A stretch of DNA of 64,000 nucleotides from a virus: IMG/VR virus record IMGVR_UViG_3300017989_000002. One strand, 5' to 3'. Positions 1-64,000 of this stretch are shown piece after piece (the first letter of the stretch is position 1; the number at the start of each line of letters is the position of its first letter). The notes under the pieces are model-generated. The model was given only the letters and a program-made list of their open reading frames with translations. It did not search any database and was not told the DNA's origin. The translations under genes and the position numbers were made by a program.

Positions 1-43
1 CTCGGAGGGGGTGGTAGCCGTAGGGCGGGGTCGGGCGCGTCAT
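1..43 (-). CDS. 5' end of a hypothetical protein running off the left edge (MTRPTPPYGYHPLR...)
   Basis: ATG at 43 with GAGGAG RBS upstream; CGTTAGGCT motif at 105-113. Confidence 0.55.
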   Translation of the reverse strand, partial: MTRPTPPYGYHPLR

Positions 44-130
44 GAGAATCTCCTCGACGGGAATTGCTGTCCCGCGACCGGGGTGGTCGCGTCGAGACGC
101 AGGAAGCCTAACGTGAGGAGAGCCCTCGTG

Positions 131-496
131 TCACCTACCGAGGAGCTTGTCCTTCCTCAGGGAGTTAGGCCGCCTGCGTTGCGCTTCGGCCAGGAGAGCT
201 TCCAGCGACTTGCCGCGCAGACGCATCTTCTCCCTGCCCCGCAGGTTGAAGACGGGGTTGATGCCTCTCGGACGCCGGCCCGCACGCTTCTCCATCCGGT
301 AGGCGGCGGCCTTCCTCTTCTGCAGCTCGGGAGGCTTCATGATCTGCCCGAGCTTGCCGACCCCGTACGCGGCAGCAGCGGCCGTGCCCAGGCCCGCCCA
401 CCAGCGAGGCGAGAACTTGGCTGCGGCCGGGATGCGAGGCTTCACCGGCTCCTTGGCCGCGAGCTTCTCCAGCTCCTGGATGTAGGCGTCGTTCAT
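131..496 (-). CDS. small basic protein with N-terminal ELEKLAA leader and Gly/Ala hydrophobic helix; possible virion internal protein
   Basis: ATGA overlap with SNF2 gene; MNDAYIQELEKLAA resembles the 37347 ORF. Confidence 0.75.
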   Translation of the reverse strand: MNDAYIQELEKLAAKEPVKPRIPAAAKFSPRWWAGLGTAAAAAYGVGKLGQIMKPPELQKRKAAAYRMEKRAGRRPRGINPVFNLRGREKMRLRGKSLEALLAEAQRRRPNSLRKDKLLGR

Positions 497-2184
497 GCGG
501 GCTCCCGGGCGAACATGCGGTGCATGACGCTGTCTCTGTCCTTGGACTCGTGACGCGACCTGCGCTCAAGGACGGCGCGGAGGTCGGTGTTGGCGGACGC
601 CTTCCGCGCCGCCGTGTTGTAGACGAACTGGTCCGCGCTCTGCGGCGCCTTCTGGAAGGTGATGGTCCGCCAGAAGCCTCGAGGGACCGTGGACACGTAG
701 CGCCGCACCTTCACGTGCCGCTCGCCGACGGGACGATGAGACTGGCCCCCGGCCCGGATGCCTCGGGCCTGGGCCTGGCTGTTGCGCTCGGGGTTATAGC
801 TGCCGTCGAGCATGTGCACGGCGGTCGTGTCGCCGAGGGACAGGCCCTCGGCGCCTGCGCCTGTGATGATGATCACCTTCTTCCGGCCTGCCTGGTAGTC
901 GGTGACGGCCTGCTGCCGGGCCGACTCGGTCATGCCCGGGACGCTCTTGCCGGCGAAGATGCCGAACGGGATGCCCCGAGCACGCAGGCCCGCGCTCACG
1001 ACGTCGACGCCCCCCTTCACGAAGTTCGTGTAGATGATCACCTTGCCGTCCGGCGTGTCCGACAGGTGCTTCACGGTGTCGTCGAGCAGACGCTTCACCT
1101 TGGGCGTCCTCTCCGCCGCCTCCTCGAGGGGCATGGGCATGACGGTGTGGAGGCTGTTGCTCGCCTTCCGGGCCAGCATGAGCCGCGTCAAGACGTTGGT
1201 CTTCTCCTCCCCGGGCAGCAGGCCGGACATCGCACGCTGCTGGGTGCGTGGGTCGATGCCCTTCATCGTGCGTCGGTAGACCTTGAGCTGCTCCCCCGCC
1301 ATCGGGACCTCGACGGTCTCGATGCTCGAGCTGGGCTTGCTGTCCGCGTCCAGGTCCTCGACGTAGTGCACCGACCGGCCGACCAGGGCGGAGAGCTCGC
1401 CCTCCTTCTTGAGCTCGGGGCGCGTGATCTTGCCACCGAAGATGCCCTTCTGGTCCGTCTTCACGTCGCGCACGTGCCGCCGACGGAACTTCTGCCGGTC
1501 GATGGGCTCGCCTCTGGCCAGGGAGAGGAGCGGCGCGATGTCGGCAGGGTCGTTCTGCGAGATGGAGGCGGTGAGGCCCACGAAGCGCGGGATCTGCGAC
1601 CGCACGGCCTCGAACGCCTTGAACCCCTTGCTCTCCGGGTTCGCGACCCGGTGGAACTCGTCGGCCACCACGATGGTCGGCTTCACCGCGTCGATGAAGC
1701 CCTGCGGGTTCTCTCGGAACGCGGCGTAGGAGACTACGGTGTAGTCCACTCCCGGCTTGACCTGCTCGGGGCGGGCCACGATCTGCGAGCTCGATGTCGT
1801 GAACTTCTGGACGCCGCTCGCGTGGAAGTTCTCCCGGAGGCCGGCGGGGGCCACGATGAGGGCACGGGAGCGGTCCTGCGTGCTGCTGCGCTGCTGCTCC
1901 ACCGCCATGACCGCCGAGGGCGTCTTCCCCGTGCCGGTGCCGTGGGCGAGGATGATGCCCCTCCCGGGCTTCAGCGTCTTGATGGTCTTGAGCGCGTCTG
2001 CCTGGTGCTCGTAGGGCTTGATGTTGGGCTTGAGGTTCCCGTCCACCCAGGTCTTGCCCCGGACCTTGTTGCCGGTCTGGTCGTGTCCGGTCTCTCCAGG
2101 CTCCAGCTGACGCCAGTGGCCGGCACGGGCGACCTTCGTGAGGTCCCCGTCGGTGCTGTACGAGCCGGCTGGCGTGACGATCAT
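493..2184 (-). CDS. SNF2-family (SF2) helicase/ATPase
   Basis: HGTGTGKT Walker A, ADEFHR, LTAS, GAEGLSL, QAQARGIRAG; true start MIVTPAG at 2184 (ATGA overlap with upstream gene). Confidence 0.9.
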   Translation of the reverse strand: MIVTPAGSYSTDGDLTKVARAGHWRQLEPGETGHDQTGNKVRGKTWVDGNLKPNIKPYEHQADALKTIKTLKPGRGIILAHGTGTGKTPSAVMAVEQQRSSTQDRSRALIVAPAGLRENFHASGVQKFTTSSSQIVARPEQVKPGVDYTVVSYAAFRENPQGFIDAVKPTIVVADEFHRVANPESKGFKAFEAVRSQIPRFVGLTASISQNDPADIAPLLSLARGEPIDRQKFRRRHVRDVKTDQKGIFGGKITRPELKKEGELSALVGRSVHYVEDLDADSKPSSSIETVEVPMAGEQLKVYRRTMKGIDPRTQQRAMSGLLPGEEKTNVLTRLMLARKASNSLHTVMPMPLEEAAERTPKVKRLLDDTVKHLSDTPDGKVIIYTNFVKGGVDVVSAGLRARGIPFGIFAGKSVPGMTESARQQAVTDYQAGRKKVIIITGAGAEGLSLGDTTAVHMLDGSYNPERNSQAQARGIRAGGQSHRPVGERHVKVRRYVSTVPRGFWRTITFQKAPQSADQFVYNTAARKASANTDLRAVLERRSRHESKDRDSVMHRMFAREPA

Positions 2185-4526
2185 CCCAACCCCCGGAGCT
2201 CCAGGCTCTTCACGTAGTCCTGCACGCACTGACGCCGGATCAGCCCGCTCTCCTGCAGATTGTAACTGGCATCGACCTCGTGCTCGACCGCAGTCTCCGT
2301 GGTGGACTGGGCGTCGTACTGCAGGTCCCGGTCCGAGGGGCCGATGGTCTTCCCGTTCGCGTCCACGATGGTCTCGCCGGCGGGGAGGGTGCGCCGGACC
2401 TTCACCGTCTTCCTCGTCCGGGTGGTGAAGTCGACGCCCTTGTACCCGTCCCCGCCGCCGTCGGCCGCGGGCTTGGCCGCGAAGGAGCCGGGGTCGAAGG
2501 CAGAGGACAGGAACCCTTCCGCCGGGATCCCCTCCTCGTCGTAGACGTCGGTCAGGTCGAGGTCGGTGTCGTTGGCGGAGTCGGTGGCGTCCGGGTGACC
2601 CAGGACCTCCACGAGGGATGCCTTGGGCCTCCAGGTGACCTCCTGGGCCATGCTGCGCAGGTCCCCGCCCTCGGCGTTCTGGAGACGCCAGGCGATCTCC
2701 AGAGCCCAGATGGCGCGGCGAAGCGGGTGCTTGTCGCCGTCGATGTCCTTCCAGAACTTGTCGCCTCCCACGACGAGAGGAACGTTGGCCTCCGCGGCCT
2801 CGGTGTCGACCTGGTCCGCAAGGCGCTCCCCGAGGTCGTACAGGCTCTCGCACCCGAGCAGCAGGTCGTAGACCTCGGCACCTACGCGCTTGACGTCGTA
2901 CCGGTCGTCCAGGAACCCGTCGGTGCCTCTGTCGACCAGGGTCGACAGCGATCGGTAGTCCGCCCCCGTCCCGTCGTCCGACAGCGTGGAAGCATCGGAG
3001 TCGAAGTCGAGGACCTCCGTGTGGTGCCTGGCGTGGGTGATGGTCCCCTGCGTGATGCCCCCGCGCTGGTCGATCATGTGCACCACGGTGTGCATGTGCC
3101 CGAAGATGTGCTTGGCCATGTGCAGGGGCGAGTAGACGTCAGACATCAGGACGGCCGGGAAGCCCGGCACGAGGTTGAGGTTCAGCGGCCCCGTGAAGCT
3201 CATGGTGCGGCGAGCGAAGCGGCCCAGCCAGAAGCTGTAGTCCGCCAGCTTCGACAGGTAGTCGCGGCGAGGGCCCTTCGCGACGTAGGCGCTGAGGTCG
3301 TCCTGCCAGTGCTCCACCGGGTTGAGCCCGGTCCACCGCTCGTGAGGGAGTACGGTCGTCGCCATGCGCTCGAGGAAGGACCCGTTCTTCGCGTTGACGG
3401 TCATGCCGTCGAGGGAGTCGAAGTCCGGGGCGTAGAAGCGCTCGGTGAGCCACTTGTTGGGTGCCCCGTTCAGCAGCAAGCTGGTGCGGACGAACATCCG
3501 GGTGGGCTCGTTCAGGAAGTCCCGGTTGTGCGAGACGATGTTGTACTGGTTCGGGAAGACGATGTTGCAGACCGGAGGCGCCATGAAGGGCGCGTGCGGC
3601 ACGATCGCCGTGTAGTTGAGGGTGGCGTCGGCCCACCCGTCGTCGCGCTTGATGAGACGACGCGACAGCGCGGAGCCGTCGTCCGGGTCGTAGCCCCGGG
3701 CACGGCCCTCCTTGTCCAGGTAGGGGAACGGGATCCCAACGGTGTCGTGGAACACCGTGCCCAGCATCATGCGCATCATCTGGGCCAGCGTGTAGGCTCC
3801 GCCGCCTCCGCCGACCCGGTTGGACAGGTACTTCTGGAAGAAGTCGAGCTTGAACAGCTTGGCCGCGGTCTCGTCCTGCGGCACGCCCACGACCAGGTCG
3901 CCGTAGCGCCAACGGTTGAAGGCTCCGCCGTACCAGTCGTTGGCGGCGAACCACATCTCCCGGAGCGTCCGATGGACGCCCAGGTAGAGGTTGTCGTTGC
4001 CCTCCGCGTTCTCGCTCTTCGAGAGCCAGTTGAACAGGTTGGAGTGCAGGTCCTTGCCGGCGACGTCGAAGGACTTGGCCTTGTCGGGCGAGACGCCTCG
4101 GAAGGCCAGCTCGATGAGCTCGATGCCGCCGTTGCGGAAGTTGACGTAGTGCTGCTTGATGAAGTCCCAGTAGTTGTCCGGGGCCAGGAACACGAGGGTC
4201 ACGTCCCGCTGACCGGGCTGCTTCTGGAAGTTGACGCCGGCGAGCTCGCCCAGGAACCCGCACTTGTAGTTGCGGAGGTCCGCCAGCGTGAGGTTCGCGC
4301 GCTCCTTCTGGGTGCCTCCCTCGTAAGAGTGCCCCCTCCTGTCGTCATCGAAGACGCAGACGGCGACAGCGGTGCGCGGCTTCAGGTCGAAGATGGGGTC
4401 CGTCGCGACCAGGCGCACCTCGCAGGCGATGGGGACGCCCGCGGTGGCGACGATCCGGGCACCGATGGCCGGCACCTCGACGCCCTCGAGGAAGACGCGC
4501 AGGTTCAGGTAGGCGGCAGAGCTCAC
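2181..4526 (-). CDS. putative baseplate hub-like structural protein (781 aa)
   Basis: downstream of tape measure; beta-rich N-terminus LRVFLEGVEVP and late LNLNLVPGFP segment are reminiscent of hub proteins; mostly a positional call. Confidence 0.5.
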   Translation of the reverse strand: MSSAAYLNLRVFLEGVEVPAIGARIVATAGVPIACEVRLVATDPIFDLKPRTAVAVCVFDDDRRGHSYEGGTQKERANLTLADLRNYKCGFLGELAGVNFQKQPGQRDVTLVFLAPDNYWDFIKQHYVNFRNGGIELIELAFRGVSPDKAKSFDVAGKDLHSNLFNWLSKSENAEGNDNLYLGVHRTLREMWFAANDWYGGAFNRWRYGDLVVGVPQDETAAKLFKLDFFQKYLSNRVGGGGGAYTLAQMMRMMLGTVFHDTVGIPFPYLDKEGRARGYDPDDGSALSRRLIKRDDGWADATLNYTAIVPHAPFMAPPVCNIVFPNQYNIVSHNRDFLNEPTRMFVRTSLLLNGAPNKWLTERFYAPDFDSLDGMTVNAKNGSFLERMATTVLPHERWTGLNPVEHWQDDLSAYVAKGPRRDYLSKLADYSFWLGRFARRTMSFTGPLNLNLVPGFPAVLMSDVYSPLHMAKHIFGHMHTVVHMIDQRGGITQGTITHARHHTEVLDFDSDASTLSDDGTGADYRSLSTLVDRGTDGFLDDRYDVKRVGAEVYDLLLGCESLYDLGERLADQVDTEAAEANVPLVVGGDKFWKDIDGDKHPLRRAIWALEIAWRLQNAEGGDLRSMAQEVTWRPKASLVEVLGHPDATDSANDTDLDLTDVYDEEGIPAEGFLSSAFDPGSFAAKPAADGGGDGYKGVDFTTRTRKTVKVRRTLPAGETIVDANGKTIGPSDRDLQYDAQSTTETAVEHEVDASYNLQESGLIRRQCVQDYVKSLELRGLG

Positions 4527-5437
4527 TGGTCACTTCGCAGGAGGGCGCCGCCCGGGACGCGCGCGCTTCCTCCGTAGAACGCCTGCCGCCGGTACAGGAG
4601 AGACTCCCGCATGAGGCGCTCCTCGCCGAGCTCCTCGAACCACGCCTGGACGCGCTGCATGGCGTCGGAGGCGGTCAAGGCGAAGGGGGTGCCGGTGAGC
4701 CGCTGGGGGTCGAAGGGACTCGACTGCCCGGTGATCGGGTCGATGAAGTACAGCTTCTCGACCTCGAGAGGGGCCTCGATGTAGTCCACGTACAAGGAAT
4801 CGCCCACGAGCCTCGTGTTCTCGACGGAGCGGACGACAGCGTTTCCGACGTCCACGTGGCTGAAGACCAGCATCTTGAAGCTGAACTGGCAGACGTGAGG
4901 GAGCTTGGAGTCGTCCGCCACGCTCGTGCCGAAGACGTACCCGGAGTACAGCTGGTCATCGACGCTGAGGTAGACCCTCGTGCGGTTCTGAACGCACCGG
5001 GTGCCGCGCAGGTAGTTCCGGTAGTTCGAGAGCCACTCCTGCTTCCAGGAGAAGTCCGCGGTGTTCATCAGGAGGCCCTGAACCTGCAGGACCAGCGGGC
5101 GCTCACCGAAGAAGAACACGAAGTCCTCGCCGAAGGTCTCGACGATCTGCATCTTCTCGGACTCGACGTGGCTCACCTGGGTGAGGAGGAAGTTGTGGTT
5201 GTGGTTGGACCACCCCTTCCCTTCGACCGCAGGTCCGGCCTGATCTGGCATGGAGACGGGGACGAGGTTCCCCTCCGCACCGGACTGGCGCAGGGACAGG
5301 GAGGCGAACCTGTCGGCCTTCGGCACGTAGCCGTACAGCGGACGGCGCACGCCACGCGAGTCCTTCTTCTTGAAGAGGCTGACGACCTCCGGAAGGCTCT
5401 GCTCGAACGGGTCAGTGCGGTACAGGATGGTGCTCAC
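4523..5437 (-). CDS. putative tail-tube initiator/baseplate protein (304 aa)
   Basis: two genes after tape measure; EKMQIVETFGEDFVFFFGERP...FSFKMLV pattern; positional. Confidence 0.5.
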   Translation of the reverse strand: MSTILYRTDPFEQSLPEVVSLFKKKDSRGVRRPLYGYVPKADRFASLSLRQSGAEGNLVPVSMPDQAGPAVEGKGWSNHNHNFLLTQVSHVESEKMQIVETFGEDFVFFFGERPLVLQVQGLLMNTADFSWKQEWLSNYRNYLRGTRCVQNRTRVYLSVDDQLYSGYVFGTSVADDSKLPHVCQFSFKMLVFSHVDVGNAVVRSVENTRLVGDSLYVDYIEAPLEVEKLYFIDPITGQSSPFDPQRLTGTPFALTASDAMQRVQAWFEELGEERLMRESLLYRRQAFYGGSARVPGGALLRSDQ

Positions 5438-5637
5438 TTGGGCTCCACGACGGTCCGACGGAGGTCAGTGGGGACCGGGTCGGGGGCGATGTCTCGGCCG
5501 AACCAGACGTTCGCAGCCTCGATGCGGACCAGGTGGTCCATGAGGCGCAGCTCGCCCACGCGGTCGTACTCCGCCACCCGGAGGATGCCCTCCTCGTTGA
5601 CGACGCCCCGATCGCTGATCTTGTTGGACTCTGCCAT
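5434..5637 (-). CDS. small hypothetical protein in tail operon
   Basis: GAGGAGG RBS, GTGA coupling. Confidence 0.7.
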   Translation of the reverse strand: MAESNKISDRGVVNEEGILRVAEYDRVGELRLMDHLVRIEAANVWFGRDIAPDPVPTDLRRTVVEPK

Positions 5638-5652
5638 GCCACCCTCCTCGGA

Positions 5653-8600
5653 CTACTTGAGCACCGTGTTCGCTCCGACGACCTCGTCGCCGTAGGTGTC
5701 CATCTGCATCTCCTTGCCCACTCCGGTCGACTTGAACGCGGTGAGGAAGGCGTCGACGGCAACCACGAACTCGGTCTGGCGCTTCCAGACGTCGGACTCC
5801 ATGCCCTCCACGGTGGTTCGGCCGCCCTTCCCCGTCCCCGTGCCGTTGTCGTACATGGCGGGCGAGAAGTCGCCGCGTGCCATGAGGTCGCCGACCACCT
5901 GGTCTGCGCTCTTTCCCATCGCCGCCGCGATGTCCTGATCGCTGTACCCGAACTCCTTGAGCTTCGCTGCACGCGTCTTCTCGTCGATGACGCTGTTGAT
6001 GTCGCTGGCCATGCCGAGAGTCCCCAGCTGACCGCCCGAGATGTCGAAGAGGCTCTTCTTCTCCTCCGCGCTGATCCCGCCGGCGGCTACCTGCTTGAGC
6101 ACTCCCTCCCAGGCCGCGACGTACTCCTCGCGCGTGCCCCCGCTCGATGCCTTGCCGAGTGCCCGCACCGCGTCGCCGGCGGCGCCGAACTCGCGGTCGA
6201 TCATCGGGTCGCCGCTGCCCTCCACCCACCTCTGGTAGGCGTTCTTGGTGATGGACTTGCTCTGGTCGGTGAGCCGCTGGTACTCGAGCGACGCGCCGAC
6301 ATCGAACAGGCGTGCGGCGCCGGCCCTGGCCTTCGTGCGGGCATCCCCGGTGAGGGACGAGTAGTGCCCCACCAGCTGCTGGGCCTGGGTCAGGGCCTGC
6401 CCTGTCATCCCGGAGGCCCCGAGGCCCTTCAGCGCCTTCTCCATCGCGTCCTGGTCCAGGTTCTCGGAGAGCGCGACTTCCATCGCCTTCCCGAAGGCTT
6501 CCCTCTGCACGCCGCTCTTCTCGGTGGCGAGCTTGAGCTCGTCAGCGGTGTTCCCGTAGAAATTCCCCGCGACAGGGCTGCCCCAGGCGGAGGCGAGCTT
6601 GTCGAACTCCTCGCCGTAGGCCTTCCTCGCCGCAGCAGAGTCCGTCCGGTAGGCGGTCTTCCTCCCGACCCCGAGCTTGTCGTACTCCTTGCCGTGTGCA
6701 GTTCCGCGCAGCGCGCGCGAGATCGCCCCCTCGTACTGCGCCTTCTCCTCTCCGGGGAGGCGGGAGTAGGCCTCGGGCGTGCTGGGCAGCCCGGCCTTCA
6801 GAGGGTCGTCCTCGAGCGCGTTCACGTAGTCCCACGTCGCGGTGTCCCGCGCGCTGGGCCCTCCGAACCCGAACATCGTCCCGAGGCCGAACGGTCCGGA
6901 CATGCTCATGTCGGTGGTGCGGCTCCGGGCCACCACGTCGTCCAGGCGGTGCGTCGTGGACAGGTTCCGCAGCCCTGCCGCCGCCTGACCGGACACGTCC
7001 CGGCTGTTGCGCCCGAAGCGCGCCTGGAAGTCGAGGTCGGCGACGTTCTTCGGGGCGAACTGGTTGCCCGAGACCTGGGAGTACTCCCTGCCCGACTTGT
7101 CGTAGACGCGTCCCTGGACCGACATCAGGTCCGAGTTCTGCGAGAAGTAGGAGCCTCCGCCCATCACCGAGTCGACCATCGCCTGGTTGCCTGTCACGGC
7201 GTAGTCGCTGTACTCGTCCAGGAACCTCTCGTTCATGCTGGGGGCCGCGAAGAGAGCACGGCTGCGAGCCGTCCCGGCACCTCGAGGGCCCTCGAACATC
7301 GCACCGCGTCGCAGGTAGCCCTGCGACGTGCCGCCCATGCTGACCTCGTTCCTTCCGCTCCACCAGGATCCCCAGGAGGCTGCCTGCTGGTCCATCTCTT
7401 CGCCGACCCGGGCACCCATGTACCGGGCGGGGTCCGAGATGTTGTCCTTCCACGCGCCCTTCGTCCTGGCGATGATGCTGTACTGCTTGGCGACCCGGTC
7501 GAACTCCGCTTCCTGCTGCATGCGCATGGACTCGTTGCGCTGCTCGCGCAGCACGTTGCCCATGTTCAGGCTCTGGTCGAGCAGGAGGCCCGCCTCCTCT
7601 CGGCCGAGGCCCTGGTGCATCAGGCCGCGGATGAGGCCCTTCCGGTCCGTCGACATGCCGAGCTGTCCGCGCTCTGCGCGCGCCGAGTTCACCATCGCCA
7701 TGCCGGCGTACTGCATGAAGTTCTCTTGGGCCTCGCGTCCCCCCGTGGCCTGCAGCGTTCCGAGCCCGCGGTTGACGGCCCGGGTCACGAGCTGCTCTAG
7801 GCTGGAGTTGCCTCCGACGACGCTCGTCAGGCGTCCGACGTCCATCTCCGAGCCCGACCCCATCGCGTTGGCCATCATCATCCGGCCGCGCGCGCCCTTG
7901 AGGAAGCGCATCTGGGCCTGCCCGAGGCGTGCTGCCACTGCCTCGGGGCCTCCGGCCTCCATGACGGCCTCTTCCGAGATGCTGCCGTTCCGCATGCCGA
8001 GGTCGACAGATGCCTGGACGTTCTGCATGAACTCGGCGCCGAAGCGGCCGCGCATGCCGTAGCGTCGTGCGGTCTGGGCACCGTAGGCCCCCATCGCCGC
8101 CACCTGGGAGGGATCGCGTCCGGTCGCCGCCGCCAACGCGCCCTGCTTGAGGGCCTGGGCGCCCACGTCGGCGGCCTGGTAGAAGCCCTGCTGGCGGATC
8201 TGGCTGAAGGTCTGCGTCGCGTCCTCGATGGACGTCTGCATCTCCTTCGCGATGGTCTTGATGGTCGACAGCGCCTTGTCGAACTTCTCCTTGAACTCCT
8301 TCGTGCCCGAGACCGACTTGAAGTAGCCCTGGTCGTCCAGGTAGCGGGTGATCTCGCGCACGGTCCCGCTGTCGGTCCCGAGGCTACGTGCCGCGGACCG
8401 GAACTGCTGCTGCATTCCCACAGCCATACCGTTGGTCGGGTCCACCTGACGTCCGAACATCGAGCCGCTGCGCTGGGCCAGCAGCATCTTCGTGTCCTGG
8501 TACGCCTGCTGACCGTCCCGCATGTTGGACAGATACGAGCTGGCGGCGAAGGCCCCCGCCCCCATGATCGCGCCGACGCCGGTGACGCCCATGGCGCCGC

Positions 8601-9054
8601 CCACCAAGCCACCCATGACGCCGCGCGCGCCCGCGCTTAGCATCCCGGCCCCGACCTGCCTCCCTGCAGCCCACGAGCCTGCCCGGAACCCCGCGCCGCC
8701 CGCCTTCATGACGTACGTGAAGGGGTCGATCGCATCGAGGGCTCGCGCGAACCCGACCATGCCGGGGCGGCCCATCGAGGTGCCGATCCCGCGGAACAGG
8801 GGTGCCGCAGCACCGCCCAGCATGACGCCCGTCCCGATGGCGCCCGGGGCTGTGCTGGTCAAGAAGTTGGCTGCGGCACCGCCGCCTAGCGCGCCGAGCT
8901 GGGCCTGCGACGACCTCTGGTCCGCAGACCGCTGGTTGTTCGGGGCGAAGAAGCCGGCCGAGCCAAGTCCCGCCTGGAAGAAGCCAGGCGTGCTGAAGCC
9001 CATGCCCGGCGCGGGCATGGTAGATCCTGGAGTCGCGTAGCCGCCGTTGTTCAT
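5653..9054 (-). CDS. tail tape measure protein (1133 aa)
   Basis: long Ala/Gly/Met/Gln-rich helical protein with Gly-rich hydrophobic stretches, followed by baseplate-like genes. Confidence 0.75.
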   Translation of the reverse strand: MNNGGYATPGSTMPAPGMGFSTPGFFQAGLGSAGFFAPNNQRSADQRSSQAQLGALGGGAAANFLTSTAPGAIGTGVMLGGAAAPLFRGIGTSMGRPGMVGFARALDAIDPFTYVMKAGGAGFRAGSWAAGRQVGAGMLSAGARGVMGGLVGGAMGVTGVGAIMGAGAFAASSYLSNMRDGQQAYQDTKMLLAQRSGSMFGRQVDPTNGMAVGMQQQFRSAARSLGTDSGTVREITRYLDDQGYFKSVSGTKEFKEKFDKALSTIKTIAKEMQTSIEDATQTFSQIRQQGFYQAADVGAQALKQGALAAATGRDPSQVAAMGAYGAQTARRYGMRGRFGAEFMQNVQASVDLGMRNGSISEEAVMEAGGPEAVAARLGQAQMRFLKGARGRMMMANAMGSGSEMDVGRLTSVVGGNSSLEQLVTRAVNRGLGTLQATGGREAQENFMQYAGMAMVNSARAERGQLGMSTDRKGLIRGLMHQGLGREEAGLLLDQSLNMGNVLREQRNESMRMQQEAEFDRVAKQYSIIARTKGAWKDNISDPARYMGARVGEEMDQQAASWGSWWSGRNEVSMGGTSQGYLRRGAMFEGPRGAGTARSRALFAAPSMNERFLDEYSDYAVTGNQAMVDSVMGGGSYFSQNSDLMSVQGRVYDKSGREYSQVSGNQFAPKNVADLDFQARFGRNSRDVSGQAAAGLRNLSTTHRLDDVVARSRTTDMSMSGPFGLGTMFGFGGPSARDTATWDYVNALEDDPLKAGLPSTPEAYSRLPGEEKAQYEGAISRALRGTAHGKEYDKLGVGRKTAYRTDSAAARKAYGEEFDKLASAWGSPVAGNFYGNTADELKLATEKSGVQREAFGKAMEVALSENLDQDAMEKALKGLGASGMTGQALTQAQQLVGHYSSLTGDARTKARAGAARLFDVGASLEYQRLTDQSKSITKNAYQRWVEGSGDPMIDREFGAAGDAVRALGKASSGGTREEYVAAWEGVLKQVAAGGISAEEKKSLFDISGGQLGTLGMASDINSVIDEKTRAAKLKEFGYSDQDIAAAMGKSADQVVGDLMARGDFSPAMYDNGTGTGKGGRTTVEGMESDVWKRQTEFVVAVDAFLTAFKSTGVGKEMQMDTYGDEVVGANTVLK

Positions 9055-9071
9055 GGACGACTACTACCACG

Positions 9072-9284
9072 TCAAGAGGATGGCGGTCCCTTCAGGTCCC
9101 AGTAGAGGAACCCACGCAGCATCTCACGCTCGAAGGGAGCGAGACCTTCCCCGTCCTGGGTCCGCAGGAAGGCGCTGTACGCGTCGAGGTGCGGGTCGAT
9201 GACATCCTTGAGGATCTGCTCAGGGGTCAGGCCTGCGATGTCCGTCGAGGACAACGAGCTTCCCTTGCTTGGGCTCTCCGACAT
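9072..9284 (-). CDS. hypothetical protein
   Basis: GGAGGAG RBS, high GC3. Confidence 0.65.
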   Translation of the reverse strand: MSESPSKGSSLSSTDIAGLTPEQILKDVIDPHLDAYSAFLRTQDGEGLAPFEREMLRGFLYWDLKGPPSS

Positions 9285-9495
9285 TCAGCTCCTCCAGGTC
9301 GCGTACTTCGGCCTCGCAGGCCCGCTGCTCCTTCTCGAGGAGCGACCGAACGTACCGCGTGTGCTCGTCCGGCACCATCCCATCGCCGACGGGAGAGGGG
9401 ATGGGTTTGCCGTCGAGGTGGGCCAGCAGGTCCTCGATCACCGCCAGACGGTGGATCTGGGTCTCGATGGCGTACTGGGCCTCTCGGACGTTCAC
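9220..9495 (-). CDS. hypothetical protein (VNVREAQYAIE...)
   Basis: GTGA coupling to 9492..10094. Confidence 0.65.
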   Translation of the reverse strand: MNVREAQYAIETQIHRLAVIEDLLAHLDGKPIPSPVGDGMVPDEHTRYVRSLLEKEQRACEAEVRDLEELNVGEPKQGKLVVLDGHRRPDP

Positions 9496-10094
9496 GGCTT
9501 GTCCTTGCGGTTGAAGCGGTACTGCTTGCCCAGCTGACTCCCGAAGGCCTTCTTGTGCTCCGCGGCCCCGACCTTGCCCTTGCGAGCTCCGCCCAGCCAG
9601 GGATCCCACTTGAAGCCCTCGTGCAGCGCCTCGTGCATCTCCTTGATCTTCGCGGCGAAGGTGCCGTCGTTCAGGATCTGGACGACCTTGTCCTTGGGGA
9701 TGACCCACTGGATGCGGAGCAAGGGGACCTTGACCCGGACCTCGCAGTTGTAGTTGTACTTGGTCAGCAGGTGCCGCAGCGCCGACTCGGAGTTGGCCAG
9801 GTAGTTCCCGTTCGTCGAGATGCGGATGGGGTCGCCCTGCTGCTCCTCTGCCACCGCGCCGGACTCGCGCATGCGGTCGTAGTAGGCGCGCATGCGCGCA
9901 TCATCGAATGAGAGGAGGTCCTCGTCTCCGCCGGCCTTGGTTTGGTAGACCCAGATGCCTGCGGCTGGGTTGCCCGTCTCGGGCCCTCGGCCGATCATGA
10001 GGTCGAGGGTGTACAGGGGAGCCAGCGAGTCCGCGGCGGCCTTGTCGATCTCGTCCATGAGCTTGGACTTGTAGGTGGTGATGCCGAACGCCAT
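9492..10094 (-). CDS. hypothetical protein (200 aa)
   Basis: GGAGG RBS, high GC3. Confidence 0.8.
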   Translation of the reverse strand: MAFGITTYKSKLMDEIDKAAADSLAPLYTLDLMIGRGPETGNPAAGIWVYQTKAGGDEDLLSFDDARMRAYYDRMRESGAVAEEQQGDPIRISTNGNYLANSESALRHLLTKYNYNCEVRVKVPLLRIQWVIPKDKVVQILNDGTFAAKIKEMHEALHEGFKWDPWLGGARKGKVGAAEHKKAFGSQLGKQYRFNRKDKP

Positions 10095-10108
10095 CAGGAG
10101 ATCCTCCG

Positions 10109-10519
10109 CTACTCACGTAGCGTGCATGTGGGGAAGGTGCAGAGCGTGCAGAACTTCTCGCTGAAGTCCTCGATGTCCATGCCGGTGCGGTTGCACTGTG
10201 CCAGGTACACGTCTGGCTCGGGCCACTTCCGCTGCTCCAGGAGGCGCAGCATCAAGGCGAGCTCGTGAGCGACCGCCTTCCGGACGAGAGGGATGTCTCG
10301 GCCATCAGGCCACCGGATGAGGCGCTTGTGCTGCGTGACGGGGCCGAAGCAGTCGTCGCGCGGCTTGCGCAGCGAGACCGTGAGAACGAGCTTGCGGCTC
10401 CTCCTCACGTACTCGGCCTTCGCCTCGAGGAGGCGGAATCCGTGCCGTGGGTGAAGCGCTATCGTCTGCACGTCCCACTGACGCCTCCAAGACGCCCGCC
10501 CGCGCCCGGTGCTCCGCAT
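10109..10519 (-). CDS. hypothetical protein, Cys-rich C-terminus
   Basis: TGATG coupling; CTLC..PTC. Confidence 0.65.
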   Translation of the reverse strand: MRSTGRGRASWRRQWDVQTIALHPRHGFRLLEAKAEYVRRSRKLVLTVSLRKPRDDCFGPVTQHKRLIRWPDGRDIPLVRKAVAHELALMLRLLEQRKWPEPDVYLAQCNRTGMDIEDFSEKFCTLCTFPTCTLRE

Positions 10520-10764
10520 CAGTGGGTCTCGCCGCACCTCGTGCAGTACCGCGCGACGCCGTCCGTGAGCACTCGCTCCGGACCAGCGCCGCAGGGACAC
10601 CCGCACCTGGCGCGCGCGACACCAGGGCGAGGTCCGCCCTGGTCGTGCAGACGAAGCGCAGACACACGCTCCTGGAGCCGAGCCCACCACGCCTCCACCG
10701 GACGGAGGTCCAGGAGAACGCTACCCCCTACGGGGCCGCCGGCGATGGTGAGCTGGACGTCCAT
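10519..10764 (-). CDS. small zinc-ribbon protein
   Basis: CGCPCG...CTRCG. Confidence 0.6.
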   Translation of the reverse strand: MDVQLTIAGGPVGGSVLLDLRPVEAWWARLQERVSALRLHDQGGPRPGVARARCGCPCGAGPERVLTDGVARYCTRCGETH

Positions 10765-11807
10765 CAGTCCTCGACCTCCGGATCGCCGTAGCCCGCGGGG
10801 TCGATGGGCTGGCCGTCATCCACGTCGGCGCTGTCGTCGCCGACGTTGAAGCCGAGCTGCCGAAGCCGCTCCGGGCCGAGAGAGGCCAGGGCCGCCTCGA
10901 ACTGCGCGGGATCGATGTCCGCAAGCGTGGCCTTGAGCTGGTCCACGGGGTGGACCTCGGGAGCGACGGTGTCGGCGTAGGGTCCCAGGTGCTCGTCGTC
11001 GTAGTTGTCGAAGCCGGCGGCGAAGCCCGCCTCGGCGTCGCCAACATCAGAGAACTCCTCACCGAACGGGACCTCCTCGACGGGAGCGCCGAAGTCGGCC
11101 GTGACGCCGTGGTCGAGCTGGTCCCCGAACGCCTCCTCCTCGGGCTCCGGCTCGGCGACGTACTCGTACTGCGGACGGACGCCGCGGAGCTCCGGGGGGA
11201 TGGGGAACAGGGACTGGCCGTGCATGTCCTTGAGGGCGACGCCGCACTGGTCGAAGACTGCGATGGGGTCCCCACCGACGCCGATCTCGCGGAGGGCGAG
11301 CATGAGGACGTTCACCGAGTTGGTGATGCCAGCACGCCACATGGACTCCTTGTCCTTCGGGTTGCCCATGCTCTTCGGCAGCGAGTAGGACGCGCCGTCG
11401 GACGAGACGAAGACGAAGGCGTCGGGGGTCGGGCCCTGGCGATGACTCAGGGGACCTGCGACGACGCGGGGCACAGGCGAGCCGGGAGCGATGGGCTGTC
11501 CAGTGTCGACCGAGCGAGCCTGCCCGGTGTCGACCAGGTGCTGCGCATCGTCCGTGCGGCGGCTGCGCCGGGCGGCCGGGTGGGCTCCCCGCATGAGCGC
11601 GCGCGCCTCCTCCGGCCGGTCCTGGCTCATGAGCATCTCGTACTGGACCTTGCGCTGATCCGACCGAAGCAGGCGCTTGGACTTCTTCGGCGGAGCAGGA
11701 GTCGGGCCCCGCCGCCCCCGGCTACCGTCGAGGACCAGAGGGTTGCCTCCGCCGATCAGCGAGACTCCGGCCTGCCGGGGCAGACCTCCGAACTTCTTCT
11801 CCGCCAT
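10764..11807 (-). CDS. hypothetical protein, basic N-half and very acidic C-half
   Basis: start MAEKKF with GGGAGAG RBS. Confidence 0.75.
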   Translation of the reverse strand: MAEKKFGGLPRQAGVSLIGGGNPLVLDGSRGRRGPTPAPPKKSKRLLRSDQRKVQYEMLMSQDRPEEARALMRGAHPAARRSRRTDDAQHLVDTGQARSVDTGQPIAPGSPVPRVVAGPLSHRQGPTPDAFVFVSSDGASYSLPKSMGNPKDKESMWRAGITNSVNVLMLALREIGVGGDPIAVFDQCGVALKDMHGQSLFPIPPELRGVRPQYEYVAEPEPEEEAFGDQLDHGVTADFGAPVEEVPFGEEFSDVGDAEAGFAAGFDNYDDEHLGPYADTVAPEVHPVDQLKATLADIDPAQFEAALASLGPERLRQLGFNVGDDSADVDDGQPIDPAGYGDPEVED

Positions 11808-11817
11808 TGCGCTCTCC

Positions 11818-12045
11818 CTACGTGAACTGGATGCCGAGCGCGGGAACCGAGCTCGTGGGTGGGTCGACCCGGCTCTTGCGGTAGGCCTCCACGGCCTCCG
11901 CATCGAACCGACGGTGACCGGCACCTCTGCCGCCGGGCGTGCGCATCACCGGCCCCAGCTCACCCGCGTCGGCCAAGCGGCGGACGGTGGTCGGGCTGAG
12001 CTCGAGGATGCTGCTCACGTCTTTGACGGAAAGGTGGTCGGCCAT
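11818..12045 (-). CDS. MerR/excisionase-type winged HTH DNA-binding protein
   Basis: LSVKDVSSILELSPTTVRRLADAGEL...RTPGG..HRRF. Confidence 0.85.
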   Translation of the reverse strand: MADHLSVKDVSSILELSPTTVRRLADAGELGPVMRTPGGRGAGHRRFDAEAVEAYRKSRVDPPTSSVPALGIQFT

Positions 12046-12086
12046 GGAGCCTGTATGCCCCACTCCTACCGAGGCTGTCAAGCCGT

Positions 12087-12100
12087 TGGTAGGTTTGGTA
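12087..12100 (+). promoter_or_regulatory. TGGTAGGTTTGGTA direct-repeat site (candidate operator), copy 1
   Basis: identical 14-mer on - strand at 37282-37295; both copies are in divergent intergenic regions. Confidence 0.5.
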
Positions 12101-12117
12101 AGGCTGGAAAGTTCAGT

Positions 12118-12134
12118 CGCATAAGGAGTTGGAG
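12118..12134 (+). promoter_or_regulatory. CGCATAAG promoter-like motif
   Basis: CGCATAAGGAGTTGGAG, 50 nt before ATG 12168. Confidence 0.75.
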
Positions 12135-12167
12135 CGGAGAACCTCCGACAGAATCCTGGAGAAACCC

Positions 12168-13223
12168 ATGTTTTCGATTGAGCCGACCGACCCACAGTAC
12201 GCTGACGGACGAGATCCTCGCTGGCCCGACCCTGGTACCTGGCACTTCGTGAAGGACCTCATGGCCGCGGTGTGGGACATCAACGTGGAGGAGTTCCCGA
12301 ACCACGTCGTCCCCATCACCATCGTCTCCACCCTGGAGTGGGTCCAGCTGAACGCGGTCTGGATCTTGCGCAACACCGGCATCTACCAGACGGACGAGCC
12401 CTACTCGTTCGTCTTCGAGTACGACCAGTCCGAGCTGAGCCCCGACGACATCGAGCTGTTCCGGGACGCGCCGGAACGCAACCAGTTCGACGCGCGCATC
12501 AACGACCCGGGCCTCTCCGCGCGCGAGCAGGAGGAGGCCCTCGGCTACGTCCGGGAGTCGGGCTTCTACATGTGGGAGAAGGGGATGACGCGCGAGCAGG
12601 CGTCTTCCCAGTCCTTCACGCCACCCGGCTGGGTCATCGAGCGGGTGCTGTGGTGCACGCTCATGTGGGTGCTGTCCAAGAACGGGCGGGACTGGCTGTA
12701 CTGCCTCCACCCCATCGTCTCGTCCACCTACGACTACGGCGTGGCGTACCTGTACACGGAGTCCAACGAGCTGCTGGAGCCCTCGCGGGTGACCGTCATC
12801 GACCGCAAGCCGCACTCCTGCCGCGTCTGCGAGGAGACCCTCTGGTGCGTCCGAGGCGCGCTGCTCGACAACAGGTGGCTGTACGTGTGCGTGAACTGCC
12901 TCATCGGCCTCTGGGAGCAAGACCCGGACAAGACGCAGGACTACCGGGACAAGCGCATCCTCAAGCCGCCGTGCACGCACCTGACGGGCATCAACAAGAA
13001 CCACGTCGGCACCTGCACGGCGACGTGCCCTCACTCCGGCCTCAACCCCGAGATCGTGTGGGAACTCATGGAGGAGGACGCCAACAAGCGCGTCCAAGCG
13101 CGCGTGGCCGAGACCAAGCGCATGGGGCGGAACCCCGCACAGCGAGGCGGCGTCACCCTGGACAACCTCATCGACTACTTCGAGGGCACCGCCCTCCCCG
13201 ACCATGAAGGAGGGACATCGTGA
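12168..13223 (+). CDS. hypothetical protein with multiple Cys pairs (probable Zn-binding)
   Basis: CRVC..CVNC..CTATCPH; GGAG RBS. Confidence 0.8.
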   Translation: MFSIEPTDPQYADGRDPRWPDPGTWHFVKDLMAAVWDINVEEFPNHVVPITIVSTLEWVQLNAVWILRNTGIYQTDEPYSFVFEYDQSELSPDDIELFRDAPERNQFDARINDPGLSAREQEEALGYVRESGFYMWEKGMTREQASSQSFTPPGWVIERVLWCTLMWVLSKNGRDWLYCLHPIVSSTYDYGVAYLYTESNELLEPSRVTVIDRKPHSCRVCEETLWCVRGALLDNRWLYVCVNCLIGLWEQDPDKTQDYRDKRILKPPCTHLTGINKNHVGTCTATCPHSGLNPEIVWELMEEDANKRVQARVAETKRMGRNPAQRGGVTLDNLIDYFEGTALPDHEGGTS

Positions 13224-13558
13224 GCTGGATCAACGACCTGAAGGAGCGTCTCGACGAGGCGCTCCCCGGTCTCGCCGTCGGGCGGGACGTGGACACCATC
13301 TACGTCGAGTACGTGAAGAAGCCAGCGCTCGAGGAGAGGCGCATCCTCTCCATCGACGTCGGGGGGCCGACCGTCGTCGTGCGCGGCCCCCCACGGCAGC
13401 AGTCGTTCATGAGGACGCCGGGCGAGATCGAGGAGGCGTTCGCCTACGCGCTGCGGTCGGTTCTGGACCGTCTCCACGAGAGGCGGCGCATGCACCACCA
13501 GGCGTCGGTCGAGCTCCGGCGGCTCATCGTCCTGCAGGAGCCTACCGAGGAGGCTTGA
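13220..13558 (+). CDS. hypothetical protein
   Basis: GTGA coupling, AGGAGG RBS. Confidence 0.75.
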   Translation: MSWINDLKERLDEALPGLAVGRDVDTIYVEYVKKPALEERRILSIDVGGPTVVVRGPPRQQSFMRTPGEIEEAFAYALRSVLDRLHERRRMHHQASVELRRLIVLQEPTEEA

Positions 13559-14468
13559 AGCCCGGCACCTTGCGGAGGGCGTTGCAGATCTCCCACGTGG
13601 GGTCCGTGGTGTCGAGGCTGGGCAGGCCGTACGTCGAGGCGTACTTCTCGAGCGCAGCATCGAGTCCCTTCCGCGTCCCGTCACCGAGGACGCCGTCGAT
13701 GCGGAGGCGGTACAGGCCCATCCGCTTGAGGTGGGACTGGACGCACTTCCATCGCCGCTCGGTCTCGAACTCCATATCCAGGAGGTCGGGGCTGACGTGG
13801 GGAGCGAACGCCTTGTAGTCCGCGGCGAGCGCATCCCACATCGGCTGGAACGCCGGACCAGGGTCGGACTTCCGTCCAGGAGCCGAGTGCTCGTGTCCGA
13901 TGATGCACTCGGGCAAGATCTGGTGCGCGGCCACGTCGGCGCGCTGCAGCTGCATCAGCGTGGTGAGCTGGTGCGGCGTGTACCCTGCCCACAGGTACTT
14001 CCGGTGACTCGACCGGTGGTCTGGGTAGCGGCCCATCGGCTCCGAGATGCCGACGTAGACCTTCCGCCTGTCTCCGGTCTTCCGGTCCTTGTAGGACTCC
14101 ACCCGGTAGGCGGTGAGGGGCCTCCCCTTCTGCGACTTGTCGACGTACCACCCCTTGGTGTCGGTGCCTTCGGGGATGGGCAGGCCGTAGCCGACGTTGA
14201 CGACCTCGTACCCGATGGAGTCGTCGTTGATGTCGACCGACCCAGCAAAGGTCCCGTCCCCCGCGTGCCAGGCCGTGTGCTCGTCCCCGACGTGACGCCA
14301 GAGGTCGCCGTTGAGGTCGATGGTCCCGTGCGCACTGACCCCGCGCCTCTGGAGGACGTTGTAGGTCTTCGAGGCCGTGAAGGTCGCGCCGTAGTGGAAG
14401 ACGATCAACCAAGGCTTGCCGTTCCTGTTCCGCCGGAAGTGCGTGCAGGGCTTGTCCAAGACATTCAC
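13542..14468 (-). CDS. endolysin: N-acetylmuramoyl-L-alanine amidase (Amidase_2) with C-terminal peptidoglycan-binding domain
   Basis: IVFHYG, VSAH, AWHAG, SIGYE, IIGHEH..PGRKSDPG; C-terminal VQSHL..G....DGVLG.GT; start GTG 14468 or 14498. Confidence 0.9.
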   Translation of the reverse strand: MNVLDKPCTHFRRNRNGKPWLIVFHYGATFTASKTYNVLQRRGVSAHGTIDLNGDLWRHVGDEHTAWHAGDGTFAGSVDINDDSIGYEVVNVGYGLPIPEGTDTKGWYVDKSQKGRPLTAYRVESYKDRKTGDRRKVYVGISEPMGRYPDHRSSHRKYLWAGYTPHQLTTLMQLQRADVAAHQILPECIIGHEHSAPGRKSDPGPAFQPMWDALAADYKAFAPHVSPDLLDMEFETERRWKCVQSHLKRMGLYRLRIDGVLGDGTRKGLDAALEKYASTYGLPSLDTTDPTWEICNALRKVPGFKPPR

Positions 14469-14480
14469 GAGGAGCTCCAG

Positions 14481-14804
14481 ATGCCACGAGATACCCACGT
14501 ACTACCACAGCAGGGAGTCGAGCGCCTTGTGCTCGAAGCGCTGCTTGCGGCGGGCCTTCGCGACGATGCCGCCGCCCTGCTGGCCCACGCCCTGTCGAAC
14601 GGGGAGCGCGTCCAGAAGCTCCTGGCGTCCTGGACGGACTGGGCGACCACCAACTGCCTGTCCTGCGCGCACTCGCCCATCTCGTGCCCGTACTTCGGTG
14701 CGGCGTCGAACCTGGGCGAGTTCCACGCCGTCAGTGCCAGCATCGAGACGCAGGTCTTCAGGTGCCCGTCATACCAGCCGGAGGACGGAACTCCGCCTTC
14801 GTGA
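14481..14804 (+). CDS. small Cys-rich hypothetical protein
   Basis: CLSC...CPYF...CPSY; start uncertain (14481 or GTG 14529). Confidence 0.6.
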   Translation: MPRDTHVLPQQGVERLVLEALLAAGLRDDAAALLAHALSNGERVQKLLASWTDWATTNCLSCAHSPISCPYFGAASNLGEFHAVSASIETQVFRCPSYQPEDGTPPS

Positions 14805-15153
14805 CCCTGCCGGTCGCCGGCGTGATCTCGCGGTCCTGTGCCGTGAACACGCCCTTCACGATGACGAGCGGAACGGTGCGGACCCACCCGTCCTCCCCTC
14901 GGTCGACGGACTCGGGGAACAGGACCAGCGTGTACGCCTGGTCCGCCAGCCCGCCTTGGTCCACCAGGGCGTTCTCCTTCAGGGCGAGCGACCGCGCTGC
15001 CGCTGCGGGAGTCTTGCTCGTGACCTGGAGGGCGGTGACCGGCAGCACCTTCTTGGCCTTGCCGGCCCACGCCGCCGTCGACAGGTCGAGCCCCCGGGCT
15101 GACCCCCTCAGCTGGAGGACCGGCTTGCCGTCCTTCAGGTCCGGCACCGACAT
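14758..15153 (-). CDS. hypothetical protein
   Basis: high-GC3 ORF MSVPDLKDGKP... Confidence 0.6.
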   Translation of the reverse strand: MSVPDLKDGKPVLQLRGSARGLDLSTAAWAGKAKKVLPVTALQVTSKTPAAAARSLALKENALVDQGGLADQAYTLVLFPESVDRGEDGWVRTVPLVIVKGVFTAQDREITPATGRVTKAEFRPPAGMTGT

Positions 15154-15231
15154 GTAGATGACGTGCGCCGAGAGCGCGCGCAGCTTGCTGCAGACCGACA
15201 CGAACACCACGAACCACCTCCCGGAACCCGT

Positions 15232-15239
15232 CGCATAAG
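15232..15239 (+). promoter_or_regulatory. CGCATAAG promoter-like motif
   Basis: 28 nt before ATG 15260. Confidence 0.7.
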
Positions 15240-15259
15240 AGCCTGACGAGGAGACCTTC

Positions 15260-15991
15260 ATGTATGTACCCCACCAGCCGCACCCCGAGGGACGGCGCGA
15301 GCTGACGAACGCCATCAGGGAGTCCCTGGCGGACGACAGCGTAGACCTGCCCTACGGGAGCCAGCTCCCCCGCGTCGGGTTTCTTCCCCATGACGACGAG
15401 GGGATCCTGATGGACATCTTCTGCGAGATGACCGACGCCGGTCCGGTGTCGAACCTCATCGCCGAGCCGCTCATCAACGAGGCCCACAACATCTTGGAGG
15501 GCCTCGACGAGGGCATCTACACCGAGGCCGTAGCCAGGTCGATGCACCGGGAGTGGACTGCCAAGATCGAAGAGTGGCTGTGGGGCATGACCCCCGAGCA
15601 CAAGAAGTTCGACGCCCTCGTGGACCACTCCGTGTGTGAGTGGCTGTGGGACACGGTCTACTCGATGGACGGCGGAGGGGCCTGGATGTACATCCGGTCG
15701 AAGCGCTTCGACCACGTGGTGGCGGAGCTGCCCGTCGAGAAGACCATCGACGAGATCGCTGCCATCGTGGCCGTCCTCGAGCCCGACGCCTTCATCTGCG
15801 TCTGGGACTACGACGGCGTCTACATCTACTGCTCCCCCAACATCCAGAACTGCGGGGAGACGAAGAACCACACCGACTGCGTGGGCGGCGTCAACACCGA
15901 CGGACCCCACCCCACCTACGTCCTCCCGAAGGACATCCTCAAAGGCGCCCTCGAGATCGCCGATGCTGCGGGACTGCTCCATGACCGATGA
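15260..15991 (+). CDS. acidic hypothetical protein
   Basis: GAGGAG RBS; high GC3. Confidence 0.8.
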   Translation: MYVPHQPHPEGRRELTNAIRESLADDSVDLPYGSQLPRVGFLPHDDEGILMDIFCEMTDAGPVSNLIAEPLINEAHNILEGLDEGIYTEAVARSMHREWTAKIEEWLWGMTPEHKKFDALVDHSVCEWLWDTVYSMDGGGAWMYIRSKRFDHVVAELPVEKTIDEIAAIVAVLEPDAFICVWDYDGVYIYCSPNIQNCGETKNHTDCVGGVNTDGPHPTYVLPKDILKGALEIADAAGLLHDR

Positions 15992-16562
15992 ACCGCCCTA
16001 CGTAGCCGTCTACCCCTGCACCGAAGGCGTGCTGGACTGGGCGGCCCACACCCTCATCCCCATCGACCGCGCGACGTTCGATCACCACCAGAAGCTCAAG
16101 CCCATCTACGACGTCGCCCAGAAGTGGGAGATCGACGAGGTCAGCGGGGTGGCCCTCCGCTCCGCCCTCCGGGACTTCAACGCCGAGCACAAGATGGACT
16201 TGCGCCTGCAGGACCTCGGCTGCTTTCCGGTCGACCCGACCCACCTGTTCGTCGACGCCGGCGACTGGATCCTGTGGACGGACTCCCCCGAGGAGATCTT
16301 GGCGTCGGACTCCATGAACATCGAGCTCGCCGCCTACGGGGCGGAGGAGCGCGTGCGATGGGCCGCCCTCTACCTGCCGGAGACCTCGACGCTGACGGTC
16401 TACCGATCGAGCCGCCTGGACGGGAGGTCTCCTCTTCCTGACCACATCCGTGACCTCACCGACCTGCCGGCATGCACCGGCCGCGTCCGAGGTCCTCACC
16501 AAGCCTTCGTCCTGCCGCCCGGCATCGAAGGCCTCATCACCCAGGAGCGTGGACGTGGCTGA
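15981..16562 (+). CDS. hypothetical protein
   Basis: start MTDEPPY, overlapping operon. Confidence 0.75.
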   Translation: MTDEPPYVAVYPCTEGVLDWAAHTLIPIDRATFDHHQKLKPIYDVAQKWEIDEVSGVALRSALRDFNAEHKMDLRLQDLGCFPVDPTHLFVDAGDWILWTDSPEEILASDSMNIELAAYGAEERVRWAALYLPETSTLTVYRSSRLDGRSPLPDHIRDLTDLPACTGRVRGPHQAFVLPPGIEGLITQERGRG

Positions 16563-16887
16563 CACCTACCTGCTCGAGTGGAAGAAGTTCACAGCGGAAC
16601 CCGTGTTCCACCCGGTGCGCGTCGTCAACGTGACGCCGGTGGACAACGACGGTCCGTGGGTCGAGTTCGAGTTCATCGGGGGGCCCATGCACGGGCAGCG
16701 CAGCGGGTCCCCCTTCGTTCACATCATCTCCGAGAAGGAGAAGGGGATCATCACCGCTGCCAGCGACGACATCTACCTCAAGTCCGAGCAGATCAAGCAG
16801 ATCCGCGCGGGCTGCCGCAAGTCCTACCAGGACATCAACACCAGCCTCGCCTCATTCGAGCGCGACCTCTCTCACCTCGTGGAGTGA
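16555..16887 (+). CDS. hypothetical protein
   Basis: GTG start after AGGAG. Confidence 0.7.
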   Translation: MADTYLLEWKKFTAEPVFHPVRVVNVTPVDNDGPWVEFEFIGGPMHGQRSGSPFVHIISEKEKGIITAASDDIYLKSEQIKQIRAGCRKSYQDINTSLASFERDLSHLVE

Positions 16888-16889
16888 CC

Positions 16890-18041
16890 ATGACCGACCC
16901 GATGCCCCGTACGATGACCCACCACACCCCCGGCGTCAGCTACGAAGACCAGGCCCGTGAGGCCGCCAAGTACGCCGAGGACAAGATGCAGGCCCTCTTC
17001 GCCAAGGGCCGCGCCGACCTCCCCGGCTTCCTCGATGCGCTCGACCACGAGGCCGCCGGCCGCGAGGACAGCGTGCTCGCCGCCCGAGGCCTCCGCTTCG
17101 ACGTCGGGGAGAACGACGAGGTGCGCATGCACTTCGGCAACGACGACGTCGCCCGCGACTACGGGCTGCACGACCACGCGGTCGGGCAGCTGATGACCCG
17201 CGGAGCCATCAACGTCCCCAGCCGCTTCGGCCGCGACCTGGCCCAGGGTCCGCGCTGGCAGCGCGACCTCCTCGCCCACAACCTCAACGAGATCTACGAG
17301 CGCTCCGACGGCAAGGTGCTCGTCCGCGCCGTCCACGGCAAGGCCAAGGGCGTGCTCTCCGACCGCTACGCCATCATGGACACCCGTCCGCTGATGGCCG
17401 CCTTCGCCGAGGAGACGACGAAGCTGGGGGCCGTGCCGATCATGACGCACCGGATGGAGGTCCGGAACGCCATCAAGGTGATGCTCCCCCGCATCTTCTC
17501 GCCCGTCGGCTTCGAGCGCATCGCGCTGGGCCTCATGTTCCGCAACAGCGACTACGGCTCGGGCGCCCTCGACATCCGCGTGTTCGCCCTGCGCCTGTGG
17601 TGCACGAACTTCGCGACGATGGAGTCGGAGCTCCGCAAGGTCCACCTCGGCTCGCGCATGATCGAGGGCATCGCCCTGTCGCACGAGACGCACGGGAAGG
17701 TCCAGGACGCACTGATGTCGGCCATCCGCGACATCGTGTCCCAGACCCTCAACGAGGACGCCCTCGAGGCCATGATGGGCCGCATCACCGCCTCGCACGA
17801 GAAGGAGCTCGGCTCGACCGAGTCCGTGGTGAACCTGCTCCGGGGCCAGTTCGGCGTGAAGAAGGCCAAGGAGATCGCCGAGGTGTTCAACGGCGGCGAC
17901 GTGCCCGTCGAGGCCCTGCCGCCCGGGCGGACGCAGTACCGCCTGTCCCAGGCCGTGGGCTGGTGGGCGCAGAACCAGGAGAAGCAGGAGGACCGTCTCG
18001 ACGCCGAGATGGCCGCCGGCAAGCTCCTGGCGGTCGCGTGA
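16890..18041 (+). CDS. DUF932/DUF945-like protein
   Basis: GVLSDRYAIMD, FRNSDYGSGAL, RLWCTN, RKVHLG. Confidence 0.75.
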   Translation: MTDPMPRTMTHHTPGVSYEDQAREAAKYAEDKMQALFAKGRADLPGFLDALDHEAAGREDSVLAARGLRFDVGENDEVRMHFGNDDVARDYGLHDHAVGQLMTRGAINVPSRFGRDLAQGPRWQRDLLAHNLNEIYERSDGKVLVRAVHGKAKGVLSDRYAIMDTRPLMAAFAEETTKLGAVPIMTHRMEVRNAIKVMLPRIFSPVGFERIALGLMFRNSDYGSGALDIRVFALRLWCTNFATMESELRKVHLGSRMIEGIALSHETHGKVQDALMSAIRDIVSQTLNEDALEAMMGRITASHEKELGSTESVVNLLRGQFGVKKAKEIAEVFNGGDVPVEALPPGRTQYRLSQAVGWWAQNQEKQEDRLDAEMAAGKLLAVA

Positions 18042-18319
18042 GCGCCGGCGAGACGGCCGAGAAGGTCCTCGACGAGCTGACTCAGCTCGTCGGGGGCGAC
18101 CGGGCCAAGGCCGCCCACATGCTCAACACGCGCCTGCGCGCCAACGTCAACCCGCTGGAGGTCATCGAGCTCAAGGCCAAGGTCGACGTCCTGCTGCAGT
18201 ACCTCGAGGACGGCTCCCGTGTGAAGAAGAAGGAGATCGCCACCCTCGCGGAGCGGCAGACCAGCCAGACGCTGTACGCCCACCTGAACGCCATCAAGAA
18301 GGACCTGGGAATCACATGA
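18038..18319 (+). CDS. hypothetical protein
   Basis: GTGA coupling. Confidence 0.7.
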   Translation: MSAGETAEKVLDELTQLVGGDRAKAAHMLNTRLRANVNPLEVIELKAKVDVLLQYLEDGSRVKKKEIATLAERQTSQTLYAHLNAIKKDLGIT

Positions 18320-18606
18320 AGACCACCATCACGCTGAAGCTCGGGGACGCCGAGCACACCATCGAGGCCGCCAACTTCATGCTGCTCGTCGAGGATGAGG
18401 ACGGCAGCCTGACGACCTCGGGCATGGTCGGCGGCACCGAAGCCGTCGGCTGGGCCAAGGCCGACATGTTCCGCAAGTTCGCGACGACGCTGGCGGAGGA
18501 CCCGATCGTGGAGCTCAAGCTCCTCGGGCAGCAGATCCTCGGCGTCTACCAGGGCTGGAAGCGCGGCGTCCACGAGGCGTCGGACGCGAGACGGAAGAAG
18601 CGGTGA
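18316..18606 (+). CDS. hypothetical protein
   Basis: ATGA coupling. Confidence 0.75.
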   Translation: MKTTITLKLGDAEHTIEAANFMLLVEDEDGSLTTSGMVGGTEAVGWAKADMFRKFATTLAEDPIVELKLLGQQILGVYQGWKRGVHEASDARRKKR

Positions 18607-18875
18607 CGACCTTCTACGTCTGGGGCGGATCGCTCCGCGGTGTCGAGGTCGAGGCCTCGGATGCTCGAGGGGCCTTCATCCAGGCCGTCGTGGACCAGGC
18701 GTTCTGCCTGGTCCACGGCACGGTCCGGGTGAGCATGTTCCAGGGCACGCCAGACCCCTCCGACACCTTCTACACCTTCGTCGACGAGGCCGACTTCGCC
18801 CGGCAGTTCCCGGAGCTCGCGAACCACCCGGACCTCGACCTGGTGGCCGAGCGGGTCATGGCGTCGAGAGACTGA
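18603..18875 (+). CDS. hypothetical protein
   Basis: GTGA coupling. Confidence 0.7.
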   Translation: MTTFYVWGGSLRGVEVEASDARGAFIQAVVDQAFCLVHGTVRVSMFQGTPDPSDTFYTFVDEADFARQFPELANHPDLDLVAERVMASRD

Positions 18876-19368
18876 CTCCGAGGCCGACGCCGGTGCCGAC
18901 CAGGACCGCCGCAGCGATGCCGCCGACGACGATGTAGGCGACGTTCCGCTGCCGTCGGAAGCGGTCTCGGTCGGCCTCGGCGACCCGGAGGTCGACCGTG
19001 AGCGTGGCGGTCTGCTGCAGGAGAGAGTCCATCTGCACCGTGTCGGTGTCGAACTGCTCCTTCATCGTGGCCCAGGCCGTCGCCGAGGAGACCCCGCACT
19101 CGATGGCCGCGTCCCGGCACTCGGTGAGGGCCCGCTCCAGCTGGGGGACGGCGCGCGCGTTCGCGAGGGCGGTGCGGAGCGCGTCGTCCCGGATGAGCCA
19201 GTACCTGCGCTCGACCCGGAAGGTCCAGCGGTCGTCGCCGTCTACGACCTCGATGGCCTGCCCCTCGACCACAGGACCAACGACCTTGGCGTCGTCGACG
19301 ACCGGCTCATCGAGGGCCGTGTCTTGGGCGTGAGAGAGGGACAGGCAGAGCAGTAGGGCGAGCATCAC
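18856..19368 (-). CDS. signal peptide + coiled coil + C-terminal TM protein (spanin-like)
   Basis: MMLALLLCLSLSHA, coiled coil, VAYIVVGGIAAAVLVG. Confidence 0.55.
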   Translation of the reverse strand: MMLALLLCLSLSHAQDTALDEPVVDDAKVVGPVVEGQAIEVVDGDDRWTFRVERRYWLIRDDALRTALANARAVPQLERALTECRDAAIECGVSSATAWATMKEQFDTDTVQMDSLLQQTATLTVDLRVAEADRDRFRRQRNVAYIVVGGIAAAVLVGTGVGLGVSLSTP

Positions 19369-19721
19369 AGGAGCCTGTTCGCGTCGTCACGCACGGCGTC
19401 GTCACTGGCTTGGTCCATGCGGTCTTGCTCTCGTCCCACAGCACCCAAGCCACCGTCCGCGGCCCGCTTGCCCGCATCCGCGGCGTCCTGCGCGTCCTGC
19501 GCCTGCCGCTGGGCCTCGGCCAAGTTCTTCGCTCGACGGCGCACGCCCTCGAGCACTGCAGCCCCGCCGCCCGTCACGATCACCGCCTCACGAGGCGAAG
19601 CGAAGGCGGAGACGAGGAGGAACGTGCCCAGCAGCAGGATGATCGCCGCGAGAACGACGATGATCTTGGTCTGGGTCGACAGACCCGACCACCACTTCCC
19701 GAGCGCCTTGAGCACGGCCAT
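19365..19721 (-). CDS. membrane protein with coiled-coil C-terminus (i-spanin-like)
   Basis: TM IIVVLAAIILLLGTFLLV, Ala/Gln coiled coil. Confidence 0.55.
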   Translation of the reverse strand: MAVLKALGKWWSGLSTQTKIIVVLAAIILLLGTFLLVSAFASPREAVIVTGGGAAVLEGVRRRAKNLAEAQRQAQDAQDAADAGKRAADGGLGAVGREQDRMDQASDDAVRDDANRLL

Positions 19722-19723
19722 GC

Positions 19724-20098
19724 CTACTCCATCAGGATGGCCGGGGTCTCCGGGTCATCCAGGTCTGGTTCCGCGTCGTCCCAGTCGATGAGGACGCCCT
19801 CGAGGGCCTCGACTGCCGAGGCAGCCAGACTGGATCCGGTTTCCAGCGGCGCCGAGGCGGCAGAGGCGAGGGACCCCGGCATCTTCGCGTACACGTCGAC
19901 AGCCGACTGCCCGAAGATGTGAGACACCTGCACGAAGCCCAGCGTCATGACCATCGCCGTCAGGGGCACGTAGTGCACCTGCATCATCGCTCCGAAGATG
20001 ATGAGCACGGGCCACGTCACCACGGCCAGGAGGAGGTTGAGGAACTTCCTGCTGGTGAGGGGAGACGGCTTCGTGACGGCGGCAACCTGAGACACCAC
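19724..20098 (-). CDS. putative holin (2 TM)
   Basis: LTSRKFL followed by two TM helices and GQSAVD; charged tail. Confidence 0.65.
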   Translation of the reverse strand: MVSQVAAVTKPSPLTSRKFLNLLLAVVTWPVLIIFGAMMQVHYVPLTAMVMTLGFVQVSHIFGQSAVDVYAKMPGSLASAASAPLETGSSLAASAVEALEGVLIDWDDAEPDLDDPETPAILME

Positions 20099-20113
20099 TG
20101 ACCTCCTGCCCGG

Positions 20114-20122
20114 AGGCTAACG
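20114..20122 (-). promoter_or_regulatory. CG(G/T)TAGnCT candidate late-promoter -10 element
   Basis: CGTTAGCCT upstream of holin; similar at 105-113, 37321-37329, 58055-58063. Confidence 0.45.
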
Positions 20123-20136
20123 CACGGAGGCCTGCT

Positions 20137-20520
20137 ATGGCCAGACGAAGAAGCCCTGGCGGCACCGTGGGGATCCCCTACATGGTGTTCGCCTACGACG
20201 AAGAGGCCGGCCTCGCCTACGTCGGGAGGTCCCGCGCGCTGGGGGCCGACACCAAGGAACTGCAGCACCTCCAGCGCATCCACCAGCTCTCTCCCGGCGA
20301 CATGGTCTACCTGGACAAGTCCTGGTGGTACCTCGGGCCAGAAGGCTGGAGGCCTGCCGACCCTGGCGGCCTCGACGCTCCCGTCTACGGCGGCCGAGCC
20401 TGGGACCAGACGTTCGCCAGCGAGCTCCTGGCCGACGATGACATCTACGACCGAACCACCATCCCACGAGCTGACGCGGTGCGCCGCAAGCTCCCCGACC
20501 TGAAGAGGACCTCCGAATGA
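20137..20520 (+). CDS. hypothetical protein
   Basis: GGAGG RBS; SPGDMVYLDKSWWY. Confidence 0.7.
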   Translation: MARRRSPGGTVGIPYMVFAYDEEAGLAYVGRSRALGADTKELQHLQRIHQLSPGDMVYLDKSWWYLGPEGWRPADPGGLDAPVYGGRAWDQTFASELLADDDIYDRTTIPRADAVRRKLPDLKRTSE

Positions 20521-21734
20521 CCATGACCATCACGCTCTCGGCAGACCAGGAGGTCGCCCAGGAGACCATCCTGGACCTACTCCGCAACCCCGTCGGCTCC
20601 GACATCGTCCTCGTGGGCGCCGCCGGCTGCGGCAAGACCACCCTGATGCGCTCGACCATCCAGATCGTCGAGGAGGAGCTCGGGCGCGCATGCACCCTGC
20701 TCGCACCGACGGGGAAGGCCGCCTTCCGCCTGTCCGAGGTCACCGGGCGTGCGTGCTCGACTGTCCACAAGGCCCTCTACCCGCGGGTCTCCCGGGACAA
20801 GGCGACCGGCGAACTCCACTTCCACAGCCCCCAGGGCGTGTGCGGCCCGGGACAGCTCGCGGTCATCGACGAGGCCTCGATGGTGGGTCCCAAGCTCTAC
20901 AACGACATCCACCAGAGCCTGCCGGCGCGCGCGCAGGTCCTCTACGTCGGCGACAAGGAGCAGCTCATGCCCGTCGACCCCAAGGCCAAGCCGGGCTCCC
21001 CCACGTGGGGGCCGTCGATGGAGGAGCCCGACGCCGAGCTCACGAAGGTCCACCGCCAGCAGGACGGCAACCCCATCCTGGCCTACGCCACCGCCATCCG
21101 GGAGGGGTGGGGCAACGACTGGAGCCAGACCTACGAGCACGACAGCGACCAGCTGCAGGTCTACCGGGGGTACCAGTCGGCGATGAAGTGGACCCTCGAC
21201 CAGTACAAGGCTGGCCTGGACGCCACGGTCCTGACCTACACGAACCGCATGCGGCACAAGCTCAACCGCGACATCCGCCAAGGGCTCGGCCTGTACCGGG
21301 AGGGCCCGGTCGTGCCCGGCGACCGTCTGCTGGTTCGCGTCAACAACCACGACCTCCAGCTCATGAACGGCGAGGTCGTGACCGTCGAGGCGGTCGAGCA
21401 CGCCGTGTCCGACATCTGCGCCAACGCCGTGGTCGTCCACACCGAGCGAGGATCCTTCCTCCTCAACCTGGACTACTTCAACGGCAGCAAGAACCACTAC
21501 ATCGAGTGGAAGCAGAAGCGGGCGAAGCGAGACCCGGTGTGGGTTCACTGCGACCACGGGTTCGCTCTGACCATCCACGCCTCGCAGGGCTCGGAGTGGG
21601 AGCGGGTGTGCGTCGTCGTCGACGGGGCCGTGCTTCGCCGGACCCGAGAGAGCCCGGACGAGGGTCGTCGGATGATCTACACCGCCGTCACCAGAGCGCG
21701 GGACCAGCTCGCAATGGTGTGGGGCGTGTCGTAG
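20517..21734 (+). CDS. SF1B helicase, Dda/RecD-like
   Basis: GAAGCGKTT, APTGKAA, STVH, IDEASMV, VGDKEQL, HRQ, TIHASQGSEW, YTAVTRAR. Confidence 0.95.
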   Translation: MTMTITLSADQEVAQETILDLLRNPVGSDIVLVGAAGCGKTTLMRSTIQIVEEELGRACTLLAPTGKAAFRLSEVTGRACSTVHKALYPRVSRDKATGELHFHSPQGVCGPGQLAVIDEASMVGPKLYNDIHQSLPARAQVLYVGDKEQLMPVDPKAKPGSPTWGPSMEEPDAELTKVHRQQDGNPILAYATAIREGWGNDWSQTYEHDSDQLQVYRGYQSAMKWTLDQYKAGLDATVLTYTNRMRHKLNRDIRQGLGLYREGPVVPGDRLLVRVNNHDLQLMNGEVVTVEAVEHAVSDICANAVVVHTERGSFLLNLDYFNGSKNHYIEWKQKRAKRDPVWVHCDHGFALTIHASQGSEWERVCVVVDGAVLRRTRESPDEGRRMIYTAVTRARDQLAMVWGVS

Positions 21735-21798
21735 CCTACGTGTCCCGCAGGCTCTGCAGGGTATACACGTAGACGAAGACCCCTGGAGGCTGCTCCAC

Positions 21799-22491
21799 AT
21801 GGACACCCGACGCGTCGTCCTGCTCCCCGGACTCACCCACGCCTGCGCGTGGGGGTCCGTCGCCATCATGCTCGCCGGTGCCGTGCTCCTCGCCGCCCTG
21901 CCCGGAGGGACCCGCGCCATCAAGAAGAGCGTCGCGGGCTTCCATATCGAGGACACCGCAGAGCCTCTGTCCTCGGACGATCACGATGACCTGGCTGTGG
22001 ACCCCCAGGTCATCGTGGACAACTCCTACGTGGGCTACACCGTGTGGAGGCTGCACGGAGACAGCTTGTCCGACTGGCGGGTGGGGTTCAGCAATCCAGC
22101 AGCGGATGCCGTGATCGGGCACGCGGTCAGCGAGTGCGAGGGCTCTCCCGTGCTCGAGTGCTTTCCTGCCCTGAACAGCGAGGGCGGCGAGAAGTACGCA
22201 GATCTCGTGCGGTTCGCCCGAGACTCCGGGTCTCCGGTCTCGGTTGGCGTCACCGCGCTCAAGACCAAGGACGGCGCCCAGAGGTACTTCTACAGCACCA
22301 TCACGCCCGTGGACGATGGTCATGTGGTCCTGAACTACCACAACCTCTTCGACAACGCCTCGGAGGGCCTCCCCGCCGACTACATGATCGGCATGGAGAT
22401 GTCGGATCTCCAGGTGTTGCGTGCACAGCTCCGGTCCATGGAGACTGCCCTGGACCGGGTCTCGAAGGAGGTCGTGGAGCATGGCAGATGA
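21799..22491 (+). CDS. membrane-anchored PAS-domain protein
   Basis: N-terminal TM; IVDNS..G.....FSNPAA..VIG......G..VLECFP....SG.P.....DG..RYF..TITPVDDGHVVL PAS_4-like pattern; C-terminal coiled coil. Confidence 0.7.
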   Translation: MDTRRVVLLPGLTHACAWGSVAIMLAGAVLLAALPGGTRAIKKSVAGFHIEDTAEPLSSDDHDDLAVDPQVIVDNSYVGYTVWRLHGDSLSDWRVGFSNPAADAVIGHAVSECEGSPVLECFPALNSEGGEKYADLVRFARDSGSPVSVGVTALKTKDGAQRYFYSTITPVDDGHVVLNYHNLFDNASEGLPADYMIGMEMSDLQVLRAQLRSMETALDRVSKEVVEHGR

Positions 22492-22762
22492 GAAGAAGCC
22501 AGACACGATCACCGTGCCCGCCTGGGTCCGTACCATCGTCATCGCGCTGTTCATCGCGTCGGTGCCGAGCCTGACGTTGTGGCAGGTGAACCTCGAGTAC
22601 CGCATGCGGTTGTCCGAGGAGAAGGATGACCAGGCCGAGCGTGATTCCGAGACGCTGCGGCGTATCGAGAACGACGTCGCCGTGGTGAAGACCCAGATGA
22701 AGTACGTCCACGCCACCCTCCTGCGACTGGAGGGGCGTGTCGAGACCTCTGCATCCCCGTAG
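22481..22762 (+). CDS. single-TM + coiled-coil protein (holin/XhlA-like)
   Basis: WVRTIVIALFIASVPSLTLW then heptad repeats; overlaps PAS gene. Confidence 0.55.
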   Translation: MADEKKPDTITVPAWVRTIVIALFIASVPSLTLWQVNLEYRMRLSEEKDDQAERDSETLRRIENDVAVVKTQMKYVHATLLRLEGRVETSASP

Positions 22763-22771
22763 GTCCCGGGT

Positions 22772-22779
22772 CGCATAAG
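22772..22779 (+). promoter_or_regulatory. CGCATAAG promoter-like motif
   Basis: 25 nt before ATG 22797. Confidence 0.7.
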
Positions 22780-22796
22780 GGCCTGGGAGGCCCTAC

Positions 22797-23165
22797 ATGT
22801 ACATGAACGTCCCGCACGAGATGCACGCTGCGGTGAATGTGGTGTGCGCCGACGGTACGATAGACCTCACCACGCCCTACGAGTACATCCGTGAGTGGCT
22901 GTGGCTCAACGAGACCCAGGACGCGATGATCGCTCGCATCGTCGCGTACGAGCTCGCTGACCGCCCGGACCTGTCCGACACCGTCCGTGAGCACATGGGC
23001 CGTGACCGCTACAGCGACCTCATGCACCAAGACCGCGAGCAGCTCCTCGAGACAGTGATGGACAACCTCATTGAGGTCGGCATCAGCAAGGAGCTGCGCA
23101 ACGGATTCTACACCGACCTTGCGGGCCAGTACGCCGTCTGGCTGCCCGCGCCCCTACCATACTGA
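22797..23165 (+). CDS. hypothetical protein
   Basis: GGAGG RBS. Confidence 0.75.
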   Translation: MYMNVPHEMHAAVNVVCADGTIDLTTPYEYIREWLWLNETQDAMIARIVAYELADRPDLSDTVREHMGRDRYSDLMHQDREQLLETVMDNLIEVGISKELRNGFYTDLAGQYAVWLPAPLPY

Positions 23166-23173
23166 GGTGACCT

Positions 23174-23653
23174 GTGTCCGATGACACACCCATCTCCCAG
23201 CACACGGCCGCCGAAGGGTGGCCGTTCGACGCTGGGACTCTCGTCTACTGGTTCGACGCCCATTCCCGCCGCCGCGAGGGCTACTACCTGCGGCTCAACC
23301 TCGACGACCTCGAGGAGTGCTGGGGCGACGAAGAAGCCCGCCACGAGTTCACGAGCCGCATGAGCGGCAGCGACAGCTCCTGCCTGGAGTGCGGAGCCGG
23401 CCTCGACGACGAGACCGGCGAGTGCGTGGCGGGCTGCATCCCGTTCGACGGGCACCCGCAGGAGGACAGCATCCGGTTCGAGACCGCGTACGGCATCCAC
23501 GCGCGCGTCATCGACCGGGGCCTGTTCGAGAAGCGGAAGGACCCCGACACCGGGCAGTTCCTTCCGGCCTGGCCTCCCGACCCCGACGACCCCGTCCTCG
23601 AGTTCCCTACCGAAGTTCCCCTCTCTCAGCTGACCGCCCTGGAGCCCTCATGA
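23174..23653 (+). CDS. acidic hypothetical protein with CxxC..CxxxC
   Basis: GAGGTG RBS. Confidence 0.7.
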   Translation: MSDDTPISQHTAAEGWPFDAGTLVYWFDAHSRRREGYYLRLNLDDLEECWGDEEARHEFTSRMSGSDSSCLECGAGLDDETGECVAGCIPFDGHPQEDSIRFETAYGIHARVIDRGLFEKRKDPDTGQFLPAWPPDPDDPVLEFPTEVPLSQLTALEPS

Positions 23654-25116
23654 CCGACCTGCTGCACACCCACCACGACGACGGCTTCTCCGTCCTGTCC
23701 CTCGACCACCGCATGCGCCCCGAGACCCGCGCCATGCTGGCCGCGATGAGCTCGCGCATGCCCAAGGGCGGTGTCCGCCTGCGCTACGACGAGATCCTCG
23801 AGGGGATGCTCCCCGGCCTGCACCGCGAGGCATCGGCCCGCGAGCGCGGCCGCGACGCCGCCTACTGGCGCACGAAGGCCGAGAAGGTCCTGACGGTGCA
23901 CGTCCCGCCGTACGTCCAGACCTTCATGGACAAGTTCGTGGGCAACTACGGGCACAGCTCCATCATGGAGCTCACGGGCTCGCCGACGGTGTTCGTCGAG
24001 GGCGTGTCCTGGTACACAGCCTGGCTGTCCTTCGACGGCCCGCTCGTGAAGGGCCAGGAGTTCAGCACGCGCGCCAAGGCGTACAAGGACTGGCCGATGT
24101 GCTTCGAGGCCGACGACGTGGAGCCCCTGGCGGAGCTGCACGAGCGGTGGCTCCAGGTGTTCGCGGCCGAGGTCGACTGGTGGAAGGACCACCTGACGAA
24201 CGCGAAGAACCGGGAAGCCCTGGGCATCGCGGACAAGGAGCCCTTCCGTCCGGCCTACGACCGCGCGCGCTGGGCTCTGCCTGGAACCATCGCGACGGGC
24301 TTCGCCCACGCCGCCAACGTCCGGGACATGGGCCGCGTGATCAGCAACGCCCAGGCACTCGCCTACAACTGCTGGCGGGCCTCCGAGGGCAACAGCGAGC
24401 GGCCCTACGCCGTGTGGGAGGCCATCGAGGCCGCCTACAACGACGCGCTGCCAGCGCTGCGCGGCTACAGCCTCCGGACGGCGCTGACCTCGCCCGACGA
24501 CCAGAGCGAGAACTGGCGGCGGGTCCCGGGCCACATGCTGTTCTGGGAGCAGGGCACGAACCACCGAGAGGTCCTGCGCGAGCTGCGCAAGCTCGACGCC
24601 ATGACCTACTGCGGCCTGACGACCGACGGCGAGCACGACCACCGGCTGGCCTACGTGCGTGGCGACCAGGGCGGCTACATCGACCCGAGCCACAACCGCG
24701 CGCGCGCGCGGTTCACGACGGTCTGCTCCCTGGCGGTCGCGCGCGACTGGCACCGGCACCGGACGATGATGCCCTGGAACCTGACGCCCCTCCTCGCGCC
24801 CATCTACGGCGGCACGCCGGTCGTTCACCACGACTACGAGCCGAAGTCGGCCTACGCGCAGGAGCACACCGAAGGCCTGATGAAGCGCGCGGGCGAGGTC
24901 TACCGCGAGCTCCGCAAGGCGGGCGAGCACTACCTGTCCATGCTGGCGCTGCCCCTGGGGGCGGCCAGCCTGCTGGAAGGCGAGGGAGGCCTCCGCGACA
25001 TGGTCTACATGCTGGAGCTGCGGTCCAAGGCCCACGGCACCAACTTCGAGTACCGGGCGCAGGCGCAGTCGGCGCTGGCCCAGCTCACCAACGACATCGA
25101 CCTGGAGAGCCTGTGA
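23650..25116 (+). CDS. thyX: FAD-dependent thymidylate synthase, tandem-duplicated ThyX type
   Basis: YGHSSIME, QEFSTR, ARWALP..AT....NVR, ARDWHRHR, YMLELRS...NFEYR. Confidence 0.8.
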   Translation: MTDLLHTHHDDGFSVLSLDHRMRPETRAMLAAMSSRMPKGGVRLRYDEILEGMLPGLHREASARERGRDAAYWRTKAEKVLTVHVPPYVQTFMDKFVGNYGHSSIMELTGSPTVFVEGVSWYTAWLSFDGPLVKGQEFSTRAKAYKDWPMCFEADDVEPLAELHERWLQVFAAEVDWWKDHLTNAKNREALGIADKEPFRPAYDRARWALPGTIATGFAHAANVRDMGRVISNAQALAYNCWRASEGNSERPYAVWEAIEAAYNDALPALRGYSLRTALTSPDDQSENWRRVPGHMLFWEQGTNHREVLRELRKLDAMTYCGLTTDGEHDHRLAYVRGDQGGYIDPSHNRARARFTTVCSLAVARDWHRHRTMMPWNLTPLLAPIYGGTPVVHHDYEPKSAYAQEHTEGLMKRAGEVYRELRKAGEHYLSMLALPLGAASLLEGEGGLRDMVYMLELRSKAHGTNFEYRAQAQSALAQLTNDIDLESL

Positions 25117-25361
25117 GCGGCGAACGCCTCAACACCGTGTACCCGGTCAACACCCACGACCGGCTCCTCACCCTGGTCGCGCTCGGGCTCCTCCTGGGCG
25201 CGACCGTGGGCCCAGGAGTCTACTGCCACCGCAGCAGCGTGGCGCAGGTCGAGGCCTGCTTCGACCGCTGCGGGGGCTCTGCCTACTCCCCCAGCGGAGG
25301 ATGCGTCCGCGACCGATGCTTCTGCATCCAGGAAGCCCCCAACCCCACGGAGAACCCATGA
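25113..25361 (+). CDS. small membrane protein with Cys-rich exported domain
   Basis: TM LLTLVALGLLLGATVG; C..RC....GC...CFC. Confidence 0.65.
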   Translation: MSGERLNTVYPVNTHDRLLTLVALGLLLGATVGPGVYCHRSSVAQVEACFDRCGGSAYSPSGGCVRDRCFCIQEAPNPTENP

Positions 25362-25780
25362 CCGACGTCAAGCCCGTGATCAAGCAGTCCGAGGAGGCAC
25401 AGCGGCTCCTCCAGTTCGCCGTCGAGAACCGCCTGCCCTTCGCGATGATGCTCAACACCGAGATCCTGAACGTCATCCCGTGGGGTGGACCCATGTTCCC
25501 GTCGCGCGAGCGGAACATGGTGGTCATCGCGCTGGACGCCGGCACGTACGAGGCGCTGGATGGGCGCGGAGAGCCGCCCTCCGCCGGGCCCGAGCAGCTC
25601 CACGTCGTCCTCTCCTTCGGCGACCGGCTGCTGCGCTGCTCCATCCCCTTCATCGCGATCTACCAGATCGTCTTCGTGTTCGAGACCTCCGAGCAGGTCC
25701 TCACCCAGCCCACGCAAGGGGCTCAGGGAGGTCTGCGCCTGGTGGTGGACAACACCCTGCCGGGAGGCATCGATGCGTAG
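25358..25780 (+). CDS. SspB-like (ClpXP adaptor-like) protein
   Basis: LHVVLSFGDRLLRCSIPFIAIYQI and tail GLRLVVDN resemble SspB LSFgG..c.IP..AI and the LRVVK ClpX-binding tail. Confidence 0.6.
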   Translation: MTDVKPVIKQSEEAQRLLQFAVENRLPFAMMLNTEILNVIPWGGPMFPSRERNMVVIALDAGTYEALDGRGEPPSAGPEQLHVVLSFGDRLLRCSIPFIAIYQIVFVFETSEQVLTQPTQGAQGGLRLVVDNTLPGGIDA

Positions 25781-26222
25781 CCTGATCTGCCTGCTCCTGA
25801 CCGGGTGCATCATCGACGGGGACGGCTTCCTGCGGTTCACGACCGACGGCCCGCCGCCGGGCTGCGACATCTACACCCCCGACGACTGGGTGGCGGTGGC
25901 GCGGGACCCGGACGGGAACGACGTCTGGATGTCCCTCGAGGTCCAGCAGTGGCGGTGGGAGACCGATGCGTGCGCCTGGGTCGGGGAAGCCCGCCTCGGG
26001 CTCACCCACGAGGGCGTCACCGCAGAGGCCGCCGGCACCATCTACTCGGGGCCGACGTCCGACATGGGCGAGTTCCACGGAGTGGCCAGCTATCTCGAGG
26101 TCGAGAACTGCCCGAGCTGCTACCGCGGCGACGTCTACACCGACTTCGGCACGGCCTTCGACTTCGGGCCGCGCACCGGCGGCTGGGTCGCCGTCGGTGA
26201 CCGCCTGGTTCTCGAGTGGTGA
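25773..26222 (+). CDS. predicted lipoprotein
   Basis: MRSLICLLLTG-C lipobox. Confidence 0.7.
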   Translation: MRSLICLLLTGCIIDGDGFLRFTTDGPPPGCDIYTPDDWVAVARDPDGNDVWMSLEVQQWRWETDACAWVGEARLGLTHEGVTAEAAGTIYSGPTSDMGEFHGVASYLEVENCPSCYRGDVYTDFGTAFDFGPRTGGWVAVGDRLVLEW

Positions 26223-26228
26223 ACGCAA

Positions 26229-26258
26229 GACGCCCGCCCCGTCGCTGGGGCGGGCGTC
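26229..26258. terminator. GC-rich hairpin between convergent operons
   Basis: GACGCCCGCCCC-GTCGCT-GGGGCGGGCGTC. Confidence 0.75.
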
Positions 26259-26282
26259 CAGGGCGTCAGCCCTTCTTCGCCG

Positions 26283-27299
26283 TCAGTCCTGGGGAGGGGG
26301 CGAGCAGGGCGTCCACGGCATCGGGTGCGGGACGTTCTCGAAGTCGAAGTCGTGCGGCACCGTGCAGCCGTTGCCCGTCGGACCGTCGGGCGCCGTCCCG
26401 CGCTCGTTCTCGAACCACAGGCTGGTCGGATCCGGCCACGGCCAGCCCTGCCCGGTGCGGTGCTCGTAGGCGTTCCGGCCCTCGCCGTGGATGGCGGGCG
26501 GGGAGCCGGAGTCGCTGCCGCCCTCGGGCGGGCCCCAGCCCCAGAACTCCCCGTCGGGGCCGCTGTCGACCACCTGCCAGGTGTACTCGGGCGGGATGGG
26601 CGCCTGCGGGTCGGTGCCCGGAGAGCCCTCGGGCCGTGGCTCGAGGGGCCAGCAGGGGTCCTCGAGGTTGCCGTTGAGCCACTCCAGGACGGTGAGGGGG
26701 TTCCCGTCCGCGCCCTCGTCGCCGGGCTCGGGGTTGGAGCAGCCCTGCTCGGAGTTCATCTCCCACACAGCCGCGCAGGCCGCGAACTTCGCGTCCTCGG
26801 GGCTGTCGCCGTCCGCGATGCGCGCCTCGTAGATGTCCACGATGAAGTTCACGTAGACGGCGTACTCGTCGGGGTTCTCGTCCTCGTCGTCGCTTCCGTC
26901 GCGGAGGTCGATGACCTGGCCGTGAGCCACGGCAGCGGCGACAGCGGCGGCGAGGGCGTCCTCCCGGCTGTCCCCCGCCTGGATGCCAGCGTTGAAGGCG
27001 TCGACGGAGATGGACGTCACCTCGCACACGTCGTCGTAGCTGAAGCCCTCGTCGCCGTGGTCCGGCTGCGGGGACCACGACCAGAAGCCGACGCCGTCTC
27101 CGTACGCCACGGTGCCCTTCCAGCACATGCCCTGCGCCGCGTCGTCGAGGGAGAATCCGTGCTGCACGGCGTTCGGTCCGTCGAGGATGACCTGCAGGTT
27201 GAGGTTGGGGTGCCCGTCTGGACCGTCGAAGACGGCTGTGACGATGGCGGGGTAGGCGACGTCGGGGGCGACGTGGAAGAGGACGGTGGTTCCGAGCAT
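26283..27299 (-). CDS. hypothetical protein: small beta N-domain and acidic Pro/Trp-rich C-region
   Basis: PAIVTAV..NLNLQVILDG..WSW; GGAG RBS. Confidence 0.75.
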   Translation of the reverse strand: MLGTTVLFHVAPDVAYPAIVTAVFDGPDGHPNLNLQVILDGPNAVQHGFSLDDAAQGMCWKGTVAYGDGVGFWSWSPQPDHGDEGFSYDDVCEVTSISVDAFNAGIQAGDSREDALAAAVAAAVAHGQVIDLRDGSDDEDENPDEYAVYVNFIVDIYEARIADGDSPEDAKFAACAAVWEMNSEQGCSNPEPGDEGADGNPLTVLEWLNGNLEDPCWPLEPRPEGSPGTDPQAPIPPEYTWQVVDSGPDGEFWGWGPPEGGSDSGSPPAIHGEGRNAYEHRTGQGWPWPDPTSLWFENERGTAPDGPTGNGCTVPHDFDFENVPHPMPWTPCSPPPQD

Positions 27300-27310
27300 G
27301 ATGTCTCCGG

Positions 27311-27763
27311 TCAGGGTGCGGGTACGACGATGACGCCACGCTCCAAGAGCGTGCGTGCAACCTCTACCATGAGGTCCCTGTTCTGGGCAGGTACATCCTC
27401 CCAAGGGACGCGACTGTCCTCCCGGGTCTCGTACCCGTGCTTCGGCGCGAGCTCCTCGTAGACCTCGTGAAACTGCTGCGCGACCTCGTGCGACCGCTCC
27501 AAGTCCTCGTCGGGCACGATGATCGAGAGGTCGGCAAGGTCCTTCACACCGAAGAAGTCGGCGAGGGCACTCACCCGCTCCTTCGGCGTGAACGGCAAGA
27601 TCCGAAGGACCTTGCCCATCACCGCGGAGCGGGGGTGGTGGCTGCTGCGGAGCCAGGTGGAGAGCGTGTTGTTTGGCACCTTGAGCTTCCGAGACAGCCC
27701 GATGGCGGTGCCGGTCGTCCTCTGGATGACAGCGCGGAGCGCCTTGGAGAAGCCGTTCTTCAT
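27311..27763 (-). CDS. XRE-like HTH protein
   Basis: LSRKLKVPNNTLSTWLRSSHHP. Confidence 0.65.
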   Translation of the reverse strand: MKNGFSKALRAVIQRTTGTAIGLSRKLKVPNNTLSTWLRSSHHPRSAVMGKVLRILPFTPKERVSALADFFGVKDLADLSIIVPDEDLERSHEVAQQFHEVYEELAPKHGYETREDSRVPWEDVPAQNRDLMVEVARTLLERGVIVVPAP

Positions 27764-28176
27764 CGGAACACCTCGTCTTCCTCGTCGCGTTCGGAGTCGA
27801 AGTGCCGCTTGTCCCTGACCGCATCACGCAACCATCGGGCGAGCTTCTCGGACTTGTCGGGGTGGAGCACAGCGTCGACGGTGACCTTGATGCCCGCGTC
27901 GACGACGGAGACGAAGAGGTCCCCCTCTTCGCGAGGCCATCCAGCGTCGATGGACGTGGCCCACTGCGCGAAGGAGACCAGGGTGTCCCACGACACGGTC
28001 CCGTCCGCGGTGCTGTACTTGACGAACCGCTGGTCGAGCTTCAAGAACCTCTGGTGCTCGGGCGGCACTTCGCAGTCGTCGGCGGTCCCAACGAGCAGGA
28101 CGGTTCTTGTCGTCCGGTCGTTGCCTCGTCCGACGTAGCTCTGTCCGGGCACGATGTCCTTGTGCTTCACGCTCAT
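27760..28176 (-). CDS. hypothetical protein
   Basis: start MSVKHKD; ATGA coupling. Confidence 0.7.
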   Translation of the reverse strand: MSVKHKDIVPGQSYVGRGNDRTTRTVLLVGTADDCEVPPEHQRFLKLDQRFVKYSTADGTVSWDTLVSFAQWATSIDAGWPREEGDLFVSVVDAGIKVTVDAVLHPDKSEKLARWLRDAVRDKRHFDSERDEEDEVFR

Positions 28177-28205
28177 TCCCCAGGGCGAAAGAAGGCCGAA
28201 CACGG

Positions 28206-28238
28206 CTGCGGCGGGGACCGTGAGGCCCCCCGCCGCAG
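28206..28238 (-). terminator. intergenic hairpin
   Basis: CTGCGGCGGGG...CCCCGCCGCAG followed by CTTCTTT on - strand. Confidence 0.55.
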
Positions 28239-28246
28239 GCGGTTCA

Positions 28247-28729
28247 TCAGTTGAGCGGCGTCTCCCAGTGGAACGCCTGGAAGATGAGCCGGGCCAGTCC
28301 GGGAAGGAACGGCTTGGCCACATGCTTCTGCTTGAGGTCGATCTCGGTCAGCTGCACGCCCCCGGGCCCGACGCCCTTGGGGTTGATGCGGCCGACGACG
28401 ATGGGCTTCGCATCGGGATCGAGGCCCTTCACCGTCTCGATGGACTGCGGCCAGCCCTTGGGCGGCACCAGCAGCTGCGGGATGGCCTCCCACACGTTCG
28501 ACGTGTCGGTGGGGAGCGGGTGCGCCCGGTACCCGACGTCCGCCTTGGCGATGCCGATGACGGGCCGCGACTCGTCCGTCGGGCACAGCGAGAGCTTCTC
28601 CACGCGGAGGAAGTTGCTCGTCTCCTCGACGAGCTTCCCGACGAAGGCGCTGTCGATGCGCTGGTCGTCCGGGTCCGTGGTGTAGAAGACGTAGAGGGCG
28701 TTGACCTGCAGGTCCTTGAGGCCGCTCAT
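28247..28729 (-). CDS. hypothetical protein
   Basis: ATGA coupling, high GC3. Confidence 0.75.
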   Translation of the reverse strand: MSGLKDLQVNALYVFYTTDPDDQRIDSAFVGKLVEETSNFLRVEKLSLCPTDESRPVIGIAKADVGYRAHPLPTDTSNVWEAIPQLLVPPKGWPQSIETVKGLDPDAKPIVVGRINPKGVGPGGVQLTEIDLKQKHVAKPFLPGLARLIFQAFHWETPLN

Positions 28730-29025
28730 GCTCGTCCCGCCCGGTAGTCCCGCGCGGGGTCCCGGCCGACGTTGCGGAGCTCCCGCTGCGCCTCCGCGAG
28801 CTGCTGGTTGGCACTGTCGATGTACGACTGGCCGGTCTCGTTCGGGACGGAGCGAAGCTGTCCGTCGACGCGCTTGAGCATCATCATGCCGCTGGTGCGC
28901 CGCACCTGGTCCAGCGTCGACTGGCGCGCGGCGAACGCGTAGCTGACATCGGCGGCGGCGTCGCGCCGGCGCTGACCTCCCAGACCGCTGGTCCCGCGGC
29001 GGGCCTTCTTCATCGAACTCATCAT
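28726..29025 (-). CDS. basic hypothetical protein
   Basis: GGAGG RBS. Confidence 0.7.
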   Translation of the reverse strand: MMSSMKKARRGTSGLGGQRRRDAAADVSYAFAARQSTLDQVRRTSGMMMLKRVDGQLRSVPNETGQSYIDSANQQLAEAQRELRNVGRDPARDYRAGRA

Positions 29026-29279
29026 GCCTCCAGGTCTCGGGAGCAGTATCCCAAGATGTTGGAACGTGCCTCTTCCAAGGAGTCTAGCGCCTCTTGGAGT
29101 TCGGTACGCAACTTGTTGGTGGTGTCCTTCCACCCTTCCAAGAACTCGGAAGGGCTCGTGCCGGGATTCTGGACGGGGGACCGGACTTCTCGTGCGTAGG
29201 CGTGAAGGATCTCCTCCACTCGGCGCTCTTCGACACGCACCTTCTCGAAGAGCTGCAGGCGTTCCATGTTCTTGTTCAT
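29022..29279 (-). CDS. hypothetical coiled-coil protein (lower GC3)
   Basis: ATGA couplings at both ends. Confidence 0.65.
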   Translation of the reverse strand: MNKNMERLQLFEKVRVEERRVEEILHAYAREVRSPVQNPGTSPSEFLEGWKDTTNKLRTELQEALDSLEEARSNILGYCSRDLEA

Positions 29280-29557
29280 GTGACCCTCGAGTCGTTCGGG
29301 TGGGAGACACCTTGCCGGCGCAGCACTTCCCGGTTCCACAGGGTCGCCTCGGTCCACTCCTCTCCGCTCTCGTCGCGGAACCTCCACTGTCCGCGGAGGG
29401 AAGGGGACGAGGCTCCGGCGAGCAGAGGCACTGAGGGCGGGGGCGGCGCGGAGTAGTCCCAGGACACGCAGCACTCGGGAGGCGCTTCGAGGTTGATCGT
29501 TGCGACTCCGGGCAGAGCGCCTGCGCTGGTCAAGATCTTGAGGTTGTTCAGCGTCAT
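29276..29557 (-). CDS. hypothetical protein
   Basis: ATGA coupling. Confidence 0.6.
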   Translation of the reverse strand: MTLNNLKILTSAGALPGVATINLEAPPECCVSWDYSAPPPPSVPLLAGASSPSLRGQWRFRDESGEEWTEATLWNREVLRRQGVSHPNDSRVT

Positions 29558-29946
29558 GTGCCCAGGTCCTCCTGCACGTCCGACGCCTCCTCGGCGCGCG
29601 CGAGCGAGACCATCTCGTCGAAGACGCGGTCGCCGTAGAGGTGTCGCACGGAACGGAGGAGCGGCACCAGGCCGTGCACCTCCGTGGCGACGTTCGGGGT
29701 GGTGCCGACGCACCGACCGTCGAGGGGGAGCTGGTACTGCACGTCCTTGCCGATCTGCACGACGACTGGGCCGTCGCACCGGTACAGGCTGACGAGCAGG
29801 GACCCGTCGTCGACGCGGCGCAGGTTGATGAGGCCGCCGGCGTCTTCGTCGCCTCCCTTGCCTCGGTGGATGAACTCGACGGTCCGCTCGACGTGGGAGT
29901 GGTGGACGTCGGCGGGGCACTTCAATCGAACTGTGGGTCTGGGCAC
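29554..29946 (-). CDS. hypothetical protein
   Basis: GGAGG RBS, GTG start. Confidence 0.7.
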   Translation of the reverse strand: MPRPTVRLKCPADVHHSHVERTVEFIHRGKGGDEDAGGLINLRRVDDGSLLVSLYRCDGPVVVQIGKDVQYQLPLDGRCVGTTPNVATEVHGLVPLLRSVRHLYGDRVFDEMVSLARAEEASDVQEDLGT

Positions 29947-29979
29947 GTAGGCCTCCAGGTAGGTGTGATGGGTGTGGGG

Positions 29980-30783
29980 CTAGGCCCCGAGGAGGAAGCG
30001 GGCATCGACGAGAGCTCGCTCCGGGCGGGCGTCGAACGCGTCGCGCCACTTCTGGAAGCCGTCGGCCGTGACGGTGACCTTCTTGTTCGCGTGCACGAAG
30101 AAGATCACGGTTCCCGGCCCGTACTTCGCCACGAGCTTCAGGAGCTCGGCCACGTACCGCTTCGGCCGCCACAGCTTCGGGTCGTGGTGCACGACGGCCT
30201 CCCGCTCCGAGTCCGCGCCGTAGACGAAGGCGAGCTTGGTCTGCGCGCCGACGTTGCCGCTCCAGTAGACCTCGTGCACGGACGGCGCGTTCTCGGCCAG
30301 GAAGGCCGAGGGAGAGCGGGCTGAGCACAGGTGGTGGCGCAGGTCACAGACCAGGAAGGTGGCGTGCGGCACGTTCTTGAGCGGCCCGTAGAAGGTGCGA
30401 ATCAGGACCGGCTCCTCCCTCGCCTCGGAGAACTCTCCGATGAGGACCTCGGGCTGCGGCTCGGTGCGCGCGAGCTCGACGAGGTGCTCCTCGATCTCGC
30501 GGTCTCGACGGAGGTGACGCGCGCGGGCGTAGCGGTAGTCGCCCAGGCCGCGATGCCACTCCTTCCAGCCGTTGGGCGGGTCCTCGTAGACGAGGAACTC
30601 CGTGCCGTAGACGGTGAACTGGATGGCGATCTCCACCAGCTCCAGGTCCTTCACGGGGTAGCGCTTCACGCCGTCGCCGTTGAACTCGACGTCCGCGAGG
30701 AGGCTCTCGATGTGGGTCACGATCCCGTACCGGCCGTCGGCCTGGACGCGGTCGTGCTTGCGGATCTCGCTGCTCATGGTCAC
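29980..30783 (-). CDS. hypothetical protein, N-terminal SH3/KOW-like segment
   Basis: HDRVQADGRYGIVTHI..ADVEF. Confidence 0.7.
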   Translation of the reverse strand: MTMSSEIRKHDRVQADGRYGIVTHIESLLADVEFNGDGVKRYPVKDLELVEIAIQFTVYGTEFLVYEDPPNGWKEWHRGLGDYRYARARHLRRDREIEEHLVELARTEPQPEVLIGEFSEAREEPVLIRTFYGPLKNVPHATFLVCDLRHHLCSARSPSAFLAENAPSVHEVYWSGNVGAQTKLAFVYGADSEREAVVHHDPKLWRPKRYVAELLKLVAKYGPGTVIFFVHANKKVTVTADGFQKWRDAFDARPERALVDARFLLGA

Positions 30784-30784
30784 C

Positions 30785-31669
30785 TCACAGGGGGTAGCGG
30801 TCGCGGTTGCGCTGCACCGCGTTCACGTAGTGGAGGACGGCCTGGTCGGGCGCCGATGCCAGGGAGTCCACCTTGATGTTGTGGATGGCGTAGATGGCGT
30901 CGTCGTCGATGTTGTGGGCGCAGGTGCCCTTGCCGGGGTGGCCCGGCGGCTCCTCGATCTCGATCGCGGCCGTGAGCCACTCCTCGTCCGCCCACGGCAT
31001 CCAGGGGCAGTGCAGGTGGAGGTGCTCGACGGTGACCTTGCCCTCGTAGGTGGTGGGCCGCGGGTCCTCCCCGTAGGAGGCCATCACGAAGGACACCGGG
31101 TAGTCGGTGACCGTGGTCGCGAGGCGCTGCTGCGTCACGGGTCCGAACGTCTTGGACAGCAGGGAGCCGCAGGCCTCGGCCCACCACGGGTCGGTCTCGT
31201 AGTTCGACTCGTCCGGGTCGGTGAGCATGCGCCAGGACCACCACAGGTCGAAGTACAGACCGTCGGTCACGTACTGCTCGTTCTGGATGCTGAAGGCGAG
31301 GACGGTGAACGAGCTGTACTTGGTGCGGGTGAAGCCCTTGTCGTGCGCCCACTGGAGCACGGAGTAGACGCCGCGCCACTCCATCCCGCCGTACAGGGCC
31401 AGGAAGGGGAAGGTGAGGCTCCAGGACAGGCCGCCGTCGTCGTCGAAGCCCAGGCTGATGCCCGCCTGGCACCACTGCTTCTTCGCGCACCAGGAGAAGC
31501 GGAACGTGCGGTCCCCGCTCGTGTGCAGGAAGAACCGGTAGTACCAGGGGAAGTGGAACTCGTCCTTGGGCTTGTTGCGCGCGCTCTCGTTGATGCCGTG
31601 CCAGTGGATGCCCTTGGCCTCGAGCCAGTGACGGAAGGAGCGCCAGGGGCGCGGGAAGGTGATCTGCAT
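30785..31669 (-). CDS. Trp-rich hypothetical protein
   Basis: GAGG RBS; high GC3. Confidence 0.75.
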   Translation of the reverse strand: MQITFPRPWRSFRHWLEAKGIHWHGINESARNKPKDEFHFPWYYRFFLHTSGDRTFRFSWCAKKQWCQAGISLGFDDDGGLSWSLTFPFLALYGGMEWRGVYSVLQWAHDKGFTRTKYSSFTVLAFSIQNEQYVTDGLYFDLWWSWRMLTDPDESNYETDPWWAEACGSLLSKTFGPVTQQRLATTVTDYPVSFVMASYGEDPRPTTYEGKVTVEHLHLHCPWMPWADEEWLTAAIEIEEPPGHPGKGTCAHNIDDDAIYAIHNIKVDSLASAPDQAVLHYVNAVQRNRDRYPL

Positions 31670-31676
31670 GAGGACC

Positions 31677-32180
31677 TCAGTGGTAGATGTCGCCGACGGC
31701 CTGGTCGACGCGGAGGAGGTTGGAGAGGTTGCCCATCGAGGGGACAGGCTCGTCGACGAGCTCGCCCTTCACCTGGACCTCGGACATGTCGGACTCGCTG
31801 CTCCGAACGGACAGGTAGGTGGCGTCGCCGTCGCCCGTGAGGAGGACGCCCATGAGGGCATCGACCGGGTCGCCGGCGGCGTCGCCGAACGTGATGCCCT
31901 CGTCCGTGGGGATGACGGGACGGAGCTCCATGGTCACCTCGAGCACGAGGAACGCCACGGTGGCCTTGTGGGCCTTCGCCAGCGCCTTGACCGCGCTGGG
32001 CCGCATGCCGGGCGTCCGGCACGGGGGCATGACGAGCGTGTAGAGGTTGTCGGGGCGCTGTGGGCTCCACAGGTACAGGATCTCCTGCGGCATGGGGCCG
32101 TTCTCGACGCATCCTGCGATGGCGGCGTCGAACAGCTCGCGGGCGGCCGCGAGGCGGCCTTCGGTGGACTGCATGTCCAT
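31677..32180 (-). CDS. hypothetical protein
   Basis: GGAG RBS. Confidence 0.7.
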   Translation of the reverse strand: MDMQSTEGRLAAARELFDAAIAGCVENGPMPQEILYLWSPQRPDNLYTLVMPPCRTPGMRPSAVKALAKAHKATVAFLVLEVTMELRPVIPTDEGITFGDAAGDPVDALMGVLLTGDGDATYLSVRSSESDMSEVQVKGELVDEPVPSMGNLSNLLRVDQAVGDIYH

Positions 32181-32182
32181 GA

Positions 32183-32611
32183 TCACTCCAGGTAGGTGGC
32201 GAGCTCTGACCAGAGCAGCCGCTTGATGTCGTGCCACTCGAGGCGGAGGGTTCGGTCGAGCTCGGGCTCGTACCAGACGTCCCCCTCCTCGTCGGCATCG
32301 GGGTGCTCGGGGTCGTGCTCCCAGGTCCCCTCCGGCGCTGCCTCCGAGAGGATCAGGGCGTCGAGGTCGATGTAGAGCGTGCGCGGCACGTTGATGAGGC
32401 CGTCGTTGATCTGGGCCACGGCCTCGGAGAACCCGGGCCACGTCTCCCAGCCCACGTCAGGCTCCGGGGGGTTGTCGGCGTAGAAGGGGCCGTGCCACAG
32501 GTCCCACCACGCCAGGCGGAGCAGGGTCTTGGTCCCGTCGTCGATGTGGTCGTCGACGTAGTCCCGCAGCGCCTTGGTCTTCGCCTTGGCTCGGTCATCC
32601 TGAGCGTTCAT
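32183..32611 (-). CDS. acidic hypothetical protein
   Basis: GGAG RBS. Confidence 0.7.
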   Translation of the reverse strand: MNAQDDRAKAKTKALRDYVDDHIDDGTKTLLRLAWWDLWHGPFYADNPPEPDVGWETWPGFSEAVAQINDGLINVPRTLYIDLDALILSEAAPEGTWEHDPEHPDADEEGDVWYEPELDRTLRLEWHDIKRLLWSELATYLE

Positions 32612-32855
32612 GGTCGGGCTCCGTGCGGAAGGTGACGGCGGTCGGGTCCAGGCGCGTCTTGCGCGTGCCCGTGGGGGAGGCGGGATCTGCAACCTCGAGG
32701 ACGAAGGAGTTGCCCAGGATGATGCGGTCCAAGGCAGCCTGGTACTCGACGTCCATCTCCTGCACGAGGCGGCGGGTCATGTCCCCGGCCTCGCGGTTGT
32801 CGGCGGCGTCGAAGCGGTCGGCCAGCTTCAGCATCTCGGTGCGAGGGTCGCTCAT
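32595..32855 (-). CDS. small protein carrying a portal-like peptide motif
   Basis: DRIILGNSFVLEV...RLDPTAVTF; ATGA coupling to kinase. Confidence 0.65.
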   Translation of the reverse strand: MSDPRTEMLKLADRFDAADNREAGDMTRRLVQEMDVEYQAALDRIILGNSFVLEVADPASPTGTRKTRLDPTAVTFRTEPDHERSG

Positions 32856-33472
32856 CGCCCCTCCGGCCAGTGCTCGCGTCGAGCACGGTTCGCCAGGGCC
32901 CGAGCCTTGCGCTTGAGGTCGTCGACGGTCCCGTCGTTGAGGATCTTCACGTCCTCCTCGATGCGAGCGAGCTCGGACTCGGACTGGTGCTCGACCCGGC
33001 CCAGAAGGCCGAACGTCGCAGCATGGAGGCATCGCTCCCACCAGGTCGTCGGCGAAGGACCGTACCCGGGGCGCTCGACGCGCACGATCACGAACCCGGC
33101 CTCCCGCAGGAGCTCGGCCTCGTTGAGGAACCGCACGTCGGTCACCACGAAGTCCAGGACGCCGGCGGACTCCCACTGCGGGATGGTGTGGTCGATGGCG
33201 CGCTTGACCCAGATGTCCTGGTCCACGCAGTTGCGCCCCCACTCGGTGCCGAGGGTCTGCAGGATGTGCCGCGTCGTGACGCCGTAGCGCTCGACGACCT
33301 GCTCCTTGACCTCGGCAGGCCCCCACAGAACCTCTCGGCTGATGCCGAGGCCCGTGCAGGCCATCTCCTTGATCGGGTCGGCGAAGGCCACCCGCTGCGC
33401 ACCGAGGGCGATGACCGCCTCCCCGATGGTGTCCTTGCCGTGTCCAGCACGGCCTACGATGGCGAGCTTCAT
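32852..33472 (-). CDS. deoxynucleoside monophosphate kinase
   Basis: GRAGHGKDT, FADPIK, RHILQTLGTEWGR, TDVRFLNE, HQSE. Confidence 0.93.
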   Translation of the reverse strand: MKLAIVGRAGHGKDTIGEAVIALGAQRVAFADPIKEMACTGLGISREVLWGPAEVKEQVVERYGVTTRHILQTLGTEWGRNCVDQDIWVKRAIDHTIPQWESAGVLDFVVTDVRFLNEAELLREAGFVIVRVERPGYGPSPTTWWERCLHAATFGLLGRVEHQSESELARIEEDVKILNDGTVDDLKRKARALANRARREHWPEGR

Positions 33473-33906
33473 GGTCCCTCCAGGGTCTGCTTGGGCATGA
33501 CGCCGAGCGCCTTGCGGAGCATCGGCAGGAAGTTCTCGGCCCACGGCACCCTCCAGGCGACGTCGTTGAGCTCGTCGTCCCGGACGACGAAGGAGCGACG
33601 AAGCTCGGGGGTGGCGAGCGGACGAGGGGGCGGTGCGGGGATGTAGGCCCGGGTGAACACGACCTCCCAGCCCTCGCCCGAGATGGTGCCGAGCTCGGAC
33701 CAGGACTCCATGACGCCAAGGCCGGGAAGCTCCTCGCGCTGCTCGCGCTGAAGCGCCATCGTGATGGTCTCTCCCTCTTCGACCTTGCCGCCGAAGCCGT
33801 TGACGCCCTGGGCTCCCATCGGGCCGTGGGTCTTGAGGTGCACGAGCGCGTACTTGTGCCCGTCCTCGTGCGCGAAGACGGGGATGATGACGACGTACTG
33901 CATCAC
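33469..33906 (-). CDS. NUDIX hydrolase
   Basis: NGFGGKVEEGETITMALQREQREE Nudix box. Confidence 0.85.
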   Translation of the reverse strand: MMQYVVIIPVFAHEDGHKYALVHLKTHGPMGAQGVNGFGGKVEEGETITMALQREQREELPGLGVMESWSELGTISGEGWEVVFTRAYIPAPPPRPLATPELRRSFVVRDDELNDVAWRVPWAENFLPMLRKALGVMPKQTLEGP

Positions 33907-34469
33907 GCCCTCTCCTTGCGGACGGCATCGGCGCCGTCGTCGCGGAGGCAGGCCACGAGCTGGCAGGCCCAGTCCTTGGCGCTGTCCTCGTCGGTGACCT
34001 TGGTGAAGTGGGGCATCTCGTTGATGTGCGCCGTCGCCGCCTCGAGCTCGTCCACCAGCGCCGCCAGGATGGCGAGCTTGGCGACCTGCCCGTTGGCCAG
34101 CTTGCTCATGACCTGGTGCAGCCAGGACAGCGTGTCCGACTCGGTGGCTCCGGCCACGTCGCTGTCGAGGTCGATGTCATCGAAGAAGCCGTCGGGCATC
34201 AGCGCCCGGAACTTGGACTCCTCGACGATGGAGGAGAGGACGCGGCCGCGCGCCTCGCACTCCGAGTCGGTGGCGATGTCGTCCTTGCTGTCGCCGACGT
34301 AGCTGTCCATCAGGCGCTCGGTCCAGTCCTCGGCGGCGGCGGCGTCGCGGACGGTGCTGAACAGGCCGACGTCGGGAGTGGAGCAGGCGTGACCGTCGAG
34401 CACCGCGATGACGCGGACGAGGGTCTCGGGAGTCTCCGACGGGAGGTCGGAGAGAGGAACGAGGGACAT
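33903..34469 (-). CDS. acidic hypothetical protein
   Basis: AGGAG RBS; first gene after the minus-strand CGCATAAG. Confidence 0.75.
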   Translation of the reverse strand: MSLVPLSDLPSETPETLVRVIAVLDGHACSTPDVGLFSTVRDAAAAEDWTERLMDSYVGDSKDDIATDSECEARGRVLSSIVEESKFRALMPDGFFDDIDLDSDVAGATESDTLSWLHQVMSKLANGQVAKLAILAALVDELEAATAHINEMPHFTKVTDEDSAKDWACQLVACLRDDGADAVRKERA

Positions 34470-34514
34470 GGTCGTCTCCTGGTGAGGGGGGTTGAAGGCC
34501 TCGGCTGTCTTCCC

Positions 34515-34522
34515 CTTATGCG
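34515..34522 (-). promoter_or_regulatory. CGCATAAG promoter-like motif (divergent pair with 34553)
   Basis: CTTATGCG on + strand; heads the 26-34 kb minus operon. Confidence 0.7.
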
Positions 34523-34552
34523 CGCATGCGGTGAAATCGCGAAGGGCGTGCT

Positions 34553-34569
34553 CGCATAAGGACTTGGAG
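34553..34569 (+). promoter_or_regulatory. CGCATAAGGACTTGGAG promoter-like motif
   Basis: exact 17-mer shared with 39319, 44881, 58100, 62995. Confidence 0.8.
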
Positions 34570-34609
34570 GCCACGGCTTCCAGGAGAACACTCACCCTCG
34601 GAGAGAACC

Positions 34610-34960
34610 TTGAAAGACCTGCGCTACGACTTCCTCCAGCTGGAGGCGGCGAGTATCGCCGTGCTCGGCTGCATCGACCTCGACTGCATCATCACCGCGG
34701 ACCACACGGCAGCGACCGCCGAGGAGGCCATCATCGACGGACTCCTCGTCATCGAGGCGGACGATGTGGTGTCCCTCGACACGGACCTGGAGCGCGCGCT
34801 CCGGATGCTGGACCCGGAGCAGCGCGCCGTCGTCGAAGCCGCCTACGGCATCGACGGGTGCGACCCGATCTCGATGCGGGACGCGGCCGCCCTGTGGGGG
34901 CGTCGCTCGACGACGCTGCTCACGGAAGGGCTGGAGGACCTGCGGAACTCGCTGACCTGA
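34610..34960 (+). CDS. stand-alone sigma70 region-4-like protein
   Basis: VSLD..LERALRMLDPEQRAVVEAAYGIDGCDPISMRDAA..WG...GLEDLR; TTG start after GGAG. Confidence 0.65.
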   Translation: MKDLRYDFLQLEAASIAVLGCIDLDCIITADHTAATAEEAIIDGLLVIEADDVVSLDTDLERALRMLDPEQRAVVEAAYGIDGCDPISMRDAAALWGRRSTTLLTEGLEDLRNSLT

Positions 34961-34976
34961 CGAATCTGCCCGGCGG

Positions 34977-35010
34977 CCCCGTCGCGACGTCCCTCGACGT
35001 CGTGGCGGGG
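34977..35010. terminator. hairpin between convergent genes
   Basis: CCCCGTCGCGACGTC-CCTC-GACGTCGTGGCGGGG. Confidence 0.7.
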
Positions 35011-35020
35011 TGCGCCCGGC

Positions 35021-35302
35021 CTACGTCTGCGCGCCTTCTTCGCTGTACCCACGCCAGCCGCGGCAGTTTCGGCACACGCAGGGGCCTCCGCTGGCCGCCA
35101 GGCAGGGAACGTCCTCGTCGACGCCCGAAGTCCGCACCATCTCATGGCGGGCCCGCAGGTCCCCCTCGAGGATGGACTTGGACCGCTCCAGGTGGACTTC
35201 GTCCCGACGGTTCATGTACAGCCGCATGCGGAGGGCGCGGGCCGCCTCCTGGCTGATCTCGCCGTAGTCGAGAAGCTCCGAGATGTCCTGCTCGGTGATC
35301 AC
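35021..35302 (-). CDS. small protein with C-terminal Cys cluster
   Basis: GAGGTGAGG RBS; C......PCVCRNC. Confidence 0.65.
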   Translation of the reverse strand: MITEQDISELLDYGEISQEAARALRMRLYMNRRDEVHLERSKSILEGDLRARHEMVRTSGVDEDVPCLAASGGPCVCRNCRGWRGYSEEGAQT

Positions 35303-35333
35303 GCCTCACCTCGCTCCACCAGTTCTTGCCGAG

Positions 35334-35363
35334 AGAGTACACCGGGAACTATCGCGAGTGCAA
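35334..35363 (-). promoter_or_regulatory. possible sigma70-type promoter
   Basis: TTGCAC-N18-TACTCT upstream of 35302. Confidence 0.4.
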
Positions 35364-35457
35364 CTTCTTGGAAAGGGCTACAGTGCGGAGAAGCCACCGT
35401 GGGGGCGGAACTCTGCGGCCTACAGGTTCTTGTGGGTGGAGGCGAACGGGAGGTCCG

Positions 35458-35754
35458 GTGGGACAGAAGCGGAGCAAGAGGCACAAGGGACGCAGCCGCC
35501 AGCCAGCGAAGGGCGTGCCGCGCCCGGACGAGCGCCGCGCCAAGAGGCCCGCCGTCGAGGCGTGGTACTCGGCGGCCCGCCTGCTCCTGTCGAGGATGAG
35601 CAAGGGATGGCGCCTGGTGGTCTTCGAGCGGAGGCTCTACGTCATGCGAGAGGATCTCTGGCAGGCGTGCAGGGTCGACCCCGAGTGCTTCCGTGCCAAG
35701 GAGGAGGGCCTCTGCTTCGACCTCGGACCGGTGTGGGTGTTCCCGCGCCGCTGA
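35458..35754 (+). CDS. basic hypothetical protein
   Basis: GGAGGT RBS, GTG start. Confidence 0.65.
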   Translation: MGQKRSKRHKGRSRQPAKGVPRPDERRAKRPAVEAWYSAARLLLSRMSKGWRLVVFERRLYVMREDLWQACRVDPECFRAKEEGLCFDLGPVWVFPRR

Positions 35755-35760
35755 GGAGCG

Positions 35761-36102
35761 TCAGACGCCGTGGCGGGCCAGGGCGCAGACGGCGGCCAGG
35801 CACCCGAAGAAGGCGGTGGAGCCCGAGCCGAAGGCGATGACGGCCAGCCAGTGCTCGAGGTCGTAGGATCGACGGAGGGCCAGGACGTCCTGGCCCTCCG
35901 TCAGAAGGCGGGCCACGGACTCCGCCCCGACGTCGACGAGCCCTTCCCGCAGGTCTCCCTCTCCATCGAAAGCCCACAGGACGCGTGCGGTGTAGATCGA
36001 GTGGATGAGCGCGTGCACCGTCACGAAGCCCGACGCACTCAAGAACAGGATGACGGACATCCAGAAGAGAGCTGCGATGACGAGAGCTTCGTAGACGGGC
36101 AT
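35761..36102 (-). CDS. two-TM membrane protein
   Basis: GGAGGT RBS; hydrophobic N- and C-terminal helices. Confidence 0.7.
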   Translation of the reverse strand: MPVYEALVIAALFWMSVILFLSASGFVTVHALIHSIYTARVLWAFDGEGDLREGLVDVGAESVARLLTEGQDVLALRRSYDLEHWLAVIAFGSGSTAFFGCLAAVCALARHGV

Positions 36103-36141
36103 GAGGGACCTCCGTGGATCACGGACGTACCCTTGCACGAC

Positions 36142-36636
36142 CTACTGCGCTGCGCTCAGCCACGAACCGACGCGCTCCTTGAACAGGGGCAGATCTCGAC
36201 GTAGGGCGGCGAACTTGACGAACAGCTGGACGATGACCGTCTGGACCTCGTCGATGAGGTGCATCCGGTCCAGAACAGCCTCCTCGGCTCCCTCGGACAG
36301 GATGGAGGGCAGCTTGAGGGCCCGGACGTGGAGGTTCTCGTCCAGCGTGAACGTGAACTCGCGCTCGTCGCGGCGCAGCCCGAGGCGGATCTGCTGCACC
36401 CGCTTGCCTGCGTAGAGGGCAGCGAAGGCCGCGGTGTCCTGCGCGCTGTTCTCGGCGGTGACGAGGACGGTCGCGGTCGAGCCCCCGGAGGGTCGGAACG
36501 CGATGCGATCCTCGACCCAGAGGTCGATCACGCCCAGGCCGGAGACGTTCATGTGCGACTCGGTGTCGGCGATGCACCAGAGCCAGAGGAGGAACTCGGA
36601 CCCGAGGTGGGTCGGGAAGGGGGTGGGCTCGCTCAC
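36142..36636 (-). CDS. RdgC-like protein, C-terminal half of split pair
   Basis: LGSEFLLWLW, ALYAGKRV, ALKLP, DRMHL. Confidence 0.7.
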   Translation of the reverse strand: MSEPTPFPTHLGSEFLLWLWCIADTESHMNVSGLGVIDLWVEDRIAFRPSGGSTATVLVTAENSAQDTAAFAALYAGKRVQQIRLGLRRDEREFTFTLDENLHVRALKLPSILSEGAEEAVLDRMHLIDEVQTVIVQLFVKFAALRRDLPLFKERVGSWLSAAQ

Positions 36637-37253
36637 TGGGCACCTCCTGCGACGGCGATGGGACTGGTGGAGAGGAGGTCCTCCCGCGTGAACACGTCCG
36701 AGACCCAGTCCAGGGGCGACTCCGGACGGAGCACCAGGCCGAACGTGCGGTGGAAGAGGCGCCGCACCGTGTCCCCGGCGTTGTCCGACAGGGAGGCGAA
36801 GTAGGCGATGTTGTTGTGGTAGTCCCACACCAGCTCGGTGACGGTCGACGTCGGGATGGTCTGCGCCAACCACTCGTTCTCCAGGGTCTCCTTGAGCTCC
36901 TTCTTCACCGAGCGAGGGCACCGCTCGACGCCGCGCTCGTCGCACCACGCCTTCATGCGCTTCGCGAGCTCGGCCTTGAGCTCGGCGGCCGGGAGCTTGC
37001 GGCTCTTCACGCGCATGCCGAGGACGATGTGGTCGACGCCGATCAACCAGCGGTTCATGTCATCGAAGTCGGTGCCGGCCCGATCGTCGAAGATGCACCA
37101 GCCTGCCGTCGCCTCCTTCGACCCCGGACGCGGCTCCTTCGCGCTCATGGCCTGCAGCCGGTCTCGGTAGGTGTCGCGCCACCCCTCGCCGAACGACGGT
37201 GGGGACTCGAGGGTGAAGCGTCGGTAGGTGGCGCTCCCGGACAAGATGGACAT
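36633..37253 (-). CDS. rdgC: RdgC-like recombination-associated protein, N-terminal half
   Basis: MSILSGSATYRRF, AGW, RVKSRKLPAA, KKELKE..L...P, LFHRTFGL.L. Confidence 0.75.
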   Translation of the reverse strand: MSILSGSATYRRFTLESPPSFGEGWRDTYRDRLQAMSAKEPRPGSKEATAGWCIFDDRAGTDFDDMNRWLIGVDHIVLGMRVKSRKLPAAELKAELAKRMKAWCDERGVERCPRSVKKELKETLENEWLAQTIPTSTVTELVWDYHNNIAYFASLSDNAGDTVRRLFHRTFGLVLRPESPLDWVSDVFTREDLLSTSPIAVAGGAQ

Positions 37254-37281
37254 CGGACCTCCAGGTGGACGGCACATAACC

Positions 37282-37295
37282 TACCAAACCTACCA
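37282..37295 (-). promoter_or_regulatory. TGGTAGGTTTGGTA direct-repeat site, copy 2
   Basis: identical to 12087-12100. Confidence 0.5.
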
Positions 37296-37346
37296 CGCTA
37301 GGGCACGGCGGATCTGCGTGCGGTAGACTGCACCCACGAGGTCCTC

Positions 37347-37598
37347 ATGCTGCAAGACGCGTTCGTCGAAGAGATGGAGAAGCTGGCCGCGAGCAGTGCT
37401 CTGCCGCCGAAGAAGAAGAAGCTGTCCCGGACGAAGCGCGCCGCCTTGGCCGCTCCCGCAGTGGGCGGAGTCATCGGCGCAGGGCTCGGCGCAGCCGTCG
37501 GGCGCGGCAAAGGGGCCTTCCGCGGCCTCCTGACAGGCTCCGGGGTCGGGTGGCTGGCTCCTGCCGCCCTGGACGCCAAGAGAGCCCTCCAGGGCTGA
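37347..37598 (+). CDS. small basic protein with EMEKLAA leader and glycine-zipper helices
   Basis: MLQDAFVEEMEKLAA; GGVIGAGLGAAVG; CGGTAGACT at 37321. Confidence 0.75.
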   Translation: MLQDAFVEEMEKLAASSALPPKKKKLSRTKRAALAAPAVGGVIGAGLGAAVGRGKGAFRGLLTGSGVGWLAPAALDAKRALQG

Positions 37599-37600
37599 CC

Positions 37601-38065
37601 TCACCGCTTCCCGGCCTTCCTGTCCGCGATCGCCTGCCTGGCGTCGATGGCCACGGCCTGCCGAGCTGCAGCCGCGAATTCGGGGTGGCTGCTCTCCATC
37701 GCCTTCGACACGAGGTCCTTGCCGTCGCCCTTGTACGGCTCGATGAGGTAGACCTTCTCGACCTCGCGGGCCAGCATCTCGCGCGCCTGGCGCATCCGAC
37801 GCTGCTCGTCGTTGGAGGGCCCGCCCATTCCGGGGAAGCGGAGGTTCATGTAGCGGTCGAGGGAGCTGAGGACGGCCTTGTGGTTGTCCTTGGTCGCCCC
37901 GGCGTAGGCGAGCGTCTGCAGCGCGGCGGCCTCGATGGCGGACTGCCGCAGCTTCACCACCATGCACAGCCGCTCCTGGAGCGGCGTGATGTGGGATCGA
38001 TGGAGGAGACGCTCGTACAGGAGCTCGGCCTGAGCCCAGCCCAGCGGCGTCTCTAGGAGTTTCCC
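37601..38065 (-). CDS. tail assembly chaperone T segment (-1 frameshift extension)
   Basis: frame open from GGGAAAC (38065) through the 37963 ATG to the stop at 37601; no RBS at 37963. Confidence 0.75.
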   Translation of the reverse strand, partial: GKLLETPLGWAQAELLYERLLHRSHITPLQERLCMVVKLRQSAIEAAALQTLAYAGATKDNHKAVLSSLDRYMNLRFPGMGGPSNDEQRRMRQAREMLAREVEKVYLIEPYKGDGKDLVSKAMESSHPEFAAAARQAVAIDARQAIADRKAGKR

Positions 38066-38973
38066 AGGCGCTTCACCGTGTCGCCGGTGATGAGCGAGCG
38101 GACGCGCCCGCAGAACCAGACGTACTGGGTGATGAAGTCGTGCGAGAGCTCCTCGGGCTTGTTCGCGAGGAGGTCCATGCGCGCGTCGAGCGCGGCGACG
38201 AACGCCTTGAACTCGTTCTCGCCCTGGAACGACTCGAGGTCGTGCCCGACGTCGGAGCGGTGGCCCCCGGAGACGTAGGCCTGCAGGGACACCGCCACCT
38301 GCCAGAGGGCGAAGGTGTGCTGCTGCTCCAGGTGCGAGTGCTGGGACAGCCGCTCACGGCCCAGGCGCTCGAGCCACTGCCCCTGCCGAGTCGTGATCGA
38401 GCGGAGGACGATGGAGAAGCCGTCGCGGATCGGGATGGTCTGCTCGACGTAGTTCTTCATCATGAGCTGGGCGAAGTCCATCGGGACGAGGCCTTCCTCG
38501 GTGGCGGCCCTCCGCTCCTGGTCCAGCACGGACTTGTACTCGGGGTGCTCCGGACCGAGGCGGAACATGCGGCGGACCACCTCCTCGTCCTTCTCGTCCT
38601 GCACCGCGTTCTGCTGCGCCGTCCACGCCTCGTACTCCCCCATCCAGTAGGTGAGCATGCGGTCGTCGGCGCCCTCGAGGGACTCCACCTGCTTCGCTGG
38701 AGTGGAGGCCTCGCCGGGCAGCTTCCACCGGCCGCTCTTGATGAGCTCGATGAGGAACACGCGCGTGTCCTCGATCTCCTGGGCGGCCTTCTGCTGCTGC
38801 TCGAGCTCCTGCCGCTGCGCGTCAGGGCTCATCCCACCCATCGCGGCATCGACGCCCGGGTTCGCGGAGCCAGAGGCGCGCTGCATGTCGGCGTCGCCGG
38901 CACCGATGCCGCCCAGCTGAGGAGGGCGGATCGGGCGGCGGCCCGCGAGACGAGAGGTCGGACCGTTGCCCAT
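38053..38973 (-). CDS. tail assembly chaperone G-like protein
   Basis: ends CTG-GGA-AAC-TCC-TAG with in-frame G-GGA-AAC slippery heptamer. Confidence 0.7.
   Translation of the reverse strand: MGNGPTSRLAGRRPIRPPQLGGIGAGDADMQRASGSANPGVDAAMGGMSPDAQRQELEQQQKAAQEIEDTRVFLIELIKSGRWKLPGEASTPAKQVESLEGADDRMLTYWMGEYEAWTAQQNAVQDEKDEEVVRRMFRLGPEHPEYKSVLDQERRAATEEGLVPMDFAQLMMKNYVEQTIPIRDGFSIVLRSITTRQGQWLERLGRERLSQHSHLEQQHTFALWQVAVSLQAYVSGGHRSDVGHDLESFQGENEFKAFVAALDARMDLLANKPEELSHDFITQYVWFCGRVRSLITGDTVKRLGNS
38059..38065 (-). other. programmed -1 ribosomal frameshift site GGGAAAC
   Basis: X-XXY-YYZ register one codon before the stop; -1 frame open for about 154 codons. Confidence 0.8.
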
Positions 38974-39043
38974 GATGCTGCTCCATTCCAGGTTCTTGGA
39001 ATCACGGTAGCCTGCGGGGGCGTGCAAATCCAACGCGGGCTGA

Positions 39044-39051
39044 CGCATAAG
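39044..39051 (+). promoter_or_regulatory. CGCATAAG promoter-like motif
   Basis: 31 nt before ATG 39075. Confidence 0.7.
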
Positions 39052-39074
39052 TCGTTGAAGGCTAGGAGGTTCCC

Positions 39075-39299
39075 ATGTTCCACGAGATGCCACTGCTGCC
39101 TGCCCAAGCCGAGCGGATCTCCGCGGCGGTGCAGGTGCGCAACGAGTCCATCTTCAACCAGTCCGCCGCGACGCTGCGCGATCTGTCCGAGGCTGTCCCG
39201 GACTGCCCGCTGGAGGTCCTCGTCATCGAGGCGCGCATGAAGCACCTCTCGGAGCGGCTGGACCGGATGGCGCGCGCCGAGATGGTCGTGTTCCACTGA
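39075..39299 (+). CDS. small hypothetical protein
   Basis: AGGAGG RBS. Confidence 0.75.
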   Translation: MFHEMPLLPAQAERISAAVQVRNESIFNQSAATLRDLSEAVPDCPLEVLVIEARMKHLSERLDRMARAEMVVFH

Positions 39300-39318
39300 C
39301 ATCGAGGCGAGGCGGCGT

Positions 39319-39335
39319 CGCATAAGGACTTGGAG
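39319..39335 (+). promoter_or_regulatory. CGCATAAGGACTTGGAG promoter-like motif
   Basis: exact 17-mer. Confidence 0.8.
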
Positions 39336-39349
39336 ACCTGGAGGTTCCA

Positions 39350-40117
39350 ATGTCCGAGTGCGACGCCGTCGACGCCGATCCCTTCTTCCTTCGCCTGCAT
39401 GAGCTGACCCAGCGCTTCCTGCAGAAGCGGAGCAAGTGGGTCGACCTGAACGAGGACACGGGCGGTGCCGGCCTGTGCGAGTACGCCAGCCACGAGGTCG
39501 TGGGCTTCATGGCGGAATTCGGCCTCGAGGGCGAGGTCCTCGAGCTCTGGCGACGGGAGTGGTTCAGCCCCGTGTCGGAGCCGTGGAGCGGGCAGATCGA
39601 GGCCTGCGAGGGCTACCCCGGCTCGCCTCACTTCGTCGCCGTGTTCCCGCACCCTGACGGGCGGCGCGTCGCCGTCGACATCACGGCACGCCAGTTCGGG
39701 GAGGACCTGCCCTTCCCCTGGATATGGGCCTCCCCCTCAACGCCGCGGAACGTCCCGCCGCCCGAGATCGACCCCCTCAACGCCGTCGGGGGCGACATCT
39801 CACCGCTTGCCCGGGACCCGGCCGCGGACCCCCGAGTCGGGGATGTGTGCCCCTCCAGAAGGATGCCTGGCACGTACGAGATCGTGTCACACGTCGGCCC
39901 CGACCACGTCACCACCCGATGGGCCTCGGAAGGCCCTGACGGCGTGTGGCGGGGGGACGGCGTGATGCCCTTCCGCACCCCTCACGACCTCTGGCCGCCG
40001 GTGGACGGAGGTGGCTTCGTACAGCGCGCCGAAGATCTCGACGACCCCCAAGCGGCTGCGGAGAGCATGGACTGGCGCGCGTTTCGAGCGCCCCCCACCG
40101 ACTGGGGAGGTTCCTGA
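39350..40117 (+). CDS. papain/transglutaminase-like Cys-His-Asp domain protein
   Basis: GLCEYAS...PHFVAV...VDITARQF. Confidence 0.55.
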   Translation: MSECDAVDADPFFLRLHELTQRFLQKRSKWVDLNEDTGGAGLCEYASHEVVGFMAEFGLEGEVLELWRREWFSPVSEPWSGQIEACEGYPGSPHFVAVFPHPDGRRVAVDITARQFGEDLPFPWIWASPSTPRNVPPPEIDPLNAVGGDISPLARDPAADPRVGDVCPSRRMPGTYEIVSHVGPDHVTTRWASEGPDGVWRGDGVMPFRTPHDLWPPVDGGGFVQRAEDLDDPQAAAESMDWRAFRAPPTDWGGS

Positions 40118-40145
40118 ACGCCAGAACACCCCCGGAGAGTGACAG

Positions 40146-40451
40146 ATGACCTACCCCAAGCCCCCCGAGAAGGGCGAGTGGCTGATCTTGCGCCAGAGCT
40201 GGTTCGGGCCCGACCCAGAGACCTACGAGCACCGGAAGCACACGCAGCGCGTTCTCGTCCAGGTCCACTTCGTCTACCGCAACGGCCGCTTCCAGGTCCG
40301 CGACGGAGGCGGCGAGGGCGCCAAGTACATGGTGAGCCGCAACGGCACCGTCACCAGCGGGAGCTACCGCGGCTTCTGCAGCATCATCATCCGTTCGGGC
40401 GCCTTCGTGCGCGCCGACCCCGCCGACATCCCCCAGGAGAACCCATCATGA
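40146..40451 (+). CDS. hypothetical protein
   Basis: GGAG RBS. Confidence 0.7.
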   Translation: MTYPKPPEKGEWLILRQSWFGPDPETYEHRKHTQRVLVQVHFVYRNGRFQVRDGGGEGAKYMVSRNGTVTSGSYRGFCSIIIRSGAFVRADPADIPQENPS

Positions 40452-41011
40452 CCCCAGCCACGCAAGCAGCCGTCGAGCAGGTCCTCGGACCGCGCGCCAC
40501 CTTCGTCATCATCCGTGCCTTCGAGCAGATGGACCGGGTCGAGAACCACCTCAAGGACATCGGCTACGGGCCCGGCGCCAACCAGGGGCTCTCCAAGCCC
40601 GTGAACTTCAGCGCGTTCCGGGCCAGTCCCCCCATCGAGGACCTGCCCTACTTCGTGTACGTCGCCCACGTCCGCGAGCTCGCACACCGCCTGACGACGC
40701 CGGAGCCGGACTTCTCGAAGCCCACCCACGCCGAGGTGATGGCCGCCATGTACAAGGCGTGGTGCGCGACGCCCGGACCCGACACGGACTACCCGAAGTT
40801 CATGGGCCAGCGCGCCATCGAGGTGATGACCGCTACCTTCGACGTCGTGCTCTACATCGGCAAGCTGGCCCACAACGAGTGGCAGCGCGGAACGCTGGGC
40901 ACGCTGACCCGCTACGACGTCGTCGAGCTCGAGGCCCGGCAGGCCGAGGCCCGCGAGTTCGTGCGCCGCTTCTTCACCGAGGACCGCACCCACGTCCGGG
41001 AGGCGCGATGA
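40448..41011 (+). CDS. hypothetical protein
   Basis: ATGA coupling. Confidence 0.7.
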   Translation: MTPATQAAVEQVLGPRATFVIIRAFEQMDRVENHLKDIGYGPGANQGLSKPVNFSAFRASPPIEDLPYFVYVAHVRELAHRLTTPEPDFSKPTHAEVMAAMYKAWCATPGPDTDYPKFMGQRAIEVMTATFDVVLYIGKLAHNEWQRGTLGTLTRYDVVELEARQAEAREFVRRFFTEDRTHVREAR

Positions 41012-41403
41012 TCGTCGCAGTCTCGGGCGGCCGGAAGTTCCACGACGGCGCGACGCTCTGGACGGCCCTGGACGAGATCAAGGAGCGGGACGGCATCACC
41101 CTGCTCATCCTCGGCGGCGCGAAGGGTGCTGACACCAGCGCCCAGCGGTGGGCGGAGGCCCGCCAGGTCCCGCACCTCGTCATCCCCGCGCCGTGGGACC
41201 GCATGGGCAAGCGCGCCGGCATCGCCAGGAACGGCTGGATGCTCAGCCCCACCCTCATCGACCTTCCTGCCTACGAGGTGGACCTCCTGGTCTACGTCCA
41301 CGGCGGGCGGGGCACCGCCGACGCGGTGCAGCAGGCGCGTGCCATCGGCGTGCGCACCTGGACCCCCTACCCCGAACTCGACACCTGGCCGGAGGCCACA
41401 TGA
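41008..41403 (+). CDS. SLOG-family protein (DUF2493/YspA-like)
   Basis: VAVSGGRKF, LILGGAKGAD, APWDRMGKRAGIARN..M, GGRGT. Confidence 0.88.
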   Translation: MIVAVSGGRKFHDGATLWTALDEIKERDGITLLILGGAKGADTSAQRWAEARQVPHLVIPAPWDRMGKRAGIARNGWMLSPTLIDLPAYEVDLLVYVHGGRGTADAVQQARAIGVRTWTPYPELDTWPEAT

Positions 41404-41627
41404 TCCGTCTCGAAGTCATCGATCCCGACACCCACCACTTCACCGTCAGCGGGGACCAGCCCTTCCGTACCGAGACGACCGAGCTGCCCACCGGGCCCAT
41501 CTGCTTCGTCTACCCGGGCGCGCTGAAGGACCCCGAGCAGGAGCCTGTGGGTACCTACGACGCCAGCCTCCCCGCCAAGGAGCGCGTCTCCTGGACCTGG
41601 CGCAGCTCCGCCGAGGAGTCGCCGTGA
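41400..41627 (+). CDS. hypothetical protein
   Basis: ATGA coupling. Confidence 0.65.
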   Translation: MIRLEVIDPDTHHFTVSGDQPFRTETTELPTGPICFVYPGALKDPEQEPVGTYDASLPAKERVSWTWRSSAEESP

Positions 41628-41818
41628 AGCAGCACCTCGAGAGACTCCTGCGCCGACAGCGCGGCGGCCGCCACTACCAGGCCGAGATCGGCAGCATCGT
41701 GGCCAAGCTGACCGAAGCGGAAGCCGAGGCCCTCTACCGGCTCATCACCAGCTCGAACGACGACGCGAAGGCCGATGGCAAGCGAGCCCAGGCCCGTCAG
41801 CCCTGGAGGCGCCCATGA
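41624..41818 (+). CDS. hypothetical protein
   Basis: GTGA coupling. Confidence 0.65.
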   Translation: MKQHLERLLRRQRGGRHYQAEIGSIVAKLTEAEAEALYRLITSSNDDAKADGKRAQARQPWRRP

Positions 41819-42012
41819 AGCTCACCGTCACCCTCACCGAAGCCGACCTCAAGGAGGCCGTCGCCGCTCTGCTGAAGCAGAAGTTCGACGACGCCGAGGT
41901 CACGAACGTCCACCTCAGCGCGAGCGCGACCTACGACCGGATGGATCGGCCCACCGGCGGCCACACCATCTCGGCCAAGGCCGACATCGACCAGACCCCG
42001 AAGGAGTCCTGA
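41815..42012 (+). CDS. hypothetical protein
   Basis: GGAGG RBS. Confidence 0.7.
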   Translation: MKLTVTLTEADLKEAVAALLKQKFDDAEVTNVHLSASATYDRMDRPTGGHTISAKADIDQTPKES

Positions 42013-42623
42013 TGCACACCCGCTACACCCACGAGAAGCACCTGTGCGCCGACGCCATCGTCGTGCAGGACGCCTGCAACCTCAGCGCCGTCCTCGGGGC
42101 CATGCGCGACGGCGCCGTGTTCCTCAACAAGGCCGGCCTCGACACCGACGCCATCCGCGCCCACCCGGCCATGGTGATGTTCGGCTCCAAGGTCGCGCAC
42201 CTGACGGGCATCCAGGCCGACGAGGGCACGAAGTTCGCGGAGGCGAGGGTCGCCGCGAGCATGAAGCTCGACATCGGCGCGGAAGGCGACTTCCTCACCA
42301 CCGAGGATGCGCGCCCGTCTCTCCTTGCCTGGCGCTCGAAGGCTCCGCACTACCGCGTGGCCGAGATCGGCGACTACGACGCCGGCGACGGCGCGCGGTT
42401 CCACCTGGAGCACCAGCCGAGCTGCTACCGGCGAGGGCCTCACAAGCTCATCCTCGAGATCGCCAGCGGCAAGCGGCACCACTGGTGGGGCTGCTTCGAC
42501 GACGCCGACGCCCCGCTGCGCTGGTACCACGACGTGGCGGTCGCACAGTCCGAGGCGCAGCGCATCGCCGACGTCCTGTGGGCCGACCGCATCAAGCACA
42601 GCCCGCTCCCGGGGGAGAAGTGA
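42012..42623 (+). CDS. hypothetical protein
   Basis: AAGGAG RBS. Confidence 0.7.
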   Translation: MHTRYTHEKHLCADAIVVQDACNLSAVLGAMRDGAVFLNKAGLDTDAIRAHPAMVMFGSKVAHLTGIQADEGTKFAEARVAASMKLDIGAEGDFLTTEDARPSLLAWRSKAPHYRVAEIGDYDAGDGARFHLEHQPSCYRRGPHKLILEIASGKRHHWWGCFDDADAPLRWYHDVAVAQSEAQRIADVLWADRIKHSPLPGEK

Positions 42624-43003
42624 CCACCGTCACGCTCACCGGTGGCCAGGAGGTCGACGTTCACCTCCTGGCCACCGGCCCCGCGGAGCTCACCTTCGAC
42701 AACAAGGTCACCAAGCACGTGTTCACAGCGCAGGACGCGACCGTGTCCGACGTCGTGGTCGAGCGCCTCGTCGACTACGCCCACAAGCGACTGTGCGATC
42801 TCGGGTTCATGTCCGTCAGCATCCCGGCCAGCTGGAAGGTCTCCGTCGAGACACTCGACGGAGACAAGAAGCCCAGCCAGCGCTCCTTCAACGTCTACTT
42901 CACCAACCACGCCGGCGGCACCGTCGGCGTCACGCAGATCTACACGAGGAGCGGCTGGCCCTTCCTCGACCACGGACTCTGCATCGAGGAGCGTCCCCGA
43001 TGA
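42620..43003 (+). CDS. hypothetical protein
   Basis: GTGA coupling. Confidence 0.7.
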   Translation: MTTVTLTGGQEVDVHLLATGPAELTFDNKVTKHVFTAQDATVSDVVVERLVDYAHKRLCDLGFMSVSIPASWKVSVETLDGDKKPSQRSFNVYFTNHAGGTVGVTQIYTRSGWPFLDHGLCIEERPR

Positions 43004-43635
43004 CCCACACCGACTCCTGGACCCGCGAGGAGCTCTACGCCAGCGGAGCCTACCGCTTCCCGCCGCCCCCCGTCCCAACCGCGGGGTGGGGCGACGCCGC
43101 CTGGATCCGCTTCATCGACCGCGACGGGTCGTGGATCGCCTACGCGGCTCGCGCGCTGGCCGACCCACACATCCGCCCCTACGACACCCGACGCTTCCTG
43201 CAGAAGGACGAAGCCCAGGCCTACGTGGACACGCTCCACGCGTGCTTGGGCTCCCACTTCGAGGTCATCCGCGTCGGGATCAAGCCCAAGGAGGTCCCGG
43301 TGACCGACCCCAAGAAGAAGTACGTCCCCGAGGACGACCCGATGCTGGAGGAGGCCCTCAGCTGGCTCCAGTGGGCCGGGTACGACGGCGTCACCCTCAT
43401 CAGCCACACCGTCCGCAAGGGCGTCCACCTGTTCCGGGGGAAGCGCCGCGGCAACGCGGTCCGCAAGCTCACTCCCGAGCGCATCAACCTCAAGCACCCG
43501 CCCTCCGACACGCTCCGCCTGGTGGCGATCGTGGAGGACGGCCGCATCCGTCGTCTCGAGGAGATCACCACCTCGGAGCGCAAGCACATCCAGAACACGG
43601 GCAAGCTGCCCGAACGCCTCGGAGACCTCGCATGA
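43000..43635 (+). CDS. hypothetical protein (possible internal start at 43300)
   Basis: ATGA coupling; internal AAGGAGGT-GTG. Confidence 0.65.
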   Translation: MTHTDSWTREELYASGAYRFPPPPVPTAGWGDAAWIRFIDRDGSWIAYAARALADPHIRPYDTRRFLQKDEAQAYVDTLHACLGSHFEVIRVGIKPKEVPVTDPKKKYVPEDDPMLEEALSWLQWAGYDGVTLISHTVRKGVHLFRGKRRGNAVRKLTPERINLKHPPSDTLRLVAIVEDGRIRRLEEITTSERKHIQNTGKLPERLGDLA

Positions 43636-44003
43636 CCCCCACCAAGTTCACCATCCCCGCCGAGTCCCGCGCCCTGTGGGACGTCATCCAGCGCGAGCTC
43701 GAGGCGCAGGCATCGGAGTGCCCCGTCATCCTCATCACCGTCCGCGGTGAGCGGGTCGACGAGGTGCCAGCCTCCTGTGACATCGAGTGCACGCGCTACG
43801 ATGACGTGCTCCTGGTGCAGCGCGAGACCGAGGTCGTGCGCGCGGCGACGTGGGGCTCCCCGCTCGAGGCGCTGAAGCACTACCTCACGAATGCGGACCT
43901 GAGCACGGTGCTCGAGGCGCTCATCGCCGACGAGCAGAGCCAGGTCACGACCGGCATCGAGATGTTGTGCTCCGACATCCGCGCGCACCTGGCTCGCGGG
44001 TGA
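43632..44003 (+). CDS. hypothetical protein
   Basis: ATGA coupling. Confidence 0.7.
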   Translation: MTPTKFTIPAESRALWDVIQRELEAQASECPVILITVRGERVDEVPASCDIECTRYDDVLLVQRETEVVRAATWGSPLEALKHYLTNADLSTVLEALIADEQSQVTTGIEMLCSDIRAHLARG

Positions 44004-44008
44004 CAGCG

Positions 44009-44036
44009 CGCCCCGCTCCCTACCGGGGGCGGGGCG
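44009..44036. terminator. hairpin between convergent genes
   Basis: CGCCCCGCTCCC-TACC-GGGGGCGGGGCG. Confidence 0.7.
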
Positions 44037-44058
44037 TCAGCCCCTCGGCTCCTCTTCG

Positions 44059-44775
44059 CTACCGAAGGCCGGCGTGCTCGAGGGCAGGACCGAAGTACTT
44101 GCGGTGCGCGATGTGGCGCTGCAAGGGCAGGAGGAACCCGAGGTCCGTGCCACTCCCGTCGTGGAACTTCTTGTTGGTGCGGCCGCGGTCGGAGCGGTAC
44201 AGCACGGCCGACGTCTGGCCCTCCCACCGGGCAAGTCCCCGCTCGATGGCGTCCGGCTTCCACGTGGAGTCTGCTCCGCCGTAGCCGACGAAGACGGGTA
44301 GCGACAGCCCGGCCTCGGCCATGAACTGGACCCGTCCGGTGCCACAGAACATGGTCAGGCTCACCGCGTTCGGATCTCGGGTGACGGCACAGCTCGCGCC
44401 GACCGTGCCTGCGCTGAAGCCCATCCAGTGCGTCGGGACGTCGGGGCGCAGGAGCTGGAACTCCCGGACAGCGTTGACGATCGGCATGACGTACCGCTCG
44501 ATCTCGTCCGGCTCGACGATGGGTCCGCCGTCCTCGACGGCGTCCCAGTTGTCTCCCGGCGACTTGAGTGTCAGGACCGCGTGCCCGGCATCGAGCAGCA
44601 TCTGGACCAGCTCGGCCTTGTGGCCCTGGGCCCCATCACCGTCGAGGTCCTTGCCGTGCCAGTCGGAGTTCTGGTTGTTGCCGTGCAGCAGCACGACGAG
44701 GTCGCGGAAGGCCCCACCATCGTGAGGCAGGGGACCGGGGGTGGCGAGAGGGGCGAGGTGCTCGAAGGAATTCAT
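44059..44775 (-). CDS. alpha/beta-hydrolase (esterase-like)
   Basis: VVLLHG oxyanion motif, GFSAG nucleophile elbow, PVFVGYGGAD, late His. Confidence 0.85.
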   Translation of the reverse strand: MNSFEHLAPLATPGPLPHDGGAFRDLVVLLHGNNQNSDWHGKDLDGDGAQGHKAELVQMLLDAGHAVLTLKSPGDNWDAVEDGGPIVEPDEIERYVMPIVNAVREFQLLRPDVPTHWMGFSAGTVGASCAVTRDPNAVSLTMFCGTGRVQFMAEAGLSLPVFVGYGGADSTWKPDAIERGLARWEGQTSAVLYRSDRGRTNKKFHDGSGTDLGFLLPLQRHIAHRKYFGPALEHAGLR

Positions 44776-44880
44776 GGAAGGCTCCTGGAGGGCTCCTGCT
44801 CCCCTAACCTCACCCGGTACTGAGCCACGAATCAGTCGAGGAGGGGTCGTTGCCACGCGCGTAGGAATGCCCGCAGACGT

Positions 44881-44897
44881 CGCATAAGGACTTGGAG
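44881..44897 (+). promoter_or_regulatory. CGCATAAGGACTTGGAG promoter-like motif
   Basis: exact 17-mer; heads the 45-57 kb operon. Confidence 0.8.
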
Positions 44898-44930
44898 GCA
44901 GCGAGCCTTCAGCACATTCCCGGAGCCCTC

Positions 44931-45671
44931 ATGTTCGACCACGCCCTTCAGGACTACGACGTCCTGCGCATCACCCGCCGCCTTCCTTCCGAGGTCGTCG
45001 ACGTCCTCAAGGCCTACCCAGAAGAGGTGTTCCTCACCGGCGGCTTCATCCGCTCCGTCGTCGCCGGCGAGGTCATCAACGACATCGACCTGATCGTCAA
45101 GGACATCCACGTGGCCGGCGTCGTCGCGGGCCAGCTGCAGGGCAGCAGCAAGAAGAAGGTGGTGAAGACCGACAACGCCTACACCATCACCCGCTTCCGC
45201 CCGGCCGTGCAGGTCATCCATCGATGGACCTACGACAGCGCGGCAGCCTGCCTGGCCGAGTTCGACTTCACCATCGCGTGCTCGGCCCTGTGGTGGGCGG
45301 AGAAGGCCAACGGCGGGAAGGGGGCCTGGTTCTCGCTGTGCCACTCCGACTTCTACGCCGACCTCGCGGCCAAGCGGCTGGTGTACCTCGCGCCCAAGCG
45401 CCACGAGGACGCCGGCGGCTCCATGCTGCGCCTCCTGAAGTTCTACCGCCGCGGCTACACGGCGCCGCTGACCACCGTCGCCGGCGTCATCACCCGCACG
45501 GTCGCGGGCGTGCAGGACCGCGCCCTCGTCCGGTGGGCGGACGAAGACCTCGAGGACGAGGACATCGCCCGCTACGTCACCGGCCTCCTGCACGAGGTCG
45601 ACCCCGACATCGACCCCGACCACATCGTCCACGAGCCCGGCACGCCGAAGGTCTCGGCGGAGGAAGCATGA
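44931..45671 (+). CDS. nucleotidyltransferase, CCA/poly(A)-polymerase head-domain-like
   Basis: FLTGGFIRS....NDIDL, FDFTI, RLLKFYRRGY. Confidence 0.8.
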   Translation: MFDHALQDYDVLRITRRLPSEVVDVLKAYPEEVFLTGGFIRSVVAGEVINDIDLIVKDIHVAGVVAGQLQGSSKKKVVKTDNAYTITRFRPAVQVIHRWTYDSAAACLAEFDFTIACSALWWAEKANGGKGAWFSLCHSDFYADLAAKRLVYLAPKRHEDAGGSMLRLLKFYRRGYTAPLTTVAGVITRTVAGVQDRALVRWADEDLEDEDIARYVTGLLHEVDPDIDPDHIVHEPGTPKVSAEEA

Positions 45672-46126
45672 ACGACACCCAACTCTGCGTCGCCATGGCC
45701 CGCACGCTCTACGTGTGCTGGATGGCCGACGCCCACGACGACACCGACGACGCCTTCGACGCCGACGACCAGGCGGCGGGGGCGCGGCAGGACTGGATGA
45801 CCACCGTCGACGACCCGCCCAGCAACGGCGAGGCGTGGGAGGAGGCGCTCATCACCGCCGGCCAGGTCTACCAGAGCTACACGAACGCCTGGGGCGTGGC
45901 GCCCTTCTACGTCCTGCACAAGGCCGAGCGAGACCCCGCCGCATGGGCGCACGGCGCGATGATGAGCTCGATGGGCCACGGGGTGTGCTGGCGGGATGAT
46001 GGTCCCCTCGAAGCGCCCTTCGACACCAAGCGGTTCAAGAAGGGGCAGGAGCTTCCGGTGCCGGACGGCGTCGCGGAGCACGTGGAGAACCCCTTCCGCC
46101 TCGGCCCCGCAACGGAGGAAGAATGA
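45668..46126 (+). CDS. hypothetical protein
   Basis: ATGA coupling. Confidence 0.7.
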   Translation: MNDTQLCVAMARTLYVCWMADAHDDTDDAFDADDQAAGARQDWMTTVDDPPSNGEAWEEALITAGQVYQSYTNAWGVAPFYVLHKAERDPAAWAHGAMMSSMGHGVCWRDDGPLEAPFDTKRFKKGQELPVPDGVAEHVENPFRLGPATEEE

Positions 46127-46452
46127 GCTGGAACGACACGAAGGTCATCGACACGGTGGCCACCTACCCCACTGCCTGCGTGAACGCGGCCCTCGTCAAG
46201 CAGGTGGGCGACCGGTTCCGCGGCCAGCTCTTGGTGGGGGCGTCCTTCGTGGACACCACGGATGCCCCCGTCGACAGCGTGCACGAGGCGAAGTGGAGCA
46301 CGGGCTTCCCGCCCGACGGCTCCACCTGGCGGGAGATGTACACGCGTCGCGCCGAGCTCGCCTCCGGTGCCGTCACCGAGACCACGCGCCGCAGGATCCG
46401 CAACCTCACCGCCTCGATGAAGAAGCACCCGGACCACCCTGGAGGGGACTGA
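46123..46452 (+). CDS. hypothetical protein
   Basis: ATGA coupling. Confidence 0.7.
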   Translation: MSWNDTKVIDTVATYPTACVNAALVKQVGDRFRGQLLVGASFVDTTDAPVDSVHEAKWSTGFPPDGSTWREMYTRRAELASGAVTETTRRRIRNLTASMKKHPDHPGGD

Positions 46453-46898
46453 TGCCTGCACGATTCCGCCTGTTCGACCACCCCGAGGGGGGTGCCGACC
46501 GCTACTTCCTGGTGGACAGCCGCCCCTACTCGGTGCGGGAGCACCGAGGCCCCTGGCGCGTGGCCCTGTCCTTCAACCGGGTTCCCTACCACCCCAGCTG
46601 CGGCATCGGGCTCCACGTCGAGCTCGACGCCAGGGACTGGGGCAACGCCCTCGTCCACCGCTTCCGAAACTGGGGCAAGCGCATCAAGCTCGACGACATG
46701 GGCGAGGACGCGAAGGACGCCGCTCACTGCGCCATCAACTTCGTTCAGGAGTGCTTTGAGGAAGAGAGCCGGACGTACCGGCAGCTCGCCGAGTTCCTCA
46801 AGTCCACGGGCCGCGCCAAGGACATCGTCGCCCAAGCCCACGCCGACCCGCGCGCTGCGCGGATCCTCCGCACCCTCCTCAAGGAGCCCTCGCCATGA
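46452..46898 (+). CDS. hypothetical protein
   Basis: TGATG coupling. Confidence 0.7.
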   Translation: MPARFRLFDHPEGGADRYFLVDSRPYSVREHRGPWRVALSFNRVPYHPSCGIGLHVELDARDWGNALVHRFRNWGKRIKLDDMGEDAKDAAHCAINFVQECFEEESRTYRQLAEFLKSTGRAKDIVAQAHADPRAARILRTLLKEPSP

Positions 46899-47725
46899 CC
46901 GCCGCACTCATCCACGTCACCAACTGCGCCTTCCAGCGGAACCCCGTCGAGGACGGGCGCTTCATCGTCTACTCCTTCAACCGGCGACACGCCTCGTTCA
47001 AGGACCCGGAGGAGCTCGGCCTCGGGCCCCCCGACGACGAGGGCAACCCGACCATCCTCAACAAGGATCTCCGCGCCAAGTTCGACGCCGGCCTGGCCTA
47101 CGTCCTGTCCTACGAGGAGCACGGCCGCTGCCGGTGGTTCCTCGCCGGCGGCAGCGTCGACCAGTGGGACGGAGCACGCGTCGCCGGCGTCCTCGTTCTC
47201 CATCTCGACGACGACGCCCTGGACGCAGTCGTTGAGGATGACGCGGCCAACTACCTGGAGGGAGTCGCGCGCGCCGAGATCGAGATCTACACCGCCTGGT
47301 GCAACGGCGATGTCTACGACGCCGAGGTCTACATCAACGGGAAGCGCGAAGACCGCTGCGACTGCCTGTACGGGCAGGACCACGTCACCGCGTGGGCCGA
47401 GGACATGGTCCTGGCCAGCGAGGCTACCTCCTACGAGATCACCTGGCCCTGGGAGGACTGGACAGAGCCCTGCCTCCTGGAGGCCCACCCCAGCCGGAAG
47501 GGCGAGGTCATCCGGCGCGGCGAGGTGAGCCTCACGGTGCTCGCGCACTACTCGACCCCGGAGAACCTGATGGTGGAGCAGACGGACCCGTGGCGCTGGC
47601 CGAAGGGCGGACGTTCCTACCTCATCTCGGCCGCTCACCTCGACGCCTGGGAGCGCGGGGAAGGGGAGGACGACCCCGACGATGCGGGGCGCAGCTACCG
47701 CGAGCAGCGGAAGAGCGCCTGGTGA
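46895..47725 (+). CDS. hypothetical protein
   Basis: AAGGAG RBS. Confidence 0.75.
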   Translation: MTAALIHVTNCAFQRNPVEDGRFIVYSFNRRHASFKDPEELGLGPPDDEGNPTILNKDLRAKFDAGLAYVLSYEEHGRCRWFLAGGSVDQWDGARVAGVLVLHLDDDALDAVVEDDAANYLEGVARAEIEIYTAWCNGDVYDAEVYINGKREDRCDCLYGQDHVTAWAEDMVLASEATSYEITWPWEDWTEPCLLEAHPSRKGEVIRRGEVSLTVLAHYSTPENLMVEQTDPWRWPKGGRSYLISAAHLDAWERGEGEDDPDDAGRSYREQRKSAW

Positions 47726-47784
47726 CCCGCTACGCCTACCCACGGAGCGGGAGCTCTGTGGGACACAACCCGAGGAGAAGAACG

Positions 47785-47997
47785 ATGGCACGACGAGACG
47801 AACCCTTCGAGATCTGCGACGCCCTGCTGATGCACGAGCGGCCCACCTCGATCAAGATCTCCAGCGAGCAGCTCGGAGACGAGCCGGTGTGGCTGCCGCT
47901 GAGCCAGGTCATCGACCGCTCCGAGATCCCGGAGGAGGGCGACACCGGCACCATCACCATCACCGAGTGGCTCGCCATCGAGCGGGGGTGGGACTGA
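47785..47997 (+). CDS. small conserved-type phage protein
   Basis: VWLPLSQV....ITITEWLAIERG. Confidence 0.7.
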   Translation: MARRDEPFEICDALLMHERPTSIKISSEQLGDEPVWLPLSQVIDRSEIPEEGDTGTITITEWLAIERGWD

Positions 47998-48254
47998 TGG
48001 GGGACTACGACCGTCTCGCTGCCGACGACGGCCCAGTCGGGCGAGAAGACCTCGTGCCGTCCGGCGCCGGACCCGAGAGCCCGCTCAAGCCTGACCTGGG
48101 CCGGTTCGACGACTGGTCGCGGGGCCAGCTCATCTCCCGCATCAAGCAGCTCGAGCAGCAGCTCAGCAAGGCCAACTCCGACGCGGCCTACGACCGCGAA
48201 CACCTCACCGAACTTCGACGCCGGGACTCCGGCGGCTACCAAGGGAACTTCTGA
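47997..48254 (+). CDS. hypothetical coiled-coil protein
   Basis: TGATG coupling. Confidence 0.65.
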   Translation: MGDYDRLAADDGPVGREDLVPSGAGPESPLKPDLGRFDDWSRGQLISRIKQLEQQLSKANSDAAYDREHLTELRRRDSGGYQGNF

Positions 48255-49072
48255 TGGACGACAACCCCTTCCTCACCGGCCTCATCGCGCTGGCCAACTA
48301 CTCGATGCAGTTCAGCCGCGTCGAGCGCATCACCTTCCACCCCGACGGGGTCCGGCCCGAGACCGACTCCGACCACACCGTCATGCTGCAGCTCCTGGCG
48401 ACCACGGCCGCCATCGAGCTCAATGGCGCGGAACCGGAGGTGTGGGATCTGCCGCTTCTGGACGTGCCGAAGGTGACGAGGTTCGCTCTCGTGCACGACC
48501 TGGTCGAAGGCTACGCCGGCGACACGCCCAGCTACCGCATCGACGATGCCGCGGCGGAGGAGAAGGACGCCCGGGAGGCTCGCGCACTGGCGCGCATCGA
48601 GCACCGCTTCCACGACGTCGCCTCCTGGATGGTGGACGCCATCAAGGCCTACGAGGCCCAGGAAGTCCCCGAGGCGCGCTTCGTCCGTCTCATGGACAAG
48701 ATGCTGCCCAAGGTCACGCACACGCTCAACTACGGCGTCACCGTCCGGCACCAGGGCGACGACGCCGAGGGCCTGCGAGAAGCGCTCACCCTTCAGCGCG
48801 CCAAGCTGCTGGCCGAGTACCCCGAGTTCGAGCAGCTGTTCGTCCTCCTGTTCGATGACCTGGCCGACCGCGCCGTCGCCGCCATGGGTGGACCACTCGA
48901 GGGCGATGAGGCCATCGACAACACCAAGGAGTGGGTCGAGGATGGCTTCCGCGAGGCGGAACGCCGGATGGCTGTCCTGCAGCAGGTCTGCCCCGCACGT
49001 CCCGGCACCGGCTGGGGCATCTCCATGAACGGTCGCCTGACCGAGTACCTCACCTCCACCGAGGAGTCCTGA
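48254..49072 (+). CDS. HD-domain phosphohydrolase (YfbR/HD_3-like)
   Basis: ETDSDHT, ALVHDLVEGYAGDTP, EARFVRLMDK. Confidence 0.88.
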   Translation: MDDNPFLTGLIALANYSMQFSRVERITFHPDGVRPETDSDHTVMLQLLATTAAIELNGAEPEVWDLPLLDVPKVTRFALVHDLVEGYAGDTPSYRIDDAAAEEKDAREARALARIEHRFHDVASWMVDAIKAYEAQEVPEARFVRLMDKMLPKVTHTLNYGVTVRHQGDDAEGLREALTLQRAKLLAEYPEFEQLFVLLFDDLADRAVAAMGGPLEGDEAIDNTKEWVEDGFREAERRMAVLQQVCPARPGTGWGISMNGRLTEYLTSTEES

Positions 49073-49074
49073 CC

Positions 49075-49476
49075 ATGAGCGACCACGTCCACACCCGCTG
49101 CGGCGGCGACCCCTGGCCCGACGACGAGTTCATCACGGAGCAGGCCGTCGGTACGTTCTGCCTGAAGGCGTGCGAAGACAAGCCCGCCAGCGAGTGCCGG
49201 CCCCTCACGCGCAGCAAGGACCTGGTGCCGGGCATGAGGGTCTACGTGCCCTACCCGTTCGGCGTCCAGAGGGAGGGCCACATCATCCACGCCAGGATGG
49301 AGGTGCGCCCTGTCTCGCTGAAGCACGACCTGTGGACGGCCCACGCCATCGACGGCGAAGGCAACATCGTCCACAGCTGGCGCCCGCTCCTCGTCTTCAC
49401 CGAGAGGCTCGGGTGGGAGGCGTCAGGGTGGCATCACGCCAAGGCGCTGGAGCGCGTCGCGCGGGCCCTGTCATGA
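49075..49476 (+). CDS. hypothetical protein
   Basis: GAGGAG RBS. Confidence 0.7.
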   Translation: MSDHVHTRCGGDPWPDDEFITEQAVGTFCLKACEDKPASECRPLTRSKDLVPGMRVYVPYPFGVQREGHIIHARMEVRPVSLKHDLWTAHAIDGEGNIVHSWRPLLVFTERLGWEASGWHHAKALERVARALS

Positions 49477-49730
49477 CGCCCCTGGAGGCGTACCGCTCGC
49501 TCGACGTAGACGTCAACGGGTTCGTGCATGGGCTCGACTTCTTGCTCGCGGCTGGGATGTCGGCCCCCGACCTCGAGCGGGCAGCCACCAAGCGCGGTGG
49601 GATGCACATCCAGTGGGGGCAGTACCCGTGGACCGATCGGGGACGCCTCCCTTTCGCCGGAGGACCCTGGCGGGCGATGCGAGGCTACCCCAAGAAGGTC
49701 AAGGTGGAGGTGGTGCATGGGACTTCGTGA
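49473..49730 (+). CDS. hypothetical protein
   Basis: ATGA coupling. Confidence 0.6.
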   Translation: MTPLEAYRSLDVDVNGFVHGLDFLLAAGMSAPDLERAATKRGGMHIQWGQYPWTDRGRLPFAGGPWRAMRGYPKKVKVEVVHGTS

Positions 49731-50199
49731 GTCTGCGAGACGGGAGTGGCAGGAGGGGGCCAAGCACGGCTTCCCTCCCTGCTGCCGCGCGCAGTTCATC
49801 GCAGACCAGGCGGCGTTCGACCTCGTCATGCGCGTGCCGGGAGTCACTACCGGCAAGGTGTACCGGGTACGCAAGCTGCTGGATCCGAGGTACGCCATCG
49901 CTGACGGCTTCGTGCCGTGCACCTACCACGCGCTGAAGTGGGGGCTGACGGGCACGAAGGCCGTCAGCCGGGAGCGGCGGAAGCAGGGGGACGCCGCTCG
50001 AGGCTACTGCTGCCGCGAGATGAAGCGAGCCATCGCCGACCGCGGCGTCATCGTCGAGCGCATCCCTGTTGAGGTCTGGAGCGGCACTGCCCGCATCTGG
50101 GTCTTGCGCCACGCGGACGACCCTGTCGAGGGTCGCTTCGTTCACATCAGGCGCTGCCCGTGGTGCGGGAGGGTGCCGCAGAAGCCGGAGACGCCGTGA
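49717..50199 (+). CDS. Cys-rich hypothetical protein
   Basis: GFPPCC, FVPC..H, CC..M...CPWCG. Confidence 0.65.
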   Translation: MGLRESARREWQEGAKHGFPPCCRAQFIADQAAFDLVMRVPGVTTGKVYRVRKLLDPRYAIADGFVPCTYHALKWGLTGTKAVSRERRKQGDAARGYCCREMKRAIADRGVIVERIPVEVWSGTARIWVLRHADDPVEGRFVHIRRCPWCGRVPQKPETP

Positions 50200-50792
50200 G
50201 CCCACGACACGACAGCCTCGCGGACTGCCACTTCGAGCACGGCACGCGGGCGAGGTACGTCCGCGGCTGTCGCTGCGACAGTTGCAGGGCTGCAAACACC
50301 GCCTACTACCACACGATGATGAAGAAGCGGATCTGGCACGGAGGCAACCCGCTCGTCGACGCCGGCCCCGCGCGCACCCACCTGCTGAAGCTGTCGAAGC
50401 TCGGCATCGGACGCCGGTGGGTGCACGCGCAGTGCGGGGTTGCAGACTCCACGCTGCAGAAGATCAGCGGAGGCACCCAGACCCAGTGCCGCAAGGAGAC
50501 GAGCGAGGCCATCCTCGCTGTCCCGACGAAGCGGGAGCCCCTGGACGGCGACCGCATCGACGCAGCGCCTACGTGGCGGCTGCTCCGCGACCTGCTGAAG
50601 CGGGGGTGGAGCAAGGCCGAGCTCGCTCGACGCCTGGGATCCACGGCCCGGCACCCCGCCCTGCAGATCAAGAAGGACCAGGTCAACGCATCGACCGCCC
50701 GGAAGGTGCGGGACCTGCACGCCGAGCTCACCCAACTGCTCGACCCCAACACAGAGGCGGCGCGCATCGCTGCCGAGGAGAACCTCCCGTGA
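50196..50792 (+). CDS. Zn-finger + double HTH DNA-binding protein
   Basis: HGT..Y..GCRCDSC; VDAGPARTHL..L..G; GWSKAELARRLG. Confidence 0.7.
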   Translation: MSPRHDSLADCHFEHGTRARYVRGCRCDSCRAANTAYYHTMMKKRIWHGGNPLVDAGPARTHLLKLSKLGIGRRWVHAQCGVADSTLQKISGGTQTQCRKETSEAILAVPTKREPLDGDRIDAAPTWRLLRDLLKRGWSKAELARRLGSTARHPALQIKKDQVNASTARKVRDLHAELTQLLDPNTEAARIAAEENLP

Positions 50793-51304
50793 CCACCACC
50801 ACCAAGAAGATCGACCGCCTGGCCGACGCCCTCGTCGACGTCGCCGAGGACCTGCCTGAAGAGCACCGAGACGAGTTCCTCGAGGACGTCGCCTCCTCCT
50901 TCCCCCTGTCCCTCGCCGGCGACGCCGCGCTGACCCTGCGCGAACGCCTCGAAGAGCGCTGGATCGAGGAGGAGGGAGACCCCGACCCGCCCTACATCCT
51001 GTGCGCGGCGAACTGGTACCCGACGGCGACCACGGTCGCGCACCAGCCGGTGAACGTCCCCAACGGCGTCGTCGTGGCTGGCCACCGCCACAGCTCCATC
51101 TACCCGGCCACCGGCTACCTGGTGGGCGACGCGAGCTGGCCCGACTTCCGCAAGATCGAGAAGCAGGGCTTCCTCACCAGCGACAACCGCTGGGTCGACC
51201 GGGTCGAGGGCTTCCAGATCGCCAAGGCCGCCGACCAGCTCAACTGGGACGAGGTGCACCGCCGTGGCGGTGCCGAGCAGCTCTACTCGGAGGACCTGTA
51301 CTGA
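50789..51304 (+). CDS. conserved-type phage hypothetical protein
   Basis: ILCAA..GHRH..QGFLTSDNRWVDR...LYSEDLY. Confidence 0.75.
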   Translation: MTTTTKKIDRLADALVDVAEDLPEEHRDEFLEDVASSFPLSLAGDAALTLRERLEERWIEEEGDPDPPYILCAANWYPTATTVAHQPVNVPNGVVVAGHRHSSIYPATGYLVGDASWPDFRKIEKQGFLTSDNRWVDRVEGFQIAKAADQLNWDEVHRRGGAEQLYSEDLY

Positions 51305-51948
51305 TGGGCATAGACACCTCTCCTGGCCGTCTGTACTCCAACGAGAAGACCCTGCGCGTCATGGAAGACCCTGCCCGCTGGGGCGAATCGTGTCGTCCCG
51401 ACGCCGCCCACTACACGTGGGCGCTCGGGAACCTGCGAGAGCGTCCAGTCTTCCGCCTTCGGTGGACTGCTCACGGTAACCGCAGCCCCCTCACATGGAC
51501 CCGGGACACTTCCGGATGGAAGCCGCTGGACCCCGATCTGGGCCGCGCTCTGCTGTCCTTCTCTCGTTGGTTCGCGGCCTCCCGGGCCCGGGAGGCGTGG
51601 GTACGTGGCGGGAGTGTTGGGGCAAAGCCTGCAGACCCCGGGGGCTGCCCTCACTCCGACAAGAAGTGCACCTACCTCGAGTACCCGGTCGACTGCCTAC
51701 AGGACTTCCGGGCGCGCGCTGCGGCGTGGAGACTCGTGCACGAGAAGCTGGACCTCCCGCACGAGAACCCCGGATTCAGGAATCTCTCCTACGACCGAGG
51801 CCTGCTGGTCTCCAACGATGAGGACTGGCCTGACGAGATGTGGGATGCCTACTGCTACGCCTGGCGGCTCATCGGCCGCTTCACCGACACAGGGCTGGCT
51901 CCGGCCGCCCGCTACGCCCGCAAGCACGGGCTGGAGATCCCCCGATGA
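51304..51948 (+). CDS. hypothetical protein
   Basis: TGATG coupling. Confidence 0.65.
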   Translation: MGIDTSPGRLYSNEKTLRVMEDPARWGESCRPDAAHYTWALGNLRERPVFRLRWTAHGNRSPLTWTRDTSGWKPLDPDLGRALLSFSRWFAASRAREAWVRGGSVGAKPADPGGCPHSDKKCTYLEYPVDCLQDFRARAAAWRLVHEKLDLPHENPGFRNLSYDRGLLVSNDEDWPDEMWDAYCYAWRLIGRFTDTGLAPAARYARKHGLEIPR

Positions 51949-52379
51949 ACATCACCCTCGAGGCCGAGACCGTCCGCACCATCAAGGAGCGAGGCGGCAC
52001 CTGGGCCATCTACCAGAACGTCGCGCTGGACAGCGCCGACGCCGGCAAGATCGTGTGCCTCCGCTTCGGGCCCGAGTGCACCAGGAAGGAGGCCCTCGAC
52101 CCGATGCCGGACACGCCCCAGTACGGACCCGGCTGGAAGTACAAGCTCCAGGCCACCGTCAAGGCCGAGGACCTCCCCGACCCGGACGCGCGCGACGAGG
52201 AAGGCCTGAACGCCTACGACCGCGCGCTCGATGCCGCCCTGGACCGCGCCTTCGAGGAGCACGGCATCGACCCGGAGACGATGGTGGTGACGGGCATCGA
52301 GTCCAGCATCGAGTCCAGCGACGTCGTCAAGGTCGAGGACGTCGCGCTCTTCACCCGCGTGGCCCCGGAGAGCCCATGA
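51945..52379 (+). CDS. hypothetical protein
   Basis: ATGA coupling. Confidence 0.7.
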   Translation: MNITLEAETVRTIKERGGTWAIYQNVALDSADAGKIVCLRFGPECTRKEALDPMPDTPQYGPGWKYKLQATVKAEDLPDPDARDEEGLNAYDRALDAALDRAFEEHGIDPETMVVTGIESSIESSDVVKVEDVALFTRVAPESP

Positions 52380-52579
52380 CCGCCCCGCAGCTCGAAGCCA
52401 TCAAGAAGTGGGCCCACGAGAATGGGTCCGACCTCGGACACACCGAGGTCGAGCACCTCCACGACGAGAAGATCGGCTTCACCGTCCCAGTGCGAGCGAA
52501 GTGCTGGCCCAAGGGGATGCCGATCTCCGAGCAGATCAAGACCGAGCCCACCGCAACCCACACCTGGGGGATCCTGTGA
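52376..52579 (+). CDS. hypothetical protein
   Basis: ATGA coupling. Confidence 0.6.
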   Translation: MTAPQLEAIKKWAHENGSDLGHTEVEHLHDEKIGFTVPVRAKCWPKGMPISEQIKTEPTATHTWGIL

Positions 52580-52881
52580 ACGACCTTCCCGAGACCGACC
52601 CCTACCACGTGTACTGCATCCTGCAGGGTGCAGGCATCGTGCGGGAGGGGAGGCCCCTCAGGGGCAACTTCCACTGCTACCGGCTCACCCGTGAGCACGC
52701 CCCGGAGCTGAGACGGCTCCTGGGCCATGCAGACGAGCCGCGCGACGACCAGGCCCTCGGGGCCTACCTCGACCGCCACGCCAAGGCGTGGAGCCAGAAC
52801 ATGGACCGAGAGGGCTACCCCCTCGACCGTCAGCACCGGCGGCTCCGCTCCGCCACCAACCCACTCACCGAGAGGACCTGA
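52576..52881 (+). CDS. hypothetical protein
   Basis: GTGA coupling. Confidence 0.6.
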   Translation: MNDLPETDPYHVYCILQGAGIVREGRPLRGNFHCYRLTREHAPELRRLLGHADEPRDDQALGAYLDRHAKAWSQNMDREGYPLDRQHRRLRSATNPLTERT

Positions 52882-53921
52882 TGTCCCGTGCCAACCACCA
52901 GATCTTGACCCCTGACGGAGAGCGCCTGCGCATCTTCGAGAAGTTCCAGGTCGACCGCAACCTCCCCAAGCACGCCGCACCCGCAGACGACCAGGCCACC
53001 GAAGGCTTCGGGAACAGCGAACCCATGATGTTCGGAGGTGCCCTGAGCGCATCGAGCGTTCGTCGCCCGCGTCACCGCGCCTCCCGGCAGTCCATGAACA
53101 CGGAGGTCGGGAGCCCGATCTCAGGGCGCCAGTGGATGCTGCGCCAGATGGAGCCCGGGGACGCCAGCCACCTCAACGACATGATGGAGCGCCAGTTCGA
53201 GCTCACCTTCTGGCAGCGGTTCCTGTTCGGCTGCCTGCGCGCCATCAGCCCTCGCCGCCAGCGCGACGGCCTCCCCACCACGATGGACGGCCTCCTGGGC
53301 GAGTGGGTGCCGGAGTGGACCGTGCAGGAGTTCTTCGCGAGCTCCAAGAACAGCCTCCAGGAGCTCGCGGTGCTCGACGACGGCGCGCGCCGCGTCGAGG
53401 CCTACCTGGACCGCGCCGCCGAGGCCGGGCAGGTCGCGCTCAAGGAGGAGCTCGAGTTCAAGCTGCAGGTGGTCCGGGCCGAGCTCCAGCTCAAGGCCAT
53501 CGACCAGGCGGCCTACCTCGAGGAGGCCATGATCTGCGAGTTCGTGCGGAAGTGCGAGAAGGGCCTGCGCCTCGACTGGGTGGCGAACTTCGTGCGCCAC
53601 ATCCCGGACGAGGTCCTGGAGAAGAAGAAGCGCTGCGACGAGCTCTGCATCTTCGACAACTACGTCGTCCTGCACTTCGACCCCGAAGGGAAGTCGTGGC
53701 TGGAGACGGACGCGGAGATCGAGCGCCGCAAGGACCCCATCCTGTTCGGCGTGCTCGAGGGCAGCAACCGCCTGTACTTCGTCGCCGACTGGATCGACGA
53801 GGTCTGCACCCTGACCCTCGACGAGCTCATCGCCACCCTGCAGGACGACGACGCCGAGAAGCAGGAGTCCCTGCCTCGCCACGTGGACCCGCTGGGTGAC
53901 CTCGACCGGAGGACCTCATGA
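52881..53921 (+). CDS. conserved-type phage hypothetical protein
   Basis: RHIPDEV..FDNYVVLHFDP..KDPILFG..LYFVADWIDE.C.LTL. Confidence 0.75.
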   Translation: MSRANHQILTPDGERLRIFEKFQVDRNLPKHAAPADDQATEGFGNSEPMMFGGALSASSVRRPRHRASRQSMNTEVGSPISGRQWMLRQMEPGDASHLNDMMERQFELTFWQRFLFGCLRAISPRRQRDGLPTTMDGLLGEWVPEWTVQEFFASSKNSLQELAVLDDGARRVEAYLDRAAEAGQVALKEELEFKLQVVRAELQLKAIDQAAYLEEAMICEFVRKCEKGLRLDWVANFVRHIPDEVLEKKKRCDELCIFDNYVVLHFDPEGKSWLETDAEIERRKDPILFGVLEGSNRLYFVADWIDEVCTLTLDELIATLQDDDAEKQESLPRHVDPLGDLDRRTS

Positions 53922-54274
53922 GCACCGTCAACAAGGGAATGCACGCCCGCCGCCTGAAGAGCAACCCCGCCGAGAAGCGCGTGCACGACGCGTGGAAGGA
54001 GGTGAACCGGGACGGCGCCATCACGGGGTACCTCACCAGTCCGGACCCCAACAAGCAGCTGCCGGCGAACCCGGAGGAGGAGCTCGTGGTCGCAACGGCC
54101 ATGCAGTGGCTCGGCTCCCCCGTGGGGCAGGCGTTCCTCCGCCGCGCCGGCTTCTTCCACGAGGACGAGCGGCAGCGTGCGTTCGACGCCGGACTGTCCA
54201 TCGGGAGCAGGAACCCGGGCATCCATGTCGGTGACCGGGGCAAGGCCTACCGAGCCTGGCGGGGGGAGAGCTGA
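53918..54274 (+). CDS. hypothetical protein
   Basis: ATAMQWLGSPVGQAFL; GGAGG RBS. Confidence 0.75.
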   Translation: MSTVNKGMHARRLKSNPAEKRVHDAWKEVNRDGAITGYLTSPDPNKQLPANPEEELVVATAMQWLGSPVGQAFLRRAGFFHEDERQRAFDAGLSIGSRNPGIHVGDRGKAYRAWRGES

Positions 54275-54468
54275 TGAAGGCCAAGAGCAAGGGCAGGTCT
54301 CTCGAGATCGCCTTCGACAGCACCAAGAAGGACCAGACGGGCGTCGTTCACCTGTTCGACGCCCTGCTGGGCCGCGAACCTACGCCTACGTGCGAAGCCT
54401 GCGGCGGCACCCTCGGCAAGAAGGGGCCCACCCGCGCCCACTGCGACTGCCCTACGGAGGCCCCATGA
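54274..54468 (+). CDS. small Zn-ribbon protein
   Basis: CEACGG...HCDC. Confidence 0.65.
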   Translation: MKAKSKGRSLEIAFDSTKKDQTGVVHLFDALLGREPTPTCEACGGTLGKKGPTRAHCDCPTEAP

Positions 54469-55190
54469 CCGCCATCACCTCGTTCAAGGGAGCCTACGCG
54501 TTCCTCTCGAACTTCACCCCCGCGGTGGTGCGCCTGCCCGGCAGCGACCGCAAGTACCCCACTGTCGAGCACGCCTACCAAGCCGCCAAGACGACGGACG
54601 ACGACACGCGCTACGCCATCTGGTCGGCACGGACGCCGGGGCGAGCCAAGCGCCTGGGCCAGAAGGTCCAGATCCGACCGGACTGGGAGGACGTCAAGCT
54701 CGGCGTGATGCTCGGCCTTCTCCGGCAGAAGTTCGGAGACCACGAAGTCCTCCAGACGCAGCTCCTCGCCACTGGCGACATGGATCTCGTCGAGGGGAAC
54801 GGCTGGGGCGACACCTACTGGGGTGTCTGCGCCGGCGTCGGGGAGAACCACCTGGGCCAGCTGCTGATGCAGGTCCGGCGCGAGATCCGCCAGCGCTACC
54901 TGATTCCGGCGAAGTCGACCGACTACTTCCGCCTCATGCACGCCGCGCTCGAGGGGGCGTACGAGGCGGCACAGGCCGTGCTCTCCGACGAGAACGCCGG
55001 CTACGACGCCAAGGTCGACGTCCTGGTCGACATCGGGGACGCCCTGGCTCCGTTCCATGGCCCCTACTGCGCCAGGTGCGGCTGGACGCCGCGCCAAGAC
55101 CCCGCCCGCACCTGGGCCTACTCCGTGCCTCGCCGCATCTGCGACGTGTGCGCACCCACCTACGAAGCCTCCCTGGAGACGCCTCCATGA
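54465..55190 (+). CDS. NADAR-domain protein with C-terminal Zn-ribbon extension
   Basis: FLSNF, YPTVEHAYQAAK, AKRLG, RPDW, KF...LLATG...LVEGN.WGD.YWG, GENHLG.LLM; CARC..CDVC. Confidence 0.92.
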   Translation: MTAITSFKGAYAFLSNFTPAVVRLPGSDRKYPTVEHAYQAAKTTDDDTRYAIWSARTPGRAKRLGQKVQIRPDWEDVKLGVMLGLLRQKFGDHEVLQTQLLATGDMDLVEGNGWGDTYWGVCAGVGENHLGQLLMQVRREIRQRYLIPAKSTDYFRLMHAALEGAYEAAQAVLSDENAGYDAKVDVLVDIGDALAPFHGPYCARCGWTPRQDPARTWAYSVPRRICDVCAPTYEASLETPP

Positions 55191-55613
55191 CCACCCGCAA
55201 GCTGATCGAGACCATCCCCCCTGCCCGCCGTCGTTCGAGACCTGTTCCTGTCGGCGCTCGGCGACGACGGCTACCTCCCGAACGACCCGCCCCCGCTCGG
55301 GACGAAGGCGTGGGCCGTCTGGCTGGCGCTGGCCAACAACCTCAACGCCGTCCTGCTCAACGAGCAGAACATCGGGGCGATGATGGGCAGCGGCGATGTC
55401 CAGACCGTCTTCCTCGAGCTCGACACCTGGGGCGGCGGCATGGCCCCGCTGCTCAAGTGCGTGGAGCCGTTCGGGAAGTGGAGCATCGACAAGGCCCCCA
55501 CCACGGCGGAGCGCGCGCTGGACATCGCCGTGAAGAGCCACGACAACGAGCAGCTGATGGCGCGCATCGCCGCCGAGAACACCCGACTCACACCCATCTT
55601 GGAGGCATCGTGA
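55187..55613 (+). pseudogene. hypothetical CDS interrupted by a +1 frameshift in a C6 tract (55216-55221)
   Basis: MTTRKLIETIP joins LPAVVRDLFLSALG...PILEAS if one C is removed. Confidence 0.6.
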
Positions 55614-55855
55614 GCATCCCGCGACCGAAGGAAGGCGACGTCGTCCTCATGTGGAAGGGCGCCATCACCGGCAGCCCCTACCCGGTGCCCGACGAGGAGA
55701 AGGACGACCCAGCACACTGGGTCGAGGCCGAGGTCCTCGAGACGCCGCGGCACCGCTCCGCCGAGAAGCAGAGCCAGTACCTGGTGCCCATGGAGGGGGA
55801 CCACTTCCCGAAGTGGGTGCCGCCGGCTGGCTGGAAGGAGAAGCCCGATGTCTGA
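55610..55855 (+). CDS. hypothetical SH3-like protein
   Basis: GTGA coupling, GGAGG RBS. Confidence 0.65.
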   Translation: MSIPRPKEGDVVLMWKGAITGSPYPVPDEEKDDPAHWVEAEVLETPRHRSAEKQSQYLVPMEGDHFPKWVPPAGWKEKPDV

Positions 55856-56093
55856 CGACCGCATCACCGTCTACCTGGTGATGAAGCTCCAGCCCTGGTC
55901 CGAGACGACGCTGCAGCCGACGGGACTGCAGGTGTTTCCTGAAGCTCACATCGCCGGCGGGCGTGGTGAGGACACGAAGGACATCGGGGTCGGCTTCATG
56001 CCTGTCTACCTGGACATCGAGAAGGCGCGTCAGGACTACCCCGACACGCAGATCTCGACGGCCACCGTCGCGCGCGCCGCGCTGGGAGGCTGA
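55848..56093 (+). CDS. hypothetical protein
   Basis: AAGGAG RBS. Confidence 0.7.
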   Translation: MSDDRITVYLVMKLQPWSETTLQPTGLQVFPEAHIAGGRGEDTKDIGVGFMPVYLDIEKARQDYPDTQISTATVARAALGG

Positions 56094-56094
56094 C

Positions 56095-56271
56095 ATGTCG
56101 AGCAAGGAAGAGACGCTGCGGGAGCGCCTGAAGAAGATGCGGAAGGTCAAGACCAGCCTGACTCTCGACCTGAAGGTCGCAGAGTGGCTGGGCACCTTCG
56201 ACAACAAGAGCGCTGCCGCCAACGAGATCCTGAAGGACGCCATGACGTCCATGCAGAAGGAGGGCTCTTGA
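56095..56271 (+). CDS. ribbon-helix-helix DNA-binding protein
   Basis: KVKTSLTLDLKVAEWL....NKSAAANEIL. Confidence 0.75.
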   Translation: MSSKEETLRERLKKMRKVKTSLTLDLKVAEWLGTFDNKSAAANEILKDAMTSMQKEGS

Positions 56272-56708
56272 GCTTCGCCACCTACCACTGCGAGAACGGT
56301 CACGACTTCGAGATGCTGGTCTCCGGCGACGTCACCTGCACCGTGTGCGGCTCGACCAGCGAGAAGCACCTCATCAACAACGGCGGCCTGGGCCGGATCT
56401 TCTACATCTCGTACGCCTACAACGTGAAGATCCCCCAGGTGGGCAACGAGGACTGGCCAGACCTGAGCCGGACCGCTGCCGCCATCGAGGCGTTCGACGA
56501 GAGCGGCAAGCACTGGATGGGCGAGTGCGCCGAGATCCGAGCGGTGGGCGAGGCATTCGCCGCCGACACCGCCGACCGCAACAGTGCGGACGTCGCGCCC
56601 CTCATCCGACCAGGACCGCGTGTCCCCAACCCTGGCGCCGAGCCCAGCTTCGTGCGCCGCTGCGTCGCCCGATGGGTGGCGTCCCGTCAGAAGGAGACCC
56701 CCGCATGA
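56268..56708 (+). CDS. FmdB-like zinc-ribbon protein
   Basis: TYHCENGHDFE....TCTVCGS; TTG start. Confidence 0.6.
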   Translation: MSFATYHCENGHDFEMLVSGDVTCTVCGSTSEKHLINNGGLGRIFYISYAYNVKIPQVGNEDWPDLSRTAAAIEAFDESGKHWMGECAEIRAVGEAFAADTADRNSADVAPLIRPGPRVPNPGAEPSFVRRCVARWVASRQKETPA

Positions 56709-57067
56709 ACACCGAACGACGAGAGCTTCCCTACGAGGACTGGCTCAAGGAAGGAGAGGAGCGCTTCGGCGCCGACCGCAAGCAGTGGTGGTTCGTCTGC
56801 CCCGTGTGCGGGGTGGTGACCCAGGTCCAGGAGTGGCTCGATGCCGGCGTCGAGGGCATGATCGCCTTCTCCTGCATCGGCCGCACGATGCCTCCGGACA
56901 AGACCCGCGAGGCGCTGGGCGGTGAGGGCGAGGGTCCCTGCGACTACGCCGGCGGCGGGCTGTTCCGGCTCAACCCCGTCACCATCACCGGACCGGAGGG
57001 CACCTCCTCCCGGTTCGAGTTCGCCACGGACGAGCAGGTGGCTGCGGCCAAGGAGCGTGCGGCATGA
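56705..57067 (+). CDS. VVA0879-like protein
   Basis: W..EG..RFG.D...W.FVCPVCG...SCIGR...CDYAGGGLF. Confidence 0.65.
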   Translation: MNTERRELPYEDWLKEGEERFGADRKQWWFVCPVCGVVTQVQEWLDAGVEGMIAFSCIGRTMPPDKTREALGGEGEGPCDYAGGGLFRLNPVTITGPEGTSSRFEFATDEQVAAAKERAA

Positions 57068-57381
57068 GCAACGTCGAGAAGGCTGGCCTCAAGAGCATCA
57101 CGCTCAAGCTCCACGACGGCAGAACGTGCTCGTGCACGCTGCCGTTCCCCGAGTGCGAGTACGTGGTGGCGTCCAAGTTCAAGTGCGAGTGCAGCAGGGC
57201 GCAGGACCTGCAGGTGGCCGGCTACGGCGACAGCCACAACCCCGACGACCGGACCACCGAGTCGAAGGCCGGGTGCGCGCGCTGCGGCGGCTCCATCGGC
57301 ACGTTGATCGTGAAGCACAACACCCTGTTCGGCATCGAAGAAGACCGGCGCGTCACCGCGGGGCGGTGCCGGGTCTACTGA
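57064..57381 (+). CDS. Cys-rich hypothetical protein
   Basis: CARCG...TLFGIEED..V..GRCRVY. Confidence 0.7.
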   Translation: MSNVEKAGLKSITLKLHDGRTCSCTLPFPECEYVVASKFKCECSRAQDLQVAGYGDSHNPDDRTTESKAGCARCGGSIGTLIVKHNTLFGIEEDRRVTAGRCRVY

Positions 57382-57385
57382 CACC

Positions 57386-57413
57386 AGCCGCCGGCCCTTC
57401 GGGGTCGGCGGCT
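57386..57413. terminator. hairpin with cUUCGg loop between convergent operons
   Basis: AGCCGCCGGCCC-TTCG-GGGTCGGCGGCT. Confidence 0.8.
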
Positions 57414-57786
57414 ACTCGGCCTTCCCTGCTTCGGCCTCAGCTTCTTCGGCTTCTGCCTCGGCCACCTTGGCCTTCTTGACCGCAGCGCGCGCCTGCTGGA
57501 TGTACTCGATGCCCTGCTCGACGACCTCCTCACGGAGAGGAGGCTCGATCAGAACGGGAGCAGGAGCGGCCACCGGGGGCGGAGCCGCCCTCATGGCTGC
57601 CGGAGGGGCGGGCTCCGGGAGGGGCACCAGGATGAAGCCTTCGGGCGGGCACTCCGGAGGCTGTGGGCACCAGCAGTCCTCGGGAGGCTCGTCCAGCGCT
57701 TGGGCATGCGCCGGCGGTGCGCTGTCGCAGACGCGCAGCGAGAACATGAACAAGAGCGGGCCGATGACGGCGTAGCTGGGGCGCAT
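57412..57786 (-). CDS. exported Pro-rich protein (o-spanin-like)
   Basis: signal-like N-terminus with Cys, CWCPQPPECPP, poly-Pro. Confidence 0.5.
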   Translation of the reverse strand: MRPSYAVIGPLLFMFSLRVCDSAPPAHAQALDEPPEDCWCPQPPECPPEGFILVPLPEPAPPAAMRAAPPPVAAPAPVLIEPPLREEVVEQGIEYIQQARAAVKKAKVAEAEAEEAEAEAGKAE

Positions 57787-58034
57787 CACTTCTCCTCGCA
57801 GCGGGTGAGCATCACTTCGCAGTAGTCCAGTGCCTGCTCGACGGCATCCTGGGCTTCGTCCTTCGCGGCACGGGCCTCCTTGCGGACCTCGACCGCGCCC
57901 TCGAGGCGCGCCAGCTTGGCCTCGCACGCTTCCTCGTTGTCGGAGGGTCCACCGAAGTAGGCGGCGGCACTCCCGCCTCCCAGCAGTAGGGCGAGGAGGC
58001 TGCTCACCGTAGCACCCTTGATCGTGACTTCCAT
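57786..58034 (-). CDS. TM + coiled-coil protein (i-spanin-like)
   Basis: LLALLLGGGSAAAYF, coiled coil, Cys; GGAGG RBS; CGGTAGGCT at 58055-58063. Confidence 0.5.
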   Translation of the reverse strand: MEVTIKGATVSSLLALLLGGGSAAAYFGGPSDNEEACEAKLARLEGAVEVRKEARAAKDEAQDAVEQALDYCEVMLTRCEEK

Positions 58035-58099
58035 GAGCAGACCTCCGTGAGGGCAGCCTACCGCGCCGTAGATCCCAACGGAAGGTCGGCCTGAACGGA

Positions 58100-58116
58100 C
58101 GCATAAGGACTTGGAG
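58100..58116 (+). promoter_or_regulatory. CGCATAAGGACTTGGAG promoter-like motif
   Basis: exact 17-mer. Confidence 0.8.
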
Positions 58117-58146
58117 GCCACCCGACTCGGCCCCCAGGAGGCATCG

Positions 58147-58407
58147 ATGCACGTCATTCGTCCCAACGTCCCGCCCGGGACCGTCAAGCTCGACACCATC
58201 AAGCAGGGAGACACGTTCCGCCTCCCCGCGCACAAGAACTGCGAGACGGTGTGGATGGTCACCGCCAACCAGAGCAGCCACCCCGACCGCGTCACCAAGG
58301 TGCGCACCGTGTCCCTCGTCGCGGGCTCGGTCGCGTACAAGAGCCCCAACGCCGACGTCGTGCCGGTCAGCGGCAAGTTCGTGGTCGACGACTGGGGGCA
58401 CGGCTGA
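58147..58407 (+). CDS. hypothetical protein
   Basis: AGGAGG RBS. Confidence 0.75.
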   Translation: MHVIRPNVPPGTVKLDTIKQGDTFRLPAHKNCETVWMVTANQSSHPDRVTKVRTVSLVAGSVAYKSPNADVVPVSGKFVVDDWGHG

Positions 58408-58784
58408 TGGGCGTCCTCGACAACGTCCGCGTCAAGCTGGACGACGGCAAGGGCCCCTCGTCCGACGACAGCCTGGCCGACGTCCTCTACCAGGAGCTGA
58501 CGGCCCTCACCTACGACGACGAGGAGCCGGGCTTCCTGTTCGCCAGCGCCCAGTGCTTCGGCATCCCCTGCCACGTCCAGCTGTTCCGGGTGGAACAGAC
58601 GATGCTGGAGAGCGGGGGCATCGCGAACCAGGAGCCGCACGCCAGCCTGCTCGAGCACCGCTCGGAGCAGCTCACCGACATGTGGGTCGCCATCGATGGC
58701 GGCGGCGGCGGGCCCTGGCGGCTCGTGCAGATCCCCGGGCGCGAAGGCGACTGGTGGCCCACCATCACCCCTCACCAGCACTGA
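58407..58784 (+). CDS. hypothetical protein
   Basis: TGATG coupling. Confidence 0.7.
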   Translation: MGVLDNVRVKLDDGKGPSSDDSLADVLYQELTALTYDDEEPGFLFASAQCFGIPCHVQLFRVEQTMLESGGIANQEPHASLLEHRSEQLTDMWVAIDGGGGGPWRLVQIPGREGDWWPTITPHQH

Positions 58785-59107
58785 TGGGTGCCTTCGACTT
58801 CGACCGCATGAACGACGCCATCACGGGCATCGAGGACGAGCTCCGCGACTACCAGATCCTGGTGCCGTTCACCTACTCGGTGGGCGACATCGAGGTGTCC
58901 TTCGACACCGTCCAGCCCGACGGCTGGTGCCTCCGGGTAGGCATCCGGCTGCTCACCTCGGTCCCTGTCCGCCACAAGGTGGAGATCCTCACCAACCTAC
59001 AGCTTCTCACCGAGGCCGCTGCCGACGCTCGGCTGTCGCTCAGTGAGAAGTTCCAACAGGCCACCCTCGCAGCAGAGGCGTGGACCGCACCGCCGGAGGT
59101 CCCATGA
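58784..59107 (+). CDS. hypothetical protein
   Basis: TGATG coupling. Confidence 0.7.
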   Translation: MGAFDFDRMNDAITGIEDELRDYQILVPFTYSVGDIEVSFDTVQPDGWCLRVGIRLLTSVPVRHKVEILTNLQLLTEAAADARLSLSEKFQQATLAAEAWTAPPEVP

Positions 59108-59871
59108 GCACCCTCGACCTACGGCGACTTGCAGACGACCCCGACTACGCAGACGACCTCGTCGCCCACTGGGCGGCGCAGAAGGAGACCCTCATGAACC
59201 AGACCGCACCCATCAACTGGCGCCGCATCGAGCGCCCCAAGACCTGGCGCCCCGCCGCCGGAACCACCCTCGTCGGCTACTACATCGGCAAGTCCGTCCG
59301 CGACGGCAAGCACGGGCAGTACGAGGTCGTCATCATCGGCGTCCCCGTCGGCGACGGCTTCAGTCGCCCGCACATGATCTCGGGCACCCAGATCGTGCAG
59401 GCCATCGACGCCGGCAACGTGCAGCCGGGCAACCTGGTGCGCGTCACCTTCGAGGGGATGCAGGAGCTCAAGCGGAAGCGTGACGACGGGACGCCCTTCG
59501 AGATGAAGGTGTTCGTCGTCGACGTCGCCGAGGGCTCGCTGTCCGTCGAGGAGACCGCCGCCTACATCCGGGAGCTCAACGGCGAGATCGAGGTGGAGGA
59601 GGACACCCCTCGCCAGTACGACAACGACGTCTTCCACGACAAGGTCCTCGCCTACTGCGTGGCCGCCCTCGAGCGCGCGCGCCGCGAGAACCCGGACGCG
59701 CTGCAGGGGGACGTCGTCAAGACGTCTCTGCTCAACGCCGCCAAGGCCGAGATGCAGGGTCAGATCGACGCCGGCGAGGTCGTCGTGACGGAGGAGCAGC
59801 GCGCCATGCTGCCCGGCATCGTGGACAACGCCCTGCTCGCCACGAACCCGCTCGGCGGGCGGATGCTGTGA
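59104..59871 (+). CDS. OB-fold (SSB-like) protein with acidic helical C-domain
   Basis: W.P..G.TLVGYY.G....G..G.Y....G...L......G..VRVTFEG....MKVF.V. Confidence 0.5.
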   Translation: MSTLDLRRLADDPDYADDLVAHWAAQKETLMNQTAPINWRRIERPKTWRPAAGTTLVGYYIGKSVRDGKHGQYEVVIIGVPVGDGFSRPHMISGTQIVQAIDAGNVQPGNLVRVTFEGMQELKRKRDDGTPFEMKVFVVDVAEGSLSVEETAAYIRELNGEIEVEEDTPRQYDNDVFHDKVLAYCVAALERARRENPDALQGDVVKTSLLNAAKAEMQGQIDAGEVVVTEEQRAMLPGIVDNALLATNPLGGRML

Positions 59872-60104
59872 GCAAGCCCTTCGTCGGCTGGGACCGGAAG
59901 CTCCGGCACTGGCTCCAGGCGGTGAAGGACCGCGGCTCGGCCCCGCCGCCGCACCACTGGATGACGTCTGACCGACGTCTCCGGTGTGCGGTGTGCGGGG
60001 ACGTGCTCACGGACGGCGAGCTCGAAGATCACGTTCGCCGGACCGCACCGCGGTGCGCCGTCCACGCCCCCCTCATCCCTCCCATCGAGAAGGAGTTCTC
60101 GTGA
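59868..60104 (+). CDS. small Zn-finger-like protein
   Basis: CAVCG...CAVH. Confidence 0.6.
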   Translation: MSKPFVGWDRKLRHWLQAVKDRGSAPPPHHWMTSDRRLRCAVCGDVLTDGELEDHVRRTAPRCAVHAPLIPPIEKEFS

Positions 60105-60325
60105 AGACCTACATCCTCGTCCGCACAGGCCAGTTCGCGGACACCGGCGGCTCCTACTGCCACCAGATCTACAAGCTGCAGCGCAACGGCACCTACGCCC
60201 TCCTCTCCCGCGACAACGGCGACAGCGCCGAGTTCGAGGAGGGGCCGCTCGTCGACAACCACCCCGTCAGCGCCTTCGACGGCGGGACGCGCATCGCTGC
60301 GCTCACCGCCTGGGAGGCCGCATGA
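60101..60325 (+). CDS. hypothetical protein
   Basis: AAGGAG RBS, GTG start. Confidence 0.65.
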   Translation: MKTYILVRTGQFADTGGSYCHQIYKLQRNGTYALLSRDNGDSAEFEEGPLVDNHPVSAFDGGTRIAALTAWEAA

Positions 60326-60843
60326 ACCTGTTCTACGCTCAGATGCAGGAGCCCATCCCGGCATGGCTCTACCTGCTGACGGTGTTCCTGCTGGGCTGCA
60401 TCCTGTTCCTCAACGCGCGGGTGAACCAGCGCATGCGATGGTTCTGGGCCGAGGAGCTGATGGAGGTGCACCGCCGCGCCCTGTTCGACTCCTCGCGAGA
60501 CCGGATCGACGGCTCCTGGGCCGAGAACCTGGCAGTGTCCATCGGCGGCGCCTTCACCGTCAAGGCGCGGCGCGGCGGCTACGAGTACCATGTGACCGTC
60601 AAGGGCATGCGGTCCGGTCCCTGGGTGCCCTGCGAGGTGTGGTGCATCACGTCCAACTACGCGACGGCCGCGGCTCGTGCACCGCGCCGCGTCAGCGTGC
60701 ATGCCCGCTGCTTCCCGGACGGCATCAGCGACCGGTTCCCGACCGTCGGCACCACCTTCCTCGGCCGACTCAAGGTCGAGAAGGGCTGCGCAGCCGAAGG
60801 CGGCCTGGTCTACGAGGAGGATGCTCATGCGAGACGTTCCTGA
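60322..60843 (+). CDS. membrane-anchored hypothetical protein
   Basis: TM WLYLLTVFLLGCILFL. Confidence 0.7.
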   Translation: MNLFYAQMQEPIPAWLYLLTVFLLGCILFLNARVNQRMRWFWAEELMEVHRRALFDSSRDRIDGSWAENLAVSIGGAFTVKARRGGYEYHVTVKGMRSGPWVPCEVWCITSNYATAAARAPRRVSVHARCFPDGISDRFPTVGTTFLGRLKVEKGCAAEGGLVYEEDAHARRS

Positions 60844-61141
60844 TGCCCTCACGGGCGAGGTCATCCCCGACCCGGGCGCTGTCGTCTACAAGGTGGTGCC
60901 CTGCGGTGCGCGCATCGTGCAGGCCCCGCCCTCGTGCCTGGCGGGGAACCGCTGGCAGGAGTCCTTGTCCGCGGCGGTCAGCGCCGTGCTCAAGGACTCC
61001 TCCTGGGCAGAGTGGGAGGCGCGAGGTCACACCATCGACGCCCTCGTGTGGCGCCGCACCCGGCTCTTGGAGGCAGGGGGACGTGCGAGGCATGGAGGTG
61101 GATGTACGACGATGTGCTGGATGTCCACACCTGGACGCTGA
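60827..61141 (+). CDS. hypothetical protein (may join the next ORF via the G5 tract)
   Basis: GAGGAGG RBS. Confidence 0.55.
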   Translation: MRDVPDALTGEVIPDPGAVVYKVVPCGARIVQAPPSCLAGNRWQESLSAAVSAVLKDSSWAEWEARGHTIDALVWRRTRLLEAGGRARHGGGCTTMCWMSTPGR

Positions 61142-61437
61142 CGTCCGTCGACCTGTTCATCTTGGAGAGGACGACGGACCTGCGGCGCAGCGGGAGGTAC
61201 GCGGGCCCGCACACCAGCGGCACTGGCGACCTCACGAAGGCAGGAGTCTACATGGCTCGCCTCGACCACTGGCGAGAGCTCAACACCGGCGCGCGCCTCT
61301 CCAGCGACGCCATCAAGCCGCACCCCGTCCACGACCGCCTGGACGGACTTCGTCTCGACCTCCGCAAGAAGCTGGTTCGCCTCGAGCACCAGATCTCTCG
61401 GACCTTCCCTGACCACCTCCGCCCGGAGACGCCATGA
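61102..61437 (+). CDS. hypothetical protein
   Basis: ends in ATGA coupling; start uncertain. Confidence 0.55.
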   Translation: MYDDVLDVHTWTLTSVDLFILERTTDLRRSGRYAGPHTSGTGDLTKAGVYMARLDHWRELNTGARLSSDAIKPHPVHDRLDGLRLDLRKKLVRLEHQISRTFPDHLRPETP

Positions 61438-61850
61438 GCCTCAAGACCGCCCTGATGGACGTGCTGACCCAGATCGACGGGTGCTGCCTCGACACCGAAG
61501 AGGAGCGGCAGCGTGCCTGTGACCACGTCATGGCCTGGATGCACACCGTCGTGCCCACGCCGCTGTACCCCCACGATCGGGACTGCTGCCTGTTCGCGGG
61601 GCAGGTGGTGCACGAGCACCACGGGCTGTGCGACGTGTACGAGTGCCCCGCCGCGTCCGCGTCCGACAAGAGGGTCTTCGGCGCCACCATCGTCGCCCGC
61701 TACGGGCCCGGCCCCGAGGAGTACGCGTCGATGGACGAGAAGATCCTCGAGAAGGGCCTCTCTCCCAAGTCGGTGCTCCGCGCAGCCCACGCCCTCGTCG
61801 TCGCCCGGCGCGAGGTTCACCCGCCGGAGGTGCTCCACCCCTCCACCTGA
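61434..61850 (+). CDS. hypothetical protein
   Basis: PLYPHDRDCC.F.G..CDVYEC..TIVARYG...YAS. Confidence 0.7.
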   Translation: MSLKTALMDVLTQIDGCCLDTEEERQRACDHVMAWMHTVVPTPLYPHDRDCCLFAGQVVHEHHGLCDVYECPAASASDKRVFGATIVARYGPGPEEYASMDEKILEKGLSPKSVLRAAHALVVARREVHPPEVLHPST

Positions 61851-61908
61851 AGCCCACCCCACTGTCCGAGGTGCCCGGTTACCCTGCTGGGCACCCCTGG
61901 AGGACACT

Positions 61909-62193
61909 GTGACCACCCGTGGCGGAGACGCCCGCATCCTGACAGACCGCGAGTACGAGAGCCTCATCGACAAGTTCCCCTCGCTCCGAGACCGGATCGC
62001 CCTGCACCAGCACGATGCCCTGCGCCGTCAGCGCATCAAGGAGCTGGAGACCCGGCCCGCCGAGGGGGGACCTTCCCTCCACGAGATCATCGGACTCATC
62101 CGTTCCCACGCCGACGGTCGCGAGACCACGGTGCGGGGCAAGACCATCCTCAAGCTCGCCGACGAGCTCGAGGCCACCTACGAGGCCGCCTGA
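61909..62193 (+). CDS. hypothetical protein
   Basis: GGAGG RBS, GTG start. Confidence 0.65.
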   Translation: MTTRGGDARILTDREYESLIDKFPSLRDRIALHQHDALRRQRIKELETRPAEGGPSLHEIIGLIRSHADGRETTVRGKTILKLADELEATYEAA

Positions 62194-62219
62194 CGGCCTA
62201 CCCCAGACCTGGAGCAACC

Positions 62220-62828
62220 ATGCGACGCAACACCTTCCTCACCACCCTCGCCCTCTTCGCCGGCATCGGCGCATCCAGCGGCGCGCCAGAGGCCTCGGCC
62301 GACGGCAACGCCGCGAAGCCCTCCCCCAGCAACCCCGCGGGTCCCGACGGACACCAGGGCGGCGGCGGCATCAGCATCGACCTGTCCGGCCCCGCCAACG
62401 TGCTCCGAGCCTGGCGCACGCCCGAGCAGGTCGAGGATCGCCTCCGCGCCGCCAAGGCGAAGCGGTACATGCGCGCGACCAAGCTGGCTGCCCAGGCCGG
62501 CTACAAGGTCGGCATGCCCGTGGTGGCGCTCCGTGACGTGACCGAGAGCGGGCACGAGGACCTCGCCAACCACGAGATCTCGCCGCCGGACACGAGCAAG
62601 GGCGAGAGCTTCGACCCCGCCTACGTGCACGGTGCCAAGGGCGAGCGAGGCGTCATCGTCGGCGTCGACTACGGCGGCGAGCCGACCGTGCGCTTCGAGC
62701 GGACGGGCACGGCCACCCTCGTGTCCCACGCCGAGGTCGTGCCGCTGCTGCCGCACGGGTTCAGCAGCAGCGTGGTCGCGAAGCGGCGGCTCGCGCAGGG
62801 CCTCGAGCTCCAGGCCGCCCTCGGCTGA
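62220..62828 (+). CDS. twin-arginine-signal protein with C-terminal SH3/NifZ-like domain
   Basis: MRRNTFLTTLALFAG; YKVGMPVVALRDV...KGERGVIVGVD..PTVRF. Confidence 0.6.
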   Translation: MRRNTFLTTLALFAGIGASSGAPEASADGNAAKPSPSNPAGPDGHQGGGGISIDLSGPANVLRAWRTPEQVEDRLRAAKAKRYMRATKLAAQAGYKVGMPVVALRDVTESGHEDLANHEISPPDTSKGESFDPAYVHGAKGERGVIVGVDYGGEPTVRFERTGTATLVSHAEVVPLLPHGFSSSVVAKRRLAQGLELQAALG

Positions 62829-62921
62829 GGTACGCTGCCTGATGCCGGGGAGTCACGCCCCCGGTCCTTCCGTCGAGGCGACCTGCTCACGACACCTCGC
62901 CCTCCAGTTCTGCCCGCCTCC

Positions 62922-62949
62922 AGGCCCCGTCGCTCACGCGGCGGGGCCT
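62922..62949 (+). terminator. terminator-like hairpin
   Basis: AGGCCCCGTCGC-TCAC-GCGGCGGGGCCT-T. Confidence 0.65.
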
Positions 62950-62994
62950 TCCGCGTTGACGGCCTTCTTCGGTAGAAGGGCGGGCCGTTTCGAC

Positions 62995-63011
62995 CGCATA
63001 AGGACTTGGAG
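62995..63011 (+). promoter_or_regulatory. CGCATAAGGACTTGGAG promoter-like motif
   Basis: exact 17-mer, 38 nt before ATG 63033. Confidence 0.8.
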
Positions 63012-63032
63012 AACATCTTCCCTGGAGACCTC

Positions 63033-64000
63033 ATGACCACCGAGCCTGTCCCCCACTGCACGCACCCCGAGCACGCCGACCACCCCGTCCACGACCGGCA
63101 CCGCATCGAGGAGCGCGCGCGCATCAAGCGCGACAACTTCGCCTACCTGTACGGACGCTCCCTCACGGGACGCATCCAGACCGCCCACCCCAACCCCGAC
63201 GCGCGCCCCGGCGTCGACACCGGTCGCTTCCGGGACCACGAGCCGGAGATGCAGCGCATCCCCCGTCCCTTGAGCCCCGAGGCACAGGAAGTCCTCGACC
63301 AGTGGAAGCGCGCCTTCCCGGGCGTCGACCGCTTCGGCAACGGCTCGAAGTCGAACTTCCCCCGGCGCGAGGACTTCGACAACGACGAGGACTTCGAGAA
63401 GTACGGCGAGGTCTTCGTCGGCATCGACTACGGGCAGAGCGAGATGCGGGTGCTGAGCTCCTTCGGCACCCCGCAGGACGTCCTCAAGCGCATGGACCGA
63501 GGCGAGCCCCTCTCCCGCATCCTCTTCGTCGACCACGGCCGTGCGGTCGAGATGGCGAAGAAGTTCGAGGAGGGGGCCAACCCCGCTGCGGTGTCGGAGT
63601 TCATGCGGCAGCACTTCCCCGACAACGTGCCACCCGACACCCAGGGCGCTCCCTACACCTTCGGCAAGCCGGCGCCTGCTGGCGAGATCAAGATGCTGTC
63701 GATGGGCGCACACGTGCCGGGTCCTCCACCCTGCTCCATCTGCGCGGCAGACGCCGACCCGCCCACCTGCGAGCACATGACCGTGCCCGAGGGCTCGGAG
63801 CCGCTCGCCTCGGACGCGTGGCCTCCCTACGACGGCATGTGGATTCAGGACGCTCCCGCGCACCAGCCTGACTACAGCCGTGACCTCTTCGCCATCAGCC
63901 ACGACGCCGAGGGGCAGTTCCTCGACGCCGCCCGGCTGAAGAACGTGCACCACTCCGACAAGGACCTGGACCGCTCGCGGCGGGTCTACGAGAAGCTGAA
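63033..64000 (+). CDS. ORF running off the right edge; N-terminus carries shuffled family-A DNA polymerase motifs
   Basis: not in ORF track; own translation: ERARIKRDNFAYLYG, TGRIQTAHPN, TGRFRDHEPEMQRIP, FVGIDYGQSEMRVL; GGAG RBS; high GC3. Confidence 0.8.
   Translation, partial: MTTEPVPHCTHPEHADHPVHDRHRIEERARIKRDNFAYLYGRSLTGRIQTAHPNPDARPGVDTGRFRDHEPEMQRIPRPLSPEAQEVLDQWKRAFPGVDRFGNGSKSNFPRREDFDNDEDFEKYGEVFVGIDYGQSEMRVLSSFGTPQDVLKRMDRGEPLSRILFVDHGRAVEMAKKFEEGANPAAVSEFMRQHFPDNVPPDTQGAPYTFGKPAPAGEIKMLSMGAHVPGPPPCSICAADADPPTCEHMTVPEGSEPLASDAWPPYDGMWIQDAPAHQPDYSRDLFAISHDAEGQFLDAARLKNVHHSDKDLDRSRRVYEKL

Follow-up and report, generated by a model that had tools for sequence, protein, structure and literature searches.

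A second, strongly diverged family A polymerase-like protein carrying zinc ribbons, probably no longer a normal polymerase, encoded by a phage

Divergent second family A DNA polymerases (PolAs), known as divPolA1 and divPolA2, are found beside the regular polymerase in large phages (PMC11348598). Their exonuclease and thumb are missing or truncated, and models of divPolA2 show motifs A, B and C at their usual positions (PMC11348598). I describe here a phage protein, P0002, that resembles both of them in being additional to the replicative polymerase and in having neither exonuclease nor thumb, and divPolA2 also in that its gene sits among variable neighbours, away from the replication module (PMC11348598). 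Unlike divPolA2, however, P0002 has no N-terminal globular domain, its N-terminal region being 44 residues long, its motif B is degenerate and its orthologues have no motif C, and it is more degenerate than divPolA1 and divPolA2; the divPolA2 example AUR84708 looks unrelated to it by eye, and tblastn against phage records revealed no sequence similarity of P0002 to divPolA1 or to the divPolA2 proteins of barbavirus/Vibrio phages. With the canonical family A polymerases (the Klenow fragment of E. coli, Taq, T7 gp5; PF00476) P0002 has in common the order of its motifs and the catalytic Asp/Asp/Glu, and PolAs account for all of its best matches, by structure as well as by profile. It differs from them in scoring below the Pfam cut-off, in lacking the exonuclease, the thumb and the motif B lysine, in its proline-rich fingers, in an extra post-motif-B helix placed before motif A, and in a 300-aa zinc-ribbon/CCHC extension. 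Inactivated polymerase modules such as the C-terminal family B module of Pol epsilon (PMC2669801) offer another comparison, since in P0002, too, catalysis is apparently lost and zinc-binding modules are adjacent; by contrast with that module, P0002 belongs to family A, is a free-standing phage protein and has its carboxylates present, and its inactivity is something that I infer. P0002 is a second, strongly diverged paralogue of the phage's PolA catalytic domain fused to zinc-ribbon modules.

The window, that is the whole stretch of 64,000 nucleotides that was analysed, corresponds to the minus strand of bases 106860-170859 of a 174,678-bp phage record with 68% GC and terminal repeats. The P0002 gene extends past the window edge by a further 1183 nt, to G000:C1:105677, and the full open reading frame, read from the phage's own 174.7 kb record, encodes 716 aa. 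An earlier note on this DNA had reported a reading frame that begins at 63033 and leaves the window, with a short motif ahead of it: the reading frame is real, the peptides named in it lie at the residues given, and the motif, CGCATAAG, is present at 62995-63002. Codon-position GC (GC3 0.93, GC2 0.45) is the coding signature of this phage genome, and the frame is therefore considered to be coding; the identical protein is recorded on 4 contigs. The features used below are the following.

62995-63011, plus strand: promoter-like box CGCATAAG with a conserved downstream extension, recognised by its recurrence (core 62995-63002)
63021-63025, plus strand: Shine-Dalgarno sequence GGAGA (GGAG core), lying 7-8 nt ahead of the ATG, seen in the sequence itself
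63033-64000, plus strand: first 322 codons of P0002, a 716-codon gene with its ATG at 63033
63045-63101, plus strand: His/Cys-rich N-terminal stretch, aa 5-23, kept in the orthologue according to alignments
63114-63155, plus strand: motif-B-like 14-mer, aa 28-41, marginal (hhalign E 0.05-0.3)
63165-63266, plus strand: GRIHT...TGR...Q-x-I-P-R block, aa 45-78 (hhalign E 2e-7 to 4e-10)
63276-63353, plus strand: inserted copy, aa 82-107, of the post-motif-B helix and FPGV turn (hhalign, HMMER, phmmer)
63405-63467, plus strand: motif A strand and helix, aa 125-145, with D132, E137 and R139
63606-63665, plus strand: motif B relic at its normal site, aa 192-211 (hhalign E 3.7e-10, MAFFT alignment)
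G000:C1 about 105690-105875, minus strand, beyond the window: Cys/His domain of P0002
G000:C1:28826-32152, outside the window: canonical PolA and RecA-like gene

The motif CGCATAAG occurs 10 times in the window, against 0.41 copies expected, and 9 of these copies are on the plus strand; the sites other than that of P0002 are at 12118, 15232, 22772, 34515 (minus strand), 34553, 39044, 39319, 44881 and 58100. Genome-wide there are 15 copies, 14 of them on one strand, each lying 25-45 nt upstream of a Shine-Dalgarno sequence and start codon, and the motif extends into a longer conserved box, often with GACTTGGAG next. Since the same box and leader also precede the orthologous gene in related phages (L006:2779-2795, L103:6627), CGCATAAG is, on sequence grounds, a conserved phage-specific promoter or leader. 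No sigma-70 promoter and no intrinsic terminator were found, and a hairpin upstream of the box is not significant (z -1.1).

Aligned with family A polymerases, residues 45-400 of P0002 keep the normal order of the polymerase domain, beginning with the GRIHT/TGR block and ending with the last palm strand. When a profile of two members of the family is used, hhalign finds residues 45-219 collinear with PolA in the order GRIHT, motif A, motif B, with an E-value of 3.7e-10. The Pfam profile DNA_pol_A (PF00476) gives P0002 23.7 bits, under the cut-off of 34.3, and 14.4 bits in a six-frame search of the genome; homology to PolA is nevertheless supported because of the hhalign E-value. No PolA-profile match was found by HMMER in the six genome frames besides P0002 and the canonical polA. 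The product of the latter, P0018 (664 aa), comprises an exonuclease and a polymerase, adjoins the RecA-like gene and is about 28% identical to P0002. Short metagenomic contigs carry its closest relatives (83% and 70% identity); for the known phage isolates, identity to it stays below 30%.

The GRIHT/TGR block of P0002 falls on Pfam profile positions 115-133 and is preceded by only 44 residues. The earlier note had taken its two TGR-like strings for a duplication, a proposal that was rejected because residues 45-78 align residue for residue with the phage's own PolA, in which the same canonical pair, GRIHT and then TGRLSS, is found. In motif A, D132, Y133, Q135, E137 and R139 occupy invariant columns of the alignment. 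Motif C, V-H-D-E, is located at residues 340-343 (HDE 341-343), which places the HDE, not visible to the earlier note in the 322 aa available, 19 codons past the window edge; its hhalign score is 28.3, against 11.9 ± 2.2 for shuffled sequences (0 of 60 reach it), and PHROG 17, 'DNA polymerase', matches residues 336-362. When P0002 is aligned by MAFFT with 52 polymerase domains of PolAs, the last palm strand comes to lie near residues 385-400. Besides D132, E137, R139, H341, D342 and E343, P0002 also retains R65 and Q74.

At the normal site of motif B, only R192, G205 and Y208 survive: the lysine has become Pro200, the phenylalanine Gln204, and the stretch contains four prolines. The motif 6 residues are missing at their normal sites, and the 90 residues that follow the motif B relic are of low complexity and poorly modelled. 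Neither a thumb nor a 3'-5' exonuclease lies N-terminal of the palm, and the absence of both, already remarked upon in the earlier note for the part inside the window, holds for the full 716 aa. That note had otherwise described the protein as a shuffled string of polymerase epitopes without a palm, a view that it was ready to give up should the rest of the reading frame complete an intact or permuted palm with motif C that folds as a functional polymerase. At the sequence level the complete gene does encode a collinear polymerase domain that includes motif C, and the view of shuffled epitopes is not supported.

Residues 82-107 do stand out of order. They correspond to the helix that follows motif B, and interrupt the stretch that leads from the Q-x-I-P-R end of the TGR block to the D...R...F residues ahead of motif A. 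Their hhalign score of 35.0 compares with 11.8 ± 2.0 for shuffled sequences (0 of 60), HMMER puts them on profile positions 493-519, phmmer pairs them with the corresponding part of the phage's own PolA, and they are kept in the two relatives described below, P0003 and P0139. By these scores, residues 82-107 are the one statistically solid PolA element out of order, duplicated or transplanted. The motif-B-like string at residues 28-41 carries the complete R-x3-K-x3-F-x3-Y-G pattern, the sole complete copy in P0002, and is likewise out of place; it is not found in P0003 or P0139. Although it ranks third among the 284,495 14-mers of the six genome frames, its hhalign score of 16.2 is equalled by 3 of 60 shuffles and its score against a motif B PSSM by 9 of 5000, so that its likeness to motif B appears marginal, barely better than chance. 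Scanned alone against Pfam, the motif-B-like string, the inserted helix and motif C each gave no match. Of the claim that the motifs follow an abnormal order, with motif B in the lead, the part that stands is therefore the displaced helix, whereas the relic of motif B sits at its normal site and the N-terminal string is marginal.

Beyond the PolA-like part, residues 400-716 form an add-on that contains two mutually similar zinc ribbons, at aa ~488-513 and 589-618, and a C-terminal Cys/His (CCHC) domain at aa 650-711, C-G-x-C ... H-T-C. The latter matched no Pfam or PHROG family; phmmer searches found it, and no other part of P0002, in at least 14 unnamed proteins of 60-230 aa from metagenomes, and it resembles a small zinc-binding domain not yet described. 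P0002, P0003 (L006:3936-3950) and P0139 (L103:7387-7401) all end with a short acidic tail, G-x-G-E-E, while their C-terminal modules differ; the tail may serve in docking.

When 1.8 billion representatives were searched exhaustively with phmmer, the PolA-like part of P0002 had one distant homologue, P0003, of which P0139 is a near-identical allele, and the P0002 family is taken here as these three members. A word-indexed homologue search with full-length P0002 retrieved the protein itself alone, and tblastn of P0002 against 50,697 phage records gave no match at E 1e-5. Viral, metagenome and genome contigs scanned with P0002, with the two-member alignment and with the back-translated W-x2-A-F-P-G-V-x-R-F pattern returned only chance matches, as judged by tblastn and inspection of the reading frames. 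The contigs of P0003 and P0139 (L006 and L103, respectively) come from related phages, in which a number of the surrounding genes keep their order at 42-82% identity; P0002 and its orthologues are 28-31% identical over about 146 residues. The orthologues, 213-376 aa long, or 376 and 244 aa when counted from an upstream TTG start, retain only the first ~150 PolA-like residues, comprising the TGR block, the inserted helix, motif A and motif B. Motif B is better preserved in them than in P0002, lysine included; neither P0003 nor P0139 has a motif C.

The start called for the orthologue (ATG 2916 on L006) is probably wrong, as a TTG stands behind GGAGGA at L006:2823. Initiation there (L006:2823-2915) adds 31 residues, including a His/Cys-rich stretch conserved with P0002. 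The two orthologue alleles (L006:2916-3953 and L103:6763-7404) are identical in DNA sequence from 400 nt upstream to codon 143 and fully divergent thereafter, and the break at about codon 143-144 is, to judge by this pattern, an intragenic recombination breakpoint. The zinc-ribbon segment is missing from one allele, which is also followed by another gene.

Structure prediction bears on the same question. The AlphaFold model of P0002 from its single sequence is unusable (pLDDT 40), and a model built on the alignment of PolA domains has a pLDDT of 52, and in it three elements alone, namely the motif C hairpin, the motif A strand and the inserted helix, attain moderate confidence; the fingers region, residues 195-290, is rich in proline and glycine and stays below 45. 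Foldseek relates the alignment-based model weakly to KlenTaq and Klenow (E about 0.01, TM 0.2-0.3). With VIA-align, its top 9 matches are all family A polymerases (Z 4.6-6.0 over 198-244 residues), a result to be read with the bias that the input alignment gives to the model. The ESM Atlas has its own model of P0002, independent of the PolA alignment, and this has a TM of 0.48-0.58 to PolA clusters. Residues 19-44, which include the motif-B-like 14-mer, are predicted to be a helix. Together the models are consistent with a PolA palm and fingers in P0002, without amounting to proof.

P0002 is probably no longer a normal polymerase. The explanation that I favour, with a probability of roughly one half, is that it would be a non-replicative, catalytically crippled, nucleic-acid-binding accessory protein. 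This reading draws on the intact PolA encoded elsewhere in the genome, on the full reading frame with its motif C and its collinearity with PolA, on the inserted helix and the zinc ribbons, and on orthologues that are 28-31% identical, shortened and devoid of motif C among neighbours 42-82% identical. P0002 would then not be the replicase; it would likely bind nucleic acid through its zinc ribbons and the DNA-contacting TGR/Q-x-I-P-R block, and the conserved job would reside in the N-terminal PolA-derived core, for which motif C would not be needed. It would probably act as a crippled or inactive accessory factor within a block of rapidly changing genes driven by a phage promoter. The displaced helix, the absence of exonuclease and thumb, the lost motif B lysine and the orthologues without motif C partly support the interpretation given in the earlier note and make it plausible that the role is non-replicative and perhaps non-catalytic. 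The missing thumb, the lost lysine, the proline-rich fingers and the orthologues without motif C also argue that the conserved function is not polymerisation; the intact carboxylates, in the opposite direction, argue for residual catalysis. Three points can be raised against a crippled protein: the presence of all three catalytic carboxylates and of the neighbouring histidine would be unusual in a dead enzyme, the N-terminal R-x3-K-x3-F-x3-Y-G helix could substitute for the lost O-helix residues, and the shortened orthologues may be decaying remnants that say nothing about function.

In another interpretation, possible but doubtful, P0002 would be an active, specialised family A polymerase, devoid of thumb and exonuclease and serving in repair, gap filling or other non-replicative synthesis. 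In this scheme the N-terminal helix would supply the Arg, Lys and Tyr lost at the O-helix, and the active site would be non-collinear. The scheme accounts for the conservation of D132, E137, R139, H341, D342, E343, R65 and Q74 and for a motif-B-like 14-mer that ranks third in the genome, with 9/5000 shuffles equal to it, and falls within a predicted helix; moreover, published thumb-less divergent second PolAs were judged active from models (PMC11348598). Yet the orthologues have neither the N-terminal helix nor motif C, the N-terminal string is of poor significance in hhalign (3/60 shuffles), the motif 6 residues and the O-helix lysine are gone from their normal sites, the fingers (residues 195-290) are rich in proline and glycine with a pLDDT under 45, and there is no thumb to hold the duplex. 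A less likely reading is that P0002 would be a decaying polA duplicate without selected function, an open frame that carries the motif remnants of a once active gene. The extreme rarity of the family, the stepwise shortening of its members (716, 376 and 244 aa from the upstream start), the low-complexity proline-rich stretches and the weak profile scores would all fit; against it stand 716 codons that stay open with a GC3 of 0.93, a promoter box and Shine-Dalgarno sequence conserved in the orthologue, an N-terminal core, inserted helix included, preserved at 31% identity across phages, and the occurrence of an identical protein on four contigs.

The hypothesis of a polymerase mimic or decoy, put forward in the earlier note, whose PolA-derived core would titrate a host defence sensor or a polymerase partner, is very unlikely. 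It would explain why the conserved portion is the PolA-like core and not the catalytic triad, and it is compatible with a gene that evolves far faster than its syntenic neighbours in an accessory block without known families, with the acidic G-x-G-E-E tail common to all three proteins, and with C-terminal modules that are swapped at a breakpoint near codon 144 between otherwise identical alleles. Fast evolution, however, fits relaxed constraint equally well, at about 28% identity P0002 resembles the PolA of its own phage poorly for a surface mimic, and neither the defence-related models nor any anti-defence family gave a match. It is distinctly unlikely, too, that either the ~150-residue core is a fast-evolving palm mimic with exchangeable C-termini, engaged in a conflict over defence or a replication partner, or the long form rebuilds an active site from its out-of-order pieces. 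P0002 is a more extreme case than the known second PolAs: it has lost the thumb, the exonuclease and the nucleotide-binding lysine and has gained a duplicated helix and zinc ribbons, and in the sister phages the PolA domain is reduced to a 150-residue core incapable of polymerase function. If this core has a selected function, a replication enzyme would have been recycled into a non-enzymatic accessory protein. Were the long form active, P0002 would be a family A enzyme whose active site is built in an unusual way.

The genes that surround P0002 matched no known family, and scans with PADLOC and NCBIfam gave no useful match. The small downstream Cys-rich gene, used as a query, retrieved only unrelated Vibrio and Aeromonas phages. 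Directly upstream of P0002, a 202-aa gene (62220-62828, plus strand), also without a family match, encodes a protein whose N-terminus resembles a signal peptide or that of a lipoprotein; contig L103 has no counterpart of this gene at the syntenic position. Two genes upstream of P0002 lies a 111-aa ORF (61102-61434, plus strand) in which the PolA profile detected nothing significant; it contains the strings T-G-A-R-L-S-S and H-P-V-H-D-R, which echo the TGR block and residues 17-22 of P0002, respectively.
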